A stretch of 44,741 nt of DNA, taken from NCBI GenBank assembly GCA_033762915.1, contig JANRLD010000076.1:1-44741 (forward strand), written 5' to 3'. This DNA comes from Meiothermus sp. (GTDB taxonomy: Bacteria; Deinococcota; Deinococci; Deinococcales; Thermaceae). Of this stretch, positions 1 through 44,741 are shown in pieces. The notes beneath the pieces were generated by a model. That model had not been told where the DNA came from. It saw only the letters and a list, made by a program, of their open reading frames with translations, and did not search any database. Each line of letters starts with the position of its first letter. Positions within the stretch are counted from its first letter, which is position 1. A program made the position numbers and the translations under genes.

Positions 1-645
1 GTTCTTGAGCTCGCCCATGAGGTCTTCGATGCTCTGGGTGGAGATGGGGTCGAGGGCGGAGGTGGGCTCGTCCATGAGGAGGACCTCGGGCTGTACGGCG
101 AGAGCGCGGGCGATGCATAGTCGCTGCTGCTGTCCGCCGGAGAGGCTCATGCCTGGTGCCCTGAGCCGGTCCTTGACCTCGTCCCAGAGAGCGGCCTGGG
201 TGAGGGAGCGCTCGGCGGCCTCGTCGAGCAGGTCCTTGCGCCTGACGCCCATGAGCTTGAGGCCGGCGACGACGTTGTCGTAGATGGTGATGGTGGGGAA
301 GGGGTTGGGCTTCTGGAAGACCATGCCGACCTTACGGCGGACCTCGACGGGGTCAACGCCAGGGGCGTAGATGTCGCTGCCGTCGAGCAGGGCTTGGCCC
401 TCGATGCGGGCGATCGGGGTAAGGTCGTGCATGCGGTTGAGTGCGCGGAGGAAGGTGGTCTTGCCGCAGCCGGAGGGGCCGATGAGAGCGGTGACCTTGT
501 TGGCGTAGACGGGCATGGAGACGTTGCCCACCCCCACCTTCTTGCCGTAGTAGACCGTCAGGCCCCTGGCCTCCATCCTCGCGCGCAGCTCCGGCGCCAG
601 TGTCATGACGGTCTGCCCGTCGGTTTTGGTCTGCAAATTCATCAT
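1..645 (-). CDS. pstB: Phosphate ABC transporter ATP-binding protein (3' end outside window)
   Basis: Minus-strand translation gives [24 protein letters not shown]...[12 protein letters not shown]...[14 protein letters not shown]...[12 protein letters not shown]; start overlaps the pstA stop (ATGA). Confidence 0.95.
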
Positions 646-1514
646 GCTCTCCTCGTCGCCCAGCGGGCCAGCAGACTGGCGATCAGCACCAGCACGGTCA
701 GCACCAGCGCCGCAGCCCAAGCCTGATCCTGGCGCAGGGGCGAGGGCTCGTTGGCGTACTTGTAGATCGAGAGGGCCAGGCTCTCGGTCTGCTGGCTTAG
801 GTTCCAGTTCAGCAGTTGCGAGCCGCCCGCCGTGAAGTACAGCGGCGCGGCCTCGCCGGCGGCCCGGGCGAACCCCAGCATCAGGCCGGTGGTGATGCCG
901 GCGGCAGCGGCCGGGAGTACCAGCGAGAGGATCACCCGCCAGCGGGGCAGGCCCAGGGCCAGGCCGGCCTCGCGCACGCTCCAGGGCACCAGCTTCAGCA
1001 CACCCTCGGTGGCGCGCAGGATGATGGGGGTCATCACCAAGGCCAGGGCCAGGGCGCCTGCGTAGCCCGAGAACTGGCCCGTAGGAATCACCACCACGGC
1101 GTAGATCACCAGGCCCTTGAGCAGCGCGGGCAGGCCGTTGAGGAGGTCGGAGATGATGCGGAGGGTGGGGTTGAGGGGGTGGTCGGGGTACTCGGAGAGC
1201 AAGATGCCGCCCGCCAGGCCCAGCAGCCCGCCGATAAGCAGCGCCAGCAGGTTCATCATCAGCGTGCCCACGATGGCGTGGAACAGACCGCCGCCCCCCT
1301 CGTCGACCGGGCGGAAGTCCTGGGTCAGGAAGGCCACGCTGAGGGCGCTCGCCCCGTTGACGAAGACCGCGCCCAGCACCAGGATCAGCGGCAAAACGAC
1401 CACCGCCGAGCCCAGTATCAGCAGTCCGACCATGACATTGTTCCACCGCCTGCGACGGGCCAGGTTACCGTCCTTGGGAAGGGCGGGGGGTGTGCCAGTG
1501 CCGCTGCCGGTCAT
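642..1514 (-). CDS. pstA: Phosphate ABC transporter permease
   Basis: Hydrophobic ORF with REAGLALG...[10 protein letters not shown] motif; ATG at 1514 overlaps the pstC stop. Confidence 0.93.
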
Positions 1515-2479
1515 AGTCTGCCCTCCACGCTCATGCGCTTTACGATCCAGGCCGCCAGCAGGTTCATCAGTCCGCTGATCACGAAGAGGATCAGCCCCAG
1601 CGCCAGCAGCGCGCTCAGCTGTAAGCCCTGGGCCTCGCCGAACTCGTTGACAATGGCCGAGGGAATAGTGGTTGCGGAGCCGAACAGGGTGAAGGGCAGG
1701 TTCTTGGAGTTGCCGATCACCATCACCACCGCCATGGTCTCGCCCAGGGCGCGGGTGAAGCCCAGGATGATTCCCGCCAGGATGCCGCCCCTGGCGTAGG
1801 GCAGTACTGCGTTCTTGATCACTTCCCACTTGGTCGCGCCGAGCGCATACGATGCCTCGCGCTGTGCCGAAGGAACCAAAGCGATGGAGTCTTTGGCGAG
1901 GCTGGCCGCGTAGGGGATCACCATCACCGAGAGCACGATCACCGCTGTGGTCATCCCGATCCCCACCGGCGCACCCAGGATGGGCGGGAGCCAGTCAATC
2001 TGGTTCTCCAGGGCCCAGACCATGACGTTCTGCTGTACGCCGCGCACCGCCGGGGCCAGTACCAACAGGCCCCACAGGCCGTAGATCACGCTGGGCAGGG
2101 AGGCCAGTAGCTCGAGCGAATACTGCAGAGCCTGCCCCAGCCATCGCGGCGCATACTCGACGGCAAAGATCGCCACCGCCAGGGCCGGGAAGAAGGCCAG
2201 CACCAGGGCTGCGACGCTGGTCACGAAGGTGCCGACGATGAACGGCCAGGCCCCGAAGATGTTGGCCACCGGGTCCCATGTGGTGCCGCCGACGAAGCCC
2301 AACAGCCCGAAGCGGGCCCAGGCCGCGCTGCCGCCTGCGGCGAGCTGCCAGCCCATCAGTACCACGATGCCGATGATCACGGCGCACAGTGCGATCACCG
2401 CGTATACGAACAGCCGGTCCCCGAAGGCCCGGTAGAGCGGGCTCGGAGCGGCGGGGACGGGGGGAGTTTGTGCCGCCAT
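1511..2479 (-). CDS. pstC: Phosphate ABC transporter permease
   Basis: ELLASLPSVIYGLWG and REASYALGATKWE...RALGETMAV motifs. Confidence 0.95.
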   Translation of the reverse strand: MAAQTPPVPAAPSPLYRAFGDRLFVYAVIALCAVIIGIVVLMGWQLAAGGSAAWARFGLLGFVGGTTWDPVANIFGAWPFIVGTFVTSVAALVLAFFPALAVAIFAVEYAPRWLGQALQYSLELLASLPSVIYGLWGLLVLAPAVRGVQQNVMVWALENQIDWLPPILGAPVGIGMTTAVIVLSVMVIPYAASLAKDSIALVPSAQREASYALGATKWEVIKNAVLPYARGGILAGIILGFTRALGETMAVVMVIGNSKNLPFTLFGSATTIPSAIVNEFGEAQGLQLSALLALGLILFVISGLMNLLAAWIVKRMSVEGRL

Positions 2480-2572
2480 AAGTTCCTTGGTCGAGAGTCA
2501 AACGTCGAGTGTAGAGAGTCGGGAGTCGGGAGCGCTTCTGGTTTGGTTCTGCCTTTTCTTCAACAAAACGTT

Positions 2573-3628
2573 CTATCGGATCGGCTGGCCCTTGTAGGTC
2601 ATGCCCTCCACCAGCTCCCTGGCCCGCCGCACCACCTGAGCCGGGAGCGGAACGTACCGGGCCTTGAGGTTGAGGGCCTGCCCCTCGGTGAGCACCCAGC
2701 GCAGGTACTGCTGGATCGCCCTGGCCTGATCGACGCTGCGGGCGGTGACGCTCTGCTCGCGGTAGACCAGCATCCAGGTCATGCCCACGATGGGGTAGCC
2801 CTGGGGGTCGGTGGTGTTGACCACCTGGCTCTTGAGGCGGAGGTCGGCGGGGATGGAGGTTCCGGCGATCGAGCGGGTGGCGGACTCGAGGCTGGGCCTG
2901 ACCCAGTTGCCCGAGCGGTTTTGGAGGGTGGCGAAGGTTAGATTGTTCTCGAGGGCGAACTTCAGTTCCACGTACCCAATCGCCCCCGGCGTCTGGCTGA
3001 CCAGCGCGGCGACGCCCGCGTTCCCGCGCCCACCCAGGCTCAGGAGCGAGGGCCACTTGACCGACTGCCCCGCCCCCACCTGCTCCTTCCACTCCGGCGA
3101 GACCGCGGCAAGGTAGCTTGTGAAGATAAACGTAGTGCCCGAGCCGTCCGAGCGGTTGGCGGCGGAGACGATGCGCCTCGAGAAGTCCCTTCCGGGGTTG
3201 ATCGCCGTAATTTTGGGGTCGTTCCAGCGCAGAATCTTGCCCAGGTAGATGTCGGCCAGCACCTGAGGGCTCAGGCGGAGTTCGTCCACGCCCGGCAGGT
3301 TGTAGATGATCGCCACCGGCCCCATCGCCGCCGGGATGTGCAACACCTCCGAGCCCGCTTTCTCGCGGATCTCGGCCAGCCGGTCGTCGGAGAGGGGGGC
3401 GTCGGTCGCCCCGAAGTGTACCACCCTGTCCCCTAGCTGGCGGATGCCCGCGCCGGAGCCCACGGCCTGATAGTTGATACGGGTGCCAGGGTTGGCCCGC
3501 TGGAAGGCGGGGATGAAATATTCGGTGTACAGGGGGGCAGGGAACGTCGCTCCAGCGCCTGATAGGGTCACTTGTGCTATGCCCAGACCAGCAAGCAGCA
3601 GGGTTGCCACGGTTAGGGTTCGCTTCAT
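2573..3628 (-). CDS. pstS: Phosphate ABC transporter substrate-binding protein
   Basis: Signal peptide; GAGATFPAPLY, GSGAGI, RSDGSGTT motifs. Confidence 0.95.
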   Translation of the reverse strand: MKRTLTVATLLLAGLGIAQVTLSGAGATFPAPLYTEYFIPAFQRANPGTRINYQAVGSGAGIRQLGDRVVHFGATDAPLSDDRLAEIREKAGSEVLHIPAAMGPVAIIYNLPGVDELRLSPQVLADIYLGKILRWNDPKITAINPGRDFSRRIVSAANRSDGSGTTFIFTSYLAAVSPEWKEQVGAGQSVKWPSLLSLGGRGNAGVAALVSQTPGAIGYVELKFALENNLTFATLQNRSGNWVRPSLESATRSIAGTSIPADLRLKSQVVNTTDPQGYPIVGMTWMLVYREQSVTARSVDQARAIQQYLRWVLTEGQALNLKARYVPLPAQVVRRARELVEGMTYKGQPIR

Positions 3629-3672
3629 GGGGTTCCTCGAGCCGCCCCTTAGGCGGTCGGCGCCTAGGAGTT

Positions 3673-3699
3673 TGTCAGGATTATGTCATAGGATTGTCA
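3673..3699. promoter_or_regulatory. Pho-box-like triple direct repeat
   Basis: TGTCA at 3673, 3684 and 3695 (11-bp period) upstream of pstS. Confidence 0.7.
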
Positions 3700-3868
3700 G
3701 GCCTACCCACTACCCTCCCCACGCAACCCCGGCGCGGGGGCTGCCATTAGCGCACCAAGGCCCGCCCTGCCCCTTGCGCAAGGCGCCGTGTCATGCCCAC
3801 GGCGGGTAGCTCTGTCGGCACCCTGATGCCAGGGGCGTGCCCGACAGGCGCTCGATCCTCGAGGCGGT

Positions 3869-4606
3869 CTACGGCGATGCATCTCCCGCCCACGCCTCGA
3901 AGGCCATCACCGCCGAGTCCGCCGTGAAGGGTTCCTTCTGGAAGCCGCCGAACAGGCGGTACTCGAGGCCGAAGCTTCTCAACCAGCGCTCGACCTCGTA
4001 GCGGGTGTAGTAGCGCTGGGTCAGGGTGGGGGTGGTGCGCCGAACCGCGCCGCCCCGGGTGAGCTGATCCACCTGGTAGTTGGTGATGAGCATCTGGGCC
4101 GAGGGATGGTGCTCTTGGTAGAGGAACACCGTGTACCCCTCCTCGTAGGCCCCCTCGAACTTCATCACCCCCTCGGGGCCAATGTGGGCGGGGTTGTAAA
4201 GGTCGAAGGCCAGCCGTCCGCCCTCGGCCAGGTGCCGCACCACGCCCGCCAGCGTCGCGTCTTGCTCCTCGAGCGAGTACAGGTGCATCAACGCGTTGAA
4301 GGGAACGATGATCAGGGGAAACTTGCGCCCCAGCTCGAGCAGCCGCATGTCTCCCTCGAGCCACTGCACCTTCAGCCCCTTGGTGTGCTGCCTGCCGAAC
4401 TTCCGCATCTCGGCGGAGGGCTCGAGCGCCACCACCTCGAGGCCCCGCTGGGCGATGGCCCGGCTCACCCGCCCGGTTCCCGCCCCCAGCTCGAGCACCG
4501 GCCCGCCGTAGTCCTGGGCCAGCCGGGTGTAAAACCCCAGGTCGTCGGCATAGCGCTGGTATTGCAGCACGTAGAGCGGGGTGATCTCGTCGTAGTCCAC
4601 GCTCAT
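3869..4606 (-). CDS. Class I SAM-dependent methyltransferase
   Basis: VLELGAGTGR motif I; GDMR. Confidence 0.88.
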   Translation of the reverse strand: MSVDYDEITPLYVLQYQRYADDLGFYTRLAQDYGGPVLELGAGTGRVSRAIAQRGLEVVALEPSAEMRKFGRQHTKGLKVQWLEGDMRLLELGRKFPLIIVPFNALMHLYSLEEQDATLAGVVRHLAEGGRLAFDLYNPAHIGPEGVMKFEGAYEEGYTVFLYQEHHPSAQMLITNYQVDQLTRGGAVRRTTPTLTQRYYTRYEVERWLRSFGLEYRLFGGFQKEPFTADSAVMAFEAWAGDASP

Positions 4607-4722
4607 GATGATAGCCGTCGAACGACGTACTTCAAATGTCGTCCGTAGGTCGCCGAATATCACACACCTTGGCCTCCGGCTCGGTCAGGCCCCACGGACG
4701 CTGCGGGGAACTTCGGGTGCAC

Positions 4723-4754
4723 AAAAAAAAGCCCCCGCGCATCCGGGGGCTTTT
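4723..4754. terminator. Intrinsic terminator (bidirectional shape)
   Basis: A8-GCCCCCG...CGGGGGC-TTTT. Confidence 0.75.
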
Positions 4755-4910
4755 CGGTTCTGTCTTTGGCGTACGACGTAGGTCGTGAGACCCAAGTAAG
4801 TTGCGCCCGCGTGGGGTCTACAGACCGACCCCGTCTCTCGCGCCGGCTGCGGTCGCAATACCGGACGGATCTGTGGTCCGTGGGCCGTGTAGAACCTGGA
4901 CGGCAGGTGT

Positions 4911-5447
4911 TTAGTCCGCGCTCATCTGGAGCTGGACGCCGGCCGAGGCCAGACGCGCAACCCGCCTCCCGGTGATGCGCTCGACCGCCTCGGGGAGCAG
5001 GGGGAGGATCACCTCGAGGGAGTCTCGAGCACCCTGGGGGCCGCCGGGGAGGTTGATTAGGAGGGTCTTGCCGCGCACGCCCGCGACACCCCTGGAGAGG
5101 GCCGCCAGGGGATTTTTCTTGTAGGCCTCGATGCGGATCAGCTCGGCGATGCCGGGAGCCTCCTTCTCGATCATGTCCTTGGTGGCCTCGGGCACGTGGT
5201 CGCGGCAGGAGATGCGGATGCTGCCGTTGGTCAGCAGCAAGTCCAGCCCGTCCCGATCTGTCCACAGCCGCAGCAGGCGCTTGATCTGGGCCGGCTCGTC
5301 GGGGATGATCTCGTAATTGCAGATTTCGTAGGGGCCGAAGGAGAGCATCTCGCGCATAACGGCGTACGTGCGATCCTCGACTTCGCCACGGGCTTCCCGG
5401 TCGGAGATGGTGATGATACCCACTCGGATCATTTTTGGTTCCTCCAC
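4911..5447 (-). CDS. MogA/MoaB family molybdenum cofactor biosynthesis protein
   Basis: IITISDR, RDHVPEAT, LSRGVAG, INLPG motifs; the usual TGGTG is replaced by NGSIR. Confidence 0.8.
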   Translation of the reverse strand: MEEPKMIRVGIITISDREARGEVEDRTYAVMREMLSFGPYEICNYEIIPDEPAQIKRLLRLWTDRDGLDLLLTNGSIRISCRDHVPEATKDMIEKEAPGIAELIRIEAYKKNPLAALSRGVAGVRGKTLLINLPGGPQGARDSLEVILPLLPEAVERITGRRVARLASAGVQLQMSAD

Positions 5448-5580
5448 AACGCGATAGACGACTGAACCACAGGGTGTTGTTGGGCCGGACTTGCGCCCGG
5501 CTTTCTCCCTCCGGTCGCTCGAGCCGTACCGAAGGGAAGTACCTACAGTTTAGGAAGCTTTCATAGTAGGGTTTGTTTAT

Positions 5581-6159
5581 ATGTGGCATGAGAGCGTTAC
5601 ATTGAGGGGGCAGTTTATAGAGCTCCGGCCGCTGGGTCTGGGTCACGCCGCCGAGATGCTCGAGCACTTCGATGCCGAGATGGTGCAGTACATGACCAAC
5701 GCGCCCCGCGAGGCTACTCTGGGTGCCATGCAGCGCTATATCCAGAGCCTCCTGAACGCCCCCGACCGGGTCAACTGGGCCATCCTCGATTTGCACAGCG
5801 GCAGGCTGGCGGGCCGCACCGGCTACGTACGGGTCAACCCCGACTACCGCTCGGTCGAGACCACCACCTGGATTTTTCCGCCGTTCCAGGGCGGCCACGC
5901 CAACCCCGAGAGCAAGTACCTGCTGATCCGCCACGCCTTCGAGACCCTGGGGGCGGTGCGGGTGCAGTTCCGCGCCGACGCCCGCAACGCCCGCAGTTGC
6001 AAAGCCATCGAAAAGCTGGGGGCCAGGCAGGAGGGCGTGCTGCGCAAAGACCAGATCTACCCCAACGGCGTGGTGCGCGACACCGCCGTTTTCTCCATCA
6101 TCGACGACGAGTGGAAGGCGGTGAAGGAGGGGCTCGAGGGGCGGCTGTACGGCGGATAG
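5581..6159 (+). CDS. GNAT family N-acetyltransferase (RimJ/RimL-like)
   Basis: HAFETLGAVRVQF...NARSCKAIEKLGARQEGVLRK...RDTAVFSI. Confidence 0.88.
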   Translation: MWHESVTLRGQFIELRPLGLGHAAEMLEHFDAEMVQYMTNAPREATLGAMQRYIQSLLNAPDRVNWAILDLHSGRLAGRTGYVRVNPDYRSVETTTWIFPPFQGGHANPESKYLLIRHAFETLGAVRVQFRADARNARSCKAIEKLGARQEGVLRKDQIYPNGVVRDTAVFSIIDDEWKAVKEGLEGRLYGG

Positions 6160-6364
6160 GGGGTGGACTTTGGCCACCCCTGAAGTGGCGACCACTGCGC
6201 ACGGCCTCCTGCGCGAGGGGGTTCGAGAACTGGCCTTAAGCCCGCAGCTCGAGGGCGCTTGTACCCTGGGTGTAGGTGCGAAACAATTCCCAGATACCCC
6301 GCCCAGGGCCATGCGCTAAACTGAGGCTCGAGCAGCACCGCTTGGACAATTCCGCCCGACATTT

Positions 6365-7522
6365 ATGGACACCTCCGCCATTCCCATCTTCGACCACCAC
6401 GCCCACCCGATCTACCTCGAGCGGCCCTGGCGCGAGGAGCCGCTCGAGCGCTACTTCAACCTCAGCCACGATCCCATGCTGCTGCGCAGCTTCGGGCGTG
6501 ACAACCTCTACTTCCGCCGCAGCCTGCGCGACCTGGCCGAGTTCTACGGCTGCGAGCCCCGGCTGGAGGCGGTGCTCGAGGCCCGCCAGGCGCCCGACTA
6601 CCTCGAGCTGTGCCGCTGGCTGTTCGCCGAGGCCAACCTGACCCACTGGCTGGTCGACGATGGGCTGGAGGGGGACGGCCTGTGGACGGTGGAGGCCTGC
6701 GGCGAGCACCTGCCCCCCGTCGCCCGCCGGCTGCTGCGTCTCGAGAGCGAGTTCGCCAAGCTCATCCCCAAGCACGACACCGCCACCAAACTGCTGGCTG
6801 CCTTCGACCACCACCTGCGCCGCGCCGCCCCCGGTGTGGCGGGCTTCAAGAGCGTGGTGGCGGGACGTAGCGGCCTCGAGATCGCCCGCCACAACCTGGT
6901 CGAGATCGAGCGGGCTTACAGCGAGCTGCGGCGCAGCACCCAGCTCGAGCAGAGCCCGCTCATCCGCAGCAAGCCCCTACTCGACGCGATGCTGTGGCAG
7001 GCCCTGCGGGTGGCCCAGGACAACGGCAAGGTGGTGCAGTTCCAGGCCGGGCTGGGCGGCCCCGACCTCGACCTACGCCTGGCCAACCCCCTGCACCTGC
7101 GCGGCGTCCTCGAGGCCCCCGACCTCAGGGGCGTGAAGATCGTGCTGCTGCACAGCTACCCCTTCGGTCGCGAGGCCGGCTACTTGGCCAGCCTCTACCC
7201 CAATGTCTACCTCGACGTGGGCCTGGGCATCCCCCGCGCCAGTACGGCGGGCATGCAGGCCACCCTCGAGGAGGCCCTGCACTTGGCCCCGGTCGGCAAA
7301 ATCCTTTTCTCCACCGGTGGCGCCTACACCCCCGAGGTCTTCTGGCTGGCCGCCCGCTGGGGCCGCCGCGCCCTGAGGAAGGTGCTCGAGCAGACCGTGC
7401 ACGACGGCGACCTCACCAAGGCTGAGGCCGAGTGGGCCGCGCTTCGCATCCTCCACGACAACGCCGCCGACCTCTACGGGCGCGGGGCCAATCCACCCAC
7501 CGAAACGGCGGTCGAGGTCTGA
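6365..7522 (+). CDS. Amidohydrolase family protein
   Basis: DHHAH metal motif, LANPLHL, IVLLHSYPF, YPNVYLD. Confidence 0.85.
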   Translation: MDTSAIPIFDHHAHPIYLERPWREEPLERYFNLSHDPMLLRSFGRDNLYFRRSLRDLAEFYGCEPRLEAVLEARQAPDYLELCRWLFAEANLTHWLVDDGLEGDGLWTVEACGEHLPPVARRLLRLESEFAKLIPKHDTATKLLAAFDHHLRRAAPGVAGFKSVVAGRSGLEIARHNLVEIERAYSELRRSTQLEQSPLIRSKPLLDAMLWQALRVAQDNGKVVQFQAGLGGPDLDLRLANPLHLRGVLEAPDLRGVKIVLLHSYPFGREAGYLASLYPNVYLDVGLGIPRASTAGMQATLEEALHLAPVGKILFSTGGAYTPEVFWLAARWGRRALRKVLEQTVHDGDLTKAEAEWAALRILHDNAADLYGRGANPPTETAVEV

Positions 7523-7580
7523 TCGCGGTTTCCACCCTTACGGCTCACGCGGTAAGGCGCTAAAGCGGGCGCTAAAGCGG
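7522..7580 (+). repeat. Dispersed repeat, copy 1
   Basis: ATCGCGGTTTCCACCC at 7522, then 2x GCGCTAAAGCGG from 7557; same layout at 15927. Confidence 0.7.
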
Positions 7581-7845
7581 GCGTAATGTACCCCGTACAG
7601 CCGAGTCTCTGGGTGCGGGGCATTCGTTAGAACCGCTGTCAGCACGGGCCCTTGGGGCCGGAATCCGCTCCCCGCCGTGTCTGTCGAGTTGGCCCTGCCG
7701 GCATAGTTGTTTTGCGCCACCCTCGTCGCAACGCCTGCGGCGAGCGGTCTGCGTGCAGTGGAAGAGGTTGGCTGGGCTTGCAAGGTCATCCCAGCAGGCT
7801 ACCTTGAGGGCGGGTGCTTGGCCTCCATTGACCCCTAATTCCCGG

Positions 7846-8724
7846 CTATTCGCCCAGGGCCTCTCGAGTCGGCAGCCCGGTCTGGCTGCCCCAGTGGGCC
7901 ACCACCATGCTCGCGACCTTGGCCCCGAGGCGGGCGCAGCTCTCGAGGGTGTCGCCCCGCAGCAGGCCGTGAAGAAACCCTGCCGTGTAGGCGTCTCCCG
8001 CGCCCGTGGTGTCCACCACTGCGGCAGGGACGGCGGGAACTGGGGTGCGCCCGGCTCGAGTCAGGACCTCGCTGCCCCGCTCGCCCTGAGTGACCACGAC
8101 CGCGCCGAGCCGCCCCTCGAGAAGGGGCTCAAGGCCGGTCGGCGCCAGGACTGCCTGAAGGTGTTGATACTCCCGCTCGTTGCACAACAGCAGGTCGGTT
8201 CGCCAGACGCAGGAGAGCAGGACCTCCCTCGAGACAGCCTGCGGGTCGAGCTTGAGCTGCCAGACGGTGCGCACCCCTGCCCGCTCGGCCTGGTCAAAAT
8301 AGCTGAGGGTGGCGGCGGGCGGGGCGACGGTCACGAGCAGGTGCGAGATGCCAGTGAAGTCCAGGGTGTGGGCGTGGTCTTCGATGCCTCCGGGGTCGAA
8401 AAAGACCTCGGAGGCCAGGTCGCTGATGAACATGTAGATTTTGGGCACCGAGGCCCCGACCTGGCGGCCGACGCGGCCCGTGTCCACCCCCTCGGCGTTC
8501 AGTCCGGCGATGAATTGGTCGCTGGAGGGGTCGTCGCCCAGTGTGAACTGTACCGCCGCGCGGTGCCCCAGCCGGGCCAGCCCCACCGCGACGTTGCAGG
8601 CGCAGCCCCCTGGGGTGGGGCGGGGCCAGTGGCGGGTGATGTAGCGGGTTTGCTCACGCCCCTGACCTGCGGTCACGGCGGCGATGTGATCTAGGGTGGG
8701 GTAGCCGACACACAGAACCGACAC
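7846..8724 (-). CDS. PfkB family carbohydrate/nucleoside kinase
   Basis: PGGCACNVA and VDTTGAGDAY signatures. Confidence 0.9.
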   Translation of the reverse strand: MSVLCVGYPTLDHIAAVTAGQGREQTRYITRHWPRPTPGGCACNVAVGLARLGHRAAVQFTLGDDPSSDQFIAGLNAEGVDTGRVGRQVGASVPKIYMFISDLASEVFFDPGGIEDHAHTLDFTGISHLLVTVAPPAATLSYFDQAERAGVRTVWQLKLDPQAVSREVLLSCVWRTDLLLCNEREYQHLQAVLAPTGLEPLLEGRLGAVVVTQGERGSEVLTRAGRTPVPAVPAAVVDTTGAGDAYTAGFLHGLLRGDTLESCARLGAKVASMVVAHWGSQTGLPTREALGE

Positions 8725-8730
8725 ACAGCC

Positions 8731-9579
8731 TCACTTCAGGCCCGAGCGGAAGGCCCGCACCGCGTCCATCAAGGCCCGCACCCTCGAGGTTTCGACCGGG
8801 TTCCACCACAGGCCATCGCGCTTGAGGGAGGTTCCCACGATTGCGCCGTCGGCCGCCGCGAGGATCTCGGCGCAGTTGCGCAGGTCGAACCCACTACCCA
8901 CGATCACCGGCAGGCCGTGGCCGCCGCGCAGGTGCCCGACCTCCTCCACAGGGGTGGCCTCGCCGGTACGGGTTCCGGTCGCGATCAGCACGTCGGAGTC
9001 GAACCAGGCTGCGTCCTGGGCCTGCTCGCGGATCGGGCGATCCGCCACGATGGCGTGGCTGCCGTGCTTGACGTGGACGTCGCTGAACACCCTGACGTGC
9101 TCGGCCTTGATGCGGGCGCGGTAGCGCAGCGCGGCGGGGGCCGCCGCCTCGATCAGGCCCGAGTTTCCCACGTAGGCGTTGGCCCACTGGCTGACCCGGA
9201 TGAACCGAGCTCCGGCGGCCTGTGCCACTGCCAGCGCGGGGATGGCCGCGTTGGAGAGCACGTTGATGCCGACAGGGAAGCCCGCGCCGCGCACCACCAT
9301 CTGGGCCACGGCGGTCATCGCGGCCACCGTCTCTGGGCCGATGTCCTGGGGCTTGGCGAAGGGCAGATCGCCCTGGTTTTCCACGATCAGCCCGTCAACT
9401 CCGCCCTCGCGGTAGCGCTCGAGTTCTTCCAGGGCCGCGTCGATGATGCGGCTCAGGGGCTCGCCCTGGTAGCGCGGCGCGCCCGGCAGAGGGGGAAGGT
9501 GCAGCATGCCGATGACCGGCTTGGGCACCCCGAACAGCTCGTTCAGCGCGTTGGGCTTGGGAGGGAAGACGCTCGCCAC
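8731..9579 (-). CDS. BtpA/SgcQ family protein
   Basis: IGMLHLPPLPGAP, VENQGDLPF, GINVL, DVHVKH motifs; GTG start inferred. Confidence 0.9.
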   Translation of the reverse strand: MASVFPPKPNALNELFGVPKPVIGMLHLPPLPGAPRYQGEPLSRIIDAALEELERYREGGVDGLIVENQGDLPFAKPQDIGPETVAAMTAVAQMVVRGAGFPVGINVLSNAAIPALAVAQAAGARFIRVSQWANAYVGNSGLIEAAAPAALRYRARIKAEHVRVFSDVHVKHGSHAIVADRPIREQAQDAAWFDSDVLIATGTRTGEATPVEEVGHLRGGHGLPVIVGSGFDLRNCAEILAAADGAIVGTSLKRDGLWWNPVETSRVRALMDAVRAFRSGLK

Positions 9580-9581
9580 GG

Positions 9582-10160
9582 CTAGCCCCCCCTCGAGGCG
9601 ACTGCCTGGGCCTTGCGGGCGTGAAAGGTGTCGAGCATCTGCAAAAGGATACCAGGGTCGGCGTGCTCGAGCACCAGTTCGCGGTGCTCGGCGCGCAGGA
9701 ACTGATGCTCCAGGGCCTGGTCGAACAGTTGCAGCAGCGGGTCGTAGAAACCCTCGGTGTTCAGCAGGCCGCAGGGCAGATCGTGGATGCGAAGCTGAGA
9801 CCAAGTGAGCATCTCGCAGTACTCCTCGAAGGTGCCAAAGCCTCCGGGGATGGCGATAAACCCGTCGGCCAGTTGGGCCATCAGGGCCTTGCGCTCGTGC
9901 ATGGTCTGAACCACATGCAACTCGCTGAGCCGGGCGTGGGCGATCTCCTTGGCTACTAAGAACTCTGGGATCACCCCGATCACCCGGCCTCCTGCCCCCA
10001 GCACCGCATCGGCAACGATGCCCATAAGCCCGACCGAGGCCCCGCCATATACCAGCTCGAGGTCGCGCTGGGCGATCAGGGTGCCCAGTTGGTGAGCGGC
10101 GCTGCGAAAGCTTTCTTTGGCCCCCGATTTTGAGCCGGAAAAGACGCATACTCGTTTCAA
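9582..10160 (-). CDS. LOG family nucleotide phosphoribohydrolase
   Basis: LVYGG, MHERK, PGGFGTFEE; TTG start after AGGAGA. Confidence 0.92.
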   Translation of the reverse strand: MKRVCVFSGSKSGAKESFRSAAHQLGTLIAQRDLELVYGGASVGLMGIVADAVLGAGGRVIGVIPEFLVAKEIAHARLSELHVVQTMHERKALMAQLADGFIAIPGGFGTFEEYCEMLTWSQLRIHDLPCGLLNTEGFYDPLLQLFDQALEHQFLRAEHRELVLEHADPGILLQMLDTFHARKAQAVASRGG

Positions 10161-10176
10161 AAGGTCTCCTTTTCGG

Positions 10177-11583
10177 TCATACAGGCTTCCACCGACCGTC
10201 GCCCCATGTCGCCCCTGCAAATATAGGGTTGCTACAGGCCAGAAAGGTCTCCCACGAGCGCTGGCGGCGGTCGTAGCCGTTGGGGGCGGTGGGGAGCAGC
10301 CGATGTACCTCGAGGCGGTACTGGCAAGGGGCCTCGGGGGTGTCGGTGAATACGACACTTTGGGTGGGCTGCTTGAACACTTCGGCGTCGAAAAACAACC
10401 CGTTCTTGAGCAGATAAACCACCGCTGGGCCGTCAAGGTCGTGCAGAGAAACCCGAAACTGGGTGGGTACCTCGGTAGCCACCAAGCCGAACATCGGCAC
10501 CACCTGGCCCTGAGATTCGGCGCTGAACTCGAGGCGTGGCCCTAGGCTCACATAGACCTGGCCCCGCTTTAGGCCCCGCAGAATGCCCTGCGGGCTCAGC
10601 TCATCGGCGTACACGTAGGTCAGCACCTGCCCCAGCCGGTGGGTTCCCTGGCTGGCATTTTTGGTGTCGGTTGCCCCCACCCCCACCACCCAGTAACCTT
10701 GGTTGAGGAGCCCATCCCAAAAGGCGAGTTGGAGGGTGTTGTGGGCGTATTCCAACCGGTGATACACCTCGAGCAAGTCCACCTTGGCCCAGTCGGTGAA
10801 GTGGAACTGCCACCCGGCATTGTTGCTGAAGGGGTGGTTGATACATAACAGCGCGTCCTGTTTTCTTACTTCGCCGAAGACCCGCTCGAGCGCAGGGTGG
10901 TTGGCAACGGTGGGATCTATCCACCGGCTCAGGCCGTGCAGGTTGGCGTGGCCCAGAGCGGTGGTGAGTTCGCAGCCGCGAATCAAGGCGATGGCGCTGT
11001 GCTGGGTTTGGGCTTGCTCGAGTTCCTCCCAGCCGCTGTCGGTGTTGTGGTCGGTCAGTGAGAGGAAGTCGAGTCGGTTTTGAAAGGCCGCCGCCACCAA
11101 CTCCCCCACACGGTCGCGTCCACTGCTGTGGTTGGAGTGCGCGTGCAACTCGCCGCGATACCAGCCTGCCTCGGGGCGAATCACCCGCTCCGACCCGTTC
11201 AATGCTCTAGGGGCCAAGATGGTTCGGGGCTGTCGGCTGACGGCTACTTCGATGTGGAGCTGGGTTTCTGGGGCGCAGTTGATCGGCTCGAGGGTGAGCT
11301 TCCAGAGGCCCGCTGGTAGCAGGCCTGGGTGGGCTCCAGGGCTGGCTCCGTCGGTCGCAACCCGGACCTGAGCCTGGCCGTCCTGGGTCATCCCAGCGGC
11401 GCGGAAGGTCAGGGGGTCTTGCAGGATGAAGTCCACCCTTGCGCGGGGGGGGGCGGGCTCGAGCCTGAGCCGACACTCGAGGGCGTAGACTCCCGGCTCC
11501 AGCTCGAACCCGACCTCGCGGTAGCGCTGTGCACCAGTGCCCGAAAGCTGGACGGCAGTTTTTAGGATCACGCTTTCCATCAT
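10177..11583 (-). CDS. PHP-domain metallohydrolase (CehA/McbA-like)
   Basis: GELHAHSNHS, LTDHN, GHAN, INHP motifs. Confidence 0.8.
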   Translation of the reverse strand: MMESVILKTAVQLSGTGAQRYREVGFELEPGVYALECRLRLEPAPPRARVDFILQDPLTFRAAGMTQDGQAQVRVATDGASPGAHPGLLPAGLWKLTLEPINCAPETQLHIEVAVSRQPRTILAPRALNGSERVIRPEAGWYRGELHAHSNHSSGRDRVGELVAAAFQNRLDFLSLTDHNTDSGWEELEQAQTQHSAIALIRGCELTTALGHANLHGLSRWIDPTVANHPALERVFGEVRKQDALLCINHPFSNNAGWQFHFTDWAKVDLLEVYHRLEYAHNTLQLAFWDGLLNQGYWVVGVGATDTKNASQGTHRLGQVLTYVYADELSPQGILRGLKRGQVYVSLGPRLEFSAESQGQVVPMFGLVATEVPTQFRVSLHDLDGPAVVYLLKNGLFFDAEVFKQPTQSVVFTDTPEAPCQYRLEVHRLLPTAPNGYDRRQRSWETFLACSNPIFAGATWGDGRWKPV

Positions 11584-11599
11584 GCCGTCCAGCGCGGTG

Positions 11600-12901
11600 C
11601 TAGCGCAGCCCCTCGCTCTTGAGTGCATCGAGGGTGCGCTGCTGGGCCTGGGGCAGCACTGCCTTGGGGTCTTCGCAGTTGAGCAGGATACGCTCGAGGG
11701 TGTTGTTAATCACCGGCAAGGCTTCGCGGGTGTCGTGCAACTCGGAGTTGTTTCGGGTGAACCGAAGCTGGTTGATCGGCACGCGCCACAGCGGGTTGCT
11801 GGCGGTGAAGCCACTCATGGCCACCTCCGCGCCCTTGGTGATGGGCAGGTATCCGCTCTGCGAGGCAAAGTAGGCGTTGGACTGGGGTGAGGTCATAAAG
11901 CGGATAAACTTCCAGACTGCCTCGAGCTTCTTGGGCGAGATGCCCTTGGGCACCACCAACCCGCTCCCGCCCAGCGGGGCGATGCGTCCGGCTGGGCCGC
12001 CTGGTAGTGGAGCCACACCCAGCTTGTAGTCCTTGGCCTGGGCGATGAAGTTGGCCAACTGGGCCGAGGAGGCGATGGTCATCGCGGCGCGGCGGTTGGA
12101 CATGTCTCCCTGGGTTCCGCCTGCGGCTCTGGGCGGGATGTTGGCGACCTTCTCGCGGCAGACCAGGTCTTGCAGCTTGCCCAACTCTTGCTGCCAAACC
12201 GGGCTGTCCACAAAGGTCTCGTAGCGGGCGTTGGAGACCTGCCCGCCCTGTGCCCAGACCTGCGGCTGCCACCACCAGAAGCGCAGCTCGTAGGTCAGCC
12301 CGAAGGTTCCGCCCAGGCTCTTGTTGATCTGGCGGGCGGTGCTGAACAACTCGTCCCAGGTGGCGGGCGGGGCCTTTACACCGGCTCGAGCGAACATATC
12401 GCGGTTGTAGTAGAGCACCGGGGTGCTGATGGCAAAGGGGATCAGGTATTGCTTGCCCCGCACCAGGCCTAGGTTGAGCATCCCCGGCTGAAAGCTGCCC
12501 CGCTGAATGCCGCTGGGGCCGTCCAGCAGTGCGTCCAGCGGCTCGAGCATGCCGTCGCGAGCGAAGGGCTCCATCAGCCCGGTGTCGAGGGTGATCAGGT
12601 CGGGCAGTTGGCGGGCTGCGATGGCGGCTTGAAACTTCTGGGCCAGCTCGAGGTAGATGCCCTGAAACTGGGCCTCGACCTCAACCTCTTTCTGCGACTC
12701 GTTAAAGCGCTTGACCAGCTCCTCCTGCGCCCGGGCCGACGGCCCCTGAAAGGTTCGCCAAAAAACAATCTTGGTCTTTTCGCCAGCGGCCTGAGCCATG
12801 GCCGCGCCTGGAAGCACTGCCATGCCCAGCAGTCCGAGCAAAGCCAGAAAGATTTTTGCCACTCGAGCGGCCCCCTGTGTTCCGTGGTCTGTATGTCTCA
12901 T
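11600..12901 (-). CDS. ABC transporter substrate-binding protein (UgpB-like)
   Basis: Signal peptide; STPVLYYNRDMF, PPATWDEL, SGYLP. Confidence 0.88.
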   Translation of the reverse strand: MRHTDHGTQGAARVAKIFLALLGLLGMAVLPGAAMAQAAGEKTKIVFWRTFQGPSARAQEELVKRFNESQKEVEVEAQFQGIYLELAQKFQAAIAARQLPDLITLDTGLMEPFARDGMLEPLDALLDGPSGIQRGSFQPGMLNLGLVRGKQYLIPFAISTPVLYYNRDMFARAGVKAPPATWDELFSTARQINKSLGGTFGLTYELRFWWWQPQVWAQGGQVSNARYETFVDSPVWQQELGKLQDLVCREKVANIPPRAAGGTQGDMSNRRAAMTIASSAQLANFIAQAKDYKLGVAPLPGGPAGRIAPLGGSGLVVPKGISPKKLEAVWKFIRFMTSPQSNAYFASQSGYLPITKGAEVAMSGFTASNPLWRVPINQLRFTRNNSELHDTREALPVINNTLERILLNCEDPKAVLPQAQQRTLDALKSEGLR

Positions 12902-12964
12902 ACTCTAATCCTTTCGGTTCCTTACCTGCTTGACCTGTGCACACCCTTTAAACCGCTGTAACTG

Positions 12965-13828
12965 CTACCCTCCCTTAACCGCTCCAGCCGTGATGCCCTG
13001 AACAAAGAAGCGTTGGCAGAAGAGGAAAAGCAAAATGATGGGGATGACCACAAAGGTAGAGGCGGCCATCAGCAGGTGCCAGGGGTCGCCCTGTTCGGCA
13101 TCGCGCATCAGCTTTAGCCCGATGGGCAGGGTTCTCATGGCATCGCTGTTGGTCACAATCAGCGGCCACAAATAGGCATTCCAGGAGCTGACAAAGTTAA
13201 GCAAGGCCAGGGTGACGATGACCGGCATCGACAAAGGGACGGCGATATGGCGCAGCATTTGGCCGTGGTGGGCACCATCGAGCTTGGCCGCCTCGAACAG
13301 CTCTTCGGGCAGGCTTAGCATGTGCTGGCGCAGCAGGAAGATGCTAAAGGCACTGGCCACCGAGGGAAGGATGATGCCCATGTAGGTGTTGATCCAGCCC
13401 AGGTTGGCCAGGGTGATGTAGTTGGGAATTAGGGTGACATCGTTGGGGATCATCAGGGTGCCCAGTACCAAGGCGAAGATCAGCTCGCGACCCGGCACTT
13501 TAATCCGCGCAAATGCATAGGCTCCGGCTACCCCAATCAATATCTCGAGGGCGGTTTGCAGACTCGAGATGGCCAGCGAGTTGAGGTAGTACACACCGAA
13601 CGGGGCGGCATTCCAAGCCTCGACAAAGTTTTGCCAGCGGATCTCGCTGGGTATCCAGCGCGGCGGGTAGACCAGGATTTCGTCGGGGGGCTTGAGGGCC
13701 GAGGTGACCATCCAGAAGAAGGGGATACCCGCGAATACGGCCGCCACCCCCAGCACCAGATAGGTCAAGGCCGAGCGGCCCAGGCTCGAGGGGGAGGCAG
13801 ATGAAGTCTTGCGCTGTGGCTGATCCAT
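12965..13828 (-). CDS. Carbohydrate ABC transporter permease
   Basis: EAAKLDGA EAA loop; WNAYLWPL. Confidence 0.9.
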   Translation of the reverse strand: MDQPQRKTSSASPSSLGRSALTYLVLGVAAVFAGIPFFWMVTSALKPPDEILVYPPRWIPSEIRWQNFVEAWNAAPFGVYYLNSLAISSLQTALEILIGVAGAYAFARIKVPGRELIFALVLGTLMIPNDVTLIPNYITLANLGWINTYMGIILPSVASAFSIFLLRQHMLSLPEELFEAAKLDGAHHGQMLRHIAVPLSMPVIVTLALLNFVSSWNAYLWPLIVTNSDAMRTLPIGLKLMRDAEQGDPWHLLMAASTFVVIPIILLFLFCQRFFVQGITAGAVKGG

Positions 13829-13835
13829 AAGCCTC

Positions 13836-14813
13836 CTAGTAGTGCACCCAGCGCTTGGACAGGTGCAGGTTGATCAGGGTCAGGGCCAGGATGATCACGA
13901 AAAACACGCAGGCCAGCGCCGAGGCATAGCCCGCCCTGAAGCGCTGAAAGGCCAGCTCGTAAAGGTGCAAAACGTAGATGTTGGTGGCGCTGAGCGGGCC
14001 ACCTTGGGTCATGATCGAGGGAATCTCGAAGGACTGCATGGTGTGGATGATGCCTGTGATGACCAGAAACAGCGTGACCGGGCCGAGCAGCGGTAAGGTG
14101 ATCCGCCGGAACACCTGCCACTCCGAGGCCCCGTCAATGCGAGCCGCCTCCTGGAGTTCGGGGTTGATGTTGGAAAGGGCCGCCAGATAGATGACCGTCG
14201 AAAAGCCGACCGACTTCCAGATGGCCACCATGATGATGGCAGGCATCGCCCAGTTCGGATCGGAGACCCAGACCGGGGACTTCTGGCCGAGCAGATCGAA
14301 AAAGACTTTGAACACCCCGAAGTAGGGGTCGAGGACAAACAACCAGACAATGGCAGCGACGGCGGTAGAGGTGACAAAAGGCAGAAAAATAATGGTGCGA
14401 AAGAAGGTCTTAAAACGGATGTTTTGAAACAGCAGCACCGCCAAGAGGAGGGATAGGCCCAGGCGGATGAACACGGTAAAGAACGCGAACACCAAGGTGT
14501 TGCCGAGCACCTGATAGAAAACTGGGGAAGTGAGCAGTTCTTGGTAGTTTTTCAGCCCCACCAGATGCTTCTCAGGGCGGATCATATTCCAGTCGGTGAA
14601 ACTGACCCCGAAGGTAAAGAGAATGGGCCAGTAGGTGAAAACCGCCAGCAATAGCAGACCGGGCAGCACCAACACCGCGAACCACCGCAGGTTGTCCTGG
14701 GCGGTGTGTTTGCTCATCGGGTGGGCGGCGGGTTTGGGGCTCGAGAGGCTACTGGGTTTGGGAGACGGGTTCACTGGGTGGCCTCCGTTGCTCGAGCCCC
14801 TTTTCGACTCCAT
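13836..14813 (-). CDS. Carbohydrate ABC transporter permease (start uncertain)
   Basis: EAARIDGA EAA loop; ITLPLL; GYASA. Confidence 0.9.
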   Translation of the reverse strand: MESKRGSSNGGHPVNPSPKPSSLSSPKPAAHPMSKHTAQDNLRWFAVLVLPGLLLLAVFTYWPILFTFGVSFTDWNMIRPEKHLVGLKNYQELLTSPVFYQVLGNTLVFAFFTVFIRLGLSLLLAVLLFQNIRFKTFFRTIIFLPFVTSTAVAAIVWLFVLDPYFGVFKVFFDLLGQKSPVWVSDPNWAMPAIIMVAIWKSVGFSTVIYLAALSNINPELQEAARIDGASEWQVFRRITLPLLGPVTLFLVITGIIHTMQSFEIPSIMTQGGPLSATNIYVLHLYELAFQRFRAGYASALACVFFVIILALTLINLHLSKRWVHY

Positions 14814-14978
14814 GGAACTTTACTACAACACCTTCTTCGAGTCAAATGTGGCATTTTTTCATCGAAATATGTGTTCTGGATTGATAAACACAGAATCCCA
14901 CAGAGATTGGCGCGCTTGTAGTTTTTTTACGAATGAGCCTGTTGCGGGACAGAAATGGGGTATAAATAGGCTATCTTT

Positions 14979-15803
14979 ATGGATTTGTTCGTCCAACTCG
15001 AGCGTTTGCAGACCTCCCTCAGCCCATCAGAGCGGAAAGTCGCGGAAGCGGTGATGGGTCAGCCGCAGGTGGTATTGCGCCTGAGCATCTTGGAACTGGC
15101 CGCGCTGGCTGGGGTGAGTGAGCCCACCATCATCCGCTTTTGCCGAAAACTGGGCTGCGAAGGGTTTCGGGATTTCAAGCTGATCCTGGCGCAGAACTTG
15201 GTTTCCACCGAGACCTACGGCAGCATCGCGGTGACCCCCGAAGACTCAGCGGCAGACCTGGTCTCTAAGGTGTTCAACTCCACCATCGAAAAGCTGGCCC
15301 GCATTCGCGGGATGCTCGACCATGCCACCCTTGAGCAGGCCATCGAGGCGCTAACTAAAGCGCGTAAGGTGGAGTTTTACGGGCTGGGGTTTTCTGGCAA
15401 CATCGCCGTGGATGCCCACCATAAGTTTTTTCGCTTGGGCATACCTTGCATCGCCTACACCGAGGCCGCGATGCAACTGATCTCGGCTAAAACCTTGGGA
15501 AAAAAAGATGTGGTGGTGGCCATCTCCAACAGTGGGGGCATCAGCGAACTGCTCAAGAGCGTGGAAGTGGCCAGAGAGGCTGGGGCCACTGTTATCGGCA
15601 TTACTGCCAGGGGCTCAGCTTTGGCCAAGCTGTGCAGCATCGCGCTGACGGTGGAGCCACTCGAGCAGAAGGATGTGTACTCGCCCATCATCTCTCGAGT
15701 CGCACACCTGCTGGTTGTGGACACCTTGGCGGTCGCGGTAGCCCTGCACACCCCCACAGCCCACGCATCGGGTCGTCCAGCAAAAACCAAAAAAGCCGGT
15801 TAG
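14979..15803 (+). CDS. RpiR/HexR family transcriptional regulator (HTH + SIS)
   Basis: LSPSERKVA, VSEPTIIRFCRKLG, SIS domain; divergent from the ABC operon. Confidence 0.92.
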   Translation: MDLFVQLERLQTSLSPSERKVAEAVMGQPQVVLRLSILELAALAGVSEPTIIRFCRKLGCEGFRDFKLILAQNLVSTETYGSIAVTPEDSAADLVSKVFNSTIEKLARIRGMLDHATLEQAIEALTKARKVEFYGLGFSGNIAVDAHHKFFRLGIPCIAYTEAAMQLISAKTLGKKDVVVAISNSGGISELLKSVEVAREAGATVIGITARGSALAKLCSIALTVEPLEQKDVYSPIISRVAHLLVVDTLAVAVALHTPTAHASGRPAKTKKAG

Positions 15804-15926
15804 TTGCCAAAGTTTGCACGATCAACAAAGTCAACACAGGTGTTGCACCCTGACCGATAACTTCAGCAGGGGCTGATCGTGTTTCCCACCATTACCTCCC
15901 TCGAGGTGGCAGGTAATCTACCCCCT

Positions 15927-15997
15927 ATCGCGTTTCCCACCCACACTCCGCCCACAGTGCCGCGCTAAAGCGGGTGCTAAAGCGTGCGCTAAAGCGG
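15927..15997 (+). repeat. Dispersed repeat, copy 2
   Basis: ATCGCGTTTCCCACCC, then 3 near-perfect GCGCTAAAGCGG units from 15962. Confidence 0.7.
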
Positions 15998-16120
15998 AGA
16001 TTCTGTTGGCGAAGTCGGGGTGCAACTCGAGAAGTCGTGTCTTCATCGGTATCTCAATCCTCGCTTTATCACCCAGATTTGGAGTTCGCCAACAGAATCA
16101 GCGGAGTAGTGCGCTTGGTC

Positions 16121-16214
16121 CAGCAAAAACCGCCGTACCGAGTGTTCGTGGGAACCGCTCTACAGCAAAAACCGCCCGCTTTAGCGCCGTAGGGAGTATG
16201 CGTGGGAAACGCTC
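16121..16214. repeat. Imperfect tandem duplication containing an inverted copy of the dispersed repeat
   Basis: CAGCAAAAACCGCC...CGTGGGAA(C/A)CGCTC twice; CCGCTTTAGCGCC at 16176-16188. Confidence 0.6.
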
Positions 16215-16331
16215 TGACACCTTTGGCTTCCTTTGACCTGACTGAACCTGATTTCACTTGCCCCTTTCCCCCTCTATTTGTTCGAAAAATCCGCTCACCA
16301 GGCAATTCTAGTACGTAACGACATACCCCCC

Positions 16332-16385
16332 TTTACAAGACAACATTTGAATGCTACTATTCTCGATGTAGCATTCAAATGCTAC
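16332..16385 (+). promoter_or_regulatory. Sigma70-type promoter of the tRNA array with overlapping palindromic operator
   Basis: TTTACA-17-TACTAT with TG extension; CATTTGAATGCTAC/GTAGCATTCAAATG inverted repeat; GTAGCATT-CA-AATGCTAC palindrome. Confidence 0.8.
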
Positions 16386-16433
16386 TAATCGGTGCCCTTC
16401 AGAAGGTACTACGAACTTTGACAAATAAGCCTT

Positions 16434-16597
16434 GGTCGTCGGTGTTCCAGTTTCGACGGATACCGAAAGCGCCGTTGGCGCGTCACGGGTCAAGAGTCAG
16501 GACTCGAGAGCTAGAAGCAGCTCGAGGCCCCAGACTCCCGGCTCGAGACGGCGCGAAGCGCCCAGGAGACGTGGGTAGTAAGCCCCACTCGACGACC
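16434..16597 (+). ncRNA. Unknown structured RNA with tRNA-like 3' geometry
   Basis: Ends pair (GGTCGTCG/CGACGACC); GTGGG/CCCAC arm just before the 3' strand; several internal hairpins. Confidence 0.55.
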
Positions 16598-16605
16598 TTT
16601 ATCAC

Positions 16606-16680
16606 GGGCTGTTGGTGTCAACGGCAGCACGGCGCTCTCCAAAAGCGTTGGTTCTGGTTCAAATCCAGAGCAGCCCGCCA
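16606..16680 (+). tRNA. tRNA-Trp(CCA)
   Basis: Cloverleaf; loop CTCCAAA; CCA end. Confidence 0.92.
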
Positions 16681-16768
16681 AAAGCGCCACCTGCTGGGGT
16701 GGAAATGCTATCAATCGCAAAGTGGTCGGGGCTATGCCCTAGAGCTACGCCCCAACCCCTGTGCGATT
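16681..16768 (+). ncRNA. Repeated structured spacer RNA, copy 1
   Basis: Homologous to 16942-17016 with compensatory stem changes. Confidence 0.65.
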
Positions 16769-16769
16769 C

Positions 16770-16846
16770 CGTGGAGTAGCTCAGCTAGGAAGAGCCCTGG
16801 TTCGGGATACCAGAGGTCAGAGGTTCAAATCCTCTCTCCGCGACCA
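16770..16846 (+). tRNA. tRNA-Pro(GGG), C33
   Basis: CTGGT-TCGGGAT-ACCAG; C1-G72, A73; CGG in an alternative register. Confidence 0.82.
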
Positions 16847-16849
16847 TTT

Positions 16850-16941
16850 GGGTACGAGGTTGACTATCGGTTGGTCACGCCTCTGTGTAAAAGAGGAGCC
16901 CTAAAAAGCCCCTGTAGGTTCAATTCCTACCGTACCCACCA
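16850..16941 (+). tRNA. tRNA-Tyr(GTA)
   Basis: Loop GTGTAAA; long variable region; CCA. Confidence 0.85.
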
Positions 16942-17016
16942 AAAGCGCCAGCCCCTAAAGCTGGAGATGCTATCAACCGCAACGCGGCCCGGCTGGTCCG
17001 GTCACCCCTGCGCGGT
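16942..17016 (+). ncRNA. Repeated structured spacer RNA, copy 2
   Basis: Homologous to 16681-16768. Confidence 0.65.
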
Positions 17017-17019
17017 AAC

Positions 17020-17093
17020 GCAGAACTGGTGTAGTGGCAACACGCGACCATCCCAAGGTCGGGTTGCAGGTTCGATTCCTGCGTTCTGCTCCA
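17020..17093 (+). tRNA. tRNA-Gly(CCC)
   Basis: Loop ATCCCAA; U73; CCA. Confidence 0.9.
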
Positions 17094-17095
17094 TC

Positions 17096-17170
17096 GCGGA
17101 AATAGCTCAGAGGAAGAGCACTTCGTTGCCAACGAAGAGGCCGGGATTTCAAGACTCCCTTTCCGCACCA
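17096..17170 (+). tRNA. tRNA-Gly(GCC)
   Basis: Loop TTGCCAA; irregular T arm; A73. Confidence 0.85.
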
Positions 17171-17171
17171 T

Positions 17172-17246
17172 GCTTCGGTAGCTCAGAGGTAGAGCACCTG
17201 TCTGAAGAACAGGGGGTCGGTAGCTCAAAACTGCCCCGAAGCGCCA
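17172..17246 (+). tRNA. tRNA-Phe(GAA)
   Basis: Loop CTGAAGA; T loop CTCAAAA. Confidence 0.85.
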
Positions 17247-17249
17247 AGA

Positions 17250-17325
17250 GGGCTCCGTAGCTCAACGGCAGAGCGCCCCGTTTGCACCGGGGAGGCTGGG
17301 GGTTCAAATCCCCTCGAGTCCACCA
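17250..17325 (+). tRNA. tRNA-Ala(TGC)
   Basis: Loop TTTGCAC; G3:U70; bulged acceptor stem. Confidence 0.88.
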
Positions 17326-17367
17326 GCACAACCTGTAGGGACGCGGTACCCTGCTTCGCCGCGAAAT

Positions 17368-17442
17368 GGCTCCATAGTGTAGAGGATTGCACGCCACGTT
17401 GTCCGCGTGAGGGCGGGGGTTCGATTCCCCCTGGGGTCGCCA
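17368..17442 (+). tRNA. tRNA-Asp(GTC)
   Basis: Loop TTGTCCG; G73. Confidence 0.9.
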
Positions 17443-17445
17443 TGA

Positions 17446-17520
17446 TGGGAAGTCGTCTAAAGGCAAAGACGTCTGACTCTGACTCAGAAAATGTTGGTTC
17501 AATTCCAGCCTTCCTAGCCA
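17446..17520 (+). tRNA. tRNA-Gln(CTG)
   Basis: Loop CTCTGAC; U1-A72. Confidence 0.92.
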
Positions 17521-17568
17521 AAACGAAAACGAGAATGCCGCCGCACCGGGCGGCATGTTTTCGAGTTC

Positions 17569-17643
17569 GGTGCCATCGTCCAGCGGGCAGGACGTCACGT
17601 TCTCAGCGTGAAGACAGGGGTTCAAATCCCCTTGGCATCTCCA
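17569..17643 (+). tRNA. tRNA-Glu(CTC)
   Basis: Loop TTCTCAG; CCA. Confidence 0.9.
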
Positions 17644-17752
17644 GAAGGGCTCGAGGGACGCCTTGCTCGAAATGGTGAGGGCGAGCCCTTGCCGGAATCG
17701 AGGGTTTGTGCTAAAACTGTAAGGCTGATTTGAGCCTTATAGGCTCCCGAAC

Positions 17753-17827
17753 GGCCCCATCGTCTAGTGGTTAGGACGCCGCCCTCTCACGGCGGTAACA
17801 GGGGTTCAAATCCCCTTGGGGTCACCA
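17753..17827 (+). tRNA. tRNA-Glu(CTC), canonical housekeeping-like
   Basis: GGCCCCATCGTCTAGTGGTTAGGAC...; loop CTCTCAC. Confidence 0.95.
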
Positions 17828-17889
17828 GCGCACAATCCAGACGGTCTACCTGCCTCGCCCAAAGCGGGGCGGTTGACTTGTGTACGGCG

Positions 17890-17944
17890 TGGGGGCAAAC
17901 AGCCGATCAGACGGCTAAAGGTTCAAACCCTGCGTTCCCTGCCA
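17890..17944 (+). ncRNA. D-armless tRNA-like mini RNA
   Basis: GGGGGC/GTTCCC stem; AGCCG/CGGCT hairpin; AGG-TTCAAAC-CCT T arm; GCCA end. Confidence 0.55.
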
Positions 17945-17946
17945 TT

Positions 17947-18033
17947 GGAAGTGACGCCGAATTGGCTAAGGCACCCGTCTTGAAAACGGACAGTCCTCGA
18001 GACCTGTGGGTTCAATTCCCTCCACTTCCGCCA
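17947..18033 (+). tRNA. tRNA-Ser(TGA)
   Basis: Loop CTTGAAA; long variable arm; G73. Confidence 0.9.
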
Positions 18034-18101
18034 ACCGAACCTAAACACCAGCCACCCTTCCTCGCCAGGTCGAGGGAGGCCGGGAGGGTGAGGGGATGTC
18101 T

Positions 18102-18176
18102 GGGGTCGTAGCTCAATTGGCAGAGCGCTGCTGTGGCATGGCAGAGAAAGGGGTTCGACTCCCCTCGATTCCACCA
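18102..18176 (+). tRNA. tRNA-Ala(GGC)
   Basis: Loop GTGGCAT; G3:U70. Confidence 0.9.
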
Positions 18177-18178
18177 GT

Positions 18179-18253
18179 GAGGGTATCGCCTAACGGATAG
18201 GGCACCAGGCTTCGAACCTGGCCGTCGGGGTTCAAGTCCCTGTACCTTCGCCA
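18179..18253 (+). tRNA. tRNA-Arg(TCG)
   Basis: Loop CTTCGAA. Confidence 0.9.
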
Positions 18254-18280
18254 AACCGGTGCGCTGTCTGCACCAACCAC

Positions 18281-18357
18281 GCTCCCCTCGCCTAAAGGAG
18301 AGGGCAACGGTCTTCTAAACCGCCTATGTGCAGGTTCAATTCCTGCGGGGAGCACCA
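18281..18357 (+). tRNA. tRNA-Arg(TCT)
   Basis: Loop CTTCTAA. Confidence 0.9.
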
Positions 18358-18360
18358 CAT

Positions 18361-18437
18361 TGATCGGTAGCTTAACTCGGTAGAGCGCTCGATTGTTAAT
18401 CGAGTCTGTGCAGGTTCGATGCCTGCCCGATCAGCCA
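18361..18437 (+). tRNA. tRNA-Asn(GTT)
   Basis: Loop TTGTTAA; G73. Confidence 0.9.
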
Positions 18438-18440
18438 CGT

Positions 18441-18516
18441 TCCGAAGTAGCTCAAGAAGTAGAGCGCCTAGCTGTTACCTAGGACTGTGCAGGAGCGAAG
18501 CCTGCCTTCGGAGCCA
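18441..18516 (+). tRNA. tRNA-Asn(GTT), atypical T loop
   Basis: Loop CTGTTAC; T loop AGCGAAG; perfect stems. Confidence 0.82.
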
Positions 18517-18517
18517 T

Positions 18518-18593
18518 AGCGGATAACTGCCCCGGTGGGTAGGCAAGGCCCATAACCTTGACGCGGTGGGTTCGATTCCCACATCTGCAACCA
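18518..18593 (+). tRNA. tRNA-Met(CAT), initiator-like
   Basis: Loop CCCATAA; A1/A72 mismatch; atypical D arm. Confidence 0.75.
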
Positions 18594-18596
18594 AAT

Positions 18597-18673
18597 GCCC
18601 TTGTAGCTCAACTGGCCGAAGCGCCTCTCTTACAAAGAGGAGTATGGAGGTTCGAATCCTCTCCGGGGCACCA
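18597..18673 (+). tRNA. tRNA-Val(TAC)
   Basis: Loop CTTACAA. Confidence 0.88.
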
Positions 18674-18727
18674 AAGGGCTTCGCCCCTGTAAAGCGGCGT
18701 TGCCGAGGGCCATCCGGCCCAGCAAAC

Positions 18728-18801
18728 GCGAGATTGATGTAACGACAGCATGGCTGCCTTCCAAGCAGTCTGTGGGGGTTTGAGTCCTCCATCTCGCTCC
18801 A
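18728..18801 (+). tRNA. tRNA-Gly(TCC)
   Basis: Loop CTTCCAA; U73. Confidence 0.88.
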
Positions 18802-18803
18802 TT

Positions 18804-18879
18804 GTCGGTGTAGCTCAGTGAACAGAGCGCTGGCCTGCGAAGCCAGAGGTCGGTGGTTTGAGTCCACCCATTGACGCCA
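18804..18879 (+). tRNA. tRNA-Arg(GCG)
   Basis: CTGGC-CTGCGAA-GCCAG. Confidence 0.88.
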
Positions 18880-18880
18880 T

Positions 18881-18958
18881 CGGACAGTAGCTCAGCCGGT
18901 CCAGAGCATCCCTCTCATAAGGGGAAGTGCGTTGGTTCGAACCCAACCTGTCCGACCA
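18881..18958 (+). tRNA. tRNA(CAT): elongator Met or Ile2
   Basis: Loop CTCATAA; paired C1-G72. Confidence 0.85.
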
Positions 18959-18963
18959 TTTTC

Positions 18964-19037
18964 GACGCGATGACCGAGTGTCTAGGTGACTGGTTGCAAC
19001 CCAGTTGAGGGCGGTTAGATTCCGCCTCGCGTCTCCA
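18964..19037 (+). tRNA. tRNA-Cys(GCA)
   Basis: Loop TTGCAAC; U73. Confidence 0.88.
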
Positions 19038-19041
19038 CAAT

Positions 19042-19119
19042 CTTGCCTTGGCGCAACGGGTTCAGCGCATCCGTCTGATACGCGGAAGGTTCCTGGTTCG
19101 AGTCCAGGAGGCAAGACCA
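19042..19119 (+). tRNA. tRNA-Ile(GAT)
   Basis: Loop CTGATAC. Confidence 0.9.
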
Positions 19120-19124
19120 CTTTC

Positions 19125-19200
19125 GCTGATGTAGCTCGGTCGGCAGAGCACCCGCTTGGTAAGTGGGAGGCCGTGAGTTCGATCCTCACCATCAGCTCCA
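19125..19200 (+). tRNA. tRNA-Thr(GGT)
   Basis: Loop TTGGTAA. Confidence 0.92.
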
Positions 19201-19203
19201 CAT

Positions 19204-19279
19204 GGGTTTGGTCGTCTAATGGCTAGGACACTCGCTTGTGACGCGAGAGAAGGTGGGTCGGAACCACCCCTTACCCCCA
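19204..19279 (+). tRNA. tRNA-His(GTG), degenerate acceptor stem and T loop
   Basis: Loop TTGTGAC; G-1:C73; two T-T mismatches. Confidence 0.78.
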
Positions 19280-19311
19280 GAAAAGATTTCGCCGCTCGAG
19301 GCGAAATCCGT

Positions 19312-19386
19312 GCCGTGGTAGCTCAATGGTTGAGCGCCTGTTTTGTAAACAGGTGGCTGCCGGTTCAAGTCCGGCTCACGGCTCCA
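19312..19386 (+). tRNA. tRNA-Thr(TGT)
   Basis: Loop TTTGTAA. Confidence 0.92.
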
Positions 19387-19480
19387 GCACAAAGGAGGTG
19401 ATCCGACGGCAAGAACTCTTTAGCAGTACCACCCGAAAAAGGGTTCGGAGAGCGCAACGGTTTCGCCGAACCCCACCCCT

Positions 19481-19558
19481 GCTCCTGTGACGGGAACCGG
19501 CATACCTCTGCGCGCGAGAAGTGCAGGCTTGGGGGTTCAACTCCCCCTGGGAGCACCA
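19481..19558 (+). tRNA. tRNA-Leu(GAG), short variable loop
   Basis: Loop GCGAGAA; Leu-type D arm; A73. Confidence 0.78.
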
Positions 19559-19584
19559 AAATACTTGCCCTCGTGGCAGGCCGT

Positions 19585-19659
19585 GAAAGTGTGGCGCAAC
19601 CTGGCAGACGCGCACGGCTCAGAACCGTGTTGTTGAGGGTTCAAATCCCTCCACTTTCA
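19585..19659 (+). tRNA. tRNA-Leu(CAG), short variable loop, CCA not encoded
   Basis: Loop CTCAGAA; followed by CTA. Confidence 0.85.
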
Positions 19660-19664
19660 CTATC

Positions 19665-19741
19665 CAGAGGTTGGACTCGAGGCGAGTCTCCGCGCTTGGA
19701 ACGCGGACATCGGGCAGGTTCGACTCCTGCACCTCTGACCA
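19665..19741 (+). tRNA. tRNA-Pro(TGG)
   Basis: Loop CTTGGAA; C1-G72, A73. Confidence 0.85.
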
Positions 19742-19742
19742 T

Positions 19743-19820
19743 GATTCTGTGACGGGAACTGGCAGACCTGCTCCGCTTAGAACGGAGTGCTTGGGAGTTC
19801 GAATCTCCCCAGAATCACCA
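19743..19820 (+). tRNA. tRNA-Leu(TAG), short variable loop
   Basis: Loop CTTAGAA. Confidence 0.88.
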
Positions 19821-19838
19821 GAAGGTCTTTGCGCCTAT

Positions 19839-19918
19839 CGGGGGTGAAATGAGAACAGTCATTGGTTCTCTAACAGCGAAGACTTGGTTACTTGGTTCAA
19901 CTCCAAAACCCCCGACCA
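19839..19918 (+). ncRNA. tRNA-like RNA with D/anticodon region replaced by the ACAGC module
   Basis: CGGGGGT/ACCCCCG-ACCA; T arm; GAGAAC/GTTCTC-TA-ACAGCGA. Confidence 0.75.
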
Positions 19919-19923
19919 ACTTC

Positions 19924-20001
19924 GCTCTTGTGACGGGAACTGGCATACCTTGCTGTCTCAAAAACAGCAGCTTGGAGGTTCAAATCCTCCCAGGAGCACC
20001 A
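19924..20001 (+). tRNA. tRNA-Leu(CAA), short variable loop
   Basis: Loop CTCAAAA. Confidence 0.88.
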
Positions 20002-20004
20002 CTC

Positions 20005-20081
20005 CTCGAGGTGGCGTAACTGGCAAACGCAGCGGTCTTAAGAACCGTCCCATGCCGGTTCGAATCCCGCCCTCGAGACCA
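20005..20081 (+). tRNA. tRNA-Leu(TAA), short variable loop
   Basis: Loop CTTAAGA. Confidence 0.85.
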
Positions 20082-20090
20082 GCAGTACAC

Positions 20091-20178
20091 GGAAGGGTGG
20101 GCGAGCGGCTTATGCCACCTCACTGCTAAGGAGGAGAGCCTTTGGGCTCCGCAGGTTCAAATCCTGTCCCTTCCGCCA
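20091..20178 (+). tRNA. tRNA-Ser(GCT)
   Basis: Loop CTGCTAA; long variable arm; G73. Confidence 0.9.
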
Positions 20179-20210
20179 CAAGCCGCCTCGAGCTGAGGCG
20201 GCAGTTTTAT

Positions 20211-20328
20211 GGAAGCGTAGCTCAGAAGGTAGAGCAGGTAAAAAACGAGAGTTGGCCAATTCTCTGACAGCAAACCCATTCGCCTTGAACGCGCCGGGTC
20301 GTGGGTTCGAGTCCTACCGCTTCCACCA
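20211..20328 (+). ncRNA. 118-nt tRNA-like RNA with the ACAGCAA module inserted in the anticodon arm
   Basis: Canonical acceptor, D and T arms plus CCA; insert GAGAGTT/AATTCTC-TG-ACAGCAA. Confidence 0.8.
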
Positions 20329-20360
20329 ACACTCACTCGAGCCTAACCGCTCGAGTCCAT

Positions 20361-20436
20361 GCTGACTTCGCCTAACGGCCAAGGCCCCCGCCTCTTAAGC
20401 GGGTTGATGAAGGTTCAAATCCTTCAGTCAGCACCA
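20361..20436 (+). tRNA. tRNA-Lys(CTT)
   Basis: Loop CTCTTAA. Confidence 0.9.
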
Positions 20437-20437
20437 T

Positions 20438-20514
20438 GTCCTTGTAGCTCAACGGCCAGAGCAGCGGTCTTTTAAACCGTATTGGTGTAGGTTCGAGTCC
20501 TACCGAGGACACCA
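20438..20514 (+). tRNA. tRNA-Lys(TTT)
   Basis: Loop CTTTTAA. Confidence 0.92.
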
Positions 20515-20628
20515 CAAATACCCCTCCGGCCTTCGGCCACCTCCCCTGATCCTGATGTTTGCAGTGAATCAAGCCTCGAAGTTCGCCTCGAGGAATGCAC
20601 GCCCAAGGAGAGGCAAGGAGAGGCACAT

Positions 20629-20702
20629 GCTTTCGTAACTCAAGGTAGAGTGGCTGGTTCTTACCCAGTTCGGTGCAGGTTCAAGTCCTGCCGAAAGCAC
20701 CA
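20629..20702 (+). tRNA. tRNA-Lys(CTT), second copy
   Basis: GCTGG-TTCTTAC-CCAGT. Confidence 0.85.
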
Positions 20703-20820
20703 AAACTCACTGACATGGGCCGAGTAGCCTGTGTTTGCGGGCTACTCGAGCCCCTCACCCCAACCGCTCTCCCAAAGGGAGAGAGGACTTAATCGGGCTC
20801 GAGTCAGGAGCGTGATCCCC

Positions 20821-21390
20821 ATGAAGGAGGCAGAGAGACAGCAGCACACTATAGCTGCGAACGCGCAGCACGGCTCGCGCCGCGAGTCCATCAACATTGA
20901 CACCCCCAGAGTCCTAGTGCTCAACGCCGGGTTCCAGCCCCTGGGGATCGCCAGCATTCGCCGCGTGGTGGGCCTGGTGATGAGCGGGCTTGCCGAGGTG
21001 GTGGAGGAGTCGGGCGATTTCCTCCGCACCCCCACCAGCCAGTACCCCGTCCCCAAGATCGTCCGCGTCAAGAAGATGATCCGGCCCCGCTTGCGCGGAC
21101 TGCGTCTGAGCCGCCGCAACGTCTTCCGGCGCGACGCCCACACCTGTGCCTACTGCGGCAAGCGCACCTCAGACCTGACCCTCGACCATGTAATTCCGCG
21201 CTCGAGGGGCGGCAGCAACACCTGGGACAACCTGGTCTCGGCTTGCCAGAGCTGTAACCACCGCAAGGCCGACCGCACCCCCGAGGAGGCGGGCATGAAG
21301 CTCCTCCACAAGCCCGCCAAGCCCAGCCAGAGCGTGTGGCTGGACATCCTCGAGGTGCCCCGCGAGTGGAGGGTGTACTTCGGGGCGTAA
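20821..21390 (+). CDS. HNH endonuclease (McrA/HNH_5-like), start uncertain
   Basis: VLVLNAGFQPL; CAYCG...TLDHVIPRSRGG...NLVSACQSCNHRK. Confidence 0.92.
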   Translation: MKEAERQQHTIAANAQHGSRRESINIDTPRVLVLNAGFQPLGIASIRRVVGLVMSGLAEVVEESGDFLRTPTSQYPVPKIVRVKKMIRPRLRGLRLSRRNVFRRDAHTCAYCGKRTSDLTLDHVIPRSRGGSNTWDNLVSACQSCNHRKADRTPEEAGMKLLHKPAKPSQSVWLDILEVPREWRVYFGA

Positions 21391-21473
21391 AGGGCGGGTG
21401 TAGGGCGTAAAGTGCAAGGAATCTTAAGGGCCTTTGCATACCCTTTTGCTCTTCGCCCTATACCCGCGCTCCT

Positions 21474-21521
21474 AGGCTGCGCTAAACCGGCTTCTTCCCC
21501 AAAGAGAGCCGTCGCGGCCTG
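21474..21521 (+). repeat. Degenerate AGGCYGC/GCGGCCTG hairpin lacking ACAGCAA
   Basis: Same closing stem as the hairpins at 21629 and 21708. Confidence 0.5.
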
Positions 21522-21628
21522 TAAAGATCGTCATCAAAGCCATCGATCTCGAGGCGAGGGCGAACTCGAGGCTTCCCGAAACCCCACATAACCCACCGAA
21601 CCCAAGCCCATCGGCTACCCTGTTACCA

Positions 21629-21681
21629 AGGCCGCCTACAGCAACCAGACTCCTCCACTTGGGGTTACACTGTGCGGCCTG
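21629..21681 (+). ncRNA. ACAGCAA-module hairpin A
   Basis: AGGCCGC-CT-ACAGCAA...GCGGCCTG. Confidence 0.7.
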
Positions 21682-21707
21682 TTCTTTTGGGTGCCGAGCC
21701 GAAACAG

Positions 21708-21762
21708 AGGCCGCGCACAGCAAAAACCCCCATTCCCTTTTCAGGAAAGAGCATGCGGCCTG
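21708..21762 (+). ncRNA. ACAGCAA-module hairpin B (abuts the RBS)
   Basis: AGGCCGC-GC-ACAGCAA...GCGGCCTG, then AAGGAG. Confidence 0.7.
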
Positions 21763-21775
21763 AAGGAGCACAGCT

Positions 21776-23290
21776 ATGAACTTTCTCGAGCTTATGAACC
21801 AGGCCCAGGCTGCTGCCACCTGGAACGGCGCGCTCAGTCACGCCACCAGTGGCAGCGAGCTGGTAGACCTCTACTACCGAGCCGTGCGCGTGCCCGGCTC
21901 GGGCAAGGGTTTCCAGCACGGCGAGTATGTGCCCAAGCAGTTCCTTAGCTACCTCGCCAAGTCCTGGATGGTGAGCCCCGAGGCCGCACTACGCCTGCTG
22001 TTCCACTTGCGCGATGTGCGCGAGGGCAAGGGCGAGCGGGCCATGTTCTATGCGGGCATGGTCTGGCTGGCCAAGACCGACTTGGGGCTGTTCCTCCGCG
22101 CTCTAGCCCTGGTGCCCGAGTACGGCGCATGGAAGGACGTGCTCGAGATCGCCGTCCTCCTCGGCGACGAGCGCGTGACCGCCGAAGCGGTGCGGCTGTT
22201 TGTTCGGGCCCTTCAGGACGGCGACGCCCTGGCCCACCAAGCCGGTCGCCCCGGCGACGCGGCTCTAGCAGCCAAGTGGGCCCCCAGCGAGGGCAAGCGC
22301 CTCGACCGCGCCCTGGGTTTCGTCGAGCGCGTGTGCAAGGCCGCCGGCTGGAGCCGCAAGACCTACCGCGATACCCTGGTGGCGCTGCGGCGGGTGGTCG
22401 AGACCCCCATGAGTGCACGCGAGTGGGAGCGCATCGAGTACGCCCACGTGCCCGCCAAGGCCATGTTGACCTACAACAAGGCTTTCGAGCGCCACGCCCC
22501 CGAGGCTTTCAAGGGCTACCTCGAGGCCGTCCGGAAGGGCGAGGCCAGGATCAACGCCGCTGCCCTGATGGCCCACGAGATCGTGGCGAGGTGGTTCTCC
22601 GGAGCCCTGGGCGAGGCCGAGGAGTTGCAGTGGCGGGCGCTGGTCGAGCAGTATGGCGCCAGCCTCGAGAACACCCTCTGCGTGGTGGACGTTTCTGGCT
22701 CGATGCAGTCGGGCTGGGGCCGGGTCAAGCCCATCCACGTGGCGCTGGGCCTGGGTCTGCTGGCGGCCCACGCGCAGAAGGGCGTGTTCGCGGGCGCCTT
22801 CGTCACCTTCAGCGCCCAGCCCACCCTGCAGCGCGTCAACCTGCGGGCCAGGCTGGCCACCCAGCTCCAGAGCATGAACACCGCCGCCTGGGACATGAAC
22901 ACCGACATCCAGGCCGTGTTCCAGCTGATCCTGGACACCGCCCGGGCCAACCGGCTGCCCCAGCGCCAGTTGCCCCGGCGCGTCCTGATCTTCAGCGACA
23001 TGCAGTTCGACCAGGCCACCGGCGGCAACCAGCTCACCAACTTCCAGAAGGCCCAGCGGGACTTCGAGCGGGCGGGCTATGTGCTGCCCGAGCTGATCTT
23101 CTGGAACGTCAACGGCGCGACCGCCGACTTCCCCGTCCAGATGCACCAGAGCGGCGCGGTGCTGGTGTCGGGCTGGAACCAGACCCTCTTCAAGGCCCTC
23201 TCGCAGAACCGCATCGTCGACCCCCTGCAGATGGTGCTCGAGATCCTCGGCAAGCCCCGCTACGACGCGGTGGGCAAGCTGGTCGCGTGA
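21776..23290 (+). CDS. DUF2828 family protein (TROVE/Ro60-like helical domain + vWA)
   Basis: NGALSHATSG, LRDVREGKGER, YGAWKD, AAKWAPSE, MIDAS DVSGSM, FSDMQFD, PELIFWN; family recognised from motifs, not by database search. Confidence 0.88.
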   Translation: MNFLELMNQAQAAATWNGALSHATSGSELVDLYYRAVRVPGSGKGFQHGEYVPKQFLSYLAKSWMVSPEAALRLLFHLRDVREGKGERAMFYAGMVWLAKTDLGLFLRALALVPEYGAWKDVLEIAVLLGDERVTAEAVRLFVRALQDGDALAHQAGRPGDAALAAKWAPSEGKRLDRALGFVERVCKAAGWSRKTYRDTLVALRRVVETPMSAREWERIEYAHVPAKAMLTYNKAFERHAPEAFKGYLEAVRKGEARINAAALMAHEIVARWFSGALGEAEELQWRALVEQYGASLENTLCVVDVSGSMQSGWGRVKPIHVALGLGLLAAHAQKGVFAGAFVTFSAQPTLQRVNLRARLATQLQSMNTAAWDMNTDIQAVFQLILDTARANRLPQRQLPRRVLIFSDMQFDQATGGNQLTNFQKAQRDFERAGYVLPELIFWNVNGATADFPVQMHQSGAVLVSGWNQTLFKALSQNRIVDPLQMVLEILGKPRYDAVGKLVA

Positions 23291-23325
23291 CCCGAGTGGG
23301 GTCCATCGATTCCCCACAGTAACCC

Positions 23326-23418
23326 CAAGCCCCGTACAGCAAACCTCTAAACTCGGGTTAGGCCGAAAGGCTGCCGGTTCAAATCCAGCGAGATGGCTCG
23401 CGCCATGAAAGGGGCTTG
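23326..23418 (+). ncRNA. ACAGCAA-module RNA with permuted tRNA-like arms (Y-RNA-like)
   Basis: CAAGCCCC-GT-ACAGCAA...GGTTCAAATCC...GGGGCTTG. Confidence 0.75.
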
Positions 23419-23469
23419 TGATGGGGCCTTGCTCGCGTAGGGAGATTCATGAGCTACAAATTGCCCTCG

Positions 23470-23501
23470 AGGCAGGACGCGAACTGCGTCCTGCCTTTTT
23501 T
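23470..23501 (+). terminator. Intrinsic terminator closing the tRNA/HNH/DUF2828 unit
   Basis: AGGCAGGACGC-GAACT-GCGTCCTGCCT-TTTTT. Confidence 0.85.
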
Positions 23502-24010
23502 CATGGCTTGACCGGGGCGGCTTCGAACTCGATGGGGGTGTGTTCGGAGAAGCCGCCGGTGGTGAGCATCTCGAACTTGATGCTGTCCGGGCTGGCGGTG
23601 CCCTTGTAGCTGTGCTTTAGCTCGCGGGTCTCGCTCGCCCCGCCCAGCGACTCCTGCGTCTTGACCACGAAGCGCAGGGTGTCGCCCTCCATCCGGCCCT
23701 CGAGGATGGCCCGCCGCACGCCCAGGAACGAGGCGGTGCCGCTCAGCTCCTTGCCCTCGAGTTTGAAATTGAACTGCTCGGTGCGGCTCACCCCCCAGTC
23801 GTAGCGCACCTCGGCCCGCCATACACCCGAAACGTCCATCGTGGGTGCGGTCCTGGCCTCCTCGCTGACCCCGAAGAACTTGTTCCACAAGTCCATGATC
23901 GAGTCCAGGTTGCCCGCTGCGCCTCCCGCCGTCGCCAGCACCGCGATGGCCGCCACCCCGTAGCGGCGGTACTTCATCCACGGCTTGGCCTTGCTCGCCT
24001 TATTGCTCAT
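23501..24010 (-). CDS. Hypothetical exported or membrane-anchored protein
   Basis: N-terminal hydrophobic segment; beta-rich domain (DVSGVW). Confidence 0.7.
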   Translation of the reverse strand: MSNKASKAKPWMKYRRYGVAAIAVLATAGGAAGNLDSIMDLWNKFFGVSEEARTAPTMDVSGVWRAEVRYDWGVSRTEQFNFKLEGKELSGTASFLGVRRAILEGRMEGDTLRFVVKTQESLGGASETRELKHSYKGTASPDSIKFEMLTTGGFSEHTPIEFEAAPVKP

Positions 24011-24027
24011 CGCCACCCCCCACTGTT

Positions 24028-24267
24028 TCAATTTCCAAACAGTATGTCCATCACCGTGCCCAGGTCGTCCTTGCCCTCCAGGATCTCCGGGTTGTACAGC
24101 TCGGTGTAGCCGCAGTTCTCGCAGGAGGCGGCGATAAAGACGTTGTGCTCGATGTCCAGCATCCTCGAGAGGCCCGTCCCGGCGGCGGCGAAGCGCTTGA
24201 CCTCGGCCCCCTCGGACTTGCACTTGGGGCAGACAAACCGCTCGGCCAGCATATCGTCGAGTCTCAT
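24028..24267 (-). CDS. Zinc-ribbon protein (DUF2082-like)
   Basis: CPKC...CENCGYTELY. Confidence 0.85.
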   Translation of the reverse strand: MRLDDMLAERFVCPKCKSEGAEVKRFAAAGTGLSRMLDIEHNVFIAASCENCGYTELYNPEILEGKDDLGTVMDILFGN

Positions 24268-24335
24268 AGGTTCACCCATTGTGCGACAGGCGGACAGGTT
24301 TTGGGAACGGTGGGGCGTGACCTAGGGACGTTACG

Positions 24336-25334
24336 CTACCCCCGGGCCGAGACGGTGCGGCCCTCGGCGGCGCTCTGGCGGATCATGTCCATCAGCCTGG
24401 CAAAGCGCAGGCCGACCTCGGGGGGGCAGGGGTTGTCTAGCTTTCCCGCCCGTACCCGCAGGAACTGCTCCCAGGGGCCGCTGCTGGCGGCGTATTTCAC
24501 CGGCTTGAACTCGCCCTCGCCGGACTTCTTGATGGACAAGTTCTCGCCCCATATGCCGGTCTTTAGCACCGCCCTGTCGCCAAAAACAGTGACCTCGGAG
24601 TTGCAGTTGATCGAGTCGCCCGCCCCGGTGAGCGAGAAGAAGACGCCGCTCCTCGAGACCCCGCTCACCGAGGAGGCGATCTCCACCGGCGTGCCCCGGT
24701 TGTCGAGCATGGCCGAGACCCGCTCCACGTCCTCGCCCAGCAGTTCCACCACCGTGTTGACCATGTGCGAGCCGGTGTCGAAGAGGAAGCCGCCGCCGGA
24801 GATTTCGGGGTCTTGCCGCCAAGTCCCGATGGTGAATTGCTTCCAGTTCTGGTAGGCCAGCGCCGCGATGGCCGTCACCTTGCCCAGCGCCCCCGTGGCG
24901 ATGAGCCTCTTGGCCTCCCAAACGGCGGGGGAGAGCGAGCCGGGGAAGGCTACGACGACGAGCTGCCCGGTCTGGTCGCGCAGCTTGATGAGCTGTTTGG
25001 CCTCGAGCTGGTTGAGCACCATCGGCTTCTCGAGCAGTACGTCCATCCCGGCCCTGAGGCAGTCGCGGGTGTTCTCGAGGTGGTACTTGTGCGGGGTGAC
25101 GATGAAGGCTGCGTCCGGGCTGCCCTGAGCCTTCACCAGGGCCTTGATGGAGTTGTAAAAGGGGGGACACTCGAGGCCGTGCGCCTCAAGCAGGGCGGCG
25201 GTCTCGAGGCGGCTGGCCTCGCTGGTCTCCACAAACCCCACCAGCTTGGTGGTGCGCGGCATTCTCAGCATGCTGTTCAGGTGAGCCCTGGCCATCCCGC
25301 CGGTGCCTACGATGATGGTTTTGACTTGCGGCAT
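24336..25334 (-). CDS. Gfo/Idh/MocA family oxidoreductase
   Basis: IVGTGGMA, VLLEKPM, GGGFLFDTGSH. Confidence 0.92.
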   Translation of the reverse strand: MPQVKTIIVGTGGMARAHLNSMLRMPRTTKLVGFVETSEASRLETAALLEAHGLECPPFYNSIKALVKAQGSPDAAFIVTPHKYHLENTRDCLRAGMDVLLEKPMVLNQLEAKQLIKLRDQTGQLVVVAFPGSLSPAVWEAKRLIATGALGKVTAIAALAYQNWKQFTIGTWRQDPEISGGGFLFDTGSHMVNTVVELLGEDVERVSAMLDNRGTPVEIASSVSGVSRSGVFFSLTGAGDSINCNSEVTVFGDRAVLKTGIWGENLSIKKSGEGEFKPVKYAASSGPWEQFLRVRAGKLDNPCPPEVGLRFARLMDMIRQSAAEGRTVSARG

Positions 25335-25713
25335 GGGCGTAGTGTATAGGCCGTTGGTGGATGGCGGATAGCAGATAGCAGAAGGCGAGGGCAAAGGAAA
25401 GAGGTGGAAAGGGAAGGCGAGGTTAAGCGCGACCCCTGACGTGTGCAGCGACCTTGGTTCGGGTGGGAGTCTCGAGTGTAGCCCAATCGGTCTGCCGTAA
25501 CCCTCAGGGGGGACGCAAGACGCGGGACTCGGGTACGTCGCGCTTCCGCACCGCAGGCCCTGGCGTCGCCCTTGACTTCGCTCCGCCGCCCTCCGCCCGC
25601 TGCCTACTCCTCCCGTTACCTGTCGTTACTCCCGCCTCCCTGAGTAACACTTCATCCCTGTGCGGTTATTTGGCTCTCATTCTCACTTTGACACCCCGTA
25701 TACTGCCCTCGGC

Positions 25714-26736
25714 ATGTTGCAGCGTTACCTGTTGCGCGAGGCGCTTTCGATCTATCTGCTGGGGGTATTGCTTTTCGTGGGTCTGCTGACCTTCGACCTG
25801 CTCTCCTCGCTGTCGGGGGCCTTTCTGCGGGCCAGGACGCCGGTGGGGGAGATCGTGCAGATGGTACTGTACCGGATGCCCAACACCCTGGGCATCGCGC
25901 TCCCGCTGGGGATTGTCTTCGCGCTGCTGGTGGCGCTGGCGAGGTGGATTCGCCAGTCCGAGCTCAAGGCCATCTACGCCTCGGGGATCGCGCCGCGTGC
26001 GTTTATCCCAGCAGTGCTGTTGGTGGGCTCGGTGATTGCGGGCCTGGTTTTCTTGAACGAAGGCTGGCTCAAGCCCTACGCCCAGGAGCGCTTCGACAAG
26101 CTGTGGTACAAGCTCTACTACGGCAATGAGCCCTCTGGCGTGCTGCAAGACCGTACCTACACCCCCGAGGGGTTGGGGGTCTACTACGCCCAGCGGGTCG
26201 CGCCCGCGGCGGCGGGTCAGGAGGCGGCGGGCTCGAGCCTGGAGAACATCCGCGTCATCGAGCCCGGTGGCTCGATCTGGACGGCCAGCCGGGGGGTCTG
26301 GGTAGACGGGGCCTGGAAGGTGCGGGACGCCTACCGCACCGACCCGGGCGGCAAAATTACGCGGGTGGAGGAGTGGAACCTGCCCTTCCCGCCCGGCGTG
26401 CAGGCCCGGGCGGTCAGCTTCGAGGCCATGCCCCAGGCACAGCTTCAGGCCATCGCCCAGGCCGACCCCGACGCCCAGTTCCCCCTGGCCCGGCGCTACG
26501 CCAACGCGGTGGGGGCCGTCATCATGGCCTGGCTGGCCCTGGTGATTGGGCTCGGTCTGCGCGAGAGCGCCTGGGCCTTCATCGCCGTGGTGGCGATGAT
26601 CTTCGGCTACTGGACGCTGTGGGCGCTCTCGGCCCAGTTCGCCCGCGTAGACCTGCTCAGCAGCTACGGCGCGTGGCTGCCGAACGCGGTCTTCGCGCTG
26701 GCGGCGGCGGGGTTCACCTGGAGGCTGACGCGATGA
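25714..26736 (+). CDS. LptF/LptG family permease
   Basis: MLQRYLLRE, SELKAIYASG, AWLPN. Confidence 0.85.
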   Translation: MLQRYLLREALSIYLLGVLLFVGLLTFDLLSSLSGAFLRARTPVGEIVQMVLYRMPNTLGIALPLGIVFALLVALARWIRQSELKAIYASGIAPRAFIPAVLLVGSVIAGLVFLNEGWLKPYAQERFDKLWYKLYYGNEPSGVLQDRTYTPEGLGVYYAQRVAPAAAGQEAAGSSLENIRVIEPGGSIWTASRGVWVDGAWKVRDAYRTDPGGKITRVEEWNLPFPPGVQARAVSFEAMPQAQLQAIAQADPDAQFPLARRYANAVGAVIMAWLALVIGLGLRESAWAFIAVVAMIFGYWTLWALSAQFARVDLLSSYGAWLPNAVFALAAAGFTWRLTR

Positions 26737-26839
26737 GACGTACCAATAGAGGGGGGAAGGGGGGAGGGAAGCAAACCCTTGCCTTTTCTTCCTGCTTTCC
26801 GCCTCTCCCCCTCTCCCTCTGCTCCCGAAGGAGGCCCGC

Positions 26840-27880
26840 GTGAACGTCCTGGACCGCTACGTCAGCCGGGAGGTGGGAATCTCGGTGGTGGCCGGGCTGG
26901 CGGTGATGGCGCTGGCGTTTCTGGGGGGGTATCTGTACGAGGTGCTGGCCCCGCTGCTCTCGAGGGGGGCCGACCCCTTCATCGTCAGCCAGTACCTGGC
27001 CTACCGTCTGCCCGATGCCCTGGTGCGGGGGGCGCCGCTGGCCTTCTTGTTCGCGCTGCTGCTGGTGCTGACCCGCATGGGCGAGGAGTCGGAGCTGAAG
27101 GCGATGCTCTCGAGCGGGGTTTCCAAGGTGCGGGTGCTGTTCCCGTTGCTGCTGCTGGGGACGCTGATCTTTGTGGTGTGTCTGGTCGCGGCGGACAGCC
27201 TGGTGCCGCGGGGCATTCAGCAGGGGCAGAGCGTACTGCGGCAGGCGGTGCTGCAAAAGCCCAGGGCGCTCTTGGAGCCCGGCACCCGCCTGACCGACGC
27301 CTACGGGCGGATCGTCTATGTGGGGCAGGTGAACGACGACAGCATCGGGCAGGTGCGGGTTATCACCAACGAGGAAGTGCTGGTGGCCGAGGAGGGGCGC
27401 TTCGAGGCAGGCAATCTGGTGCTGTCTAAGGGTCTGCGCACCACCTTCGACGGCGCGCGCCCGCGCACGGTGGCCCAGTTCGATAGGGCGGTGGTGCCGC
27501 TGGTCGAGCTGAGCCTCGAGCCGCCCGGCGGCCTGTTCAGCCTGACCGTGGGCCAGCTGCGCGAGCGCATCGCCCAGTACCGTTCGCAGAACCTCCCCTA
27601 TCACGCCGAGCTGACCGCCCTTAATCGAAAGTGGGCCGAGCCCGCTGCTGTCTACTCCTTCGCCGTTTTCGCGGTGGGGCTGGCCTTCTACCTGCTGGGT
27701 GGAAGCCGCAGCCTGGGGCTTCTGGGGGTGGTGGTCTTAACCTTTATCTACTACGCCACATGGAGCGTCGGGCGCATCATGGGTGAGCAAGGGGTGATCC
27801 ACCCCGTCATCGCCGCCTGGGGGCCGAACCTGATCTACGCGCTGGCGGGGGTGGTGTTGCTGAGACTGGGTAAGAGATGA
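26840..27880 (+). CDS. LptF/LptG family permease
   Basis: LDRYVSRE, ESELKAMLSSG, AAWGPN. Confidence 0.87.
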   Translation: MNVLDRYVSREVGISVVAGLAVMALAFLGGYLYEVLAPLLSRGADPFIVSQYLAYRLPDALVRGAPLAFLFALLLVLTRMGEESELKAMLSSGVSKVRVLFPLLLLGTLIFVVCLVAADSLVPRGIQQGQSVLRQAVLQKPRALLEPGTRLTDAYGRIVYVGQVNDDSIGQVRVITNEEVLVAEEGRFEAGNLVLSKGLRTTFDGARPRTVAQFDRAVVPLVELSLEPPGGLFSLTVGQLRERIAQYRSQNLPYHAELTALNRKWAEPAAVYSFAVFAVGLAFYLLGGSRSLGLLGVVVLTFIYYATWSVGRIMGEQGVIHPVIAAWGPNLIYALAGVVLLRLGKR

Positions 27881-30800
27881 TGGAGGGAAGAGGGAGGAGG
27901 GAGGGGGGAAGGCCTGGGGACTTTCGGCCTGTAGCCTTTGGCCGTTGGCTCGAGGGTCAAGGGCCTGGCGCGCGCACCGCGACCTTCGACCTCCGACCGT
28001 TCACCTTTTTGCCTTTGCTGCTGTTCACCCTGCTCCTCCTCGCCTCTCCGGCCCTGGCCCAGAACAACCAGCCTCCCGGCAGTCAGCCGCCCGGCAGTCA
28101 GCGCCCCAGCACCAACAACCCCGATGCCCCCGCCGATGGCAACGTGCTCAAGGTGCTCGAGGCCGAGCGGCTCGAGCTGCGCAATGAGGGCGGGGAAGAC
28201 CTGGTTATCCTCAGCGGCAGCCCGGTGCGCATGGACCGCAACGGGGAGAGCATCCAGGCCGAGCGGGTCTTGTTCAACCGCACCGCCAAGCGGCTGCAAC
28301 TGCTGGGCAAGGTGCGCTACGTGGACAAGCAGGGGCAGGTCATCGAGGCCGACGAGCTAGAGCTCAACACCGCCGACGAGAGCTTCGAGGCCATCAGCGT
28401 CAAGATAGACTCGGGCGATTTCTACCTCTCGGGGCCGGTCTGCCAGCGGGCGGCGGGGCAGATTTTCCTTAGCCAGGGCTACCTCACGCCCTGCGAGCGC
28501 TGCGAGCAAGAGGTCAACGATTACTCCTTCACCGCCGAGGAGGTGCTGCTCTATCCGGGCGACCGGATCATCGCCAGGGGGGTCTGGGTGATGCTGAAGG
28601 AGCAGCGGCAGATGTACCTGCCGGTGCTCCTGCTGTTCCTCAACGACCGGCGGCCCAAGCTCGAGTTTGGCCAGAACGCCGCCGACGGCACCTTCGTGTT
28701 GGCCGAGCTGCCCTATGTGACCGACTTCGGGCTGGGCTTCACCCTGCTGCGCTACTTCGAAACGCGGGGCTGGGGGATCGGCTTCGACCACTTCGGCATC
28801 GGCCCGGCCAAGGAGCGCTACCAGTTCCTCTACCTACCCCCCCCGGCCAACGCCAAAACCTTGCCCGAGACCGACCCCACCAAGGACGGCATCCTGCGCT
28901 ACAACCTCAGCTACCAACTGGGCCAGAACGACAGTGCCGCCCCGCTGCTGGTGGATGGCCTGATCACCCGCAACGACGGGGCGGGCCTGCCGGCCACCGA
29001 GCCGGGGCGCACGGGCGACCTGACCGAGGGGCGTTTCCGCGAGGGGCAGGCCGACAAAACCAACTTCCGCCTCCAGGTGCAGACCCGCAGCCTCGAGCCC
29101 GGCTCCTTCGACCCCACCTACCGCCTGCGCCTCGAGTTCGAGCTGGACAACAACCTGACCTCCACCCCCAACGAGCCGCAAGGGGTGCAGTACCTGCCAG
29201 AGCTCGAGGCGCGCTCGGCCCAGCAGCCCTGGCGCGACGAGAGCGGCTTCCAGATCCAGAGCTGGTCTATCCTGGCGGGCTACTACCGGGCGGCCTCCAA
29301 CCCCACCAACCGCAGCGCGCGGCTCCTGGGGCCGTTCATCGGGGCGGGGCGCCTGCAGATCAGCCACAACACCTCCTTCACCCCCAACGCCCCGCCCTGG
29401 CCCGGCCTCAGCTACCAGGCCGCCAACCAGTTCGTGGGCAACTACTACACCACCCAGAACCCCGGCGGCGAGGTCGAGCGCATCATCACCTGGAGCACCA
29501 CCGCCAACATTAATCAGACCGCGGGCGGCTTCCGGGTGGGCCTGGACTTCAGCCGCCGGGTGATCGAGGGTGAGTCGCCCTTCGAGTCCTTCGAACTGGG
29601 CAACCAGCGGCCCAGCAAGAACACCACCCTCAAGGGCGACATCGGCTTCACCGACCCGCTCTTCAGCCTGAGCGCCACCACCACCCGCGACCTCGAGAAG
29701 GGCGAGTACCAGCCCGCCCAGTTCAGCCTGGCCCTCAACCCCGCCACGTGGCTGCGCCTGAGCAGTGGTCTGGAGCGTGATATCCAGAACGGCAAGTGGG
29801 GCCTGCTCACCAGCAGCCTGGTGCTCTCGCCCAACCCCTTCGCGCTCAACCTCAGCTACTCCCGCAACCTCGAGCTGGGTCTCGACCGCAGCTTCTCGCT
29901 GTCCAGCCAGTACAACCCCGCGCCCTGGGGCTTTTCGCTCAACACCGGCTACCAGTGGACCAACGTGGAGAGCCTCGAGAAGCGCACCGGCTTGTGCGCC
30001 CAACCTGCACAAGGTCAGCCAGGCCAGCCGGCCCAGCAGAACTGTATCCTCGAGATCAACCGCTACAACAACCTGGTGGCCTCGGCCTCCTATGCCCCGC
30101 AGGGCTTCAGCTCGAGCCTCAGCCACAACCGCGACCTCAACAATGGGCAGGCCGTCTCCACCACCCTCAACCTTAATCAGCCTGCCAGCGTAGACAACCC
30201 CGGCGGCCTCTTCTTCGGCCTCCAGCAGACCCTCAACCACCTCTACTTCCCGCTGCCCCAGCCGGGCCAAACCGTCCAGCCGCAGGGAATTCCCCTCAGC
30301 CTGAGCGGCAGCGCCAACCTCGGTTTCGGGCTGCACAACTTCGCCTTCAACAACAACGTCGTGCTGCTCGACCCGCGCACCGGCTTCGGTAACTTCCAGA
30401 CGGCGGGCCTCAGCCTGGGCTACAACTACGCGGCGGGGCAGTACGCCGCCACCCTCAGCGGCACCTACAACCTGCGCTTCGGCTTCTGGATCAACCCCCT
30501 GCTCACCCTGACCGCCAAGATCAGCGAGCCCAGCTACGTGGTTCAAAACGTCTCGGCGGTCTACCACTTCGCCGAACTCTACGACCGCGCCGAGACCCCC
30601 GAGGACGACCGCCAGCCCTTCCTGCGCAGCCTGGCCTTCCAGGGCGAGGCCGAAATTCTGCCCGCCCCGCTGCGCCCCGAAGACCCGCCGGGCCTATCGC
30701 TCCAGGGCAGCCTGAACCTCGACCGCAACCCCACCACGGGCCGCTTCGGGGTCAACCTCCGCGAGTTCGGCCCCACCTTCAGCTTCATGGGCCTCGAGCA

Positions 30801-31065
30801 GACCCGCGTCTTCTACCGCATCCTCTGGAACACCCAGGGCCAGCAGTTCTTCTTGCCCAACCTCGAGGGCACTATCCTCAAGCCGCGCCTGGAGTTGATC
30901 ATAGACCGCTGCTGCTGGGCCTTCCGCAGCAGCCTGGACTTCGCCAGCAGCGAGTTCAAGTTCTCGCTCGTGCTGGGCGGCGACGGGGCCGACTTCTTCT
31001 TCAACGAGCGCCAGTTCGGCCTGCCGGGGGGGATTACCTTCCCGACGCCGGGGAGGAACCGATGA
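27877..31065 (+). CDS. LptD-like outer-membrane beta-barrel protein (true start probably downstream)
   Basis: Signal peptide ending ALA-Q; OstA-like N domain; beta-strand-rich; follows lptF/G. Confidence 0.72.
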   Translation: MMEGRGRREGGRPGDFRPVAFGRWLEGQGPGARTATFDLRPFTFLPLLLFTLLLLASPALAQNNQPPGSQPPGSQRPSTNNPDAPADGNVLKVLEAERLELRNEGGEDLVILSGSPVRMDRNGESIQAERVLFNRTAKRLQLLGKVRYVDKQGQVIEADELELNTADESFEAISVKIDSGDFYLSGPVCQRAAGQIFLSQGYLTPCERCEQEVNDYSFTAEEVLLYPGDRIIARGVWVMLKEQRQMYLPVLLLFLNDRRPKLEFGQNAADGTFVLAELPYVTDFGLGFTLLRYFETRGWGIGFDHFGIGPAKERYQFLYLPPPANAKTLPETDPTKDGILRYNLSYQLGQNDSAAPLLVDGLITRNDGAGLPATEPGRTGDLTEGRFREGQADKTNFRLQVQTRSLEPGSFDPTYRLRLEFELDNNLTSTPNEPQGVQYLPELEARSAQQPWRDESGFQIQSWSILAGYYRAASNPTNRSARLLGPFIGAGRLQISHNTSFTPNAPPWPGLSYQAANQFVGNYYTTQNPGGEVERIITWSTTANINQTAGGFRVGLDFSRRVIEGESPFESFELGNQRPSKNTTLKGDIGFTDPLFSLSATTTRDLEKGEYQPAQFSLALNPATWLRLSSGLERDIQNGKWGLLTSSLVLSPNPFALNLSYSRNLELGLDRSFSLSSQYNPAPWGFSLNTGYQWTNVESLEKRTGLCAQPAQGQPGQPAQQNCILEINRYNNLVASASYAPQGFSSSLSHNRDLNNGQAVSTTLNLNQPASVDNPGGLFFGLQQTLNHLYFPLPQPGQTVQPQGIPLSLSGSANLGFGLHNFAFNNNVVLLDPRTGFGNFQTAGLSLGYNYAAGQYAATLSGTYNLRFGFWINPLLTLTAKISEPSYVVQNVSAVYHFAELYDRAETPEDDRQPFLRSLAFQGEAEILPAPLRPEDPPGLSLQGSLNLDRNPTTGRFGVNLREFGPTFSFMGLEQTRVFYRILWNTQGQQFFLPNLEGTILKPRLELIIDRCCWAFRSSLDFASSEFKFSLVLGGDGADFFFNERQFGLPGGITFPTPGRNR

Positions 31066-32408
31066 ACCTAGAGAGGAGAGGGGAGAGAAGAAAGAGGCCA
31101 GGGAAGGCGACACGGGCGCGGTTTCTCCTTCCTCTTGTTTTCTTCCTCCTTCCTCTGGTTTTTTCGGGTTGTACCGGCAGCAGCGAGGCCCCGCTGCCTG
31201 CGCTGCTGGCGGTCGGGGTGAACCGGGCCGACTTTAGCGCGCCCAACACCCCGACCAACCCCGGCCAGCGCTACGAGGTTCGCTTTTACCCCAGCAACCC
31301 CCTCCAGCCGGGGAACGTGGGCAGCCCGCTGCCCCAGACCATCCCGGCCTGGAACATCGGGGAGCCGCTGGTGGCGCTCTTGTACCGCCGCGACAGCGCC
31401 GGGGGCGAGCAGCTTTGGGTGCTGACTGAGCGCAGCCTCCGCCGCTACCGCTCCGACTTCACCTTCGATGAGCAGGGCGTGCCGCAGGTGGGCACGCCCG
31501 CCGAGCGCGAGCAGTACAACCAGCCGCTGCAGACCACTACCGGGGCGAACACCACCCCGGTGGCCTGCCAGGGCGGCTACATCCGCACGGGGGTGGCCAA
31601 CTTCCTGGTCGTCTGCCCGCCCCAGCGGGCCGCCGACCAGGCCAGCGTCCTCCCCACCGCCTGGCGCATCCCCTACACGGCCGCCAACGAGCCCCTTCCG
31701 GCCCCCATAGACTTGAGCGCCTTCGTGGGTAACCTGCCCCTGCGGCTGGCCCTGGCCCAGGACCGGCGCGGGCAGCCCGACCAACTGCTTTATCTGACCC
31801 CGCGCCAGATCGGGATCGCCTTCCTGGACACCGGCCCCAACCTCACCGAGGCCCTCAACCTTCCCGCCAACCTGACCAACCAGAACACCGCCCCCTCCGA
31901 CCTGACCCTCTCGCCCAGCAACACCGCCCTGGGCCTGCTGGCCCCGCCCAACACCGGCGGCACCCTGCTGCTGACCTGGACCCTCCAGGCTGCCAACAAC
32001 CCCAACCCGGTCTCGCTCGAGAACACCCTGGCCACCCGCCTGAACGGGACGCGCTTCGCCGGTGCCACTGCCGCCACCGCCGGCTCCTCCCCCGTCCACG
32101 TGCTGGGCCAGAGCTTTGCCCGCCTCGAGAACAACGCCCTCCAACTCCCCCCGGAGAACCTCAACCTGAGCCTGGGCTACACCGCCGGGCTGGCCGCCAC
32201 TGACCAGTTCCTCTACCTCACCAGCAGCCAGAACGCCACCCTCACCGTGGTGGACCTGCAGATTCCCACGCCCAACCTGACGAACACGAGCTTTCAACAG
32301 AATTTCTTGAGCCTCCAGTCCATCCCCGCCACCGCCGCCATCCCCAGCCCACCCCCCCTGCTGCCCGCGCTGGCTTTCATCCCGACTGCGGGGGCGGCGG
32401 CACCCTAA
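31062..32408 (+). CDS. Hypothetical lipoprotein
   Basis: Lipobox FSGC; overlaps the upstream stop. Confidence 0.7.
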   Translation: MNLERRGERRKRPGKATRARFLLPLVFFLLPLVFSGCTGSSEAPLPALLAVGVNRADFSAPNTPTNPGQRYEVRFYPSNPLQPGNVGSPLPQTIPAWNIGEPLVALLYRRDSAGGEQLWVLTERSLRRYRSDFTFDEQGVPQVGTPAEREQYNQPLQTTTGANTTPVACQGGYIRTGVANFLVVCPPQRAADQASVLPTAWRIPYTAANEPLPAPIDLSAFVGNLPLRLALAQDRRGQPDQLLYLTPRQIGIAFLDTGPNLTEALNLPANLTNQNTAPSDLTLSPSNTALGLLAPPNTGGTLLLTWTLQAANNPNPVSLENTLATRLNGTRFAGATAATAGSSPVHVLGQSFARLENNALQLPPENLNLSLGYTAGLAATDQFLYLTSSQNATLTVVDLQIPTPNLTNTSFQQNFLSLQSIPATAAIPSPPPLLPALAFIPTAGAAAP

Positions 32409-32505
32409 GGGGGAGGACAAAAGCGAAGGCGAAGGCGGGATGCGTGCAGCCCCCCTCGGGTAAGGGGACTTTGTGCCGGCTGAGAAGGTGTAGTTTAGGT
32501 GTTGT

Positions 32506-32904
32506 ATGACCCAGGGCGAAGTTCATCATATCGGGATCGCGGTCGAGGACTTGGCGACCGCGGCCAAGCCGTACCAGGTTTTGGGCTACGAGCTCGAGGC
32601 CGCCGACACCGTAGAGAGCCAAGGGGTGGAGGTCTGGATGCTCAAGTGTGGGCATAGCCGCCTTGAGCTGCTCCGGGCCACCAGGCCCGATTCTGCCATT
32701 GCCAAGTTCATCGAGAAGCGCGGCGCGGGGATGCACCACGTCGCGCTGGCGACCCCCGACATCAGGGCCGAACTGGCGCGGCTCGAGGCCCAGCACGTCC
32801 CCCTGATTGACACGGCCCCGCGCCCCGGCTTCGGTGGTCATCTGGTAGCCTTTATCCACCCCAAGTGGAGCGGGGTGCTGATCGAGCTGGTGGAGGCGCA
32901 CTAA
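32506..32904 (+). CDS. mce: Methylmalonyl-CoA epimerase (VOC family)
   Basis: HHIGIAV, GMHHVA, AFIHPK, GVLIELVE. Confidence 0.88.
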   Translation: MTQGEVHHIGIAVEDLATAAKPYQVLGYELEAADTVESQGVEVWMLKCGHSRLELLRATRPDSAIAKFIEKRGAGMHHVALATPDIRAELARLEAQHVPLIDTAPRPGFGGHLVAFIHPKWSGVLIELVEAH

Positions 32905-33184
32905 GTTGCGCCAGGGTGTGCGAGGTCAGAGGGGCAACCGTGACGTACCTGGCGCAGTTCCCACGGGCGTTTCGGGGCGCCATCTCGCAGTTCAACGGAC
33001 TGGTCACAAAGTTTTTTGTCCGTCTGCGGGGAACGGGCCCGAGCACGCCAGGGCCGGGGCCGTAAACCCCCAAAACATCGAACTAACCGAACTCTGAGCC
33101 GGGCAGCCAACAACGGCAAAAAATGCCAAGCGATTAGCCCTAAACTTCCCCTACCTCTTCCACGCTCCCCGTTCCCTCTTCCGC

Positions 33185-33571
33185 ATGAAGCCCGACTGGA
33201 GATTCCTCACCGCCGCCGCCCTCTACATGGGCGCGATATTCTGGCTTTCGGCGCAGCCTGGAGATCGGGTGGGGATTCCTGCGCCGTGGGATAAGCTGGT
33301 TCACGCCACCGCCTACGCGGTGCTGGGGGCGCTGCTGCAGCTGGGTCTGGGTCGACCGGCGGTGGCCTGGGTGATTGCCACGCTGTATGGCCTGAGCGAC
33401 GAGGTGCACCAGTACTTCGTGCCGGGGCGGATGTTCGACCTGGGGGACTGGCTGGCGGACGCGGTGGGCGCGGCCCTGGGGGCTTACTGGGCCTTGCGGT
33501 GGCGCAAGGTCTCAAACACCGTGAAGGCCAGCGACACCACCACGACCGTCCCCACCGCCAGGAGCAAGTAG
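33185..33571 (+). CDS. VanZ family protein
   Basis: DKLVHATAYAVLG, DEVHQYFVPGR; 3' end overlaps dedA by 88 bp. Confidence 0.88.
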   Translation: MKPDWRFLTAAALYMGAIFWLSAQPGDRVGIPAPWDKLVHATAYAVLGALLQLGLGRPAVAWVIATLYGLSDEVHQYFVPGRMFDLGDWLADAVGAALGAYWALRWRKVSNTVKASDTTTTVPTARSK

Positions 33572-34068
33572 CGCTCCATGATCTGGGGGGGGATCAGCTT
33601 GCCCAGGAAGAACCCCAGCAGGGTCACGCCCTGTGTCCAGAGCAGGCTGCCGACGAGGTTCAGCGAGGCAAAGCGCAGCCAGGGATAGCCCGTGGCCCCG
33701 CAGAAGAACGGTGTTAAGGTGCGCACGATCGGCACAAACGGCCCCAGCACGACCGCCAGGGGGCCGAAGCGGTTCATGAAGGCGTGGGTTTTCTCGAGAT
33801 AATCCGGGCGCACACGGCGCTCGAGGGCGGGCCCCAACCGCTTGCCCCACCAGTAGCCCACGTTGTTGCCGAGCACCGAGGCCACGAAGAGGGTGATCAG
33901 CACGACGGGAATCTCGAGTTTGCCCCCCGCCGCCAGTGCCCCCGCCGAGAACAGCAGGGTGTCCCCCGGCAGGAAGAACCCCACCAGCAGTCCTGTCTCC
34001 GCGAACACGATCCCGAACAGCCCCAGATACCCTACGGTCTGAATCAGGCTCTCCAGGTCCCAGTGCAT
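33484..34068 (-). CDS. DedA family membrane protein
   Basis: FAETGLLVGFFLPGDTLLF, FVPIVRT. Confidence 0.92.
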   Translation of the reverse strand: MHWDLESLIQTVGYLGLFGIVFAETGLLVGFFLPGDTLLFSAGALAAGGKLEIPVVLITLFVASVLGNNVGYWWGKRLGPALERRVRPDYLEKTHAFMNRFGPLAVVLGPFVPIVRTLTPFFCGATGYPWLRFASLNLVGSLLWTQGVTLLGFFLGKLIPPQIMERYLLLAVGTVVVVSLAFTVFETLRHRKAQ

Positions 34069-34197
34069 ACGGTAGTCCACGCTACAGGGAAACGGAGGTC
34101 GGCGCAAGCGAGAATGAACCGTCGGGGGTCGGGGCAGGCCATCCGAGTTGTGGCTCGAGGGGCGGGTTTGGCACGATCGGGGACCGTTCGCTTGAGG

Positions 34198-34644
34198 TCA
34201 GTTTCGGGCCAACTCGAGTACACCCATCATCCACTCGAAGTATGACGGGGCAAGGTCTTCTACGAAAGCGCGACTTTCATGCGACCAGAAGCTGATCATG
34301 TACTCGCCGTTTGCTGTGGGACGGTCTGTGTCAATGCAATCGCCGAACCCGTCGGCTCGAATCGGGATCAGGGCGCCGGAGAAAGCCGTGTAGGCAAATC
34401 TGTTTCTGAGCCAGAGGGTGGTTTCCACAACGTCCAGGTGCTTGGGGCTGCCAAGGCCGAAGAATTTCTCCGAGCCAACCCCGCCACAACCGAACTCGCT
34501 CAGGAACTCTGTGTACTGGGGTGGGAAGCGTACGCCCAGCCTCTCTTGAGCCAGACTAATTTGCTCCGGCGCTACTTTGCCTGAAAACTCAACGTTTTCG
34601 TGCCCGGATATCGCCTTTTTAACTTCCCTGAGGGTCAAAGCCAC
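34198..34644 (-). CDS. SMI1/KNR4 family protein
   Basis: EQISLAQERLGVRFPPQYTEFL...SYFEWM. Confidence 0.8.
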   Translation of the reverse strand: MALTLREVKKAISGHENVEFSGKVAPEQISLAQERLGVRFPPQYTEFLSEFGCGGVGSEKFFGLGSPKHLDVVETTLWLRNRFAYTAFSGALIPIRADGFGDCIDTDRPTANGEYMISFWSHESRAFVEDLAPSYFEWMMGVLELARN

Positions 34645-34803
34645 CTGTTTAAGTTGCGCCAGGGTGAAAGTATGGAATCGGCGGAAGCGGCAAATACATG
34701 CCAGGGCGGAGTGGCGTGCGCCATAGCCACGGAGCGGCTACCCGAGGCGCGATTCCCTGCGGGAGCCGACGGGCGACATTTCGCATTGCAACTATGCAGA
34801 CCC

Positions 34804-35874
34804 TTAGTACGGCAGCGGCCACGTTCTGAAGTAGTCGCGGATGCGGCCCCACAGGCCCACCAGGCCGCGGGGCTCCAGGATCAGGAACACCAGGATCAGC
34901 ACGCCGAAGGCCACGCTGCGCCAGGCCGAGAGCTGGGCCACGTATTGCGGCCCGAAGGCGCCCGCGATCACGCTCAGCATCTCGGGGATCAGGACCACGA
35001 AGACCGCGCCCAGCACCGCGCCCAGGATGGTCCCGGCCCCGCCCACGATCACAATGGCCAGGTACTGGATGCTGAAGGACAGCACGAAGTTTTCGGGCGT
35101 CACCGCCCCGATCAGGTGCATCAGGATTCCGCCCGCTATCCCCGCGTAGAAGGCCGAGAGCGCGAAGGCGGTCAGCTTGGAACGCACCAGGTCCACGCCC
35201 GAGAGCTGGGCCGAGAGGTCGTTGTCGCGCACCGCGAACCAGTTGCGCCCGGCCCGGCTCGAGAGCAACCGTTTGGCATAAAAGAACATCGGAATGGCGA
35301 ACACCAGACCGATGTAAAACACCACCCGGTCGTCGGTTAGGGGCAAACCCAAGAAGCTGTTGTCGGCGGGCAGGGTGCGCCCGCCCACCCCGCCCGAGAA
35401 GCCCTCCCAGCGCTTGAAGATGTAATCGGCCAGGAACTGGAAGGCCAGGGTCCCGATGGCCAGATACGCACCCTTGATGCGCAGGGCGGGAATGCCCAGC
35501 ATGATCCCGATGCCCGCCGCCACCAGGCCCCCGCACAGCACCCCCAGCGGCATCAGGTTGCCGGTGAGGTGGCTGCTCACATACGCCCCGATCCCCACGA
35601 AGGCCGCCTGTCCCAGCGAGATCTGTCCCGCGCCGCCCACCAGCAGGTGCAAGCCCAGACCTGCCAACGCGGCGATGAGCACCTGGGTCGCCACGAACAG
35701 CGGGTATTGCGGTAGCAGCAGCGGGAGAAGGATCAGCCCGACCAGCGCGATGCCCAGCCAGAGCCGGCCTAGCGCGGTCGAGGCGTAGGCTTCGTCTTGG
35801 CGGTAGTCCTCGCGTACCGTGCGCGAGTAGCGGCGGCTGAAGGCGTCGGTCAGGGAGCGAGAGAGGTTATACAT
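34804..35874 (-). CDS. Branched-chain amino acid-type ABC permease (LivM-like)
   Basis: GQISLGQAAF, YLAIGTLAF, AVRDND. Confidence 0.9.
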   Translation of the reverse strand: MYNLSRSLTDAFSRRYSRTVREDYRQDEAYASTALGRLWLGIALVGLILLPLLLPQYPLFVATQVLIAALAGLGLHLLVGGAGQISLGQAAFVGIGAYVSSHLTGNLMPLGVLCGGLVAAGIGIMLGIPALRIKGAYLAIGTLAFQFLADYIFKRWEGFSGGVGGRTLPADNSFLGLPLTDDRVVFYIGLVFAIPMFFYAKRLLSSRAGRNWFAVRDNDLSAQLSGVDLVRSKLTAFALSAFYAGIAGGILMHLIGAVTPENFVLSFSIQYLAIVIVGGAGTILGAVLGAVFVVLIPEMLSVIAGAFGPQYVAQLSAWRSVAFGVLILVFLILEPRGLVGLWGRIRDYFRTWPLPY

Positions 35875-36324
35875 GGGGGACTCCAGAGGGCGAGTGGGGG
35901 GGCAGGGGAGAGGGGGAGAGGGAGAGGGAAGACAAAGTCAAGGGCGACCCCCTGAAATTGCGGGGTCGGTTGCGGCTCGCCGCGTGCCCCAGCGCCTTGC
36001 GTCCCGCCCTGATGCGTTGCGTCCGTTGATTCGCCGGACCCACGCCGCCCGCTACACGCCTAAGGGGGGGCAGGTTTTCGCAACCATACCTTTCTTGCTC
36101 CCCCTTAGGCGACTGGTTTGCGCTGACAACATCCACACATTGATTGACTGCGGGCATCTGGGGGGGACGAGGCGGCCGCCAAAAGCTCAGGGGCATAGAG
36201 CCACCCCGCAACTCACCGGGGGGGTTAATCCTTCGAACTTGCCGTTGGCCGCTCACTCCACAACCTCTTATGCCTTGATCTTGCCCGGCGCGGCCACCGA
36301 CGCGCCCACGTTGGCCACCCCGAC

Positions 36325-38166
36325 CTAGGCCTCGAGCCGGCCCTCGCCCTCGAGGTACTTGATCGGCAGGCTGACCCGCACCTTGCTCGAGCCGTCGTAG
36401 AGCGCGGCAATCAGGGCCGCGTAGCGGGTCTCCACCGTCCCGCGCTTGACCTTGCGGGTGCGGGTAATTTCCTCGTCGTCGGCGTGCAGTTCCTTGGGCA
36501 GTACCGCGAAGCGGCGAATCTTCAGCTCCTCAGGGAGGCTCTCGCAGGCCATCTCGATCTCTTTGGCGATGAGGTCGTAGACGGCCGGGTTGGAGGTGAG
36601 GCTCTGGTAGGTCGAGAAGATGATGCCGCGCTTGCGCGCCCAGTTCTGGGTGTTCTCGGGGTCGAGCTCGATCAGGGCGGTCACGTAGGGGTGGGTGTGG
36701 CCGATGACGACGGCCTCGCGGATGTAGGGAGAGAACTTGATGCGGTTCTCGAGGAACTGCGGCGCGAAGCGGGTGCCGTCGGCCAGCGCGCCCACTTCCT
36801 TAAGGCGGCCCAGCAGCACCAGGTGGCCGTTCTCGTTGAAGAAGCCCGCGTCGCCGGTGCGGAACCAGCCGTCGGGGGTGAAGGTCTCTGCTGTGGCCTT
36901 CTCGTTCTTGAAGTAGCCGGTGAAGACCTGAGCGCCCTTAACCTGGATCTCGCCGTCCTCGGCGATGCGAACCTGGGTGCCCCGCAGCGGCTTGCCCACC
37001 GTCTCGGGCGGGGTGTCGCCCGACAGATGGCCTACGCTGGTGGCGGCAGTCTCGGACTGGCCGTAAACCTGACGGATGTCTACCCCCAGGGCGCGGAAGA
37101 AGGTGAAGACCTCGGGGCCTAGCGGGGCCCCGCCTGTCGCGGCGATCTTGCAGGCGGCGAGCCCGGCTCGAGCCCGGATCGGCCGCGCCACGATGGGGTA
37201 GGCGAGGGCGCGAGCGATGTTCAGCCCGAGGCCCACCGGCTCGCGGCGGAACTCGTGCTGGGCTGCCTGGGTCAGCACCCCGATCCCCCACCGGTAGACG
37301 GCCTTCTTGAAGCCGTCCGCGTCCTCCATACGGCTGCGAATCACGGCGGCGGTGTCCTCCCAGAGGCGGGCGGGGGCCAGGTAGAAGTCGGGCTGAACCT
37401 CTTTCACGTCCTCGCGCACCGTGATGGCGCTCTCGGGGAAGTGCATCACGGTGGCGTCGGTCAGGCCGCGCACCACGGTCAGCATCTGCTCACCGATCCA
37501 CGGCAGCGGCAGGTAGGAGAAGACCCACTCGCCACCCCGAATCTCAATCGAGTCCTTGCCCGCCTCGGCCCCCGCGATCAGCTGGGCGTGGGTGAGCATG
37601 GCCAGCTTGCTGCGGGCGGTGGTGCCCGAGGTGGGGGCGAAGAGGGCCACTGTATCGGTCGTGACCTTGGACCTGGCGGCCTCGACGGCTTGAAGGTTGG
37701 TGCGGCCCAGCTCGAGCGCACTGCTGAAGGGACGCACCTTCTCGCCCCAGTACTTGCTCATCCCCGCCTCTTCCCAGACCAGCACGAAGCCAAGCTTGTC
37801 GAGGTGGGGCAGCACCTTGTCGAGCTGCTCCTCGTCGGAGACCACGATGCCCGCGCAGCCGGAAAACTCGAGGAAGTAGGCCACCTCCTCCGGCATTGCG
37901 TCGGCGTAGATGCCCATCGGCATGGCGCCCAGGGTCTGCGCGGCCAACTCTGACATCACCCACTCCGGCGCATTCTGCCCCAGGATCGCCAGCACGCCGC
38001 CGGGCTCGAGCCCCAGCTTATGCAGCCCGCCCGCCAGCAGCTCGACCCGCTCCTTGAGTGCCCCCCAGGGTGTGGTCTCCCAGACCCCCAGGCGCTTGAC
38101 GCGCAAGGCGGGTGCATTGGGCTGGGTGCGGGCGTGGTGCTCGAGGAAGGCGATCAGTGTGTTCAT
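36325..38166 (-). CDS. Long-chain acyl-CoA synthetase (AMP-binding)
   Basis: TSGTT, YGQSE, GWFRTGD; possible premature TAG near the C-terminus. Confidence 0.88.
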   Translation of the reverse strand: MNTLIAFLEHHARTQPNAPALRVKRLGVWETTPWGALKERVELLAGGLHKLGLEPGGVLAILGQNAPEWVMSELAAQTLGAMPMGIYADAMPEEVAYFLEFSGCAGIVVSDEEQLDKVLPHLDKLGFVLVWEEAGMSKYWGEKVRPFSSALELGRTNLQAVEAARSKVTTDTVALFAPTSGTTARSKLAMLTHAQLIAGAEAGKDSIEIRGGEWVFSYLPLPWIGEQMLTVVRGLTDATVMHFPESAITVREDVKEVQPDFYLAPARLWEDTAAVIRSRMEDADGFKKAVYRWGIGVLTQAAQHEFRREPVGLGLNIARALAYPIVARPIRARAGLAACKIAATGGAPLGPEVFTFFRALGVDIRQVYGQSETAATSVGHLSGDTPPETVGKPLRGTQVRIAEDGEIQVKGAQVFTGYFKNEKATAETFTPDGWFRTGDAGFFNENGHLVLLGRLKEVGALADGTRFAPQFLENRIKFSPYIREAVVIGHTHPYVTALIELDPENTQNWARKRGIIFSTYQSLTSNPAVYDLIAKEIEMACESLPEELKIRRFAVLPKELHADDEEITRTRKVKRGTVETRYAALIAALYDGSSKVRVSLPIKYLEGEGRLEA

Positions 38167-38918
38167 GCCGACCTCCCCAGATACGCCTCGGCCACGCGCT
38201 GGTTCTCCCGCACGCCGGAGGGGTGGCCCTGATAGAGCACCTCGCCGTAGCTCATCACCAGCACGCCGGTGGAGAGTTCCAAGACCGCCTTCAGATCGTG
38301 CTCGACCAGCACCAGGGTGGTATTCCATTCGCGCCGGGCGTCCAGCAGGAAGCGGGCCAGGTCTTGCTTTTCCTCGAGGCTAAGCCCCGCCATCGGCTCG
38401 TCGAGCAGCAGCAGTTTGGGGCGACCCGCCAGGGCCCTGGCCACCTCCACCCGTTTCTGCAAGCCGTAGGGCAGCGCCCCGGCGGGCACGCTGCGGTAGG
38501 GCGAGAGGTGCAGGTAGTCCAGCACCTCCTCGGCGTGGCGGCGGATCTTGTATTCAACAGGCGCTTGCGGCAGCAGGTCGGTGTAGCCGCCCACCGCCAG
38601 CTCCGCGCCCAGCTTGACGTTCTCCAGCACGGTCATGCCGCGGAACAGCTCGAGGTTCTGGAACGTCCGCCCCAGGCCCTTGCGCACCCGCTGCTGCGGG
38701 GTCTGGCCCTTGAGGTCTTCGCCCAGAAACTGGACCGTCCCCTGCTGCGCCTTGTACAGGCCCGAGAGCACGTTCAGCAGACTGGTCTTGCCCGCCCCGT
38801 TCGGCCCGATCACTGCGAACAGGTCGCCCTCCGAAACCGTAAAACTGATCCCCACCAGCGCCTTGACCCCGCGAAAGGAGAGGTGAAGGTCGGTGGCCTC
38901 GAGTAGTAGTTTAGACAT
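38163..38918 (-). CDS. ABC ATP-binding protein (LivG-like)
   Basis: GPNGAGKT, RTFQN, LPYG, LLLDEP. Confidence 0.9.
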   Translation of the reverse strand: MSKLLLEATDLHLSFRGVKALVGISFTVSEGDLFAVIGPNGAGKTSLLNVLSGLYKAQQGTVQFLGEDLKGQTPQQRVRKGLGRTFQNLELFRGMTVLENVKLGAELAVGGYTDLLPQAPVEYKIRRHAEEVLDYLHLSPYRSVPAGALPYGLQKRVEVARALAGRPKLLLLDEPMAGLSLEEKQDLARFLLDARREWNTTLVLVEHDLKAVLELSTGVLVMSYGEVLYQGHPSGVRENQRVAEAYLGRSA

Positions 38919-39011
38919 GGGCGACCTCGCTGCGTGAAGAGGGAAGAGGGAGCAGGAAAGAGGCAAGGCCACTGGCCCCCCTCCTCCCTCTTCCCGCTCT
39001 CCCTCTGAAAC

Positions 39012-39839
39012 TCATACCCACCGCTTCCTCCTCCGGTACCGCTTGGCCTCGCTGAACCCCCCCGACGCTCCGCCCCCCAGGTAGAACTCCATCACGTCGG
39101 CGTCGCCCTGGGCCTGGGCCGCGCTGCCCTCGAAGACCACCCGGCCCTGCTCCATCACATAGACCCGCTCGACGATCCCGAAGGCGGCCCTGGCGTTCTG
39201 CTCGACCAGCACCAGGGTCAGGCCCTTGTCGCGGCGCAGATCGTCGAGGACGCGCATCACCTCCTCGGTTAGCTTGGGCGAGAGGCCCAGGCTGGGCTCG
39301 TCGACCACCAGGATTTTGGGCTCGGTGAGGAGGGCCATGCCCAGCAGGAGCATCTGCTGCTCGCCGCCCGAGAGGTAGCCGCTCTGCTCAAAGCGACGCT
39401 CGTGGATGCGGGGGAAGCGGGTGAAGATTTCGTCGGTGATCTCCTTCTGGCGCTGGGCGCTGAGCTTGTGCGCGGCGGCCCGGAGGTTCTCGAGCACGGT
39501 CAGGTAGCGGAAGATGGGGCGGCCCTCGAGGATCGCGGTCAGGCCCAGCCCCGCCACCTTGAGGGCGGGGGCGTGGCTGGTGTCCTGGCCGGCGACCGAA
39601 ATCTTGCCGTCCATCACCCGGCCGTCGTACTGCGGCAGCAGCCCGGCCAGGGAGCGCACCAGGGTGCTCTTGCCCGCCCCGTTCGGCCCCAGCAGTGCCA
39701 CCGCCTCGCCCACCCCGGCCCGCAGGCTCACCCCCTGCAAGGCCAGGATCACCCCCCGGTAGACCACCTTGAGGTTCTCCACGTTGAGCATCGCCGCCGG
39801 GGGCGCGGCGGATGGGGTTTGGGGTTTGGGTTCAGTCAT
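39012..39839 (-). CDS. ABC ATP-binding protein (LivF-like)
   Basis: GPNGAGKST, LSGGEQQM, DEPSLGL. Confidence 0.9.
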   Translation of the reverse strand: MTEPKPQTPSAAPPAAMLNVENLKVVYRGVILALQGVSLRAGVGEAVALLGPNGAGKSTLVRSLAGLLPQYDGRVMDGKISVAGQDTSHAPALKVAGLGLTAILEGRPIFRYLTVLENLRAAAHKLSAQRQKEITDEIFTRFPRIHERRFEQSGYLSGGEQQMLLLGMALLTEPKILVVDEPSLGLSPKLTEEVMRVLDDLRRDKGLTLVLVEQNARAAFGIVERVYVMEQGRVVFEGSAAQAQGDADVMEFYLGGGASGGFSEAKRYRRRKRWV

Positions 39840-39935
39840 AAGTGAAGTGGAAAGAGGAAAGTGGAAAGATGGAAGGAAAACCAAGAAGCCCTTGACTTCA
39901 CTTCTCTCTTTCCCCTTTCCCCTTTGCTCGCCTTT

Positions 39936-40850
39936 CTAGACTCTTTCAATCCGGTGTTGCCCGAACAGCCCGTAGGGCCGGAACAACAGAACCAGCAGCA
40001 CGATCAGGAAGGGGATGGCTTGGGTGATGCCGGGGAGGACGGACTCGAGGAATATCTGGGAGCTGGCCTCGATAACCCCGATGATCAGGCCCGCCACGAC
40101 CGCCCCCGGCACCGAGTCGAAGCCGCCCAGAATCGCCACTGGGAAGACGATCAGGCCCAGCAAGATCAAGTGGTGCCCCGGCCCGCCGCCGCCGGCCGCG
40201 CCGGCCAGGAAGGCTCCCACTATCGCGGCCATCATGGCCGAGATGCCCCAGGCGATGGCGACCACCCTGGGGGCGTTGATACCCAAGGCCAGCGCCGAGG
40301 TCTCGCTCTCCGATACCGCCCGCAGCAGGATGCCGTAGCGGGTGTAGCGGAGCATGGCGATCAGCGCGAAGGCCAGCGGCAGGGCCAGGATCAGGCTCCA
40401 CACCGCCTTGGAGCTCAGGAAGACCTGGCCGATGTTGAAGGCCAAGTTGGGCAGCTCCTTAGGGAGCTGCGACACGTCCGCCGCCCCCATCGCCTTCTGG
40501 TCCGGGCCCCACAGAATCAACGCGGTGCCGTCCAGCGTGGCGGCTAGCCCGATGGTGGCCATGATCACCGCCACCACGTTGCGCCCCAGCAGGGGCCGCA
40601 CGAAGCCGCGCTCGATGATCACTCCGAACACGAAAGCGACGGGCAGGGCAACCAACACCGCCCATAGCAGCGGCATCCACAGCGAGAGGGTGTAGGTGAA
40701 GTAGGCGCCAAATAGCAGGAACTCGCTAATGGCGAAGTTGGTCACGCTGGTGGCACGGTATACCAGCACGAACCCCGCCGCGATAACCGCGTAGAGGGCG
40801 CCGTTGGCGAGCCCATTTAAGAGCGACTGGACGACTAGAGCAAAATCCAT
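39936..40850 (-). CDS. ABC permease (LivH-like)
   Basis: NGLANGALYA, ILGG, RPYGLFG. Confidence 0.9.
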   Translation of the reverse strand: MDFALVVQSLLNGLANGALYAVIAAGFVLVYRATSVTNFAISEFLLFGAYFTYTLSLWMPLLWAVLVALPVAFVFGVIIERGFVRPLLGRNVVAVIMATIGLAATLDGTALILWGPDQKAMGAADVSQLPKELPNLAFNIGQVFLSSKAVWSLILALPLAFALIAMLRYTRYGILLRAVSESETSALALGINAPRVVAIAWGISAMMAAIVGAFLAGAAGGGGPGHHLILLGLIVFPVAILGGFDSVPGAVVAGLIIGVIEASSQIFLESVLPGITQAIPFLIVLLVLLFRPYGLFGQHRIERV

Positions 40851-40949
40851 TGTGTTCCTGATACGAAAGGAGAAAAGAGGAAAGAGAAGGGAGGGAGAAG
40901 AAACCGACAGGGTTTTGCCTTCCCTTTCCTCCCCCCTCTTTCCTCGAGG

Positions 40950-42143
40950 TTAGGCTTTAGAGCCGTCAATCCAGTCGGTCAGGGCGTCGAAGCGCCCGTC
41001 GGCCACGTTGGCGCGGTAGAGCTTGGTGAACGGGAGGCGGCGATCCACCCAGCGCAGATTGCGGGCTTGGCCGCCGGCGTTGTAGTCGCCCAGGCCGTCG
41101 AGGGCCCGGATCATGCCGGGGCGGGTGAGCTGGCCTGCCGCCGACGCACGGCGCATGGCCTCGGCGATGATGTCCATGGCGGCCCAGGTGCCCATGTAGT
41201 AGGTCGTGCGGTAGGAGAGGTCACGGCCCTTGGCACGGCGCAGGGCGCGGATCTGCTCCACAGCGGGCACCAGGGTGTCGTAGTAGTAAGCGTTGTGGTA
41301 GGCCACCACGAAGCCGTTGGAGGCGGCCCCGGCGCGCTGCATCAGGGCCAGCTCGGCGGAGTAGTAGGTGCCCATGAAGGTCGAGCGCACACCCTGTTCG
41401 CGGGCTGCCCGAACCAGCAAGGGTTCGACGGTCAGCACATAGCCGTGGGCGATCACGAAGTCGGGGTTGGCCTGGCGGATCTTGGCTACGATGGGGCTGG
41501 CGTCGGCGATGGCCAGCGGGGTGACCTCCTCGCCCACGATCTGGAAACCCCGCCGGGCGGCCTGGGCCTTGGCGAAGGCGATGGGGTCGCGCCCGAATTC
41601 GGAGTTGGAGTAGCAGAGGAAGATTTTGGCCCCGCGTCCGCGCTGGCGCTGGATCTGCGAGAACAGCGCGCCCATCATGTCGTTGTAGGTGGGGCCGAAG
41701 ACATAGATGGTGGGGTAGGTTTTGGGGTCGGCCAGCTCGTTGGAGAAGGAGGTGGCAGTGTAGGGCAGCTCGAGGCGGGTAATCTCGGGCGCGATGGCCT
41801 TGGAAAGCCCGGTGGAGTTGCCGTACATAAAGACCAGCTCGTCGGCGCTTTCGCGCTGCACGATGCGGTTGAAGGCCGCCGTACCACGGGCCACGTCGTA
41901 ACCGTCGTCCTCCACGATCAGTTCGAAACGCCGTCCACCAATGCCGCCACCATCGTTGATGCGGTCGGTGGCATCGCGCATGGCATCCAAAGCCGCGTTG
42001 CCTGCGAAGGCGAAGGCCCCAGTGAGCGGCAAAATTGCAGCAAACTTGATGGGGCGAGATTGGGCCTTGGCGATCATCCAGGGGCTGTAGACGGTAGAAG
42101 CGGCCAGACCGGCCTTCAGGATTTGTCGACGGTTCACGTTCAT
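40950..42143 (-). CDS. ABC substrate-binding protein (LivK-like), Tat-like signal
   Basis: NRRQILK; PLTG; INDGGGIGGR. Confidence 0.88.
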   Translation of the reverse strand: MNVNRRQILKAGLAASTVYSPWMIAKAQSRPIKFAAILPLTGAFAFAGNAALDAMRDATDRINDGGGIGGRRFELIVEDDGYDVARGTAAFNRIVQRESADELVFMYGNSTGLSKAIAPEITRLELPYTATSFSNELADPKTYPTIYVFGPTYNDMMGALFSQIQRQRGRGAKIFLCYSNSEFGRDPIAFAKAQAARRGFQIVGEEVTPLAIADASPIVAKIRQANPDFVIAHGYVLTVEPLLVRAAREQGVRSTFMGTYYSAELALMQRAGAASNGFVVAYHNAYYYDTLVPAVEQIRALRRAKGRDLSYRTTYYMGTWAAMDIIAEAMRRASAAGQLTRPGMIRALDGLGDYNAGGQARNLRWVDRRLPFTKLYRANVADGRFDALTDWIDGSKA

Positions 42144-42314
42144 GAGTCTCCTCCAACCACATGGGGGTGCCACCACCACCTGACTGTGTTGTGTCACAAG
42201 AATACAGGATTCAAACCGTTTGTCTATGTGGTCTGAAACGAGATTGGGTGCGGTTAATCATGTGCAGGACTTGCGGCAACCGGAAAAATCCTGGTCGGCG
42301 GCCCCGTCTGTTGC

Positions 42315-43361
42315 TTAGGGGTGTCGGCTCAGGTACGCCTCGAGCCCCTCCGCCTTGAGCTGCCACGAAGCATTGGCCCGGTGCGGCCTGAAGCCCAGCT
42401 CGTAGTTGATCTTGAGCATGGGGGCATTGGAGTCGGCGTTGCCGGTCTTAATCTTCTTGGCCTCAGGCAGCTCGGAGAGGATGCGCTCGAGCATCGCCGC
42501 CTTAAGCCACCGGCCCAGCCCATGGCCCCGGAACTCCGGGAAGACCCCGGTGCCCTGCTGGTAGAGCAGGTGGGGACGGCGGGGCGACCAGTAGATCTCG
42601 GTGTAGCCCGCGAAGCGCCCGCTGTCGCGCTCGCGCACGTAGGCCGTCCAGGTTTTGTTGCCCCTGGCCTCGGTGGCCCGCTCCCACTGCCGCAGCATGG
42701 CGGGGGTGATGCGGCGGTCTTCGATCTCGAGGTCGCCCTTGGGGGCGGTATTCATCACTTCGAGCAACTCGCAGATGGTCTCCAGTTCCGCCTCGGGCAA
42801 TGCCCCGTCCCAGAATCCCAGCTCGAAGCCGTCCCTGGGCGCGTTGGCCAGCCAGTTCTTCATCAGGTCGTGGTTCAGCTCCGAGAGCAAAAGCTGGTTC
42901 TCGTGGCCCACTAGGGCCTTGTGTGCGCCCAGCCGGGTCAGGAAGGCCTCGCCGGAGGGGATGTGTTCCTCGCTCCAGGAGTGCAGGGTGTGGCGTCCGG
43001 TCTGGCGGGACAGCTCGAGCAGATGGGGCAGCAGCATCCTGGCCAGCCCGCGCCCCCGGTATTCCGGCCGCACATACGCGAAAAAATCCAGCAGGTGCAG
43101 GTTGTCCTGCGACTCGCCGTTGTAGCCGGACTGGAGCTGGGCCGCCACCCGGTTACCGTCCCAGGCCAGCCAGCGGTGCGGGCGGTGCATGGGGGGAACG
43201 TTGTGCCACTCGCTCAGCACCTCCTCAAAGCTGTGCGGCGGCTCGTCGGGCTCGAACTCCTGGTTGGCCTCCCGCACCAGGTCGTAGATGGCCCGGTACT
43301 CGGCCTCGCTGGCGGCGCGGATGTTCACCTGGGTAATGCGGAAGGCCGAGCTCTCGGGCAT
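42315..43361 (-). CDS. Tandem GNAT acetyltransferase
   Basis: Two RG(R/H)GL motifs; NAPMLKIN. Confidence 0.88.
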   Translation of the reverse strand: MPESSAFRITQVNIRAASEAEYRAIYDLVREANQEFEPDEPPHSFEEVLSEWHNVPPMHRPHRWLAWDGNRVAAQLQSGYNGESQDNLHLLDFFAYVRPEYRGRGLARMLLPHLLELSRQTGRHTLHSWSEEHIPSGEAFLTRLGAHKALVGHENQLLLSELNHDLMKNWLANAPRDGFELGFWDGALPEAELETICELLEVMNTAPKGDLEIEDRRITPAMLRQWERATEARGNKTWTAYVRERDSGRFAGYTEIYWSPRRPHLLYQQGTGVFPEFRGHGLGRWLKAAMLERILSELPEAKKIKTGNADSNAPMLKINYELGFRPHRANASWQLKAEGLEAYLSRHP

Positions 43362-43697
43362 AGAGCCTGAGTGTACTCCAGGGGTGCGGGGCGGTTGACC
43401 GAAGGTCAAGGGCGAAAGCCGGAAGGTTGGAACCCCCGTGTCGCCGCGCACTGGTTCGAGGCTCTTCTGCCCAACCCTGATCGCCCAGAGGGGGCCTTAA
43501 AGTGCCCTGCGGTTGATTCGCCGGTGTTGGAGCGTAGGAGCCCCCTTCGGGCCGGTCGGCTTGTGTCTCAAGGCCGGTCGGCGCGGCGACAGCAGTCAAG
43601 GGGGCGGGGCCAAAGCGTCGGGGGTGCTGGGTTTAAAGTTCCGCGCCTGTAGCCGCGATTCTCCTGCGCTTCACACAAATCGGCTACAATCGGACTT

Positions 43698-44741
43698 ATG
43701 CTCGAGACCGCCCTGCTACCCCACCGGGAGTTTTTACAGGCCAACCTGCCAAACCAGAAGCTGTTCCTGGCCCTCAAGGTGCGCCCCGCCCAGGAGGCGT
43801 TGGGGGCGCGACCGCAGCTGTCGGTGGCCTTCGTGGTAGACACCTCGGGCTCGATGCGGGAGGTGGTGACCGAGCCCAGCGAGTACACCGGCCAGAGCGT
43901 GCGGGTGGACGGCAAGGACTATGAGGTGGTCAAAGGGGCCAAGTCCAAGATGGATCTGGTGGTGGAGGCGCTGCAAAACCTGCTCAATAGCCCCCAGCTC
44001 CAGCCCGGCGACCGCCTCTCCTTGATCCAGTTCGACGACCGGGCCTCGGTGGTGCAGCCCTTCACCGACGCCTCCGAGCGCGCACGGCTGGTGGCGGCGG
44101 CGGAACGCCTGACGCAGTACTCCGGCGGCACCCACATGGGCGCAGGGATGCAGGTCGGCTACAAGGAGCTGATGAAGGAGTCGGGCAGCCGTCGGATGTG
44201 GGTGCTGACCGACGGCCTGGCCTTCGACGAGAACCTGATCGAGTCCACCACCGACCAGCTAGCCCAGGAGCGCATCCCAGTGACGACGATCGGGGTGGGC
44301 GACGAGTGGAACGTGGACCTGCTCACCGAGATCACCGACAAGACCCAGGGCAAGCCTTTTCACGTGGTTCCCGACACCCAGAACCCCCAGCCCCCCAGCC
44401 TCAAGGCCACCGACCTGCCCCAGGCCATATTGGGCGAGCTTCAGCAGGCCAGCCTCGAGGTCGTGACCAACATCGGGATGGCCGTCAAGACGGTCAAGGA
44501 CGTGACCTTGGAGCGCGTCACCCGCGTTTATCCCACCCAGACCGAGGTCGACCTAAAGGCGCTGCCGCACCCGCTGGGCAACGCCGCCAAAGGCGCCTGG
44601 ACGGTGTTCATCCTCGAGTTCACCCTCCCGGGGGGGCGCCCCCCCCCCCCCCCGCCCCGCCCCGCAGCCGCGCACCGAACAGGACCACGCCCGCGCGCGG
44701 CCCGGCCGCGAAGACCCCACCAGCCACCCCGGGGGGGGAGC
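43698..44741 (+). CDS. vWA domain protein (partial; probably leaderless)
   Basis: MLETALLPHREFL...VVDTSGSM...LTDG; TACAAT 7 nt before the ATG; sequence degrades after about 44630. Confidence 0.8.
   Translation, partial: MLETALLPHREFLQANLPNQKLFLALKVRPAQEALGARPQLSVAFVVDTSGSMREVVTEPSEYTGQSVRVDGKDYEVVKGAKSKMDLVVEALQNLLNSPQLQPGDRLSLIQFDDRASVVQPFTDASERARLVAAAERLTQYSGGTHMGAGMQVGYKELMKESGSRRMWVLTDGLAFDENLIESTTDQLAQERIPVTTIGVGDEWNVDLLTEITDKTQGKPFHVVPDTQNPQPPSLKATDLPQAILGELQQASLEVVTNIGMAVKTVKDVTLERVTRVYPTQTEVDLKALPHPLGNAAKGAWTVFILEFTLPGGRPPPPPPRPAAAHRTGPRPRAARPRRPHQPPRGGS

Follow-up and report, generated by a model that had tools for sequence, protein, structure and literature searches.

What are two similar, apparently folded elements doing between the genes of a bacterial tRNA array? 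The array lies in a stretch of Meiothermus sp. DNA of 44,741 nt (GenBank assembly GCA_033762915.1, contig JANRLD010000076.1, forward strand; ‘the window’ below), in which an earlier note described a duplicated, two-domain RNA and suggested an unnamed noncoding RNA, a processing signal or a ribozyme. From the analysis described here, the elements look like a local structured spacer RNA of one gene cluster, and not like a widespread RNA family or a ribozyme.

The tRNA array and its spacers

Both elements are part of an accessory tRNA array (16606..20702, + strand) that holds 34 tRNAs found by ARAGORN and at least three tRNA-like genes found by Rfam only; all of the ~37 genes are on the + strand (ARAGORN, Rfam). 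The whole genome has 86 ARAGORN tRNAs, including the 34 in the array, and because of this genome-wide count we regard the array as an extra tRNA set beside the normal complement.

The first element (copy 1, 89 nt, 16681..16769, + strand) is located between tRNA-Trp(cca) (16606-16680) and tRNA-Pro(ggg) (16770-16846), and the second (copy 2, 78 nt, 16942..17019, + strand) between tRNA-Tyr(gta) (16850-16941) and tRNA-Gly(ccc) (17020-17093). Given these ARAGORN borders, both elements occupy entire spacers, from the base after the CCA to the base before the next tRNA. Each copy had been placed directly 3' of a tRNA CCA, and its first base is indeed CCA+1 in both cases; each had also been said to fill almost the whole spacer, and in fact the whole of it is filled. 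The elements sit between co-oriented tRNA genes and have no promoter or terminator of their own (ARAGORN, consensus scans).

There are 36 gaps between the 37 genes of the array: 20 of them measure 0-5 nt, one measures 9 nt and the other 15 measure at least 25 nt. With 20 of the 36 spacers at no more than 5 nt, a long spacer is not the rule in this array. Several of the long ones bear hairpins unrelated to the elements, and no relatives of the elements were found among the remaining array spacers, including with the covariance model R1 described below.

Relation between the two copies

The copies are paralogues with a mean column identity of 79% in a MAFFT alignment, and their homology extends exactly to the tRNA borders and no further, although they are flanked by tRNAs of different types. 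The alignment recovers the conserved blocks that had been reported as evidence of duplication, namely AAAGCGCCA, the block around ATGCTATCAA and ACCCCTG..GCG, and both the alignment and the predicted folds bear out that loop lengths differ between the copies. A 17-base core pattern, with up to three mismatches allowed, matches just the two elements in the window, where 0.09 matches are expected; none of 100 shuffled controls contains two or more matches. For searches beyond the window, a covariance model (R1, 18 pairs) was built from copy 1 and copy 2 only. On the 5.4-Mb genome it gives 104.9 bits for copy 1 and 88.2 bits for copy 2, and the next-best matches reach 27 bits (the antisense strand of copy 1) and 22 bits (within coding-looking sequence).

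The conserved block ATGCTATCAA (16705..16714 in copy 1, + strand) comprises the last base of a bulge, the 3' strand of the lower P1 helix, a 4-nt linker and the first base of hairpin P2. This 10-mer is identical in both copies and absent from the rest of the 5.4-Mb genome on either strand, where composition predicts 1.9 occurrences; its perfect complement is also absent from the genome. A candidate for a third, partial copy in the leader of the array shares just AAAGCGCC with the elements and gives no R1 match. A coding reading can be set aside as well: frames from a conserved ATG diverge after six codons and run into tRNAs, and the natural variants in these frames are non-synonymous and frameshifting.

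Predicted fold and covariation

Both copies have a common predicted layout of two unpaired A's, hairpin P1, a linker of ~4 nt and a long hairpin P2. In copy 1, P1 covers 16683..16709 (+ strand), with the same helix predicted in copy 2. Its lower helix has 4 bp (AGCG/TGCT, including one G-U) and is followed by a 3-nt bulge on the 3' side and an upper helix of 5-6 bp (CCACC/GGTGG in copy 1) with a variable loop. Hairpin P2 of copy 1 (16714..16767, + strand) consists of a basal helix of 5-6 bp and a variable distal part, with three conserved G-C pairs between them. The segment between the two hairpins had been described as a fixed linker. It is conserved, but it is not fully unpaired: TGCT is predicted to pair with the 5' AGCG, which leaves ~4 nt. 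Complementarity between the P1 loop and ACCCCTG that is common to both copies, as a pseudoknot would involve, was not found.

The minimum free energy (MFE) of copy 1 is -39.4 kcal/mol (z = -3.7), clearly more stable than shuffled sequences, and that of copy 2 is -24.5 kcal/mol (z = +0.18), no more stable than shuffled sequences. The reverse strand of the elements folds about equally well as the + strand. The G-U pair of lower P1 is kept in both copies, and the reverse strand would have a C-A mismatch at that place.

When 20 homologous base pairs are compared between the copies, 15 are identical, two are compensatory and three are paired in copy 1 only. The two compensatory changes claimed in the earlier note are real (C-G vs G-C in P1 and U-A vs C-G at the base of P2), and the probability of seeing two or more such pairs is 0.0135 by permutation of the 7 differences over 40 stem positions. 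As evidence of structure this statistic is suggestive, modest and not strong. RNAalifold recovers just the compensatory pair in P2; the one in P1 is missed because MAFFT shifts the gap in the P1 loop by one column. With two sequences, the shuffle control on the RNAalifold side is powerless, and 254 of 500 shuffles reach the observed value. What stands of the covariation claim is thus two pairs, seen between two sequences only and set against the three pairs broken in copy 2.

Variation among related strains

Contigs from three metagenome studies (X1, X5 and X6) carry the same array at ~97% identity, and in a fourth study (X8) the array is identical wherever it is covered. None of the public runs holding the stretch is on record as RNA. 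Copy 1 shows nine changes across X1, X5 and X6, six of which are present in X1. Within P1 there are a 2-nt deletion in the loop, which retains the stem, and one change in the bulge. One change falls in an internal loop, and four changes and a 1-nt deletion fall in distal P2, where one of the four opens the first pair of the distal helix; a further change opens the basal P2 helix at its top pair. Three of the nine changes convert copy 1 to the state found in copy 2. None of the nine affects any of the 34 core-paired bases, defined as those paired in both copies (P = 0.013, or P = 0.038 without the fast distal part), and the predicted layout of copy 1 is retained in the variants.

Copy 2 gives a different result: one variant contig has a change in the linker together with a C-to-G change by which a core P2 pair is lost, and its predicted fold is shifted. 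In terms of rate, the 89 nt of copy 1 have 6 to 9 events, whereas the leader has 3 in 166 nt and tRNA-Trp and tRNA-Pro have none. On this thin support, the helices of copy 1 and the P1 of both copies seem to be constrained, and it is doubtful that P2 of copy 2 is a conserved helix.

Known RNA families and homologues

The elements had been called an unnamed RNA, with an Rfam search proposed as the check. At E up to 10, neither element matches an Rfam family. Gathering-level Rfam matches in the window are tRNAs only, and no tRNA (RF00005), tRNA-Sec or tRNA-like match overlaps 16681-16769 or 16942-17019 (Rfam at E up to 10; ARAGORN).

Several kinds of search were used for homologues, and outside near-identical strains none were found in the genome, GTDB, JGI, IMG/VR or phage and plasmid records. 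A 16-base core with one mismatch gives five matches in 60 related genomes, none of them near a tRNA or with the flanking blocks. The exact core occurs in 86 IMG/VR stretches, with the flanking motifs in 0 of them. A gapped form of the core gives three matches in GTDB contigs (one genome per species) and one in JGI metagenome contigs, none with tRNAs, and the sole R1 match among these is a 12-bit partial one. A pattern of CCA plus P1 plus linker gives three matches in IMG/VR, which have neither a tRNA nor a model match. With blastn, copy 1 gives just short matches to phages and plasmids (E of at least 0.2, covering at most about half of the query), and no phage match spans more than about one-third of the query; megablast of 14000-22000 against phages gives no match.

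R1 was also run on 85 phage and viral loci with 720 or more tRNAs, comprising three viral loci with a Ro60-like gene, 80 viral loci with an HNH gene (906 kb, 720 tRNAs) and two annotated phage loci; 28 of the loci searched have at least 15 tRNAs. The result at E up to 5-10 is no match except a 10-bit fragment. Because R1 rests on two sequences it sees mostly primary sequence, and distant structural relatives would be missed. Homologues with covariation in other tRNA arrays, which the earlier note had put forward as a check, were therefore sought with R1, patterns and blastn, and none turned up in any of the collections searched.

The surrounding island

The array region has a G+C content of 56-58%, vs ~66% around it. 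To the left are genes for an ABC transporter and an RpiR regulator and to the right genes for an oxidoreductase and LptF/LptG, all ordinary bacterial genes; these flanks are too diverged from genus relatives to place the borders of the island. Directly 3' of the array is an HNH endonuclease gene (20731..21390, + strand; Pfam HNH_5/HNH; phrog_16726). Among 80 viral loci with relatives of this gene, 46 have at least two tRNAs and 28 have at least 15. For mycobacteria, HNH genes within horizontally acquired tRNA clusters are described in PMC6582537.

The next gene of interest encodes a DUF2828/DUF7788 protein (21776..23290, + strand; Pfam) whose fold, a HEAT ring plus vWA, is Ro60-like. In PHROGs, the protein matches phrog_850, ‘RNA-binding protein’, with E 1.4e-110, and gives no match to PDB chains by sequence. 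Its AlphaFold (AF2) model has a pLDDT of 87, and the top 11 Foldseek matches in the PDB are all Ro60 structures (E 2.5e-7 to 7e-6, TM 0.43-0.60), including the Thermus phage phiLo protein, Xenopus and human Ro60 and Deinococcus Rsr. Ro60-like proteins with 94%, 77% and 70% identity to it were also found. The protein was not found in the other 362 genomes of the order that were searched, and is present in 695 phage records; annotators of mycobacteriophages use the name ‘Ro-like RNA binding protein’. A TROVE search of the host genome (95.5% complete) gives no match. In view of these features, the island appears to be imported and phage-like.

Directly 3' of the Ro60-like gene is a Y-RNA candidate (23326-23421, with the motif at 23362). 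It has an 8-bp end-to-end stem, a small hairpin bearing the motif and a T-arm-like hairpin, and it is followed by a strong terminator. In Mycobacterium phage Lumos, the equivalent place directly 3' of the homologous gene holds a full-length YrlA match of 39.3 bits, which is below the Rfam gathering score of 69 bits for YrlA (RF02553). Together, the array, the HNH gene, the Ro60-fold protein and the likely Y RNA span ~7.7 kb.

Comparison with Y RNAs

With a Ro60-like protein as neighbour, the elements themselves might be Y RNAs; they are probably not. According to PMC4201824, YrlA-type Y RNAs have a GNCGAAN0-1G motif close to the 5' end, where Ro60 makes contact, and a tRNA-like domain, and the partner RNAs of Ro60 usually lie on the same strand within 4 kb of the Ro60 gene. 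For Thermus phage phiLo, PMC12135203 describes RNAs chosen by a CGAA motif inside an end-to-end stem, and draws one Ro60-bound RNA, Yrl1, with two hairpins. The elements are on the same strand as the Ro60-fold gene at 21776 and 4.8-5.1 kb upstream of it; they resemble YrlA and phiLo Yrl1 and Yrl2 in this nearby same-strand gene, in their tRNA-rich setting and in a length of ~80-110 nt. Unlike those RNAs, they have no Rfam match, motif, terminal stem or tRNA-like arm: at E up to 10 neither Y_RNA nor YrlA matches either element, both GNCGAAN0-1G and CGAA are absent inside the two elements (motif scan of 15801-23600), side-by-side hairpins are predicted in place of an end-to-end 5'-3' stem, and neither element has a T-arm or D-arm look-alike.

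Two lesser candidates were also considered. A scan of the whole genome for YrlA gives sub-threshold matches only, on parts of tRNAs where checked, and the one on contig C71 is two adjacent tRNAs. The loop of copy 2 contains GGTCCG, as in human Y RNAs, but this is missing in copy 1 and occupies a different structural place, and we treat it as chance.

Promoter, terminators and antitermination

Upstream of the array, the sole promoter-like site on the + strand is at 16332..16360 (TTTACA, 17 nt, TACTAT, with TG), a consensus match only; the elements begin ~314 and ~575 nt downstream of it. Within the array, a terminator-like hairpin flanked by A and T tracts (17535..17562, + strand; z = -4.1) lies downstream of both elements and at most 14 nt before the next tRNA. 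A second one, with 9 bp and a T-rich tail, is directly before a tRNA-like gene (20182..20209, + strand; z = -5.3). Both are consensus matches, and terminator-like sites are no more frequent here than in shuffled sequence (7 vs 6.8). Because the next tRNA follows within ~14 nt, there is no room for a promoter after the internal hairpins, and the tRNA genes downstream would therefore need read-through of any hairpin that acts as a terminator. An internal promoter was considered, since the linker is a little like an extended -10, but the last T is missing and the scan finds none. A terminator on the reverse strand passes the scan in copy 2 only and is inconsistent between the copies.

Two known antitermination systems are useful for comparison. 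As described in PMC9378689, phage HK022 has two put RNAs of ~70 nt that are similar to each other, each with two bulged stem-loops; they lie up to ~270 nt downstream of the promoter, act on terminators kilobases away and depend on the beta' zinc-binding domain of the enterobacterial polymerase. The Meiothermus pair is like put in consisting of two similar elements of ~70-90 nt, with bulged stem-loops, between promoter-like and terminator-like sites. It is unlike put in that both elements are in one operon and between tRNAs, whereas HK022 has one put per operon. The elements are also like the boxB-boxA sites of rRNA operons, where a hairpin is followed by a short conserved unpaired motif, repeated in a long untranslated operon; unlike those sites, the linker of the elements does not resemble the 16S/23S leader motifs that four complete genomes of the genus have downstream of a boxB-like hairpin. 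In the one ungapped register compared by eye, the linker fits the genus leader motif at 8 of 15 positions, and we set the Nus/boxA version aside. The search for a 16S gene in the source assembly found none.

A proposed structured spacer acting in cis

For biogenesis and function, we infer beyond sequence, predicted fold and variation. The explanation we prefer, with a probability of roughly 40%, is that the elements are a lineage-specific structured spacer that is co-transcribed with the tRNAs, excised during tRNA maturation and active in cis. They would be paralogous spacers of a polycistronic tRNA precursor, working as RNA on the tRNA strand. Transcription of the array would start at a promoter upstream of tRNA-Trp, and in the predicted fold of each spacer, P1 adjoins the CCA end and P2 adjoins the tRNA that follows. 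RNase P, which acts at the 5' ends of tRNAs, would make the 3' end of each element by its cut where tRNA-Pro or tRNA-Gly begins, and the 5' end would be made or consumed by an endonuclease or by 3' exonucleases working towards the CCA. The hairpins may act mainly in cis by letting the flanking tRNAs fold independently, and may also protect the 3' maturation of tRNA-Trp and tRNA-Tyr or set its timing. Once excised, the two-hairpin fragment of 80-90 nt would be a by-product, whether it accumulates or not.

Several results favor a structured spacer. The borders with the tRNAs are exact, the elements are on the tRNA strand and the P1-linker-P2 layout is common to both; two pairs are compensatory, the G-U pair is kept and the copy 1 core is free of changes; and no known RNA family matches, in an array where long spacers are not the default. 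Other results weaken it, namely the z-score, the three broken pairs and the P2-breaking variant of copy 2, a copy 1 that outpaces its neighbors in change and homologues limited to near-identical strains. The 20 array junctions with 0-5 nt also indicate that hairpin spacers are not needed for processing in general. Thus, the part of the earlier proposal that we find most reasonable is a structured RNA or processing signal freed by tRNA processing, and its stronger claims of a ribozyme and of covariation are not sustained. As a separate matter, a stable pair of hairpins right after the CCA would hinder exonucleolytic 3' trimming, which counts against such a role.

In Escherichia coli, 3'ETS-leuZ and ITS-metZW are trailer and spacer segments of tRNA operons that are freed by RNase E and act as sponges, pairing with known small RNAs. 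The elements as proposed here would be like them in being non-tRNA segments co-transcribed with tRNAs, bounded by processing sites and left as by-products of maturation. They are unlike them in having no perfect genomic complement of the conserved block and in a host whose genome (95.5% complete) gives no RNase E/G match; because of this lack of a match, release by RNase E in the E. coli manner does not apply.

Alternative explanations

A rather unlikely alternative is a neutral duplicate, with an old spacer hairpin doubled inside the array and since then drifting without any function, the hairpins being GC-rich palindromes with slippage-prone loops. This would fit the existence of just two copies in one lineage with homologues not found elsewhere, a copy 2 that folds like shuffled sequence and has three broken pairs and a variant in a core pair, and a copy 1 that changes faster than the flanking tRNAs and leader. 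It would also fit the 15 of 36 spacers with at least 25 nt, several of which have unrelated hairpins, and a two-row shuffle control that is powerless. Against pure drift are the two compensatory changes among seven stem differences (P ~0.0135), the absence of orthologue changes from the copy 1 core (P ~0.013) and homology that stops at the tRNA borders. The same sharp borders, together with strands that fold about equally, could instead point to a site that works as DNA, either inverted repeats as the target of the HNH enzyme or a joint that dates from a cassette-like assembly of the array. The HNH gene adjoins the array and its relatives occur in phage tRNA arrays, and PMC6582537 describes mycobacterial tRNA clusters with HNH genes. 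However, the conserved G-U pair works only in + strand RNA, a related site was not found in the 80 viral loci with the same HNH family, and a protein recognition site fits poorly because the compensatory changes preserve pairing and not sequence; we consider a DNA-level role very unlikely. Less probable still is a self-cleaving ribozyme that separates the tRNAs. Just the position between tRNAs and the compact fold speak for it, whereas hammerhead, HDV-like, twister, pistol, hatchet and all other Rfam ribozyme models are unmatched at E up to 10 (16300-20800), the predicted fold is two simple hairpins in which a junction or pseudoknot was not found, and RNase P already explains the 3' boundary.

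The elements might also act in trans, as a small RNA cut from the tRNA precursor that serves as a Y-RNA-like partner or substrate of the Ro60-like protein, or as a sponge or regulator through its unpaired bases. The conserved 10-base block, found nowhere else in the genome, would suit such a role, but its perfect complement is absent from the genome too. In their setting, the elements are like RNAC and RNAD of phage T4, small non-tRNA RNAs located in the T4 tRNA cluster; RNAC and RNAD have been shown on Northern blots, whereas the elements are predicted from sequence. That T4 makes both RNAs, with function unknown, is stated in PMC9697503. The Ro60-fold gene 4.8-5.1 kb downstream on the same strand would suit a trans role as well, given that Ro60 partners are usually nearby on the same strand (Chen 2014, PMC4201824) and that a phiLo Ro60-bound RNA is drawn with two hairpins (PMC12135203). 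Set against this, the elements have none of the Y-RNA features listed above, and the segment at 23326-23421 is a better Y-RNA candidate, with the YrlA-like match of Lumos in the equivalent place; a trans-acting role is accordingly improbable. We doubt to a similar degree that the elements are cis antiterminators like put, in which RNA polymerase, once bound by the nascent two-hairpin RNA, would read through the array hairpins. What speaks for this is the placement of two similar two-hairpin elements after the sole promoter-like site and ahead of terminator-like hairpins that are strong (z = -4.1 and -5.3) and have the next tRNA within ~14 nt. On the other side, the resemblance is one of architecture by description only; both copies are in one operon; for promoter and terminators alike there is just a consensus match, and terminator-like sites occur at shuffle frequency; and the Nus/boxA version fails on the linker.

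Broader relevance

As things are, the finding is of local interest only, because it concerns one lineage and the evidence for function is thin and statistical. If the elements do work, imported tRNA arrays would bring along, besides the tRNAs, RNA devices that serve processing, read-through or quality control, and this would matter for the expression of such arrays in a new host. A new class of protein-recognized RNA in tRNA arrays, either a put-like module or a second, non-canonical partner or substrate of a DUF2828-type Ro60 protein, seems to us a long shot; the DUF2828 family of this Ro60-fold protein is little studied.

A smaller observation concerns the distal part of P2 in copy 1 (16731..16756, + strand), which looks like two adjacent 13-nt units identical at 9 of 13 positions. 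This is our own reading of the sequence, and Tandem Repeats Finder reports no repeat. The same part is the fastest-changing stretch of copy 1 among related strains, and the loose end of one related-strain contig hints at additional 13-nt units.

A Ro60-like protein and a candidate Y RNA behind the array

The gene at 21776-23290 (+), behind the tRNA array, encodes a protein of the DUF2828/DUF7788 family. Compared by sequence with PDB chains, this protein gives no match; its predicted model (pLDDT 87) was used for a structural search with Foldseek, and the 11 top matches are all Ro60 structures. The family is found in 695 phage records and in none of the 362 other genomes searched from the order of the host.

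Directly 3' of this gene lies a candidate Y-RNA-like gene (23326-23421, +), followed by a strong predicted terminator (23474-23505, +). In the predicted fold, the 5' and 3' ends of the candidate pair into a stem, and the GNCGAAN0-1G motif by which YrlA-type Y RNAs contact Ro60 is present at 23362 in a small hairpin; a T-arm-like hairpin is also included. The fold z-score is only -1.55, and the Rfam YrlA model does not match this region at E-values up to 5. In a locus of Mycobacterium phage Lumos, the same model gives a match that is full-length but sub-threshold (39.3 bits, E = 1.5e-5) at 6549-6657 of that locus, in an unannotated gap directly 3' of a gene annotated as ‘Ro-like RNA binding protein’, the product of which is a DUF2828 family member.

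The HNH endonuclease and viral tRNA arrays

Relatives of the HNH endonuclease encoded directly 3' of the array (20731-21390, +) show a strong association with phage tRNA arrays. Among 80 viral loci containing such relatives, each of at most 12.6 kb, 46 have at least two tRNAs and 28 have at least 15. The gene order of the array studied here is not shared by any tRNA array in these loci.

Unusual features within and upstream of the array

At 20210-20332 (+) lies an atypical tRNA-like gene in which the acceptor stem, D arm, T arm and CCA are all normal but about 65 nt take the place of the anticodon arm; it is called neither by ARAGORN nor by the Rfam tRNA model. Several long spacers (17828-17946, 19821-19923, 18517-18590 and 19481-19556) contain T-arm-like sequences or sub-threshold tRNA-like matches and may be decayed or unusual tRNAs; thus, the array holds more than 34 tRNA-type genes. 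Strong terminator-like hairpins are found in the array interior at 17535-17562 and 20182-20209 (both +), in each case with the next tRNA gene beginning within about 14 nt, so that the tRNAs 3' of them would need read-through.

Upstream, a long imperfect inverted repeat (16338-16390) overlaps the sole promoter-like site 5' of the array and may be an operator. CTAAAGCG occurs in three tandem copies (15960-16000) and, further downstream, in one inverted copy (16185-16200), and the CAGCAAAAACC motif is present at 16125 and 16165, both 5' of the array, and at 21718, 3' of the HNH gene. These two sets of repeats could serve as sites for a regulator or mark the borders of the island.

rRNA genes in the genus

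The assembly that includes the window has no 16S gene. In four complete genomes of the genus, the 16S gene is isolated, with a terminator directly 3', and the 23S gene has a promoter and leader of its own.

Follow-up and report, generated by a model that had tools for sequence, protein, structure and literature searches.

Two described RNA systems lie closest to the RNAs analysed here. Among functional analogues, the closest is the YrlA/Ro60 system, in which YrlA RNAs are encoded beside the gene of a Ro60-fold protein, often in tandem (PMC4201824). YrlA combines a conserved helix, an adjacent conserved single-stranded motif and a tRNA-like module containing both a T and a D arm; its partner is a protein of the TROVE family and the motif given for Ro60 binding is GNCGAAN0-1G (PMC4201824). 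In Salmonella, these genes form the operon rsr-yrlBA-rtcBA (PMC7790460).

By design, the closest RNA is the Class I RNA of Dictyostelium. In the Rfam consensus of Class I (RF01414), the 5' strand of a 6-bp terminal stem runs straight into CUUACAGCAA, and a variable loop, the 3' strand of the stem and UG complete the RNA. Within the 11-nt motif, positions T3, C6, C9, A10 and A11 are near-invariant, as are the G at the 5' end and a C close to the 3' end, and the motif is unstructured (PMC7919456). According to the available text of the same source, Class I RNAs are expressed, they are unique to Dictyostelia (no candidate from outside survived the screen) and an RRM protein, one of four associated proteins, binds them directly (PMC7919456).

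The genomic setting also has a described counterpart. Arrays of tRNA genes occur in bacteria, plasmids and phages, and the abstract that defines them as units concerns tRNA genes, with no embedded ACAGCAA RNAs or DUF2828 mentioned there (PMC4758250). A literature search (DUF2828; Y RNA; TROVE; tRNA arrays) returned no description of ACAGCAA RNAs and no DUF2828 paper on RNA. In the available text of a paper on Listeria phage CKA15, abundant phage RNAs are proposed, without sequence analysis, to be Y RNAs for CKA15_055, a protein that was detected in virions. The most abundant non-coding region given in that text (26,236-26,727) lies apart from the three ACAGCAA units, which map to 25,213-25,608.

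The DNA analysed here (the window) is an entire contig of 44.7 kb, from a Meiothermus sp. genome of 5.38 Mb with 65% G+C. It contains a supernumerary tRNA array (16606-20702, + strand) with 34 tRNAs called by ARAGORN and one added from Rfam (17947-18030), the loop of which, CUUGAAA, is an ordinary Ser(UGA) anticodon loop. The array accounts for 34 of the 86 ARAGORN tRNAs of the genome and, with at least 34 genes in 4.1 kb on one strand, exceeds the values given for a tRNA array unit (at least 20 genes, at least 2 per kb; PMC4758250). An HNH endonuclease gene (20731-21390, + strand; Pfam HNH_5 2.1e-17, HNH 2.9e-15) separates the array from the DUF2828 module, and the whole island is flanked by ordinary chromosomal genes (RpiR regulator, ABC transporter genes, oxidoreductase, LptF/G). 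The tRNA array is patchily distributed. With the DUF2828 protein of the window as single query, no match was found at E<=1e-10 in 363 other genomes of the phylum, and a search of 40-41 related genomes with island DNA (19665-20340) returned only short tRNA-like matches. Because neither the protein nor the DNA was found in these genomes, the island looks acquired; the whole of it (tRNA array, HNH gene, RNAs and DUF2828 gene) may have been gained horizontally, most likely from a phage.

The DUF2828/DUF7788/vWA gene (21776-23290, + strand) encodes a protein of 504 aa, matched in Pfam by DUF7788 (2e-52), DUF2828 (7.1e-44) and VWA_2 (3.8e-5). An AlphaFold (AF2) model of the protein (pLDDT 78.7) was compared with PDB structures using Foldseek, and the best 13 matches were all Ro60/TROVE (E 5e-8 to 6.6e-5, TM 0.34-0.58, ~510-590 columns aligned each). 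Sequence comparison (profile against PDB) shows no more than a marginal likeness to Ro60, confined to the vWA part (E 0.016). The protein is, as modelled, a Ro60-fold (HEAT ring plus vWA) protein.

The nearest database proteins to that of the window are 94, 77, 77 and 70% identical and all others are at most 37% identical. A tblastn search detected the family in 695 of 50,697 phage records. Felix O1-like, Listeria P100/A511-like, mycobacterial, Vibrio, Aeromonas and Campylobacter phages are among these, and the annotation is frequently 'Ro-like RNA binding protein'. Eukaryotic members were found in the dictyostelid Cavenderia fasciculata (P0225), oomycetes, chytrids, Naegleria and a red alga.

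Inside the array, between tRNA-Leu(tag) and tRNA-Leu(caa) and at tRNA spacing, lies the element that is the subject of this work (19839-19918, + strand). We read it as probably a gene for a small RNA that is shaped like a tRNA but does not decode, and that belongs, in a reduced closed form, to an ACAGCAA-motif RNA family accompanying DUF2828. Its acceptor stem pairs at 7/7 positions (CGGGGGT, 19839-19845, with ACCCCCG, 19908-19914) and is followed by A73 (19915) and CCA (19916-19918). The T arm (19891-19907) reads CTTGG / TTCAACT / CCAAA, with 4 bp, a C.A mismatch and a canonical T loop. A 6-bp hairpin (GAGAAC, 19851-19856, with GTTCTC, 19865-19870; 8-nt loop) is followed by a TA spacer, by ACAGCGA (19873-19879) and then by AGACTTGG. 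From 5' to 3' the parts are: acceptor strand, 5-nt linker, hairpin, TA, ACAGCGA, 11-nt linker, T arm, acceptor 3' strand and ACCA. The same three-helix fold was obtained with RNAfold as minimum free energy and as centroid structure. Its energy is unremarkable (-23.1 kcal/mol, z -1.26), being equalled by 20 of 200 shuffles.

The 7-bp acceptor, A73, CCA and the TTCAACT T arm are those of a canonical tRNA (RF00005). Unlike a canonical tRNA, the element has neither a D arm nor an anticodon arm with a 7-nt loop, and no anticodon: a 5-nt linker stands in place of the D arm, and the 6-bp hairpin with its 8-nt loop, together with ACAGCGA, in place of the anticodon arm. RF00005 and ARAGORN were silent, i.e. 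no tRNA was called by ARAGORN in 19821-19923, against 34 across the window, and no Rfam family matched the element at gathering score (window) or at E<=10 (16300-21800). The initial annotation had listed the acceptor, A73-CCA, T arm, hairpin and TA-ACAGCGA, all of which were located as described, and had read them as a scaffold derived from a tRNA in which something else stands in for the D/anticodon domain, with which both the sequence and RNAfold agree. Its term 'chimera' understates the case: the insert appears to be the conserved module of a widespread RNA family, and the element the tRNA-topology, circularly permuted version of a Y-RNA-like RNA.

That family was characterised from the surroundings of 80 distant DUF2828 genes (30-39% identity, most of them in Firmicutes MAGs), which were obtained by an alignment-based search of genome contigs; a single-protein search of the same contigs found none. 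Over the 800 nt preceding the 80 DUF2828 genes, on the strand of the gene, ACAGCAA reached 2.93/kb, compared with backgrounds of 0.07-0.17/kb in the far flanks and 0.12/kb within the DUF2828 gene (upstream enrichment of 17-40 times). The reverse complement was not enriched at these loci. At 174 of the 188 upstream ACAGC[AG]A sites (92.6%), the 5' flank could form a helix of at least 7 bp with a partner segment 20-140 nt downstream; for random positions, the corresponding figures were 171/500 (34.2%) in the same regions and 131/462 (28.4%) in the far flanks.

A typical unit of the open form consists of (A)AAG-nnnn, 0-3 nt, ACAGCAA, a variable stretch of 20-100 nt and nnnn-CTTG. Open units are typically 50-66 nt long and usually occur in tandem arrays of 3-8; most units outside the window lie within about 1.5 kb of the DUF2828 gene. 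In an alignment of 34 units, 7/7 helix pairs vary on both sides (56 cells); the 100% pairing of this alignment arises by construction, because the units were picked for having a stem, and it is the variety of pairs alone that carries information.

The 34 units were made into a covariance model (R1), which includes no sequence from the genome studied here and was run over 1.05 Mb of DUF2828 loci. At E<=0.01 it gave 136 matches in about 66 of 83 loci, 136/136 on the DUF2828 strand. Units were also found in phage Felix O1, Listeria phage AG20 and mycobacteriophage Kingsolomon, and the Listeria unit region is conserved across 54 phage records. An Rfam search at gathering score of nine DUF2828 loci (137,675 nt) gave no match, and the family is not catalogued in Rfam 15.

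The signature that these comparisons bring out is a covarying helix, 0-3 nt and ACAGC[AG]A, situated on the DUF2828 strand and adjoining the gene, in distant bacteria and phages. In the element at 19839-19918, the helix 3' strand is likewise followed within 0-3 nt by the motif (GAGAAC/GTTCTC, TA, ACAGCGA), and the start codon of the DUF2828 gene lies 1.86 kb downstream on the same + strand. The initial annotation had linked the RNA to the DUF2828 protein, and this link is strongly supported by the comparative data (motif enrichment, helix counts and R1 matches). The DUF2828 protein is the presumed partner of the ACAGCAA-motif RNAs.

Three open-form units, all on the + strand, were predicted around the DUF2828 gene of the window. 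The first (21626-21683; R1 26.8 bits, E about 1e-3) folds with a terminal stem AGGCCGC/GCGGCCT, followed by CU, ACAGCAA and a variable loop, and is the sole R1 match at E<=1 in a search of the entire genome. The second (21705-21764; R1 21.8 bits, E 0.012; stem and fold) ends 12 nt before the DUF2828 start codon. The third (23324-23420; R1 14.8 bits, E 0.42; fold) lies just 3' of the gene, and has an 8-bp stem (CAAGCCCC/GGGGCTTG) and a T-arm-like insert (GGTTCAAATCC). Beyond these three units, R1 gave no other credible match in the window, and it gave no match in 40 relatives.

Some open units enclose three elements, first a T arm, then a closed hairpin resembling an acceptor, then a D arm. Such units match YrlA (RF02553) over the full model (L035 43.8 bits, L056 40.5 bits; gathering score 69), and open units with an enclosed, permuted tRNA-like domain were also found in Felix O1 and Kingsolomon. 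In the closed form, the order is: acceptor 5' strand, D arm and linker, capped helix, 1-3 nt, ACAGCAA, variable region, T arm and acceptor 3' strand. The capped helix occupies the place of the tRNA anticodon stem and has a 3-5-nt loop, flanked by TTG or ATG on its 5' side and by AAG or GTG on its 3' side. Because the D arm is followed by the ..CTTG strand in both forms, and the AAG.. strand by ACAGCAA and the T arm, the open and closed forms are circular permutations of each other.

A second closed-form RNA, already recognised in the initial annotation as sharing the motif, lies in the array at 20211-20328 (+ strand). It consists of the acceptor strand GGAAGCG, a D arm, a linker, a 7-bp hairpin (4-nt loop), TG, ACAGCAA, a variable region, a T arm, the acceptor 3' strand and ACCA. 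With the element at 19839-19918, 400 nt away, it has 13 nt in common (TCTCT[AG]ACAGC[GA]A). R2, a covariance model of the closed core built from four unrelated loci, matched 20247-20317 with 53.6 bits (E 1.7e-10), and this RNA is therefore a clear family member. The window thus holds predicted RNAs of both forms, two closed and three open. On the element itself (19851-19907), R2 was aligned over its full length with just 14.7 bits (E 0.067), no better than its partial matches to ordinary tRNAs, which cover their T arms.

Viral contigs were searched for the motif together with a T loop, which gave at least 141 matches at no fewer than 127 loci. Among the 141 matches listed, 33 were sorted by rule as closed, 83 as open and 25 as other. 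Nine of the 33 listed 'closed' matches were removed by eye: seven were ordinary class-II tRNAs whose variable arm contains ACAGCAA, and the other two were doubtful. In each of the ~24 viral closed forms that remained among the matches listed, acceptor and helix are separated by 24-37 nt that contain a D arm, and a D arm is also present in six further closed forms with a 7/7 acceptor (genome loci and window). None of these other credible closed forms listed (~24 viral and six further) has a 5-nt linker between acceptor and helix. The hairpin loop is 8 nt long in the element, against 3-5 nt in most other closed forms. Because the other credible closed forms listed have a D arm and none has the 5-nt linker, the element appears to be an atypical, reduced closed form.

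A viral search with TCTCTRACAGCRA..GGTTCRANTCC gave 0 matches. Metagenome matches to TCTCTRACAGCRA..GGTTC (>117 stretches) were rejected as chance hits of an overly loose pattern, since none of the 80 examined had DUF2828 or the look of a tRNA. An alignment obtained from R2 (A6) mixed open and closed forms and was left out.

The YrlA likeness noted above concerns gene order and design: the RNAs of this family are also encoded beside the gene of a Ro60-fold protein, often in tandem, and also have a helix with an adjacent conserved single-stranded motif and a tRNA-like module. In Listeria phage AG20, genes for an RtcB-type ligase and a phosphohydrolase follow just downstream, RtcB thus being nearby as in the Salmonella operon (PMC7790460). 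The differences are as follows. The adjoining gene is DUF2828 (PF11443/PF25043) instead of TROVE, with a Ro60-like predicted fold and marginal sequence similarity. The motif is ACAGC[AG]A instead of GNCGAAN0-1G (PMC4201824); GNCGAA was not found in 19839-19918, where GCGAAG is present instead. All unit matches to RF02553 scored below the gathering score of 69, and the element was unmatched at E<=10. Finally, the ends of the element are formed by the acceptor stem and CCA, its helix being capped by a loop, whereas those of YrlA are formed by the protein-binding stem. On these comparisons, membership of the YrlA family appears to fail on protein family, motif, score and, for 19839-19918, topology.

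The open units share the Class I design (stem, 0-3 nt, ACAGCAA, variable loop, stem ending in CTTG) and have a similar length (50-66 nt). One unit (L027:7758-7808) was aligned to RF01414 over all 56 positions, weakly (19.6 bits, E 0.35; gathering score 41.5). In the element at 19839-19918, the motif is again next to a helix (GTTCTC-TA-ACAGCGA), but this helix is internal, whereas the Class I stem is terminal and not embedded in a tRNA; RF01414 gave no match to the element at E<=10. Cavenderia fasciculata, which encodes a DUF2828 protein (P0225), is itself a dictyostelid.

The low R2 score, the missing D arm, the 8-nt loop, the C.A mismatch and the ordinary fold energy count against our reading of the element as a functional RNA gene. 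They bear on the possibility of a decaying copy, i.e. a former closed-form RNA like 20211-20328 from which the D arm and some of the helix have disappeared, leaving a non-functional remnant that the array still carries. Such a remnant would account for an R2 score of only 14.7 bits (E 0.067), for the atypical loop and the mismatched T stem, and for the lack of any other D-arm-less closed form among the ~24 credible viral examples listed or the genome-locus examples. It fits poorly with the perfect 7-bp acceptor with ACCA, with the intact T loop and motif, and with the state of the element in close relatives.

These relatives are contigs from four runs of different studies in which the island is ~94% identical; three of the runs cover 19839-19918, and one contig of 7.5 kb covers tRNAs, the HNH gene and the DUF2828 gene. 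In one of the three (X5), no difference was found across the element, the whole record differing once, at 19836. In another (X1), the only change in the element among the listed differences is 19856 C>T, which keeps pairing by turning the closing pair of the hairpin from C-G to U.G; in the last (X7), no change in the element was found among the listed differences. Across 19600-20479, X1 differs by 56 substitutions and 36 gap letters, among them deletions of 25-30 nt in the nearby spacer 20179-20210. The differences listed are the best-supported ones (37/56 for X1 in this interval), and the counts for the element in X1 and X7 rest on these. About 5 changes would be expected per 80 nt, and 1 was seen among the listed differences. 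In the sister RNA, 20251 G>A in relatives turns a G.U pair of the hairpin into A-U.

Conservation in related genomes had been named beforehand as a check, and the ~94%-identical relatives from three studies do keep the hairpin and ACAGC, not a normal tRNA. As the relatives have diverged only about 6%, this is modest evidence for constraint on the element. Taking both sides together, we consider a decaying copy a real possibility, though the less likely one; simple pseudogene decay, against which the initial annotation had argued, is improbable.

C1-G72 and A73 are Pro identity elements, and both are present in the element along with CCA, as they are (C1-G72/A73) in both tRNA-Pro genes of the array. 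The element could on this ground be a chargeable tRNA-like molecule of Pro-type identity, used outside decoding or titrating ProRS, with the ACAGC module being secondary. Bacterial ProRS depends strongly on G35/G36, and the element has no anticodon; moreover, the acceptor stems of its closed-form relatives varied, so that no common amino-acid identity is apparent. A role based on charging is therefore highly unlikely in our judgement. Derivation from tRNA-Pro, which had been suggested initially, is not upheld either: C1-G72/A73 was its sole basis, there is no anticodon, and a closed form elsewhere (L043) also has C1-G72 and A73.

The frequency of the combined features in the genome bears on an ordinary tRNA pseudogene, formed by internal deletion or rearrangement, in which ACAGCGA and the hairpin would be present by chance. 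ACAGC[AG]A by itself is not enriched in the window (13 found, 9.7 expected), and a hairpin of at least 6 bp stands directly upstream of 85 of the 1097 ACAGC[AG]A sites of the genome (about 8%), as a chance origin would allow. A T arm within 70 nt was found as well at only 3/85 sites, namely the two array elements and one coding-region site with no tRNA. The pattern GAGA..TCTCTRACAGC gave two matches in the 5.38-Mb genome, both in the tRNA array on the + strand, and a reversed-pattern control gave 0. Because this pattern occurs twice, both times in the array, and only three of the 85 hairpin sites have a T arm, the combination of hairpin, motif and T arm in the element is not chance. Motif matches at C26:51616-51660 (intergenic, without acceptor stem) and C94:42534 (inside a coding region) were set aside as chance.

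Also against a pseudogene are the 13 nt in common with the 53.6-bit member 400 nt away, the distance of only 1.9 kb to a DUF2828 gene that has three more units beside it, and the relatives, which have no normal tRNA at the same position; we regard this explanation as very improbable. Least probable of all is that the hairpin and ACAGC act as DNA, e.g. as a target or recombination site of the neighbouring HNH endonuclease, whose gene lies ~800 nt downstream and whose counterparts in phage Felix O1 are also interspersed with tRNAs, DUF2828 and units, given that 136/136 R1 matches are on the DUF2828 strand, that the helices covary, that the motif tracks DUF2828 and that Dictyostelium RNAs of the same design are expressed (PMC7919456).

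If the element is a non-decoding, tRNA-shaped small-RNA gene, as we prefer to read it, three steps can be proposed, in order of support. In the best-supported step, the RNA would be transcribed with the array and then excised by tRNA-processing enzymes (RNase P at the 5' end, trimming at the 3' end), because the acceptor/T-arm minihelix is what RNase P and the 3'-end enzymes recognise; the acceptor/T-arm half and ACCA may also stabilise it. Second in support, the helix and ACAGCGA may form the docking site for DUF2828, paralleling the Y RNA helix for Ro60, because they are the only part conserved across all forms and because of the parallel with the Ro60 site on Y RNAs (PMC4201824). In the least-supported step, a particle of RNA and DUF2828 may act in surveillance or repair of RNA (probably tRNA), or as a tether or decoy of tRNA-directed enzymes in phage-host conflict. 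This last step is suggested by the RtcB-type ligase and phosphohydrolase genes in AG20, and by tRNA arrays with DUF2828 in Felix O1 and in the window.

More tentatively, DUF2828 proteins may constitute a second, very widespread Ro60-like branch with its own 'Y RNAs' (helix plus ACAGCAA). The pairing would span bacterial islands, phages (Felix O1, Listeria P100-like phages, mycobacteriophages) and eukaryotes, where the Class I RNAs could be the partners of the amoebal DUF2828. On this conjecture, to which we give somewhat less than even credence, the element at 19839-19918 would be the module reduced to an acceptor/T-arm minihelix with a docking helix, a natural 'tRNA scaffold' delivered via tRNA processing.

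A candidate RNA partner defined by sequence gives a direct handle on DUF2828, a protein that is widespread in phages, well-studied ones among them, and of unassigned function. If the reading is true, the Ro60/Y-RNA principle of a ring protein with a tRNA-mimicking tether would extend to a second protein family. One RNA module exists in two circularly permuted topologies, of which the closed one would use tRNA processing for its biogenesis. A candidate protein partner is also offered for the Class I RNAs of Dictyostelium, which are abundant and whose function has, to our knowledge, gone unexplained for 20 years. For annotation, odd 'tRNA pseudogenes' in arrays adjoining DUF2828 genes are best read as members of the ACAGCAA-motif RNA class.

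Several tRNA-like elements of the supernumerary tRNA array (window 16606-20702, forward strand) were not called by ARAGORN. The element at 17947-18030, a class-II tRNA, has a long variable arm and G73 and scored 45.9 bits in Rfam; its anticodon loop is CUUGAAA and it was therefore assigned as Ser UGA. Uncalled cloverleaf-like elements were also present at 18517-18593 (6-bp acceptor stem, weak match of 34.7 bits to the tRNA-Sec model) and at 19481-19558, the latter ending in ACCA and sharing 79% identity with the tRNA-Leu gene at 19924-20001.

The inter-tRNA spacers at 16681-16769 and 16942-17019 are repeated: they start with CAAAAGCGCCA and include ATGCTATCAA, a sequence similar to an extended -10 promoter. 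Similar ATGCTA words also occur 5' of the array (16350-16395), and these elements may serve as operators or as promoters within the array. Another spacer contains a stem of 9-10 bp (17644-17700, AAGGGCTCG/CGAGCCCTTG). The ends of this stem are similar to the AAG...CTTG termini of open-form units found beside DUF2828 genes, but the ACAGCAA motif is absent. At the 3' end of the array (20479-20698), the relatives X1 and X5 (two runs) carry a 29-nt segment, which forms the end of a tRNA, in place of 218 nt that include the spacer and a portion of the final tRNA-Lys genes; this end of the array is therefore variable between strains.

Upstream of many DUF2828 genes, within 50-600 nt and on the same strand, ARAGORN called one tRNA or tRNA-like gene (loci L015, L022, L024, L026, L033, L043, L045, L046, L062 and L070). 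Some of these calls had a length that is odd for their anticodon, e.g. a 'tRNA-Leu' of 71-75 nt.

Unannotated ACAGCAA units, three to four per phage, were found adjoining the DUF2828 genes of well-studied phages: Felix O1 (NC_005282.1; locus L096, 4755-5592), Listeria phage AG20 (L097, 2640-2910) and mycobacteriophage Kingsolomon (L098, 4460-4720). The Felix O1 units have tRNA genes on either side, one unit in Felix O1 and one in Kingsolomon contain a permuted tRNA-like domain, and the AG20 unit region was kept across 54 phage records.

The bacterial and phage units (compared unit: L027, 7758-7808) share their design, a terminal stem plus ACAGCAA, with the consensus of the Dictyostelium Class I RNAs (Rfam RF01414). 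Because of this shared design, and because a dictyostelid, Cavenderia fasciculata, encodes a DUF2828 protein (P0225), sequence comparison suggests the dictyostelid DUF2828 protein as a candidate partner of the Class I RNAs.

Follow-up and report, generated by a model that had tools for sequence, protein, structure and literature searches.

An ACAGCAA hairpin module in the anticodon stem of a tRNA gene: a probable Y-RNA-like partner of a Ro60-family protein in Meiothermus

Introduction

How should a gene be understood that keeps the arms of a tRNA and carries 42 additional nucleotides inside its anticodon stem? The question is raised by a 118-nt element in a tRNA array of Meiothermus sp. (contig JANRLD010000076.1, assembly GCA_033762915.1), whose 44,741 nt are called the window below. 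The anatomy, the conservation and the surroundings of the element were analysed computationally, and we conclude that it is probably a Y-RNA-like partner RNA, with the topology of a tRNA, of the Ro60-family protein encoded downstream.

Results

Anatomy of the element

The element is made of the following parts.

20211-20328, + strand: the whole element of 118 nt (encoded CCA included), a tRNA body whose anticodon stem contains the module
20211-20217 with 20318-20324, + strand: acceptor stem, GGAAGCG with CGCUUCC
20220-20235, + strand: D arm, GCUC-AGAAGGUA-GAGC
20237-20238 with 20294-20295, + strand: outer two pairs of the anticodon stem, GG (G27, G28) with CC
20239-20246, + strand: A-rich 5′ linker UAAAAAAC, which opens the 42-nt insert
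20247-20264, + strand: P1 hairpin, GAGAGUU-GGCC-AAUUCUC
20265-20273, + strand: UG-ACAGCAA
20267-20273, + strand: ACAGCAA motif, single-stranded by prediction
20274-20280, + strand: 3′ linker ACCCAUU (7 nt), which closes the insert
20281-20293, + strand: mini-arm CGC-CUUGAAC-GCG, the inner three anticodon-stem pairs and a 7-nt loop
20301-20317, + strand: T arm, GUGGG-UUCGAGU-CCUAC, with one G.U pair
20325-20328, + strand: A73 and the encoded CCA

All the pieces named in an earlier, sequence-only reading of this DNA were found where it had placed them. Its description of the arms as perfect holds for the acceptor stem and the D arm and is slightly generous for the T arm, owing to the G.U pair. 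The replacement of the anticodon arm, which it had put at about 59 nt, does consist of the pieces described and is refined here to an insert of 42 nt (20239-20280), because the closing pairs are G27-C and G28-C. The insert interrupts the 5′ strand of an anticodon stem that is otherwise complete, of 5 bp and closed by a loop of 7 nt; the contiguous stem of a canonical anticodon arm is thus split by 42 nt. The loop CUUGAAC presents U33, an anticodon-like UGA and A37.

The Rfam tRNA model (RF00005) covered 20211-20325 at 42.8 bits (gathering score 29, E = 3.8e-08; model positions 1-71), with 57 nt in place of 15 positions of the anticodon arm. ARAGORN skipped the element by default, calling 34 other tRNAs, and with introns allowed reported it as a tRNA interrupted by 42 nt, with UGA as its anticodon. 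The acceptor stem resembles those of the serine tRNAs of the array (GGAAGGG, GGAAGUG); the element has A as its discriminator and lacks a long variable arm. Since the unconstrained fold (-37 kcal/mol, z = -1.14) was equalled or exceeded in stability by 23 of 200 shuffled sequences, the case against chance is comparative and not energetic.

This anatomy brings in the possibility that the insert is a new protein-dependent intervening sequence, which would be excised and the halves ligated, for instance by an RtcB-type ligase, into a functional tRNA of 76 nt, in which case the Ro60-like protein would serve as a chaperone or splicing factor or be a mere neighbour. We consider this, the main rival of our reading, unlikely. 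It is in agreement with the exact removal of 42 nt, which yields a perfect 5-bp stem, a 7-nt loop, U33 and A37, with the position of the element in a tRNA array and its encoded CCA, as in its neighbours, and with the two RtcB homologues found elsewhere in the genome. Restoration of a canonical tRNA by exact removal is likewise seen with bacterial group I introns and archaeal bulge-helix-bulge introns, and the latter may sit in the anticodon stem, according to the available part of PMC4090602. Group I introns, however, measure about 200 nt or more and interrupt the loop rather than the stem; that the insert is too short for a group I or II intron, as had been argued from its sequence, is borne out by its 42 nt and by the absence of any Rfam intron family there. 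More generally, no Rfam self-splicing intron or ribozyme family matched the element up to E = 10, and a riboswitch or ribozyme within the insert was dropped for want of an Rfam match. Unlike archaeal introns, the insert stands in a bacterial genome without a splicing endonuclease domain (PF01974, no match in this 95.5%-complete genome, whereas four archaeal control genomes matched), and its motif also occurs outside tRNAs. The bacterial nature of the genome is also seen in the window, which encodes LptF/LptG (Pfam).

The expected splicing product is a further argument against excision: it would be a tRNA with a short variable arm, a serine anticodon and A73. Bacterial SerRS depends on a long variable arm, and the array already has a long-arm tRNA with anticodon UGA at 17947-18033.

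Genomic setting

The element belongs to a region with the following features.

16606-20702, + strand: array of 34 ARAGORN-called tRNA genes with encoded CCA
20182-20202, + strand: GC hairpin resembling a terminator, immediately upstream of the element and absent from the metagenome variant
20731-21390, + strand: HNH endonuclease ORF (Pfam HNH_5 and HNH), between the array and the Ro60-like gene
21776-23290, + strand: DUF2828/DUF7788 gene (Pfam; 504 aa), the proposed protein partner
23327-23418, + strand: RNA2, a second ACAGCAA RNA, non-tRNA, of the "open P1" form, right after the DUF2828 stop codon
within RNA2, + strand: terminal stem AAGCCCC / GGGGCUU enclosing GU-ACAGCAA (23336-23342), a linker and a T arm
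23373-23389, + strand: T arm of RNA2, GCCGG-UUCAAAU-CCAGC
23469-23503, + strand: terminator-like hairpin of 13 pairs with a T-run, closing the array-HNH-DUF2828-RNA2 unit

The element is near the 3′ end of the array, directly after tRNA-Ser(GCU) (20091-20178), and 1.45 kb from the DUF2828 gene on the same strand, with three tRNA-Lys genes and the HNH ORF in between. Other odd or weak tRNA-like stretches are also present in the array. No protein partner had been named in the earlier reading; our data point to the gene at 21776-23290.

A search of sequencing runs for 20000-23500 listed no RNA run with this stretch, and the four runs compared were DNA contigs. DNA contigs of a metagenome variant are about 91-95% identical over the region. 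In the element, the changes are limited to the D loop, the A-run, one P1 position and one linker base: a G>A change at 20251 turns a P1 G.U pair into A-U, and one base is deleted in the 3′ linker (20274-20280). Megablast of the array against phages gave no match, the blastn matches in plasmids and phages were confined to the neighbouring ordinary tRNAs and did not include the element, and none of 60 relatives had a full-length DNA match to it.

Could the element be a tRNA gene in decay, into which a small mobile DNA unit (MITE-like or homing-related) has inserted, with no function as RNA? The HNH ORF 400 nt downstream, the uniqueness of the insert in the genome and the other weak tRNA-like stretches of the array are compatible with this idea, which is nevertheless highly improbable. 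The insert has neither a second copy in the genome nor terminal repeats, and the variant strain keeps the element while the neighbouring spacers have changed. The family data given below also speak against it, namely tRNA arms that are intact, compensatory changes in P1 with G.U pairs tolerated, invariant single-stranded letters and a strand-specific association with DUF2828. A pseudogene was likewise considered for the element and dropped.

Conservation and covariation of the module

The hairpin with ACAGCAA recurs at the corresponding position of 57 tRNA-like genes, which come from 31 sources and nearly all adjoin DUF2828/DUF7788 genes, an outcome that answers the search for homologues in other tRNA arrays proposed with the earlier reading. 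A family model, R1, was built from 44 module tRNA genes including the element. At 69.4 bits or more it gave 57 matches, in the window, in 5 bacterial loci and in 25 of 80 viral loci, whereas tRNAs of ordinary length reached at most 57.2 bits. The score of the element itself (92.4 bits) is partly circular because it is one of the 44 training rows; L079, outside the training set, scored 84.9 bits.

In the motif, C58, G60 and C61 (CxGC) are invariant in the 44 rows and A59 and A62 are kept in at least 90% (alignment A2); the A-run is conserved in the same alignment, with consensus AAAAA and A32 in at least 90% of rows. Among 54 distinct sequences, both-side changes were observed in 7/7 pairs of P1, and 94.1% of its cells are paired. 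For all helices, 93.7% of cells are paired, compared with 63.3% in shuffled controls and 42-50% when partners were slid by 1-3 columns. The tRNA arms are kept across the family (99.5% of acceptor and 99.3% of T-arm cells paired), and the outer anticodon pairs, helix 3, are paired in 86.5% of cells with double changes in both pairs. The element shows each part by which the family was defined: a P1 stem, 0-4 nt, ACAGCAA or a one-letter variant, a T arm, and the strand of a nearby DUF2828 gene.

A perfect split 5-bp anticodon stem is kept in 35 of the 54 members (57 of 1080 when shuffled), and these have U33 in 26/35 and a purine at position 37 in 30/35. The anticodon-like triplet varies among near-identical tRNA bodies within one phage. 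That 35 of 54 members can be restored by removal of the insert, with varied triplets on similar bodies, would suit splicing. The other 19, which have no perfect split stem or clean anticodon hairpin, do not, and for 4 of 14 module tRNAs a normal tRNA with the same anticodon is already present in the locus; on this test, weak because the arrays are partial, there is no sign of gap filling.

The module was also found without a surrounding tRNA: in RNA2, in numerous "open P1" RNAs and in bare hairpins beside DUF2828 (L201, L205, L223, L249). A run of 8 or more consecutive pairs was present in 29 of 95 open-P1 cases, compared with 61 of 1900 shuffled sequences. The architecture of RNA2 recurs in other DUF2828 loci, and open-P1 forms often lack any anticodon hairpin. 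Introns need exons, so these forms argue for a protein-binding unit rather than an intron.

Rfam 15 gave nothing except tRNA on the element, on a phage example and around the RNAs of cultured phages. At the gathering score nothing was found in 8 DUF2828 loci, and RNA2 had a weak unrelated match only. No description of an ACAGCAA-module RNA was found in the openly accessible papers. The ACAGCAA RNA family is undescribed so far in Rfam 15 and in this literature.

Association with DUF2828 genes

DUF2828 has at least 589 bacterial and at least 541 viral relatives, from which 80 bacterial and 80 viral loci were analysed. The composite pattern "ACAGCAA, 3-75 nt, T arm" occurred 47 times near the gene and on its strand, in 31 of the 80 bacterial loci (near being -1000/+500 nt of the gene, 108.6 kb in total), and twice in the remaining 1.76 Mb. 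In viruses, 28 near matches were found in 22 of 80 loci. This association is strand-specific. The strict pattern is absent near the gene in 49/80 bacterial and 58/80 viral loci; the expression used is narrow and the flanking sequence of some loci short, and the association of RNA and gene is still not universal.

When the search started from the RNA, 13 viral loci reached 68.8 bits or more with R1, and 11 of them hold a DUF2828 ORF no farther than 3.5 kb away. Only these 13 R1-confirmed loci were used, the pattern scan being too loose (67 of 80 loci were not module RNA). The rejected matches were mostly coding sequence by eye, and a T-loop-like motif was downstream in only 2 of 68. L212 and L219, of identical sequence, carry module tRNAs with no DUF2828 within 3.5 kb.

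The DUF2828/DUF7788 protein resembles Ro60

The AlphaFold2 model of the 504-aa protein (pLDDT 82.4) was compared with the PDB by Foldseek. The top 13 matches were all Ro60/TROVE structures (E = 6.9e-09 to 1.1e-05), aligned at full length over about 510-585 columns with TM scores of 0.48-0.59. The predicted structure combines a HEAT-repeat ring with a vWA domain carrying DxSxS (invariant D305, S307 and S309), as required of the Ro60/TROVE family. The best matches of the DUF2828 profile among PDB sequences were also Ro60 (E = 0.006), and some relatives bear the database names "TROVE domain-containing", "Ro sixty-related" or "Ro-like RNA binding protein". Pfam TROVE matched neither this protein nor any other in the genome of the window. 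As far as the model goes, the DUF2828/DUF7788 protein is a structural homologue of Ro60. Within the order, it is present in only 1 of 363 genomes, that of the window. Elsewhere it is present in 695 records of cultured phages, and also in many bacteria, giant-virus contigs and eukaryotes.

A different handle in relatives of the same order

Three relatives (G040, G056, G060) have a homologous tRNA body, with encoded CCA, after tRNA-Ser(GCU) (alignment A4), and it is split at the same place, after GG and followed by an A-run. These interrupted tRNAs thus share with the element the body, the array position, the split site and the CCA. They differ in their inserts, 47 to about 143 nt long with a GCCGAAG-type Ro60 motif opposite CCUUG, in a G3:U70 pair in the acceptor stem, and in the downstream gene, which is TROVE+vWA_Ro60 in 3/3 cases. 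The Ro60-recognition motif GNCGAAN0-1G, as given in the available part of PMC4201824, is exact in 3 of 4 a/c-type RNAs of the relatives (about 0.08 expected by chance per 200 nt). Since the tRNA at the same position pairs a Y-RNA-type insert with canonical Ro60, the type of insert tracks the type of Ro60-family protein. The window and the relatives are linked through their tRNAs and through Pfam TROVE; a tblastn search of the three loci with six proteins of the window gave no match. No description of these Ro60-associated interrupted tRNAs was found in the openly accessible literature.

The idea of a tRNA mimic with a protein-binding handle, put forward in the earlier reading, has thus gained strong comparative support: a module that is conserved, covarying and recurrent beside DUF2828/DUF7788, a Ro60-like model of the protein, and a Ro60-type insert in relatives with a canonical Ro60 gene.

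Discussion

In the reading that we prefer, the 118-nt gene would give a non-decoding, tRNA-shaped RNA that partners the DUF2828/DUF7788 protein (21776-23290) and acts, presumably by binding it, like a bacterial Y RNA. The 42-nt insert would be the protein-specific handle, formed by the A-rich linker, the P1 hairpin and the single-stranded ACAGCAA. Having a complete tRNA body, the RNA would be open to excision from the array transcript by the ordinary tRNA-processing enzymes, could be stable and may look to other factors like a tRNA whose anticodon-like loop is exposed. The earlier reading had likewise proposed release by RNase P and 3′ processing, a stable product and possible aminoacylation. 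The physical binding, the processing and the function of the ribonucleoprotein are inferred. The 1.45 kb and the intervening genes between the element and its proposed partner, and the terminator-like hairpin at 20182-20202, count against the preferred reading. RNA2, which abuts the DUF2828 gene, could also be the only real partner. It contains GCCGAAAG in a hairpin loop, which may be due to chance.

The closest known system is YrlA (RF02553), a bacterial tRNA-like Y RNA (Chen et al. 2014, PMC4201824, available part). Like YrlA, the element is a small RNA on the same strand as, and within a few kb of, a Ro60-family gene, is of a kind found in phages, and joins a protein-recognition module to a tRNA-like domain with D and T arms. 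In the YrlA described in that source, the stem that binds Ro60 is made by the two RNA ends, and a closed hairpin stands as the "acceptor". The ends of the element, in contrast, pair into a genuine acceptor stem of 7 bp followed by CCA, and its handle, a hairpin, lies internally within the anticodon stem; the difference amounts to a circular permutation. The handle is ACAGCAA with a stem of the AAG/CUU type in place of GNCGAAN0-1G, a motif absent from 20211-20328. A Ro60 orthologue is expected within about 4 kb on the same strand; at 1.45 kb from the element stands a Ro60 structural homologue, DUF2828/DUF7788, and not the Pfam TROVE protein that accompanies YrlA. The Rfam YrlA model reached 20.2 bits (threshold 69), in a match that borrows the T arm of the previous tRNA.

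Ro60 partners are also encoded beside the gene in Deinococcus radiodurans (Yrn1) and in Thermus phage phiLo (Yrl1/Yrl2), as reported in the available parts of PMC4201824 and PMC12135203. Yrn1 has D- and T-like arms in tRNA order and a terminal stem at the acceptor position, like the open-P1 RNAs L064, L092 and L099. These partners nevertheless carry the CGAA-type Ro60 motif and bind canonical Ro60, and in the same parts of these papers none is a complete tRNA with an internal handle. Ends like those of a tRNA, with a large internal insert, are shared with tmRNA. The element differs from it by a full D arm, an anticodon hairpin and A3-U70 instead of G3:U70, and no pseudoknots or tag frame were seen. 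On the RNAs of the relatives the Rfam tmRNA match was weak (23-28 bits, threshold 47); a tmRNA identity, to which such sub-threshold matches had pointed in relatives only, was dropped.

The conserved split anticodon stem, U33 and purine 37 have no obvious need in a pure handle-carrier and fit splicing or recognition of the anticodon loop. According to one proposal, the tRNA part would be a bait or decoy. Its exposed loop would be a recognition site for anticodon nucleases or other defence or repair enzymes acting on tRNA, and the Ro60-like ring would sequester or sense these, or channel them to repair or decay. This proposal is a functional refinement of the partner-RNA explanation and not a different object, and we regard it as quite unlikely in this form. 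In its favour, the loop keeps its frame (U33, R37) while its triplet differs between near-identical bodies of a single phage, the setting is that of phage tRNA arrays with the protein in hundreds of phages, and Ro60-Y RNA complexes have been tied to RNA repair and decay (available parts of PMC7824862 and PMC12135203). The 19 of 54 members without a clean anticodon hairpin, and the open-P1 forms that often have none, do not fit a bait.

The partner-RNA reading can be extended, as a tentative proposal somewhat on the doubtful side, to DUF2828/DUF7788 as a second widespread branch of Ro60 with its own partner RNAs, built on an AAG/CUU-ended stem and ACAGCAA. This handle would, in phages and mobile islands, be fitted with entire tRNAs whose anticodon loops are interchangeable, to give Ro60-like particles displaying specific tRNA anticodon arms, for example as baits, sensors or repair platforms in relation to tRNA cleavage, and the scaffold would swap handles with the protein.

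Ro60 and its Y RNAs form an RNA-surveillance system conserved from bacteria to humans, whose roles in bacteria and phages are unclear. The present analysis offers a predicted RNA ligand, with a simple recognition element, for the large uncharacterised family DUF2828/DUF7788, whose members in hundreds of phages, among them Felixounavirus phages of E. coli K-12 and cluster L mycobacteriophages, carry at best the annotation "RNA-binding protein". It would add to the tRNA-like Y RNAs a third topology, in which a real tRNA bears the handle internally and which suggests a route from tRNA genes to mimics of the YrlA type, and it points to a natural swap of handles between Ro60 and DUF2828 on one scaffold. 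It would also account for unannotated gaps in phage tRNA arrays and for "tRNAs with introns" miscalled by gene finders. If the displayed anticodon loops matter, the finding would bear on the response of phages and mobile elements to tRNA-targeting defence.

The interrupted tRNA gene and its array

The window, 44.7 kb long, is a complete contig of a Gram-negative genome (5.38 Mb, 65% G+C; LptF/LptG genes present). The features concerned are the following.

Features of the window
16606-20702, +: tRNA array, 34 tRNA genes by ARAGORN
20211-20328, +: interrupted tRNA gene, the element
21776-23290, +: gene for the 504-aa DUF2828 protein
23327-23418: RNA2, an open-P1 RNA whose start lies 37 nt past the DUF2828 stop codon

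The G+C content of the array stretch was 0.56-0.58 versus 0.61-0.69 elsewhere in the window. The element was missed by default ARAGORN and by the Rfam run on the whole window. When searched alone, it gave an end-to-end match with the Rfam tRNA model (42.8 bits, threshold 29) in which 57 nt stand where 15 anticodon-arm positions are expected, and ARAGORN with introns allowed reported a tRNA whose anticodon is UGA and which is interrupted by 42 nt. All the parts on which the sequence-only reading had based its tRNA mimic with a grafted ACAGCAA module were found in the sequence, and its description is refined by the pairing of G27 and G28 with CC at 20294-20295. The loop CUUGAAC is closed by three inner pairs (CGC/GCG), and the anticodon arm, canonical in other respects, is broken in its 5' strand by the 42-nt insert (20239-20280). 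In free energy the element was unremarkable (z-score -1.14), and no further copy of the insert was detected anywhere in the genome.

The array itself showed other particularities. The tRNA-Leu of bacteria normally carry a long variable arm. The tRNAs with Leu anticodons (CAG, UAG, CAA, UAA) at 19585-20081 are all only 76-78 nt long; their variable loop is short and their D arms are odd, which is equally true of those in the relatives' arrays (L022, L023). At low threshold, ARAGORN called CUA (amber-reading, labelled 'Pyl'), Leu(GAG) and Thr(UGU) tRNAs in the gaps 19838-19918, 19481-19558 and 17847-17924, respectively, all three below the Rfam gathering score in the whole-window run. The genome is of 5.38 Mb against 2.4-3.9 Mb in 25 same-genus genomes, and 34 of its 86 ARAGORN tRNAs lie in this single array. 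A terminator-like hairpin at 20182-20202, GC-rich with 9 pairs and followed by AGUUUUAU, separates tRNA-Ser(GCU) from the element.

DNA contigs from four metagenome runs were compared with window 19900-23600, and one contig of 7.5 kb was found to span the region with ~5-9% differences. Within the element, the differences listed comprise two letters of the D loop, a deletion and a changed letter in the A-run, the loss of one linker base and a G>A at 20251 that converts a G.U pair of the P1 hairpin to A-U. Among the best-supported rows listed, ACAGCAA, the mini-arm, the T arm and the acceptor stem showed no differences, and many were present in the next tRNA-Lys and in the spacers. The hairpin at 20182-20202 is absent from this contig. 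In variant contigs of two runs, 218 nt of 20479-20698 (end of tRNA-Lys(UUU), spacer and most of the third tRNA-Lys) are replaced by 29 other letters; the array 3' end therefore varies between strains.

Conservation and covariation of the module

Loci around DUF2828 genes were fetched for 80 bacterial or archaeal relatives (of at least 589) and 80 viral ones (of at least 541). In the 160 loci and the window, ARAGORN with introns allowed returned 51 tRNAs whose 'introns' do not exceed 130 nt; 33 of them carry an exact ACAGCAA and the other 18 a one- or two-letter variant at the same place. The alignment retained 44 of the 51, leaving out L160, two L053 rows with a long P1 extension and four L112/L114 rows duplicating L110. 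The C, G and C of ACAGCAA are invariant in these 44 rows; conservation is 90% or more for both flanking A's, for the A-run and, at the P1 loop, for U...G / A.

The covariance model built from this alignment (R1) scored 92.4 bits on the element, 84.9 bits on a locus outside the training (L079) and at most 57.2 bits on tRNAs of ordinary length. Over 86 sources it gave 57 matches of at least 69.4 bits, located in the window, five bacterial loci and 25 of the 80 viral loci. Across the 54 distinct rows, 93.7% of cells were paired, versus 63.3% when shuffled and 42-50% with slid partners. All seven P1 pairs showed changes on both sides, with 94.1% paired; the outer anticodon pairs reached 86.5%, and the inner ones 48% in fixed register because the split site shifts by one base pair between subgroups.

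Association with DUF2828 genes

A composite motif (ACAGCAA, 3-75 nt, then a T loop with at least 4/5 stem pairs) was counted in a near zone, defined as -1000 to +500 nt of the DUF2828 gene on its strand (108.6 kb over the bacterial loci). It occurred 47 times there, in 31/80 bacterial loci, and twice in the other 1.76 Mb of these loci (both strands), a density ~380-fold lower. The viral loci gave 28 near matches in 22/80 loci plus 16 'far' ones which, among those listed, lie on the gene's strand, mostly as tandem runs just past +500. Against the association counts the lack of a strict-motif match near the gene in 49/80 bacterial and 58/80 viral loci. The reverse search by the DNA pattern P1+ACAGCAA was too loose, 67 of the 80 fetched loci not being the RNA; a DUF2828 ORF lies within 3.5 kb in 11 of the 13 loci confirmed by R1, the exceptions, L212 and L219 (one shared sequence), having module tRNAs and no DUF2828 ORF within that distance.

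Relatives with the same scaffold, another insert and another protein

Among 60 relatives searched for homologues, the complete 118-nt element was in none, and a homologous scaffold was present in three of the same order (G040, G056, G060). The best partial matches were the T arm and acceptor stem in these genomes (84-89% identity). Each has an array of 25-30 tRNA genes with an interrupted tRNA of 130-229 nt after tRNA-Ser(GCU). In alignment, these tRNAs and the element proved to share one scaffold. The D arm is the same in all and leads into A-GG and an A-run whose last letter is C; after the insert come a mini-arm of three pairs around a CUU-NNN-N loop, CC-GGGUC, the T arm and finally the encoded CCA.

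Interrupted genes in the relatives' array loci (L021, L022, L023)
L021 9616-9844; L022 3405-3631; L023 9331-9460 and 9173-9320; strand column -: Ro60-adjacent interrupted tRNAs
L022 4132-4344; L023 10471-10682; L021 10806-11015; strand column -: second kind of interrupted tRNA-like gene

The four Ro60-adjacent tRNAs have a tRNA-Ala-like acceptor stem, with G3:U70 in 3/4, and anticodon-like loops reading UCU or UCA. Their inserts are of Y-RNA type, with GCCGAAG opposite CCUUG and, in two of the four, a terminal loop expanded by ~95 nt. The conserved motif GNCGAAN0-1G, through which Ro60 is proposed to recognise bacterial Y RNAs (PMC4201824), is matched exactly by three of the four, the fourth differing in one letter, for a chance expectation of ~0.08 matches per 200 random nt. 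A TROVE + vWA_Ro60 gene lies directly downstream in 3/3 relatives. These RNAs are in effect circularly permuted forms of YrlA-like RNAs, YrlA being the tRNA-like bacterial Y RNA that partners Ro60. The second-kind genes (~210 nt, G3:U70, encoded CCA) contain a ~126-128-nt insert that follows CCG(C) and starts with AAAAC; no GNCGAAN0-1G was found in them.

No TROVE match was obtained in the genome of the window, where the corresponding place is occupied by an HNH ORF and the 504-aa DUF2828/DUF7788/vWA protein, a family found in only 1/363 genomes of the order. This protein was modelled with AlphaFold2 from a 32-sequence alignment (mean pLDDT 82.4). The 13 best PDB matches of the model were all Ro60/TROVE proteins (phage phiLo, Deinococcus, Xenopus, human), with E values of 6.9e-09 to 1.1e-05 and TM-scores of 0.48-0.59 over ~510-585 columns. 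The best matches of the family profile against PDB sequences were also Ro60, weakly (E 0.006). D305, S307 and S309, the DxSxS of the vWA part, are invariant, and some database records of relatives are named 'TROVE domain-containing', 'Ro sixty-related' or 'Ro-like RNA binding protein'. Judged by its predicted structure, the protein downstream of the element is a Ro60 homologue.

Topologies of the module

In the tRNA-embedded form, P1 is closed by a 4-nt loop within the anticodon stem. An 'open P1' form is present in many loci: its 5' strand, often AAG-NNNN, leads into NN-ACAGCAA and a linker, D and anticodon arms come next in some cases, and a T arm and the 3' strand (NNNN-CUU-G) complete it; at least 8 contiguous P1 pairs were formed in 29/95 cases versus 61/1900 shuffles. 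RNA2 is of this form, with an AAGCCCC/GGGGCUU stem, GU-ACAGCAA, a GNRA-capped hairpin, a T arm (4/5 pairs) and another hairpin; downstream of it lies a strong terminator-like hairpin (23469-23497). The GCCGAAAG of RNA2 conforms to the pattern of the Ro60 motif, which may be a coincidence. The closed form can be read as the open one with its ends joined by a loop and the chain opened at the tRNA acceptor stem, a relation mirroring that of the relatives' Ro60-type RNAs to YrlA. In four viral contigs (L201, L205, L223, L249), three of them labelled giant-virus MAGs, a DUF2828 ORF is accompanied by bare hairpins (AUCUUG-NNN-AAGAU) with ACAGCAA after them, and no T arm was found with these P1+ACAGCAA hairpins. 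The handle may therefore serve outside bacteria too.

The existence of such exon-less forms bears on the main rival explanation, in which the insert is spliced out to give a working tRNA: an intron needs exons, a protein-binding unit does not. Virtual excision of the inserts, which are 38-51 nt long in module tRNAs, did restore a perfect 5-bp stem in 35/54 members versus 57/1080 shuffled, with U33 in 26 and a purine at position 37 in 30 of the 35. However, no splicing endonuclease domain was found in the genome (two RtcB genes lie elsewhere in it), and Rfam gave no ribozyme or intron family at the element. The identity of the product would also be mismatched, since the acceptor GGAAGCG and the loop CUUGAAC resemble those of the array's Ser tRNAs (GGAAGGG, GGAAGUG; CUUGAAA), yet in the body the variable loop is 5 nt long, the D arm is ordinary and position 73 is A. 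The array already contains, at 17947-18033, a UGA-anticodon tRNA with a long arm, and in the arrays, as far as they were sampled, 4/14 module tRNAs have an anticodon that a normal tRNA of their own array also has. Splicing appears unlikely; whichever reading holds, the conserved anticodon-loop frame needs an explanation.

Relation to described RNAs

No family of Rfam 15 covers the module. YrlA, Yrn1 and the phiLo Yrl RNAs are described in the literature, in which we found no description of DUF2828 RNAs. The 22 YrlA phages listed by Chen et al. 2014 (PMC4201824, Table S2) all encode canonical Ro60 (Bxz1-like mycobacteriophages, Bacillus phage G, CcrColossus); neither Felixounavirus nor Faith1 is in that table. 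DUF2828 occurs in 695 cultured phage records. Beside its gene, unannotated gaps contain two motifs, a UCAGCAA and an ACAGCAA, in E. coli K-12 phage ekra (L306 ~5890-6080) and three ACAGCAA motifs in Mycobacterium phage Faith1 (L307 ~3960-4200), both without an Rfam match.

The element is real and conserved, and by score, motif, topology and the Pfam family of its neighbouring protein it falls outside YrlA. Most likely it belongs, as the member with tRNA topology, to an undescribed family of RNAs that partner a divergent Ro60 branch, and it would work like a Y RNA, as partner of the DUF2828 protein.

Follow-up and report, generated by a model that had tools for sequence, protein, structure and literature searches.

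Introduction

The described systems that stand closest to the locus analysed here are Ro60/Rsr with its Y RNAs (YrlA and YrlB), the Class I RNAs of dictyostelid amoebae, and a Ro60-like protein of Escherichia phage Bas63. Within 4 kb of canonical Ro60 genes, and on their strand, one to three Y RNAs are encoded (Chen et al. 2014, PMC4201824), and the Ro60 protein of Thermus phage phiLo binds Yrl1 and Yrl2, whose genes both lie upstream of its own (PMC12135203). In Bas63 (Felixounavirus), the gene of gp130 stands directly ahead of the phage tRNA genes; gp130 was described as structurally Ro60-like and is reported to show a counter-defence phenotype against the ppl system, and the authors guessed that some annotated Bas63 tRNAs may be Y RNAs (PhageMaP preprint, PMC11482910).

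Class I RNAs are 42-65 nt long, and the helix formed by their 5' and 3' ends keeps its structure, not its sequence (Kjellin et al. 2021, PMC7919456). The termini are given there as conserved (5' AAG and 3' CUGU) and the interior as variable, with a conserved unpaired motif of about 11 nt beside the 5' strand. The genes lie scattered and have individual DUSE promoters; the sole direct binder named there for the amoeba is the RRM protein Rnp1A, and Class I RNAs are declared there to be unique to Dictyostelia (PMC7919456). Our literature search, with subscription papers outside its reach, found no paper that links Class I RNAs to a Ro60-like protein, and none that describes the RNAs reported below beside DUF2828 genes.

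Here we analysed a 44,741-nt stretch of Meiothermus sp. DNA (referred to as the window), in which a DUF2828 gene is flanked on both sides by short hairpin units. A previous sequence-only reading had noticed three of the hairpins, and had taken them either for processed small RNAs, constant in the handle and variable in the loop, or for sites of translational feedback by the protein.

Results

Organization of the locus

The following features were identified, R2 being a covariance model constructed from 90 elements of other loci and zero window sequences.

16332..16360, + strand: promoter-like site TTTACA-17-TACTAT with TG, upstream of the tRNA array (consensus scan)
16606..20702, + strand: tRNA array, 34 genes for all 20 amino acids (ARAGORN; 31 Rfam tRNA matches)
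20731..21390, + strand: HNH endonuclease gene (Pfam HNH_5, 2.1e-17; PHROG HNH families)
21391..21470, + strand: 80-nt imperfect hairpin, also an inverted repeat (-41.3 kcal/mol, z -5.1)
21474..21521, + strand: H1, closing stem common to H2 and H3, without ACAGCAA
21627..21682, + strand: H2, candidate Class-I-like or Y-like small RNA unit (R2 and fold)
21706..21763, + strand: H3, second candidate unit of the same family as H2 (R2)
21763..21768, + strand: AAGGAG ribosome-binding site of the DUF2828 gene, 7 nt upstream of the ATG at 21776 (read from the sequence)
21776..23290, + strand: gene for a DUF2828 and DUF7788/vWA protein of 504 aa (Pfam, PHROG, predicted fold)
23325..23419, + strand: E4, longer family member downstream of the DUF2828 gene (R2, script scan, fold)
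23469..23503, + strand: intrinsic-terminator-like hairpin of 13 pairs, then a T run (sequence scan)

The tRNA array and the DUF2828 gene share the plus strand, and the HNH gene separates the array from the RNA elements. The promoter-like site at 16332..16360 is a candidate for the point where the whole transcription unit might start; it is a match to the consensus alone, and the count of sites in the scan was not above that of shuffles. The terminator-like hairpin at 23469..23503 is the probable end of the unit. By a simple consensus scan, no promoter-like site was found in the spacer ahead of the DUF2828 gene, and separate transcription is therefore unsupported. The 80-nt hairpin, absent from the sequence-only reading, lies immediately past the stop codon of the HNH gene, and none of 200 shuffles was equally stable; it is possibly a processing or stability element. 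At curated thresholds Rfam matched only tRNAs, and at E<=10 it gave in the spacer just chance microRNA-type matches to this 80-nt hairpin.

Predicted Ro60-like fold of the DUF2828 protein

At E<=0.01, the window protein was matched in Pfam by DUF7788, DUF2828 and VWA_2 only; TROVE (PF05731) did not match, and a PDB sequence search with the protein gave no match. PHROG placed it in phrog_850, 'RNA-binding protein' (1.4e-110). The AlphaFold model (pLDDT 90.2) was then compared with the PDB by Foldseek. The best 12 matches were Ro60 or TROVE structures (9kop, E 5.5e-8; 1yvp_A, TM 0.62), those to Ro60 entries being full-length, with TM 0.44-0.62 and probability 1.00. As judged from this model, the predicted fold of the DUF2828 protein is that of Ro60, a ring of HEAT repeats together with a vWA domain. 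Five residues, D305, S307, S309, T376 and D408, were invariant among 55 homologues, and we take them to be a MIDAS metal site.

In phages, 695 records matched the DUF2828 family, among them Felix O1-like phages, cluster L mycobacterial phages and phages of Listeria, Staphylococcus and Campylobacter. Proteins 70-94% identical to that of the window were detected (P0001-P0004), while the relatives in the metagenome scan were at most 35% identical and those in the single-protein scan of viral contigs at most 37%. The homologues include the Felixounavirus DUF2828 proteins, with 33% identity, and a DUF2828 protein of the dictyostelid Cavenderia fasciculata, with 36% identity over the full length (E 3e-87). 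Other eukaryotes with a DUF2828 protein were oomycetes, chytrids, Naegleria and a red alga. UniRef labels some of the homologues 'TROVE domain-containing'.

Hairpins flanking the DUF2828 gene

With the pattern AGGCYGC-N(30-60)-GCGGCCTG, three matches were found in the 44.7-kb window (21474-21521, 21629-21681 and 21708-21762), against a mean of 0.06 in shuffles, none of 100 of which reached three. The three same-stem hairpins pointed out previously are thus real. As had also been read, two of them, H2 and H3, carry ACAGCAA, placed two bases past the 5' strand, and when folded singly each was closed by the shared stem and contained an inner hairpin with a 7-nt loop. The fold of H2 gave -22.8 kcal/mol (z -2.9), and that of H3 -14.4 kcal/mol (z -1.0), no better than shuffles. 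H2 consists, in order, of AAG, the 7-bp stem, CU, ACAGCAA, the inner hairpin, the 3' strand and a terminal CUGU. In H3 the 3' strand extends to 21761; after it come G at 21762, AAGGAG at 21763-21768 and ATG at 21776, in agreement with the earlier remark that the last hairpin abuts the ribosome-binding site.

H1 folded to -21.4 kcal/mol (z -3.1), with one U-G pair in the closing stem and an internal loop on the 5' side. It lacks the ACAGCAA motif and was matched at E<=10 neither by R2 nor by R1, the other covariance model used. H1 is no detectable member of the RNA family, though it shares the stem.

The fourth unit, E4, had been missed by the sequence-only reading; it was also detected by a script scan for elements. 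Its first part is composed of a 7-bp stem, GU, ACAGCAA, a GNRA-capped hairpin and a T-arm-like GGUUCAAAUCC hairpin with one mismatch, followed by one further hairpin, the 3' strand and then GU; GCCGAAAG in E4 forms an inner-hairpin loop. The fold of E4 (z -1.2) was no better than shuffles. The sequence following the stem is CUACAGCAA in H2, GCACAGCAA in H3 and GUACAGCAA in E4.

The elements are retained in metagenome contigs about 96% identical to the window, which are too alike for a covariation test. In one such contig, six of the differences listed fall within 21620-21830; three of these lie within 21627-21763, and among the differences listed none touches the closing stems or the motif.

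Detection by covariance models

When the 44.7-kb window was searched on both strands with R2, H2 was the best match (26.3 bits, E 2.8e-4), followed by H3 (25.9 bits, E 3.5e-4) and E4 (19.2 bits, E 0.02), the next match after E4 being at 11.0 bits (E 2.8); the E-values of both R1 and R2 come from a shortened calibration. Over the whole 5.38-Mb assembly, R1 at E<=1 found H2 and H3 only. The possibility of a genome-wide REP element, raised in the sequence-only reading as the case against its own proposal, does not hold: 26 other matches to the bare stem are scattered over the genome with unrelated interiors, and the family model found none beyond H2 and H3.

Architecture of the RNA family

Members of the family, with a median length of 58 nt, are closed by a covarying stem of 7 bp and carry an unpaired motif of the UUACAGCAA type; the interior varies, and the G that trails the stem is nearly invariant. 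Among 85 distinct sequences, 99.2% of the cells of the closing helix were paired, against 32-40% with the partner slid, and compensatory changes were observed in all seven helix pairs; these pairing figures refer to an alignment fitted to the covariance model. In the R2 family the motif, with the consensus UUACAGCAA, stands directly past the 5' strand. Each position of CAGCAA was conserved in 80-85 of the 85 sequences, and the G past the helix in 83.

The sequence AGGCCGC of the stem changes freely between loci by covariation; what stays constant is the motif of the UUACAGCAA type and the trailing G. A handle of the kind proposed for processed RNAs would lie in these two parts and not in the AGGCCGC sequence. 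The comparison of loci favours the wider proposal of small RNAs with such a handle for H2 and H3, whose architecture recurs on the gene strand at the DUF2828 loci of phages and bacteria far removed from each other; H1 is without the motif. The description of the inner loops as anticodon-like was not borne out, since neither ARAGORN nor Rfam called any tRNA-like RNA in the spacer and the inner hairpins across the family had a mean z of -0.16, no better than shuffled sequence; an anticodon-like loop was rejected as a family feature. Forms with a full T-arm plus D-arm are present at other DUF2828 loci.

Linkage to DUF2828 genes

By script scan of 80 IMG/VR loci (545 kb), 142 matches were found on the gene strand, in 56 loci, against 24 on the other strand; controls with reversed motif gave 14 and 8, and 20 shuffles gave a mean of 15.4 and a maximum of 22. 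Of 137 flanking matches, 100 lay within 700 nt of the gene, a zone that makes up 25% of the flank bases.

The covariance model gave the same picture, its pooled matches lying on the gene strand in 146 of 146 cases. These comprised 90 of 90 matches in 92 metagenomic loci, 26 of 26 in 10 named phage loci, every one of which had a match at E<=0.01 (among them Felix O1, mycobacteriophage Lumos, and Listeria, Staphylococcus and Campylobacter phages), and 30 of 30 in 38 genome loci, 22 of which had a match; the genome scan for DUF2828 loci was run with a 10-sequence alignment. The complete genomes of five phages (548 kb) gave 16 matches at E<=0.01, every one of them within 2.8 kb of the DUF2828 gene. 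With default filters and with some contigs short, 38 of the 92 and 16 of the 38 loci gave no match, and the pairing of RNA with DUF2828 is therefore not universal as measured. At two TROVE-type phage loci with published YrlA RNAs the family model gave no hit, the best scores being 6.2 bits for CcrColossus and 11.9 bits, on the opposite strand, for Bxz1. These observations altogether show that an RNA family exists, that its helix covaries, and that it is strand-bound and tied to DUF2828 loci.

Discussion

Proposed role of the RNA units

We consider it likely that H2, H3 and E4 are units for small structured non-coding RNAs, members of a conserved family that travels with DUF2828 genes, and that these RNAs are Y-RNA-like partners of a Ro60-like ring protein. 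We infer their expression, processing and binding, and a function of the complex, along the following lines. The ends of each RNA would pair as the 7-bp helix, leaving the UUACAGCAA-type motif unpaired next to the 5' strand; then would come a variable module, which may be a small hairpin, a T-arm or, at other loci, a whole permuted tRNA-like domain, and the unit would be completed by an A-rich 3' segment and the conserved G past the helix. By analogy with the Y RNA stem for Ro60, helix, motif and G together could form the docking site for the DUF2828 ring, and the variable module might serve as a gate to the ring or as its tether to other factors. In the window, the RNAs would probably be trimmed from a long transcript shared with the 34 tRNAs and with the HNH and DUF2828 genes. 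H3, as long as it remains part of the mRNA, could also enable the DUF2828 protein to damp its own translation.

A purely cis-acting leader, in which H3, and perhaps also H2, is bound by the DUF2828 protein or another factor that represses translation, with no free RNA being made, appears unlikely to us. It agrees with the position of H3 one base short of AAGGAG, with five other loci (L035, L043, L059, L074 and L079) at which 11-26 nt separate the end of the nearest upstream element from the start of the protein match, and with the lack of a promoter-like site in the spacer. However, downstream elements outnumber upstream ones (79 against 58), some lie more than 1 kb from the DUF2828 gene within tRNA arrays, and E4 is placed past the stop codon, and a leader operator cannot account for any of these. 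Translational feedback, the other role put forward by the sequence-only reading, is thus not the general one of the family; it may apply to H3, since H3 abuts the ribosome-binding site, and the leader and small-RNA roles may coexist at the Meiothermus locus. Hardly credible is a REP-like or other DNA-level repeat unrelated to the gene, such as a protein-binding palindrome or a recombination site. The stem halves are indeed reverse complements, the 8-mer GCGGCCTG is enriched in the window (15 against 6.1 expected), and the gapped pattern has 29 genomic matches against 3 for a backwards control; yet clustering is seen at the DUF2828 locus only, the other 26 matches being those scattered ones with unrelated interiors, and the strand-boundness of all 146 covariance-model matches, the asymmetric motif and the covarying helix argue for an element that works at the RNA level.

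Two further explanations dispense with the DUF2828 protein, and both relate to tRNA. That the elements punctuate tRNA operons as RNase guides, transcript-end stabilizers or terminators, with no dedicated protein partner, would suit their location in or beside tRNA arrays (37 of the 80 loci contain tRNAs, and all 269 of these lie on the gene strand) and the T-rich run 3' of H2. We judge this quite improbable: a near-invariant unpaired motif of 6-7 nt and a post-helix G are unexpected for terminators or RNase hairpins, the elements track the DUF2828 gene in SEP9, ValKK3 and Fnu1 despite few or zero nearby tRNAs, and they are missing at the two TROVE-type loci. There is a similarly small chance that the units are tRNA-derived decoys or minihelices, in which a 7-bp acceptor-like stem and 7-nt loops divert tRNA-directed enzymes or anticodon nucleases independently of DUF2828. 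H2 and H3 have neither a T- or D-arm nor a tRNA score, and conservation resides in the motif and termini, not in the loops; 7 nt is the commonest size of the predicted inner loop (18 of 73 loops), as decoys would have it, but the inner hairpins are no stabler than shuffles and were absent from 12 of 82 sequences. The 7-bp closing stem itself and the longer members with T-arms or with T- and D-arms speak for such an origin, as does the Lumos element, which scored 39.3 bits (E 2.5e-7) with Rfam YrlA, below the threshold of 69 bits.

Comparison with Ro60 and Y RNAs

The partnership that we favour, of small RNAs with the DUF2828 ring, resembles Ro60 with its Y RNAs in several respects. H2, H3 and E4 adjoin the DUF2828 gene and share its strand, much as the strand of a Ro60 gene carries one to several small RNAs within a few kb; paired ends form a stem with a conserved motif near its 5' side; and at other DUF2828 loci the arrays combine short hairpins with permuted tRNA-like-domain forms, the T-arm-like hairpin of E4 being the only part of a tRNA-like domain among the window elements. 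Both systems are found in phages. The likeness of the protein lies in ring-plus-vWA by predicted fold only, the TROVE profile being unmatched. The RNAs differ in the motif, which is an unpaired UUACAGCAA-type sequence as opposed to GNCGAA or GGUCCGA in the stem of Y RNAs, and in size, the short DUF2828-linked forms having about 50-60 nt against 80-130 nt. Neither GNCGAA(N0-1)G nor GGUCCGA, which Y RNAs carry near the 5' end, was found in H2 or H3, and the GCCGAAAG of E4 stands in an inner-hairpin loop instead. Rfam YrlA (RF02553) and Y_RNA had zero matches in the window.

With respect to Bas63, the elements of Felixounavirus are unannotated and located between annotated tRNAs. The candidate partners are these elements, whereas the published guess concerned the annotated tRNAs; the unannotated RNAs would be what that study could merely guess at. 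The counter-defence phenotype belongs to Bas63 gp130, and nothing comparable is known for the Meiothermus locus. If the proposed partnership is correct, the orphan DUF2828 family gains a concrete and testable candidate RNA partner.

Comparison with Class I RNAs

In sequence and predicted structure, the DUF2828-linked RNA family matches the dictyostelid Class I RNAs in size, stem, motif and termini. The Class I consensus motif (Rfam RF01414), CUUACAGCAA, and the UUACAGCAA of the bacterial and phage family are alike and occupy the same position. The Class I end helix has its counterpart in the 7-bp helix of H2, H3 and E4, and the interior is variable in both. From stem to stem, H2 (52 nt) and H3 (54 nt) fit the range of 42-65 nt, and E4 (91 nt) is longer. 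As for the termini, AAG...CUGU of H2 and AAG...UUGU of E4 fit, and GAG...CUGA of H3 does so partially. When five whole phage genomes were searched with RF01414, ten matches were obtained at E<=1, eight of them coinciding exactly with elements that flank DUF2828 in Felix O1, Listeria AG20 and Staphylococcus SEP9. These AT-rich phage members scored 13-23 bits, under the gathering threshold of 41.5 bits, and similarly weak matches occurred in 7 of 14 control genomes; the GC-rich H2 and H3 were unmatched by RF01414 at E<=10.

The two families differ in gene arrangement and known binder. Class I genes are dispersed with their own promoters, the DUSE being a eukaryotic element, whereas the window units lie in an operon adjoining the protein gene. 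The binder in the amoeba is Rnp1A, with an RRM, and not the DUF2828 protein; reportedly, Avesson et al. described four Class I RNA-associated proteins in 2011.

The chances seem to us even that the DUF2828 protein and Class-I-type RNAs constitute an ancient ribonucleoprotein, sister to Ro60/Y RNA, which would be shared by phages from many phyla of bacteria, a small number of bacterial chromosomes, dictyostelids and perhaps other DUF2828-carrying eukaryotes. Its place in phages would be within tRNA arrays, for surveillance of tRNA and other RNA or for counter-defence, and the abundant Class I RNAs of amoebae would be to the amoebal DUF2828 protein what Y RNAs are to Ro60. The present findings challenge the published uniqueness of Class I RNAs to social amoebae, and these RNAs gain a candidate protein partner and a functional frame, namely Ro60-like RNA surveillance. 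Ro60-type rings appear to fall into two or more clades that differ in the RNA motif used for docking, and these offer a natural system for the evolution of RNA-protein specificity.

Organization of the DUF2828 locus

The DUF2828 gene lies in a compact unit composed of the following features.

Features of the compact unit (window coordinates, strand)
16332, +: promoter-like site, candidate start of the unit
16606-20702 (4.1 kb), +: 34 tRNA genes for all 20 amino acids, 5' of the HNH gene
20731-21390, +: HNH endonuclease gene, between the tRNA array and the hairpins
21391-21470, +: 80-nt imperfect, very stable hairpin (−41.3 kcal/mol, z −5.1), directly after the HNH stop codon
21474-21521, +: hairpin H1, HNH-DUF2828 spacer
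21629-21681, +: hairpin H2, HNH-DUF2828 spacer
21708-21762, +: hairpin H3, HNH-DUF2828 spacer
21776-23290, +: DUF2828 gene, 3' of H3
23327-23417, +: element E4, just past the DUF2828 stop codon, found by the script scan
23469-23503, +: strong terminator-like hairpin, probable 3' end of the unit

Around the locus lie genes for ABC transporters, an RpiR regulator and LptF/G, along with other housekeeping genes, and the window belongs to a bacterial chromosome rather than a phage. DUF2828 was found in only one of 364 genomes of the phylum, that of the window itself, and 695 phage records were matched at identities of 38% or less, commonly annotated there as 'Ro-like RNA binding protein'. The unit at 16.3-23.5 kb, including the tRNA array, HNH and DUF2828 genes, therefore resembles a phage-type module that has been acquired. 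The 34-tRNA array stands amid an ordinary chromosomal neighbourhood, with no integrase near the unit. The assembly measures 5.38 Mb against 2.4-3.9 Mb listed for the 25 further genomes in its genus, with a stated contamination of 0.5%.

Hairpins upstream of the DUF2828 gene

The sequence-only reading had described three hairpins sharing a closing stem in the DUF2828 leader, and this description was borne out: the gapped pattern of the 7-bp stem has three matches in the window, where 0.06 would be expected, ACAGCAA is present in H2 and H3 two bases past the 5' strand, and H3 ends one base 5' of AAGGAG, so that the last hairpin does abut the ribosome-binding site. When folded alone, H1 and H2 were more stable than shuffled sequences (z −3.1 and −2.9), and the stability of H3 was not above that of shuffles (z −1.0). 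H1 retains the shared stem and an internal loop on the 5' side without the ACAGCAA motif, and may be a degenerate copy or carry another role. The 80-nt hairpin at 21391-21470 is unrelated to the RNA family described below; in close relatives, a G to A change at 21400 converts a G-T pair of its arm into A-T.

The same reading had named a genome-wide REP element as the finding that would speak against a link to DUF2828. In the 5.38-Mb assembly this repeat explanation fails: the 26 further matches to the bare pattern are dispersed and have unrelated interiors, and a whole-element model run over the genome matched H2 and H3 only. The spacer is retained in contigs of about 96% identity from four runs. 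One such contig, spanning 21620-21830, showed six differences, three of them within 21627-21763 and none in stem or motif, a pattern in close relatives that is consistent with constraint and too little for proof.

A conserved RNA family at DUF2828 loci

The sequence-only reading had proposed a comparison upstream of homologues; when both flanks of distant DUF2828 homologues were inspected, the H2/H3 layout was seen in a Felixounavirus. Four elements lie between tRNA genes there, and in each the closing stem of 7 bp leads, after two or three bases, into (A/G)CAGCAA. Elements were scanned for by a script (perfect 7-bp stem with at most one G-U pair, 2-4-nt spacer, CAGCAA, complementary strand within 160 nt), which detected them next to the gene in mycobacteriophage Lumos as well as at several metagenomic loci, and revealed E4 in the window. 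Across 80 IMG/VR loci, the gene strand gave 142 matches in 56 loci versus 24 on the opposite strand; the reversed motif gave 14 and 8, and shuffles a mean of 15.4. The matches lay downstream (79), upstream (58) or inside (5) of the gene, and 100 of the 137 flanking ones fell within 700 nt of it, though this zone makes up 25% of flank bases. In Felix O1 (L108 4756-5592) and Bacillus phage Skywalker (L112 193-2898), unannotated family members occupy gaps between annotated tRNA genes, and the Felix O1 array also contains HNH genes, like that of the window.

A first covariance model, R1, was trained on 38 short elements, H2 and H3 among them, and gave 90 matches at E≤0.01 in 54 of 92 loci, all on the gene strand; E-values of the models are rough because calibration was shortened. 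The second model, R2, was built from these 90 matches with the window sequence excluded. Its best three matches in the window were H2 (26.3 bits), H3 (25.9) and E4 (19.2), the next scoring 11.0; H1 was not detected there. All ten named phage loci (Felix O1, Staphylococcus SEP9, Listeria AG20, Campylobacter NCTC12673, Bacillus Skywalker, Enterococcus 113, Vibrio ValKK3, Sinorhizobium phiM12, Fusobacterium Fnu1 and Stenotrophomonas DLP_6) had a match at E≤0.01, and 26/26 matches at E≤1 were on the gene strand. The same held for 30/30 matches at 22 of 38 loci of bacterial genome assemblies. In five complete phage genomes (548 kb), 16/16 matches at E≤0.01 lay no more than 2.8 kb from the DUF2828 gene. 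All seven pairs of the helix covary, with 99.2% of cells paired versus 32-40% with a slid partner, in an alignment fitted to the model. Each position of CAGCAA, preceded by A or U, is kept in 80-85 of 85 distinct sequences, and G directly follows the helix in 83 of them. These elements constitute an RNA family that is conserved, strand-bound and covarying, and that is linked to DUF2828 genes.

Predicted Ro60 fold of the DUF2828 protein

Pfam assigned DUF2828 and DUF7788/vWA to the window protein, with no match to TROVE. An AlphaFold model from 55 homologues reached a pLDDT of 90.2. In Foldseek against PDB, every one of the best 12 matches was a Ro60 structure, with alignments spanning the whole protein (E 5.5e-8 to 7.4e-6, TM≤0.62), from phage phiLo (9kop), Xenopus (1yvp, 2i91), Deinococcus (2nvo) and human (9nen). 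By this modelling the protein is shown to have a predicted Ro60 fold. Close relatives on metagenome contigs lack 33 or 52 bases within the gene at 22200-22253 (about residues 142-159), a stretch taking in a low-confidence loop of the model (pLDDT <50 at 154-157).

Possible role of the DUF2828/RNA system

Y RNAs are bound by Ro60 at their terminal stem and either gate the protein or tether it to partners such as PNPase (PMC4201824), and Ro60 of phage phiLo binds two RNAs encoded 5' of its gene (PMC12135203). In a similar arrangement, the helix, motif and following G may dock onto the ring of the DUF2828 protein, and specificity would come from the variable module of the RNA. The window RNAs would be excised from a tRNA-HNH-DUF2828 transcript, and H3 may additionally mediate translational feedback.

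tRNA genes were found at 37 of 80 loci, 269 on the gene strand and none opposite, and this tight association suggests a putative role in tRNA or RNA surveillance. The DUF2828 gene of Listeria phage AG20 is followed 1.2 kb downstream by an RtcB-type 'tRNA splicing ligase' (L110 5737-7044), and that of Lumos has a Band-7-like lipoprotein upstream (L023 738-1670), neighbours that are both suggestive of RNA repair. The Felixounavirus homologue gp130 of Bas63 is described as countering the ppl defence system (PMC11482910).

Comparison with Class I RNAs and Y RNAs

When typical AT-rich members were scanned against Rfam at relaxed settings, they weakly matched the Dictyostelium Class I RNA, RF01414. 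The layout of its consensus agrees with that of R2: a 6-bp terminal helix is followed by CUUACAGCAA, an A/U-rich interior that varies, an A-rich 3' part, the 3' strand and then UG. Class I RNAs are described as RNAs of 42-65 nt that have a short end-joining helix conserved in structure and not in sequence, an 11-nt motif adjoining the 5' strand and conserved termini AAG and CUGU, and were judged unique to Dictyostelia (Kjellin et al. 2021, PMC7919456). Likewise H2 starts with AAG, has CUACAGCAA past the stem and ends with CUGU. In five whole phage genomes, RF01414 gave ten matches at E≤1, eight of which were exactly DUF2828-flanking elements (Felix O1, AG20, SEP9); all were sub-threshold (13-23 bits), and weak matches also occurred in 7 of 14 control genomes. 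The GC-rich window copies gave no RF01414 match. The dictyostelid Cavenderia fasciculata has a DUF2828 and DUF7788 protein with 36% identity to that of the window over 497 columns (E 3e-87), as close as phage homologues are. Our literature search found no paper tying Class I RNAs to a Ro60-like protein or to phages. To judge from paper titles, plants also have DUF2828 proteins, and no Class I RNAs are reported for the plant genomes that Kjellin et al. searched (PMC7919456); co-occurrence in eukaryotes is therefore not established.

Among the longer family members, some have a T-arm and others combine T-arm, stem-loop and D-arm in a permuted order like that of the Y RNA YrlA; the Lumos element scored 39.3 bits against Rfam YrlA, under the 69-bit threshold, and E4 has a T-arm-like hairpin alone. 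The inner hairpin of E4 (23360-23371) has a loop, GCCGAAAG, that fits GNCGAA(N0-1)G of canonical YrlA RNAs and may simply be a GNRA tetraloop. In the phages CcrColossus and Bxz1, which have true TROVE-type Ro60 and published YrlA RNAs (PMC4201824, Table S2), R2 found no match at the Ro60 loci, and GNCGAA is the RNA motif described as paired with TROVE (PMC4201824). The type of RNA motif therefore follows the protein clade, TROVE with GNCGAA and DUF2828 with UUACAGCAA.
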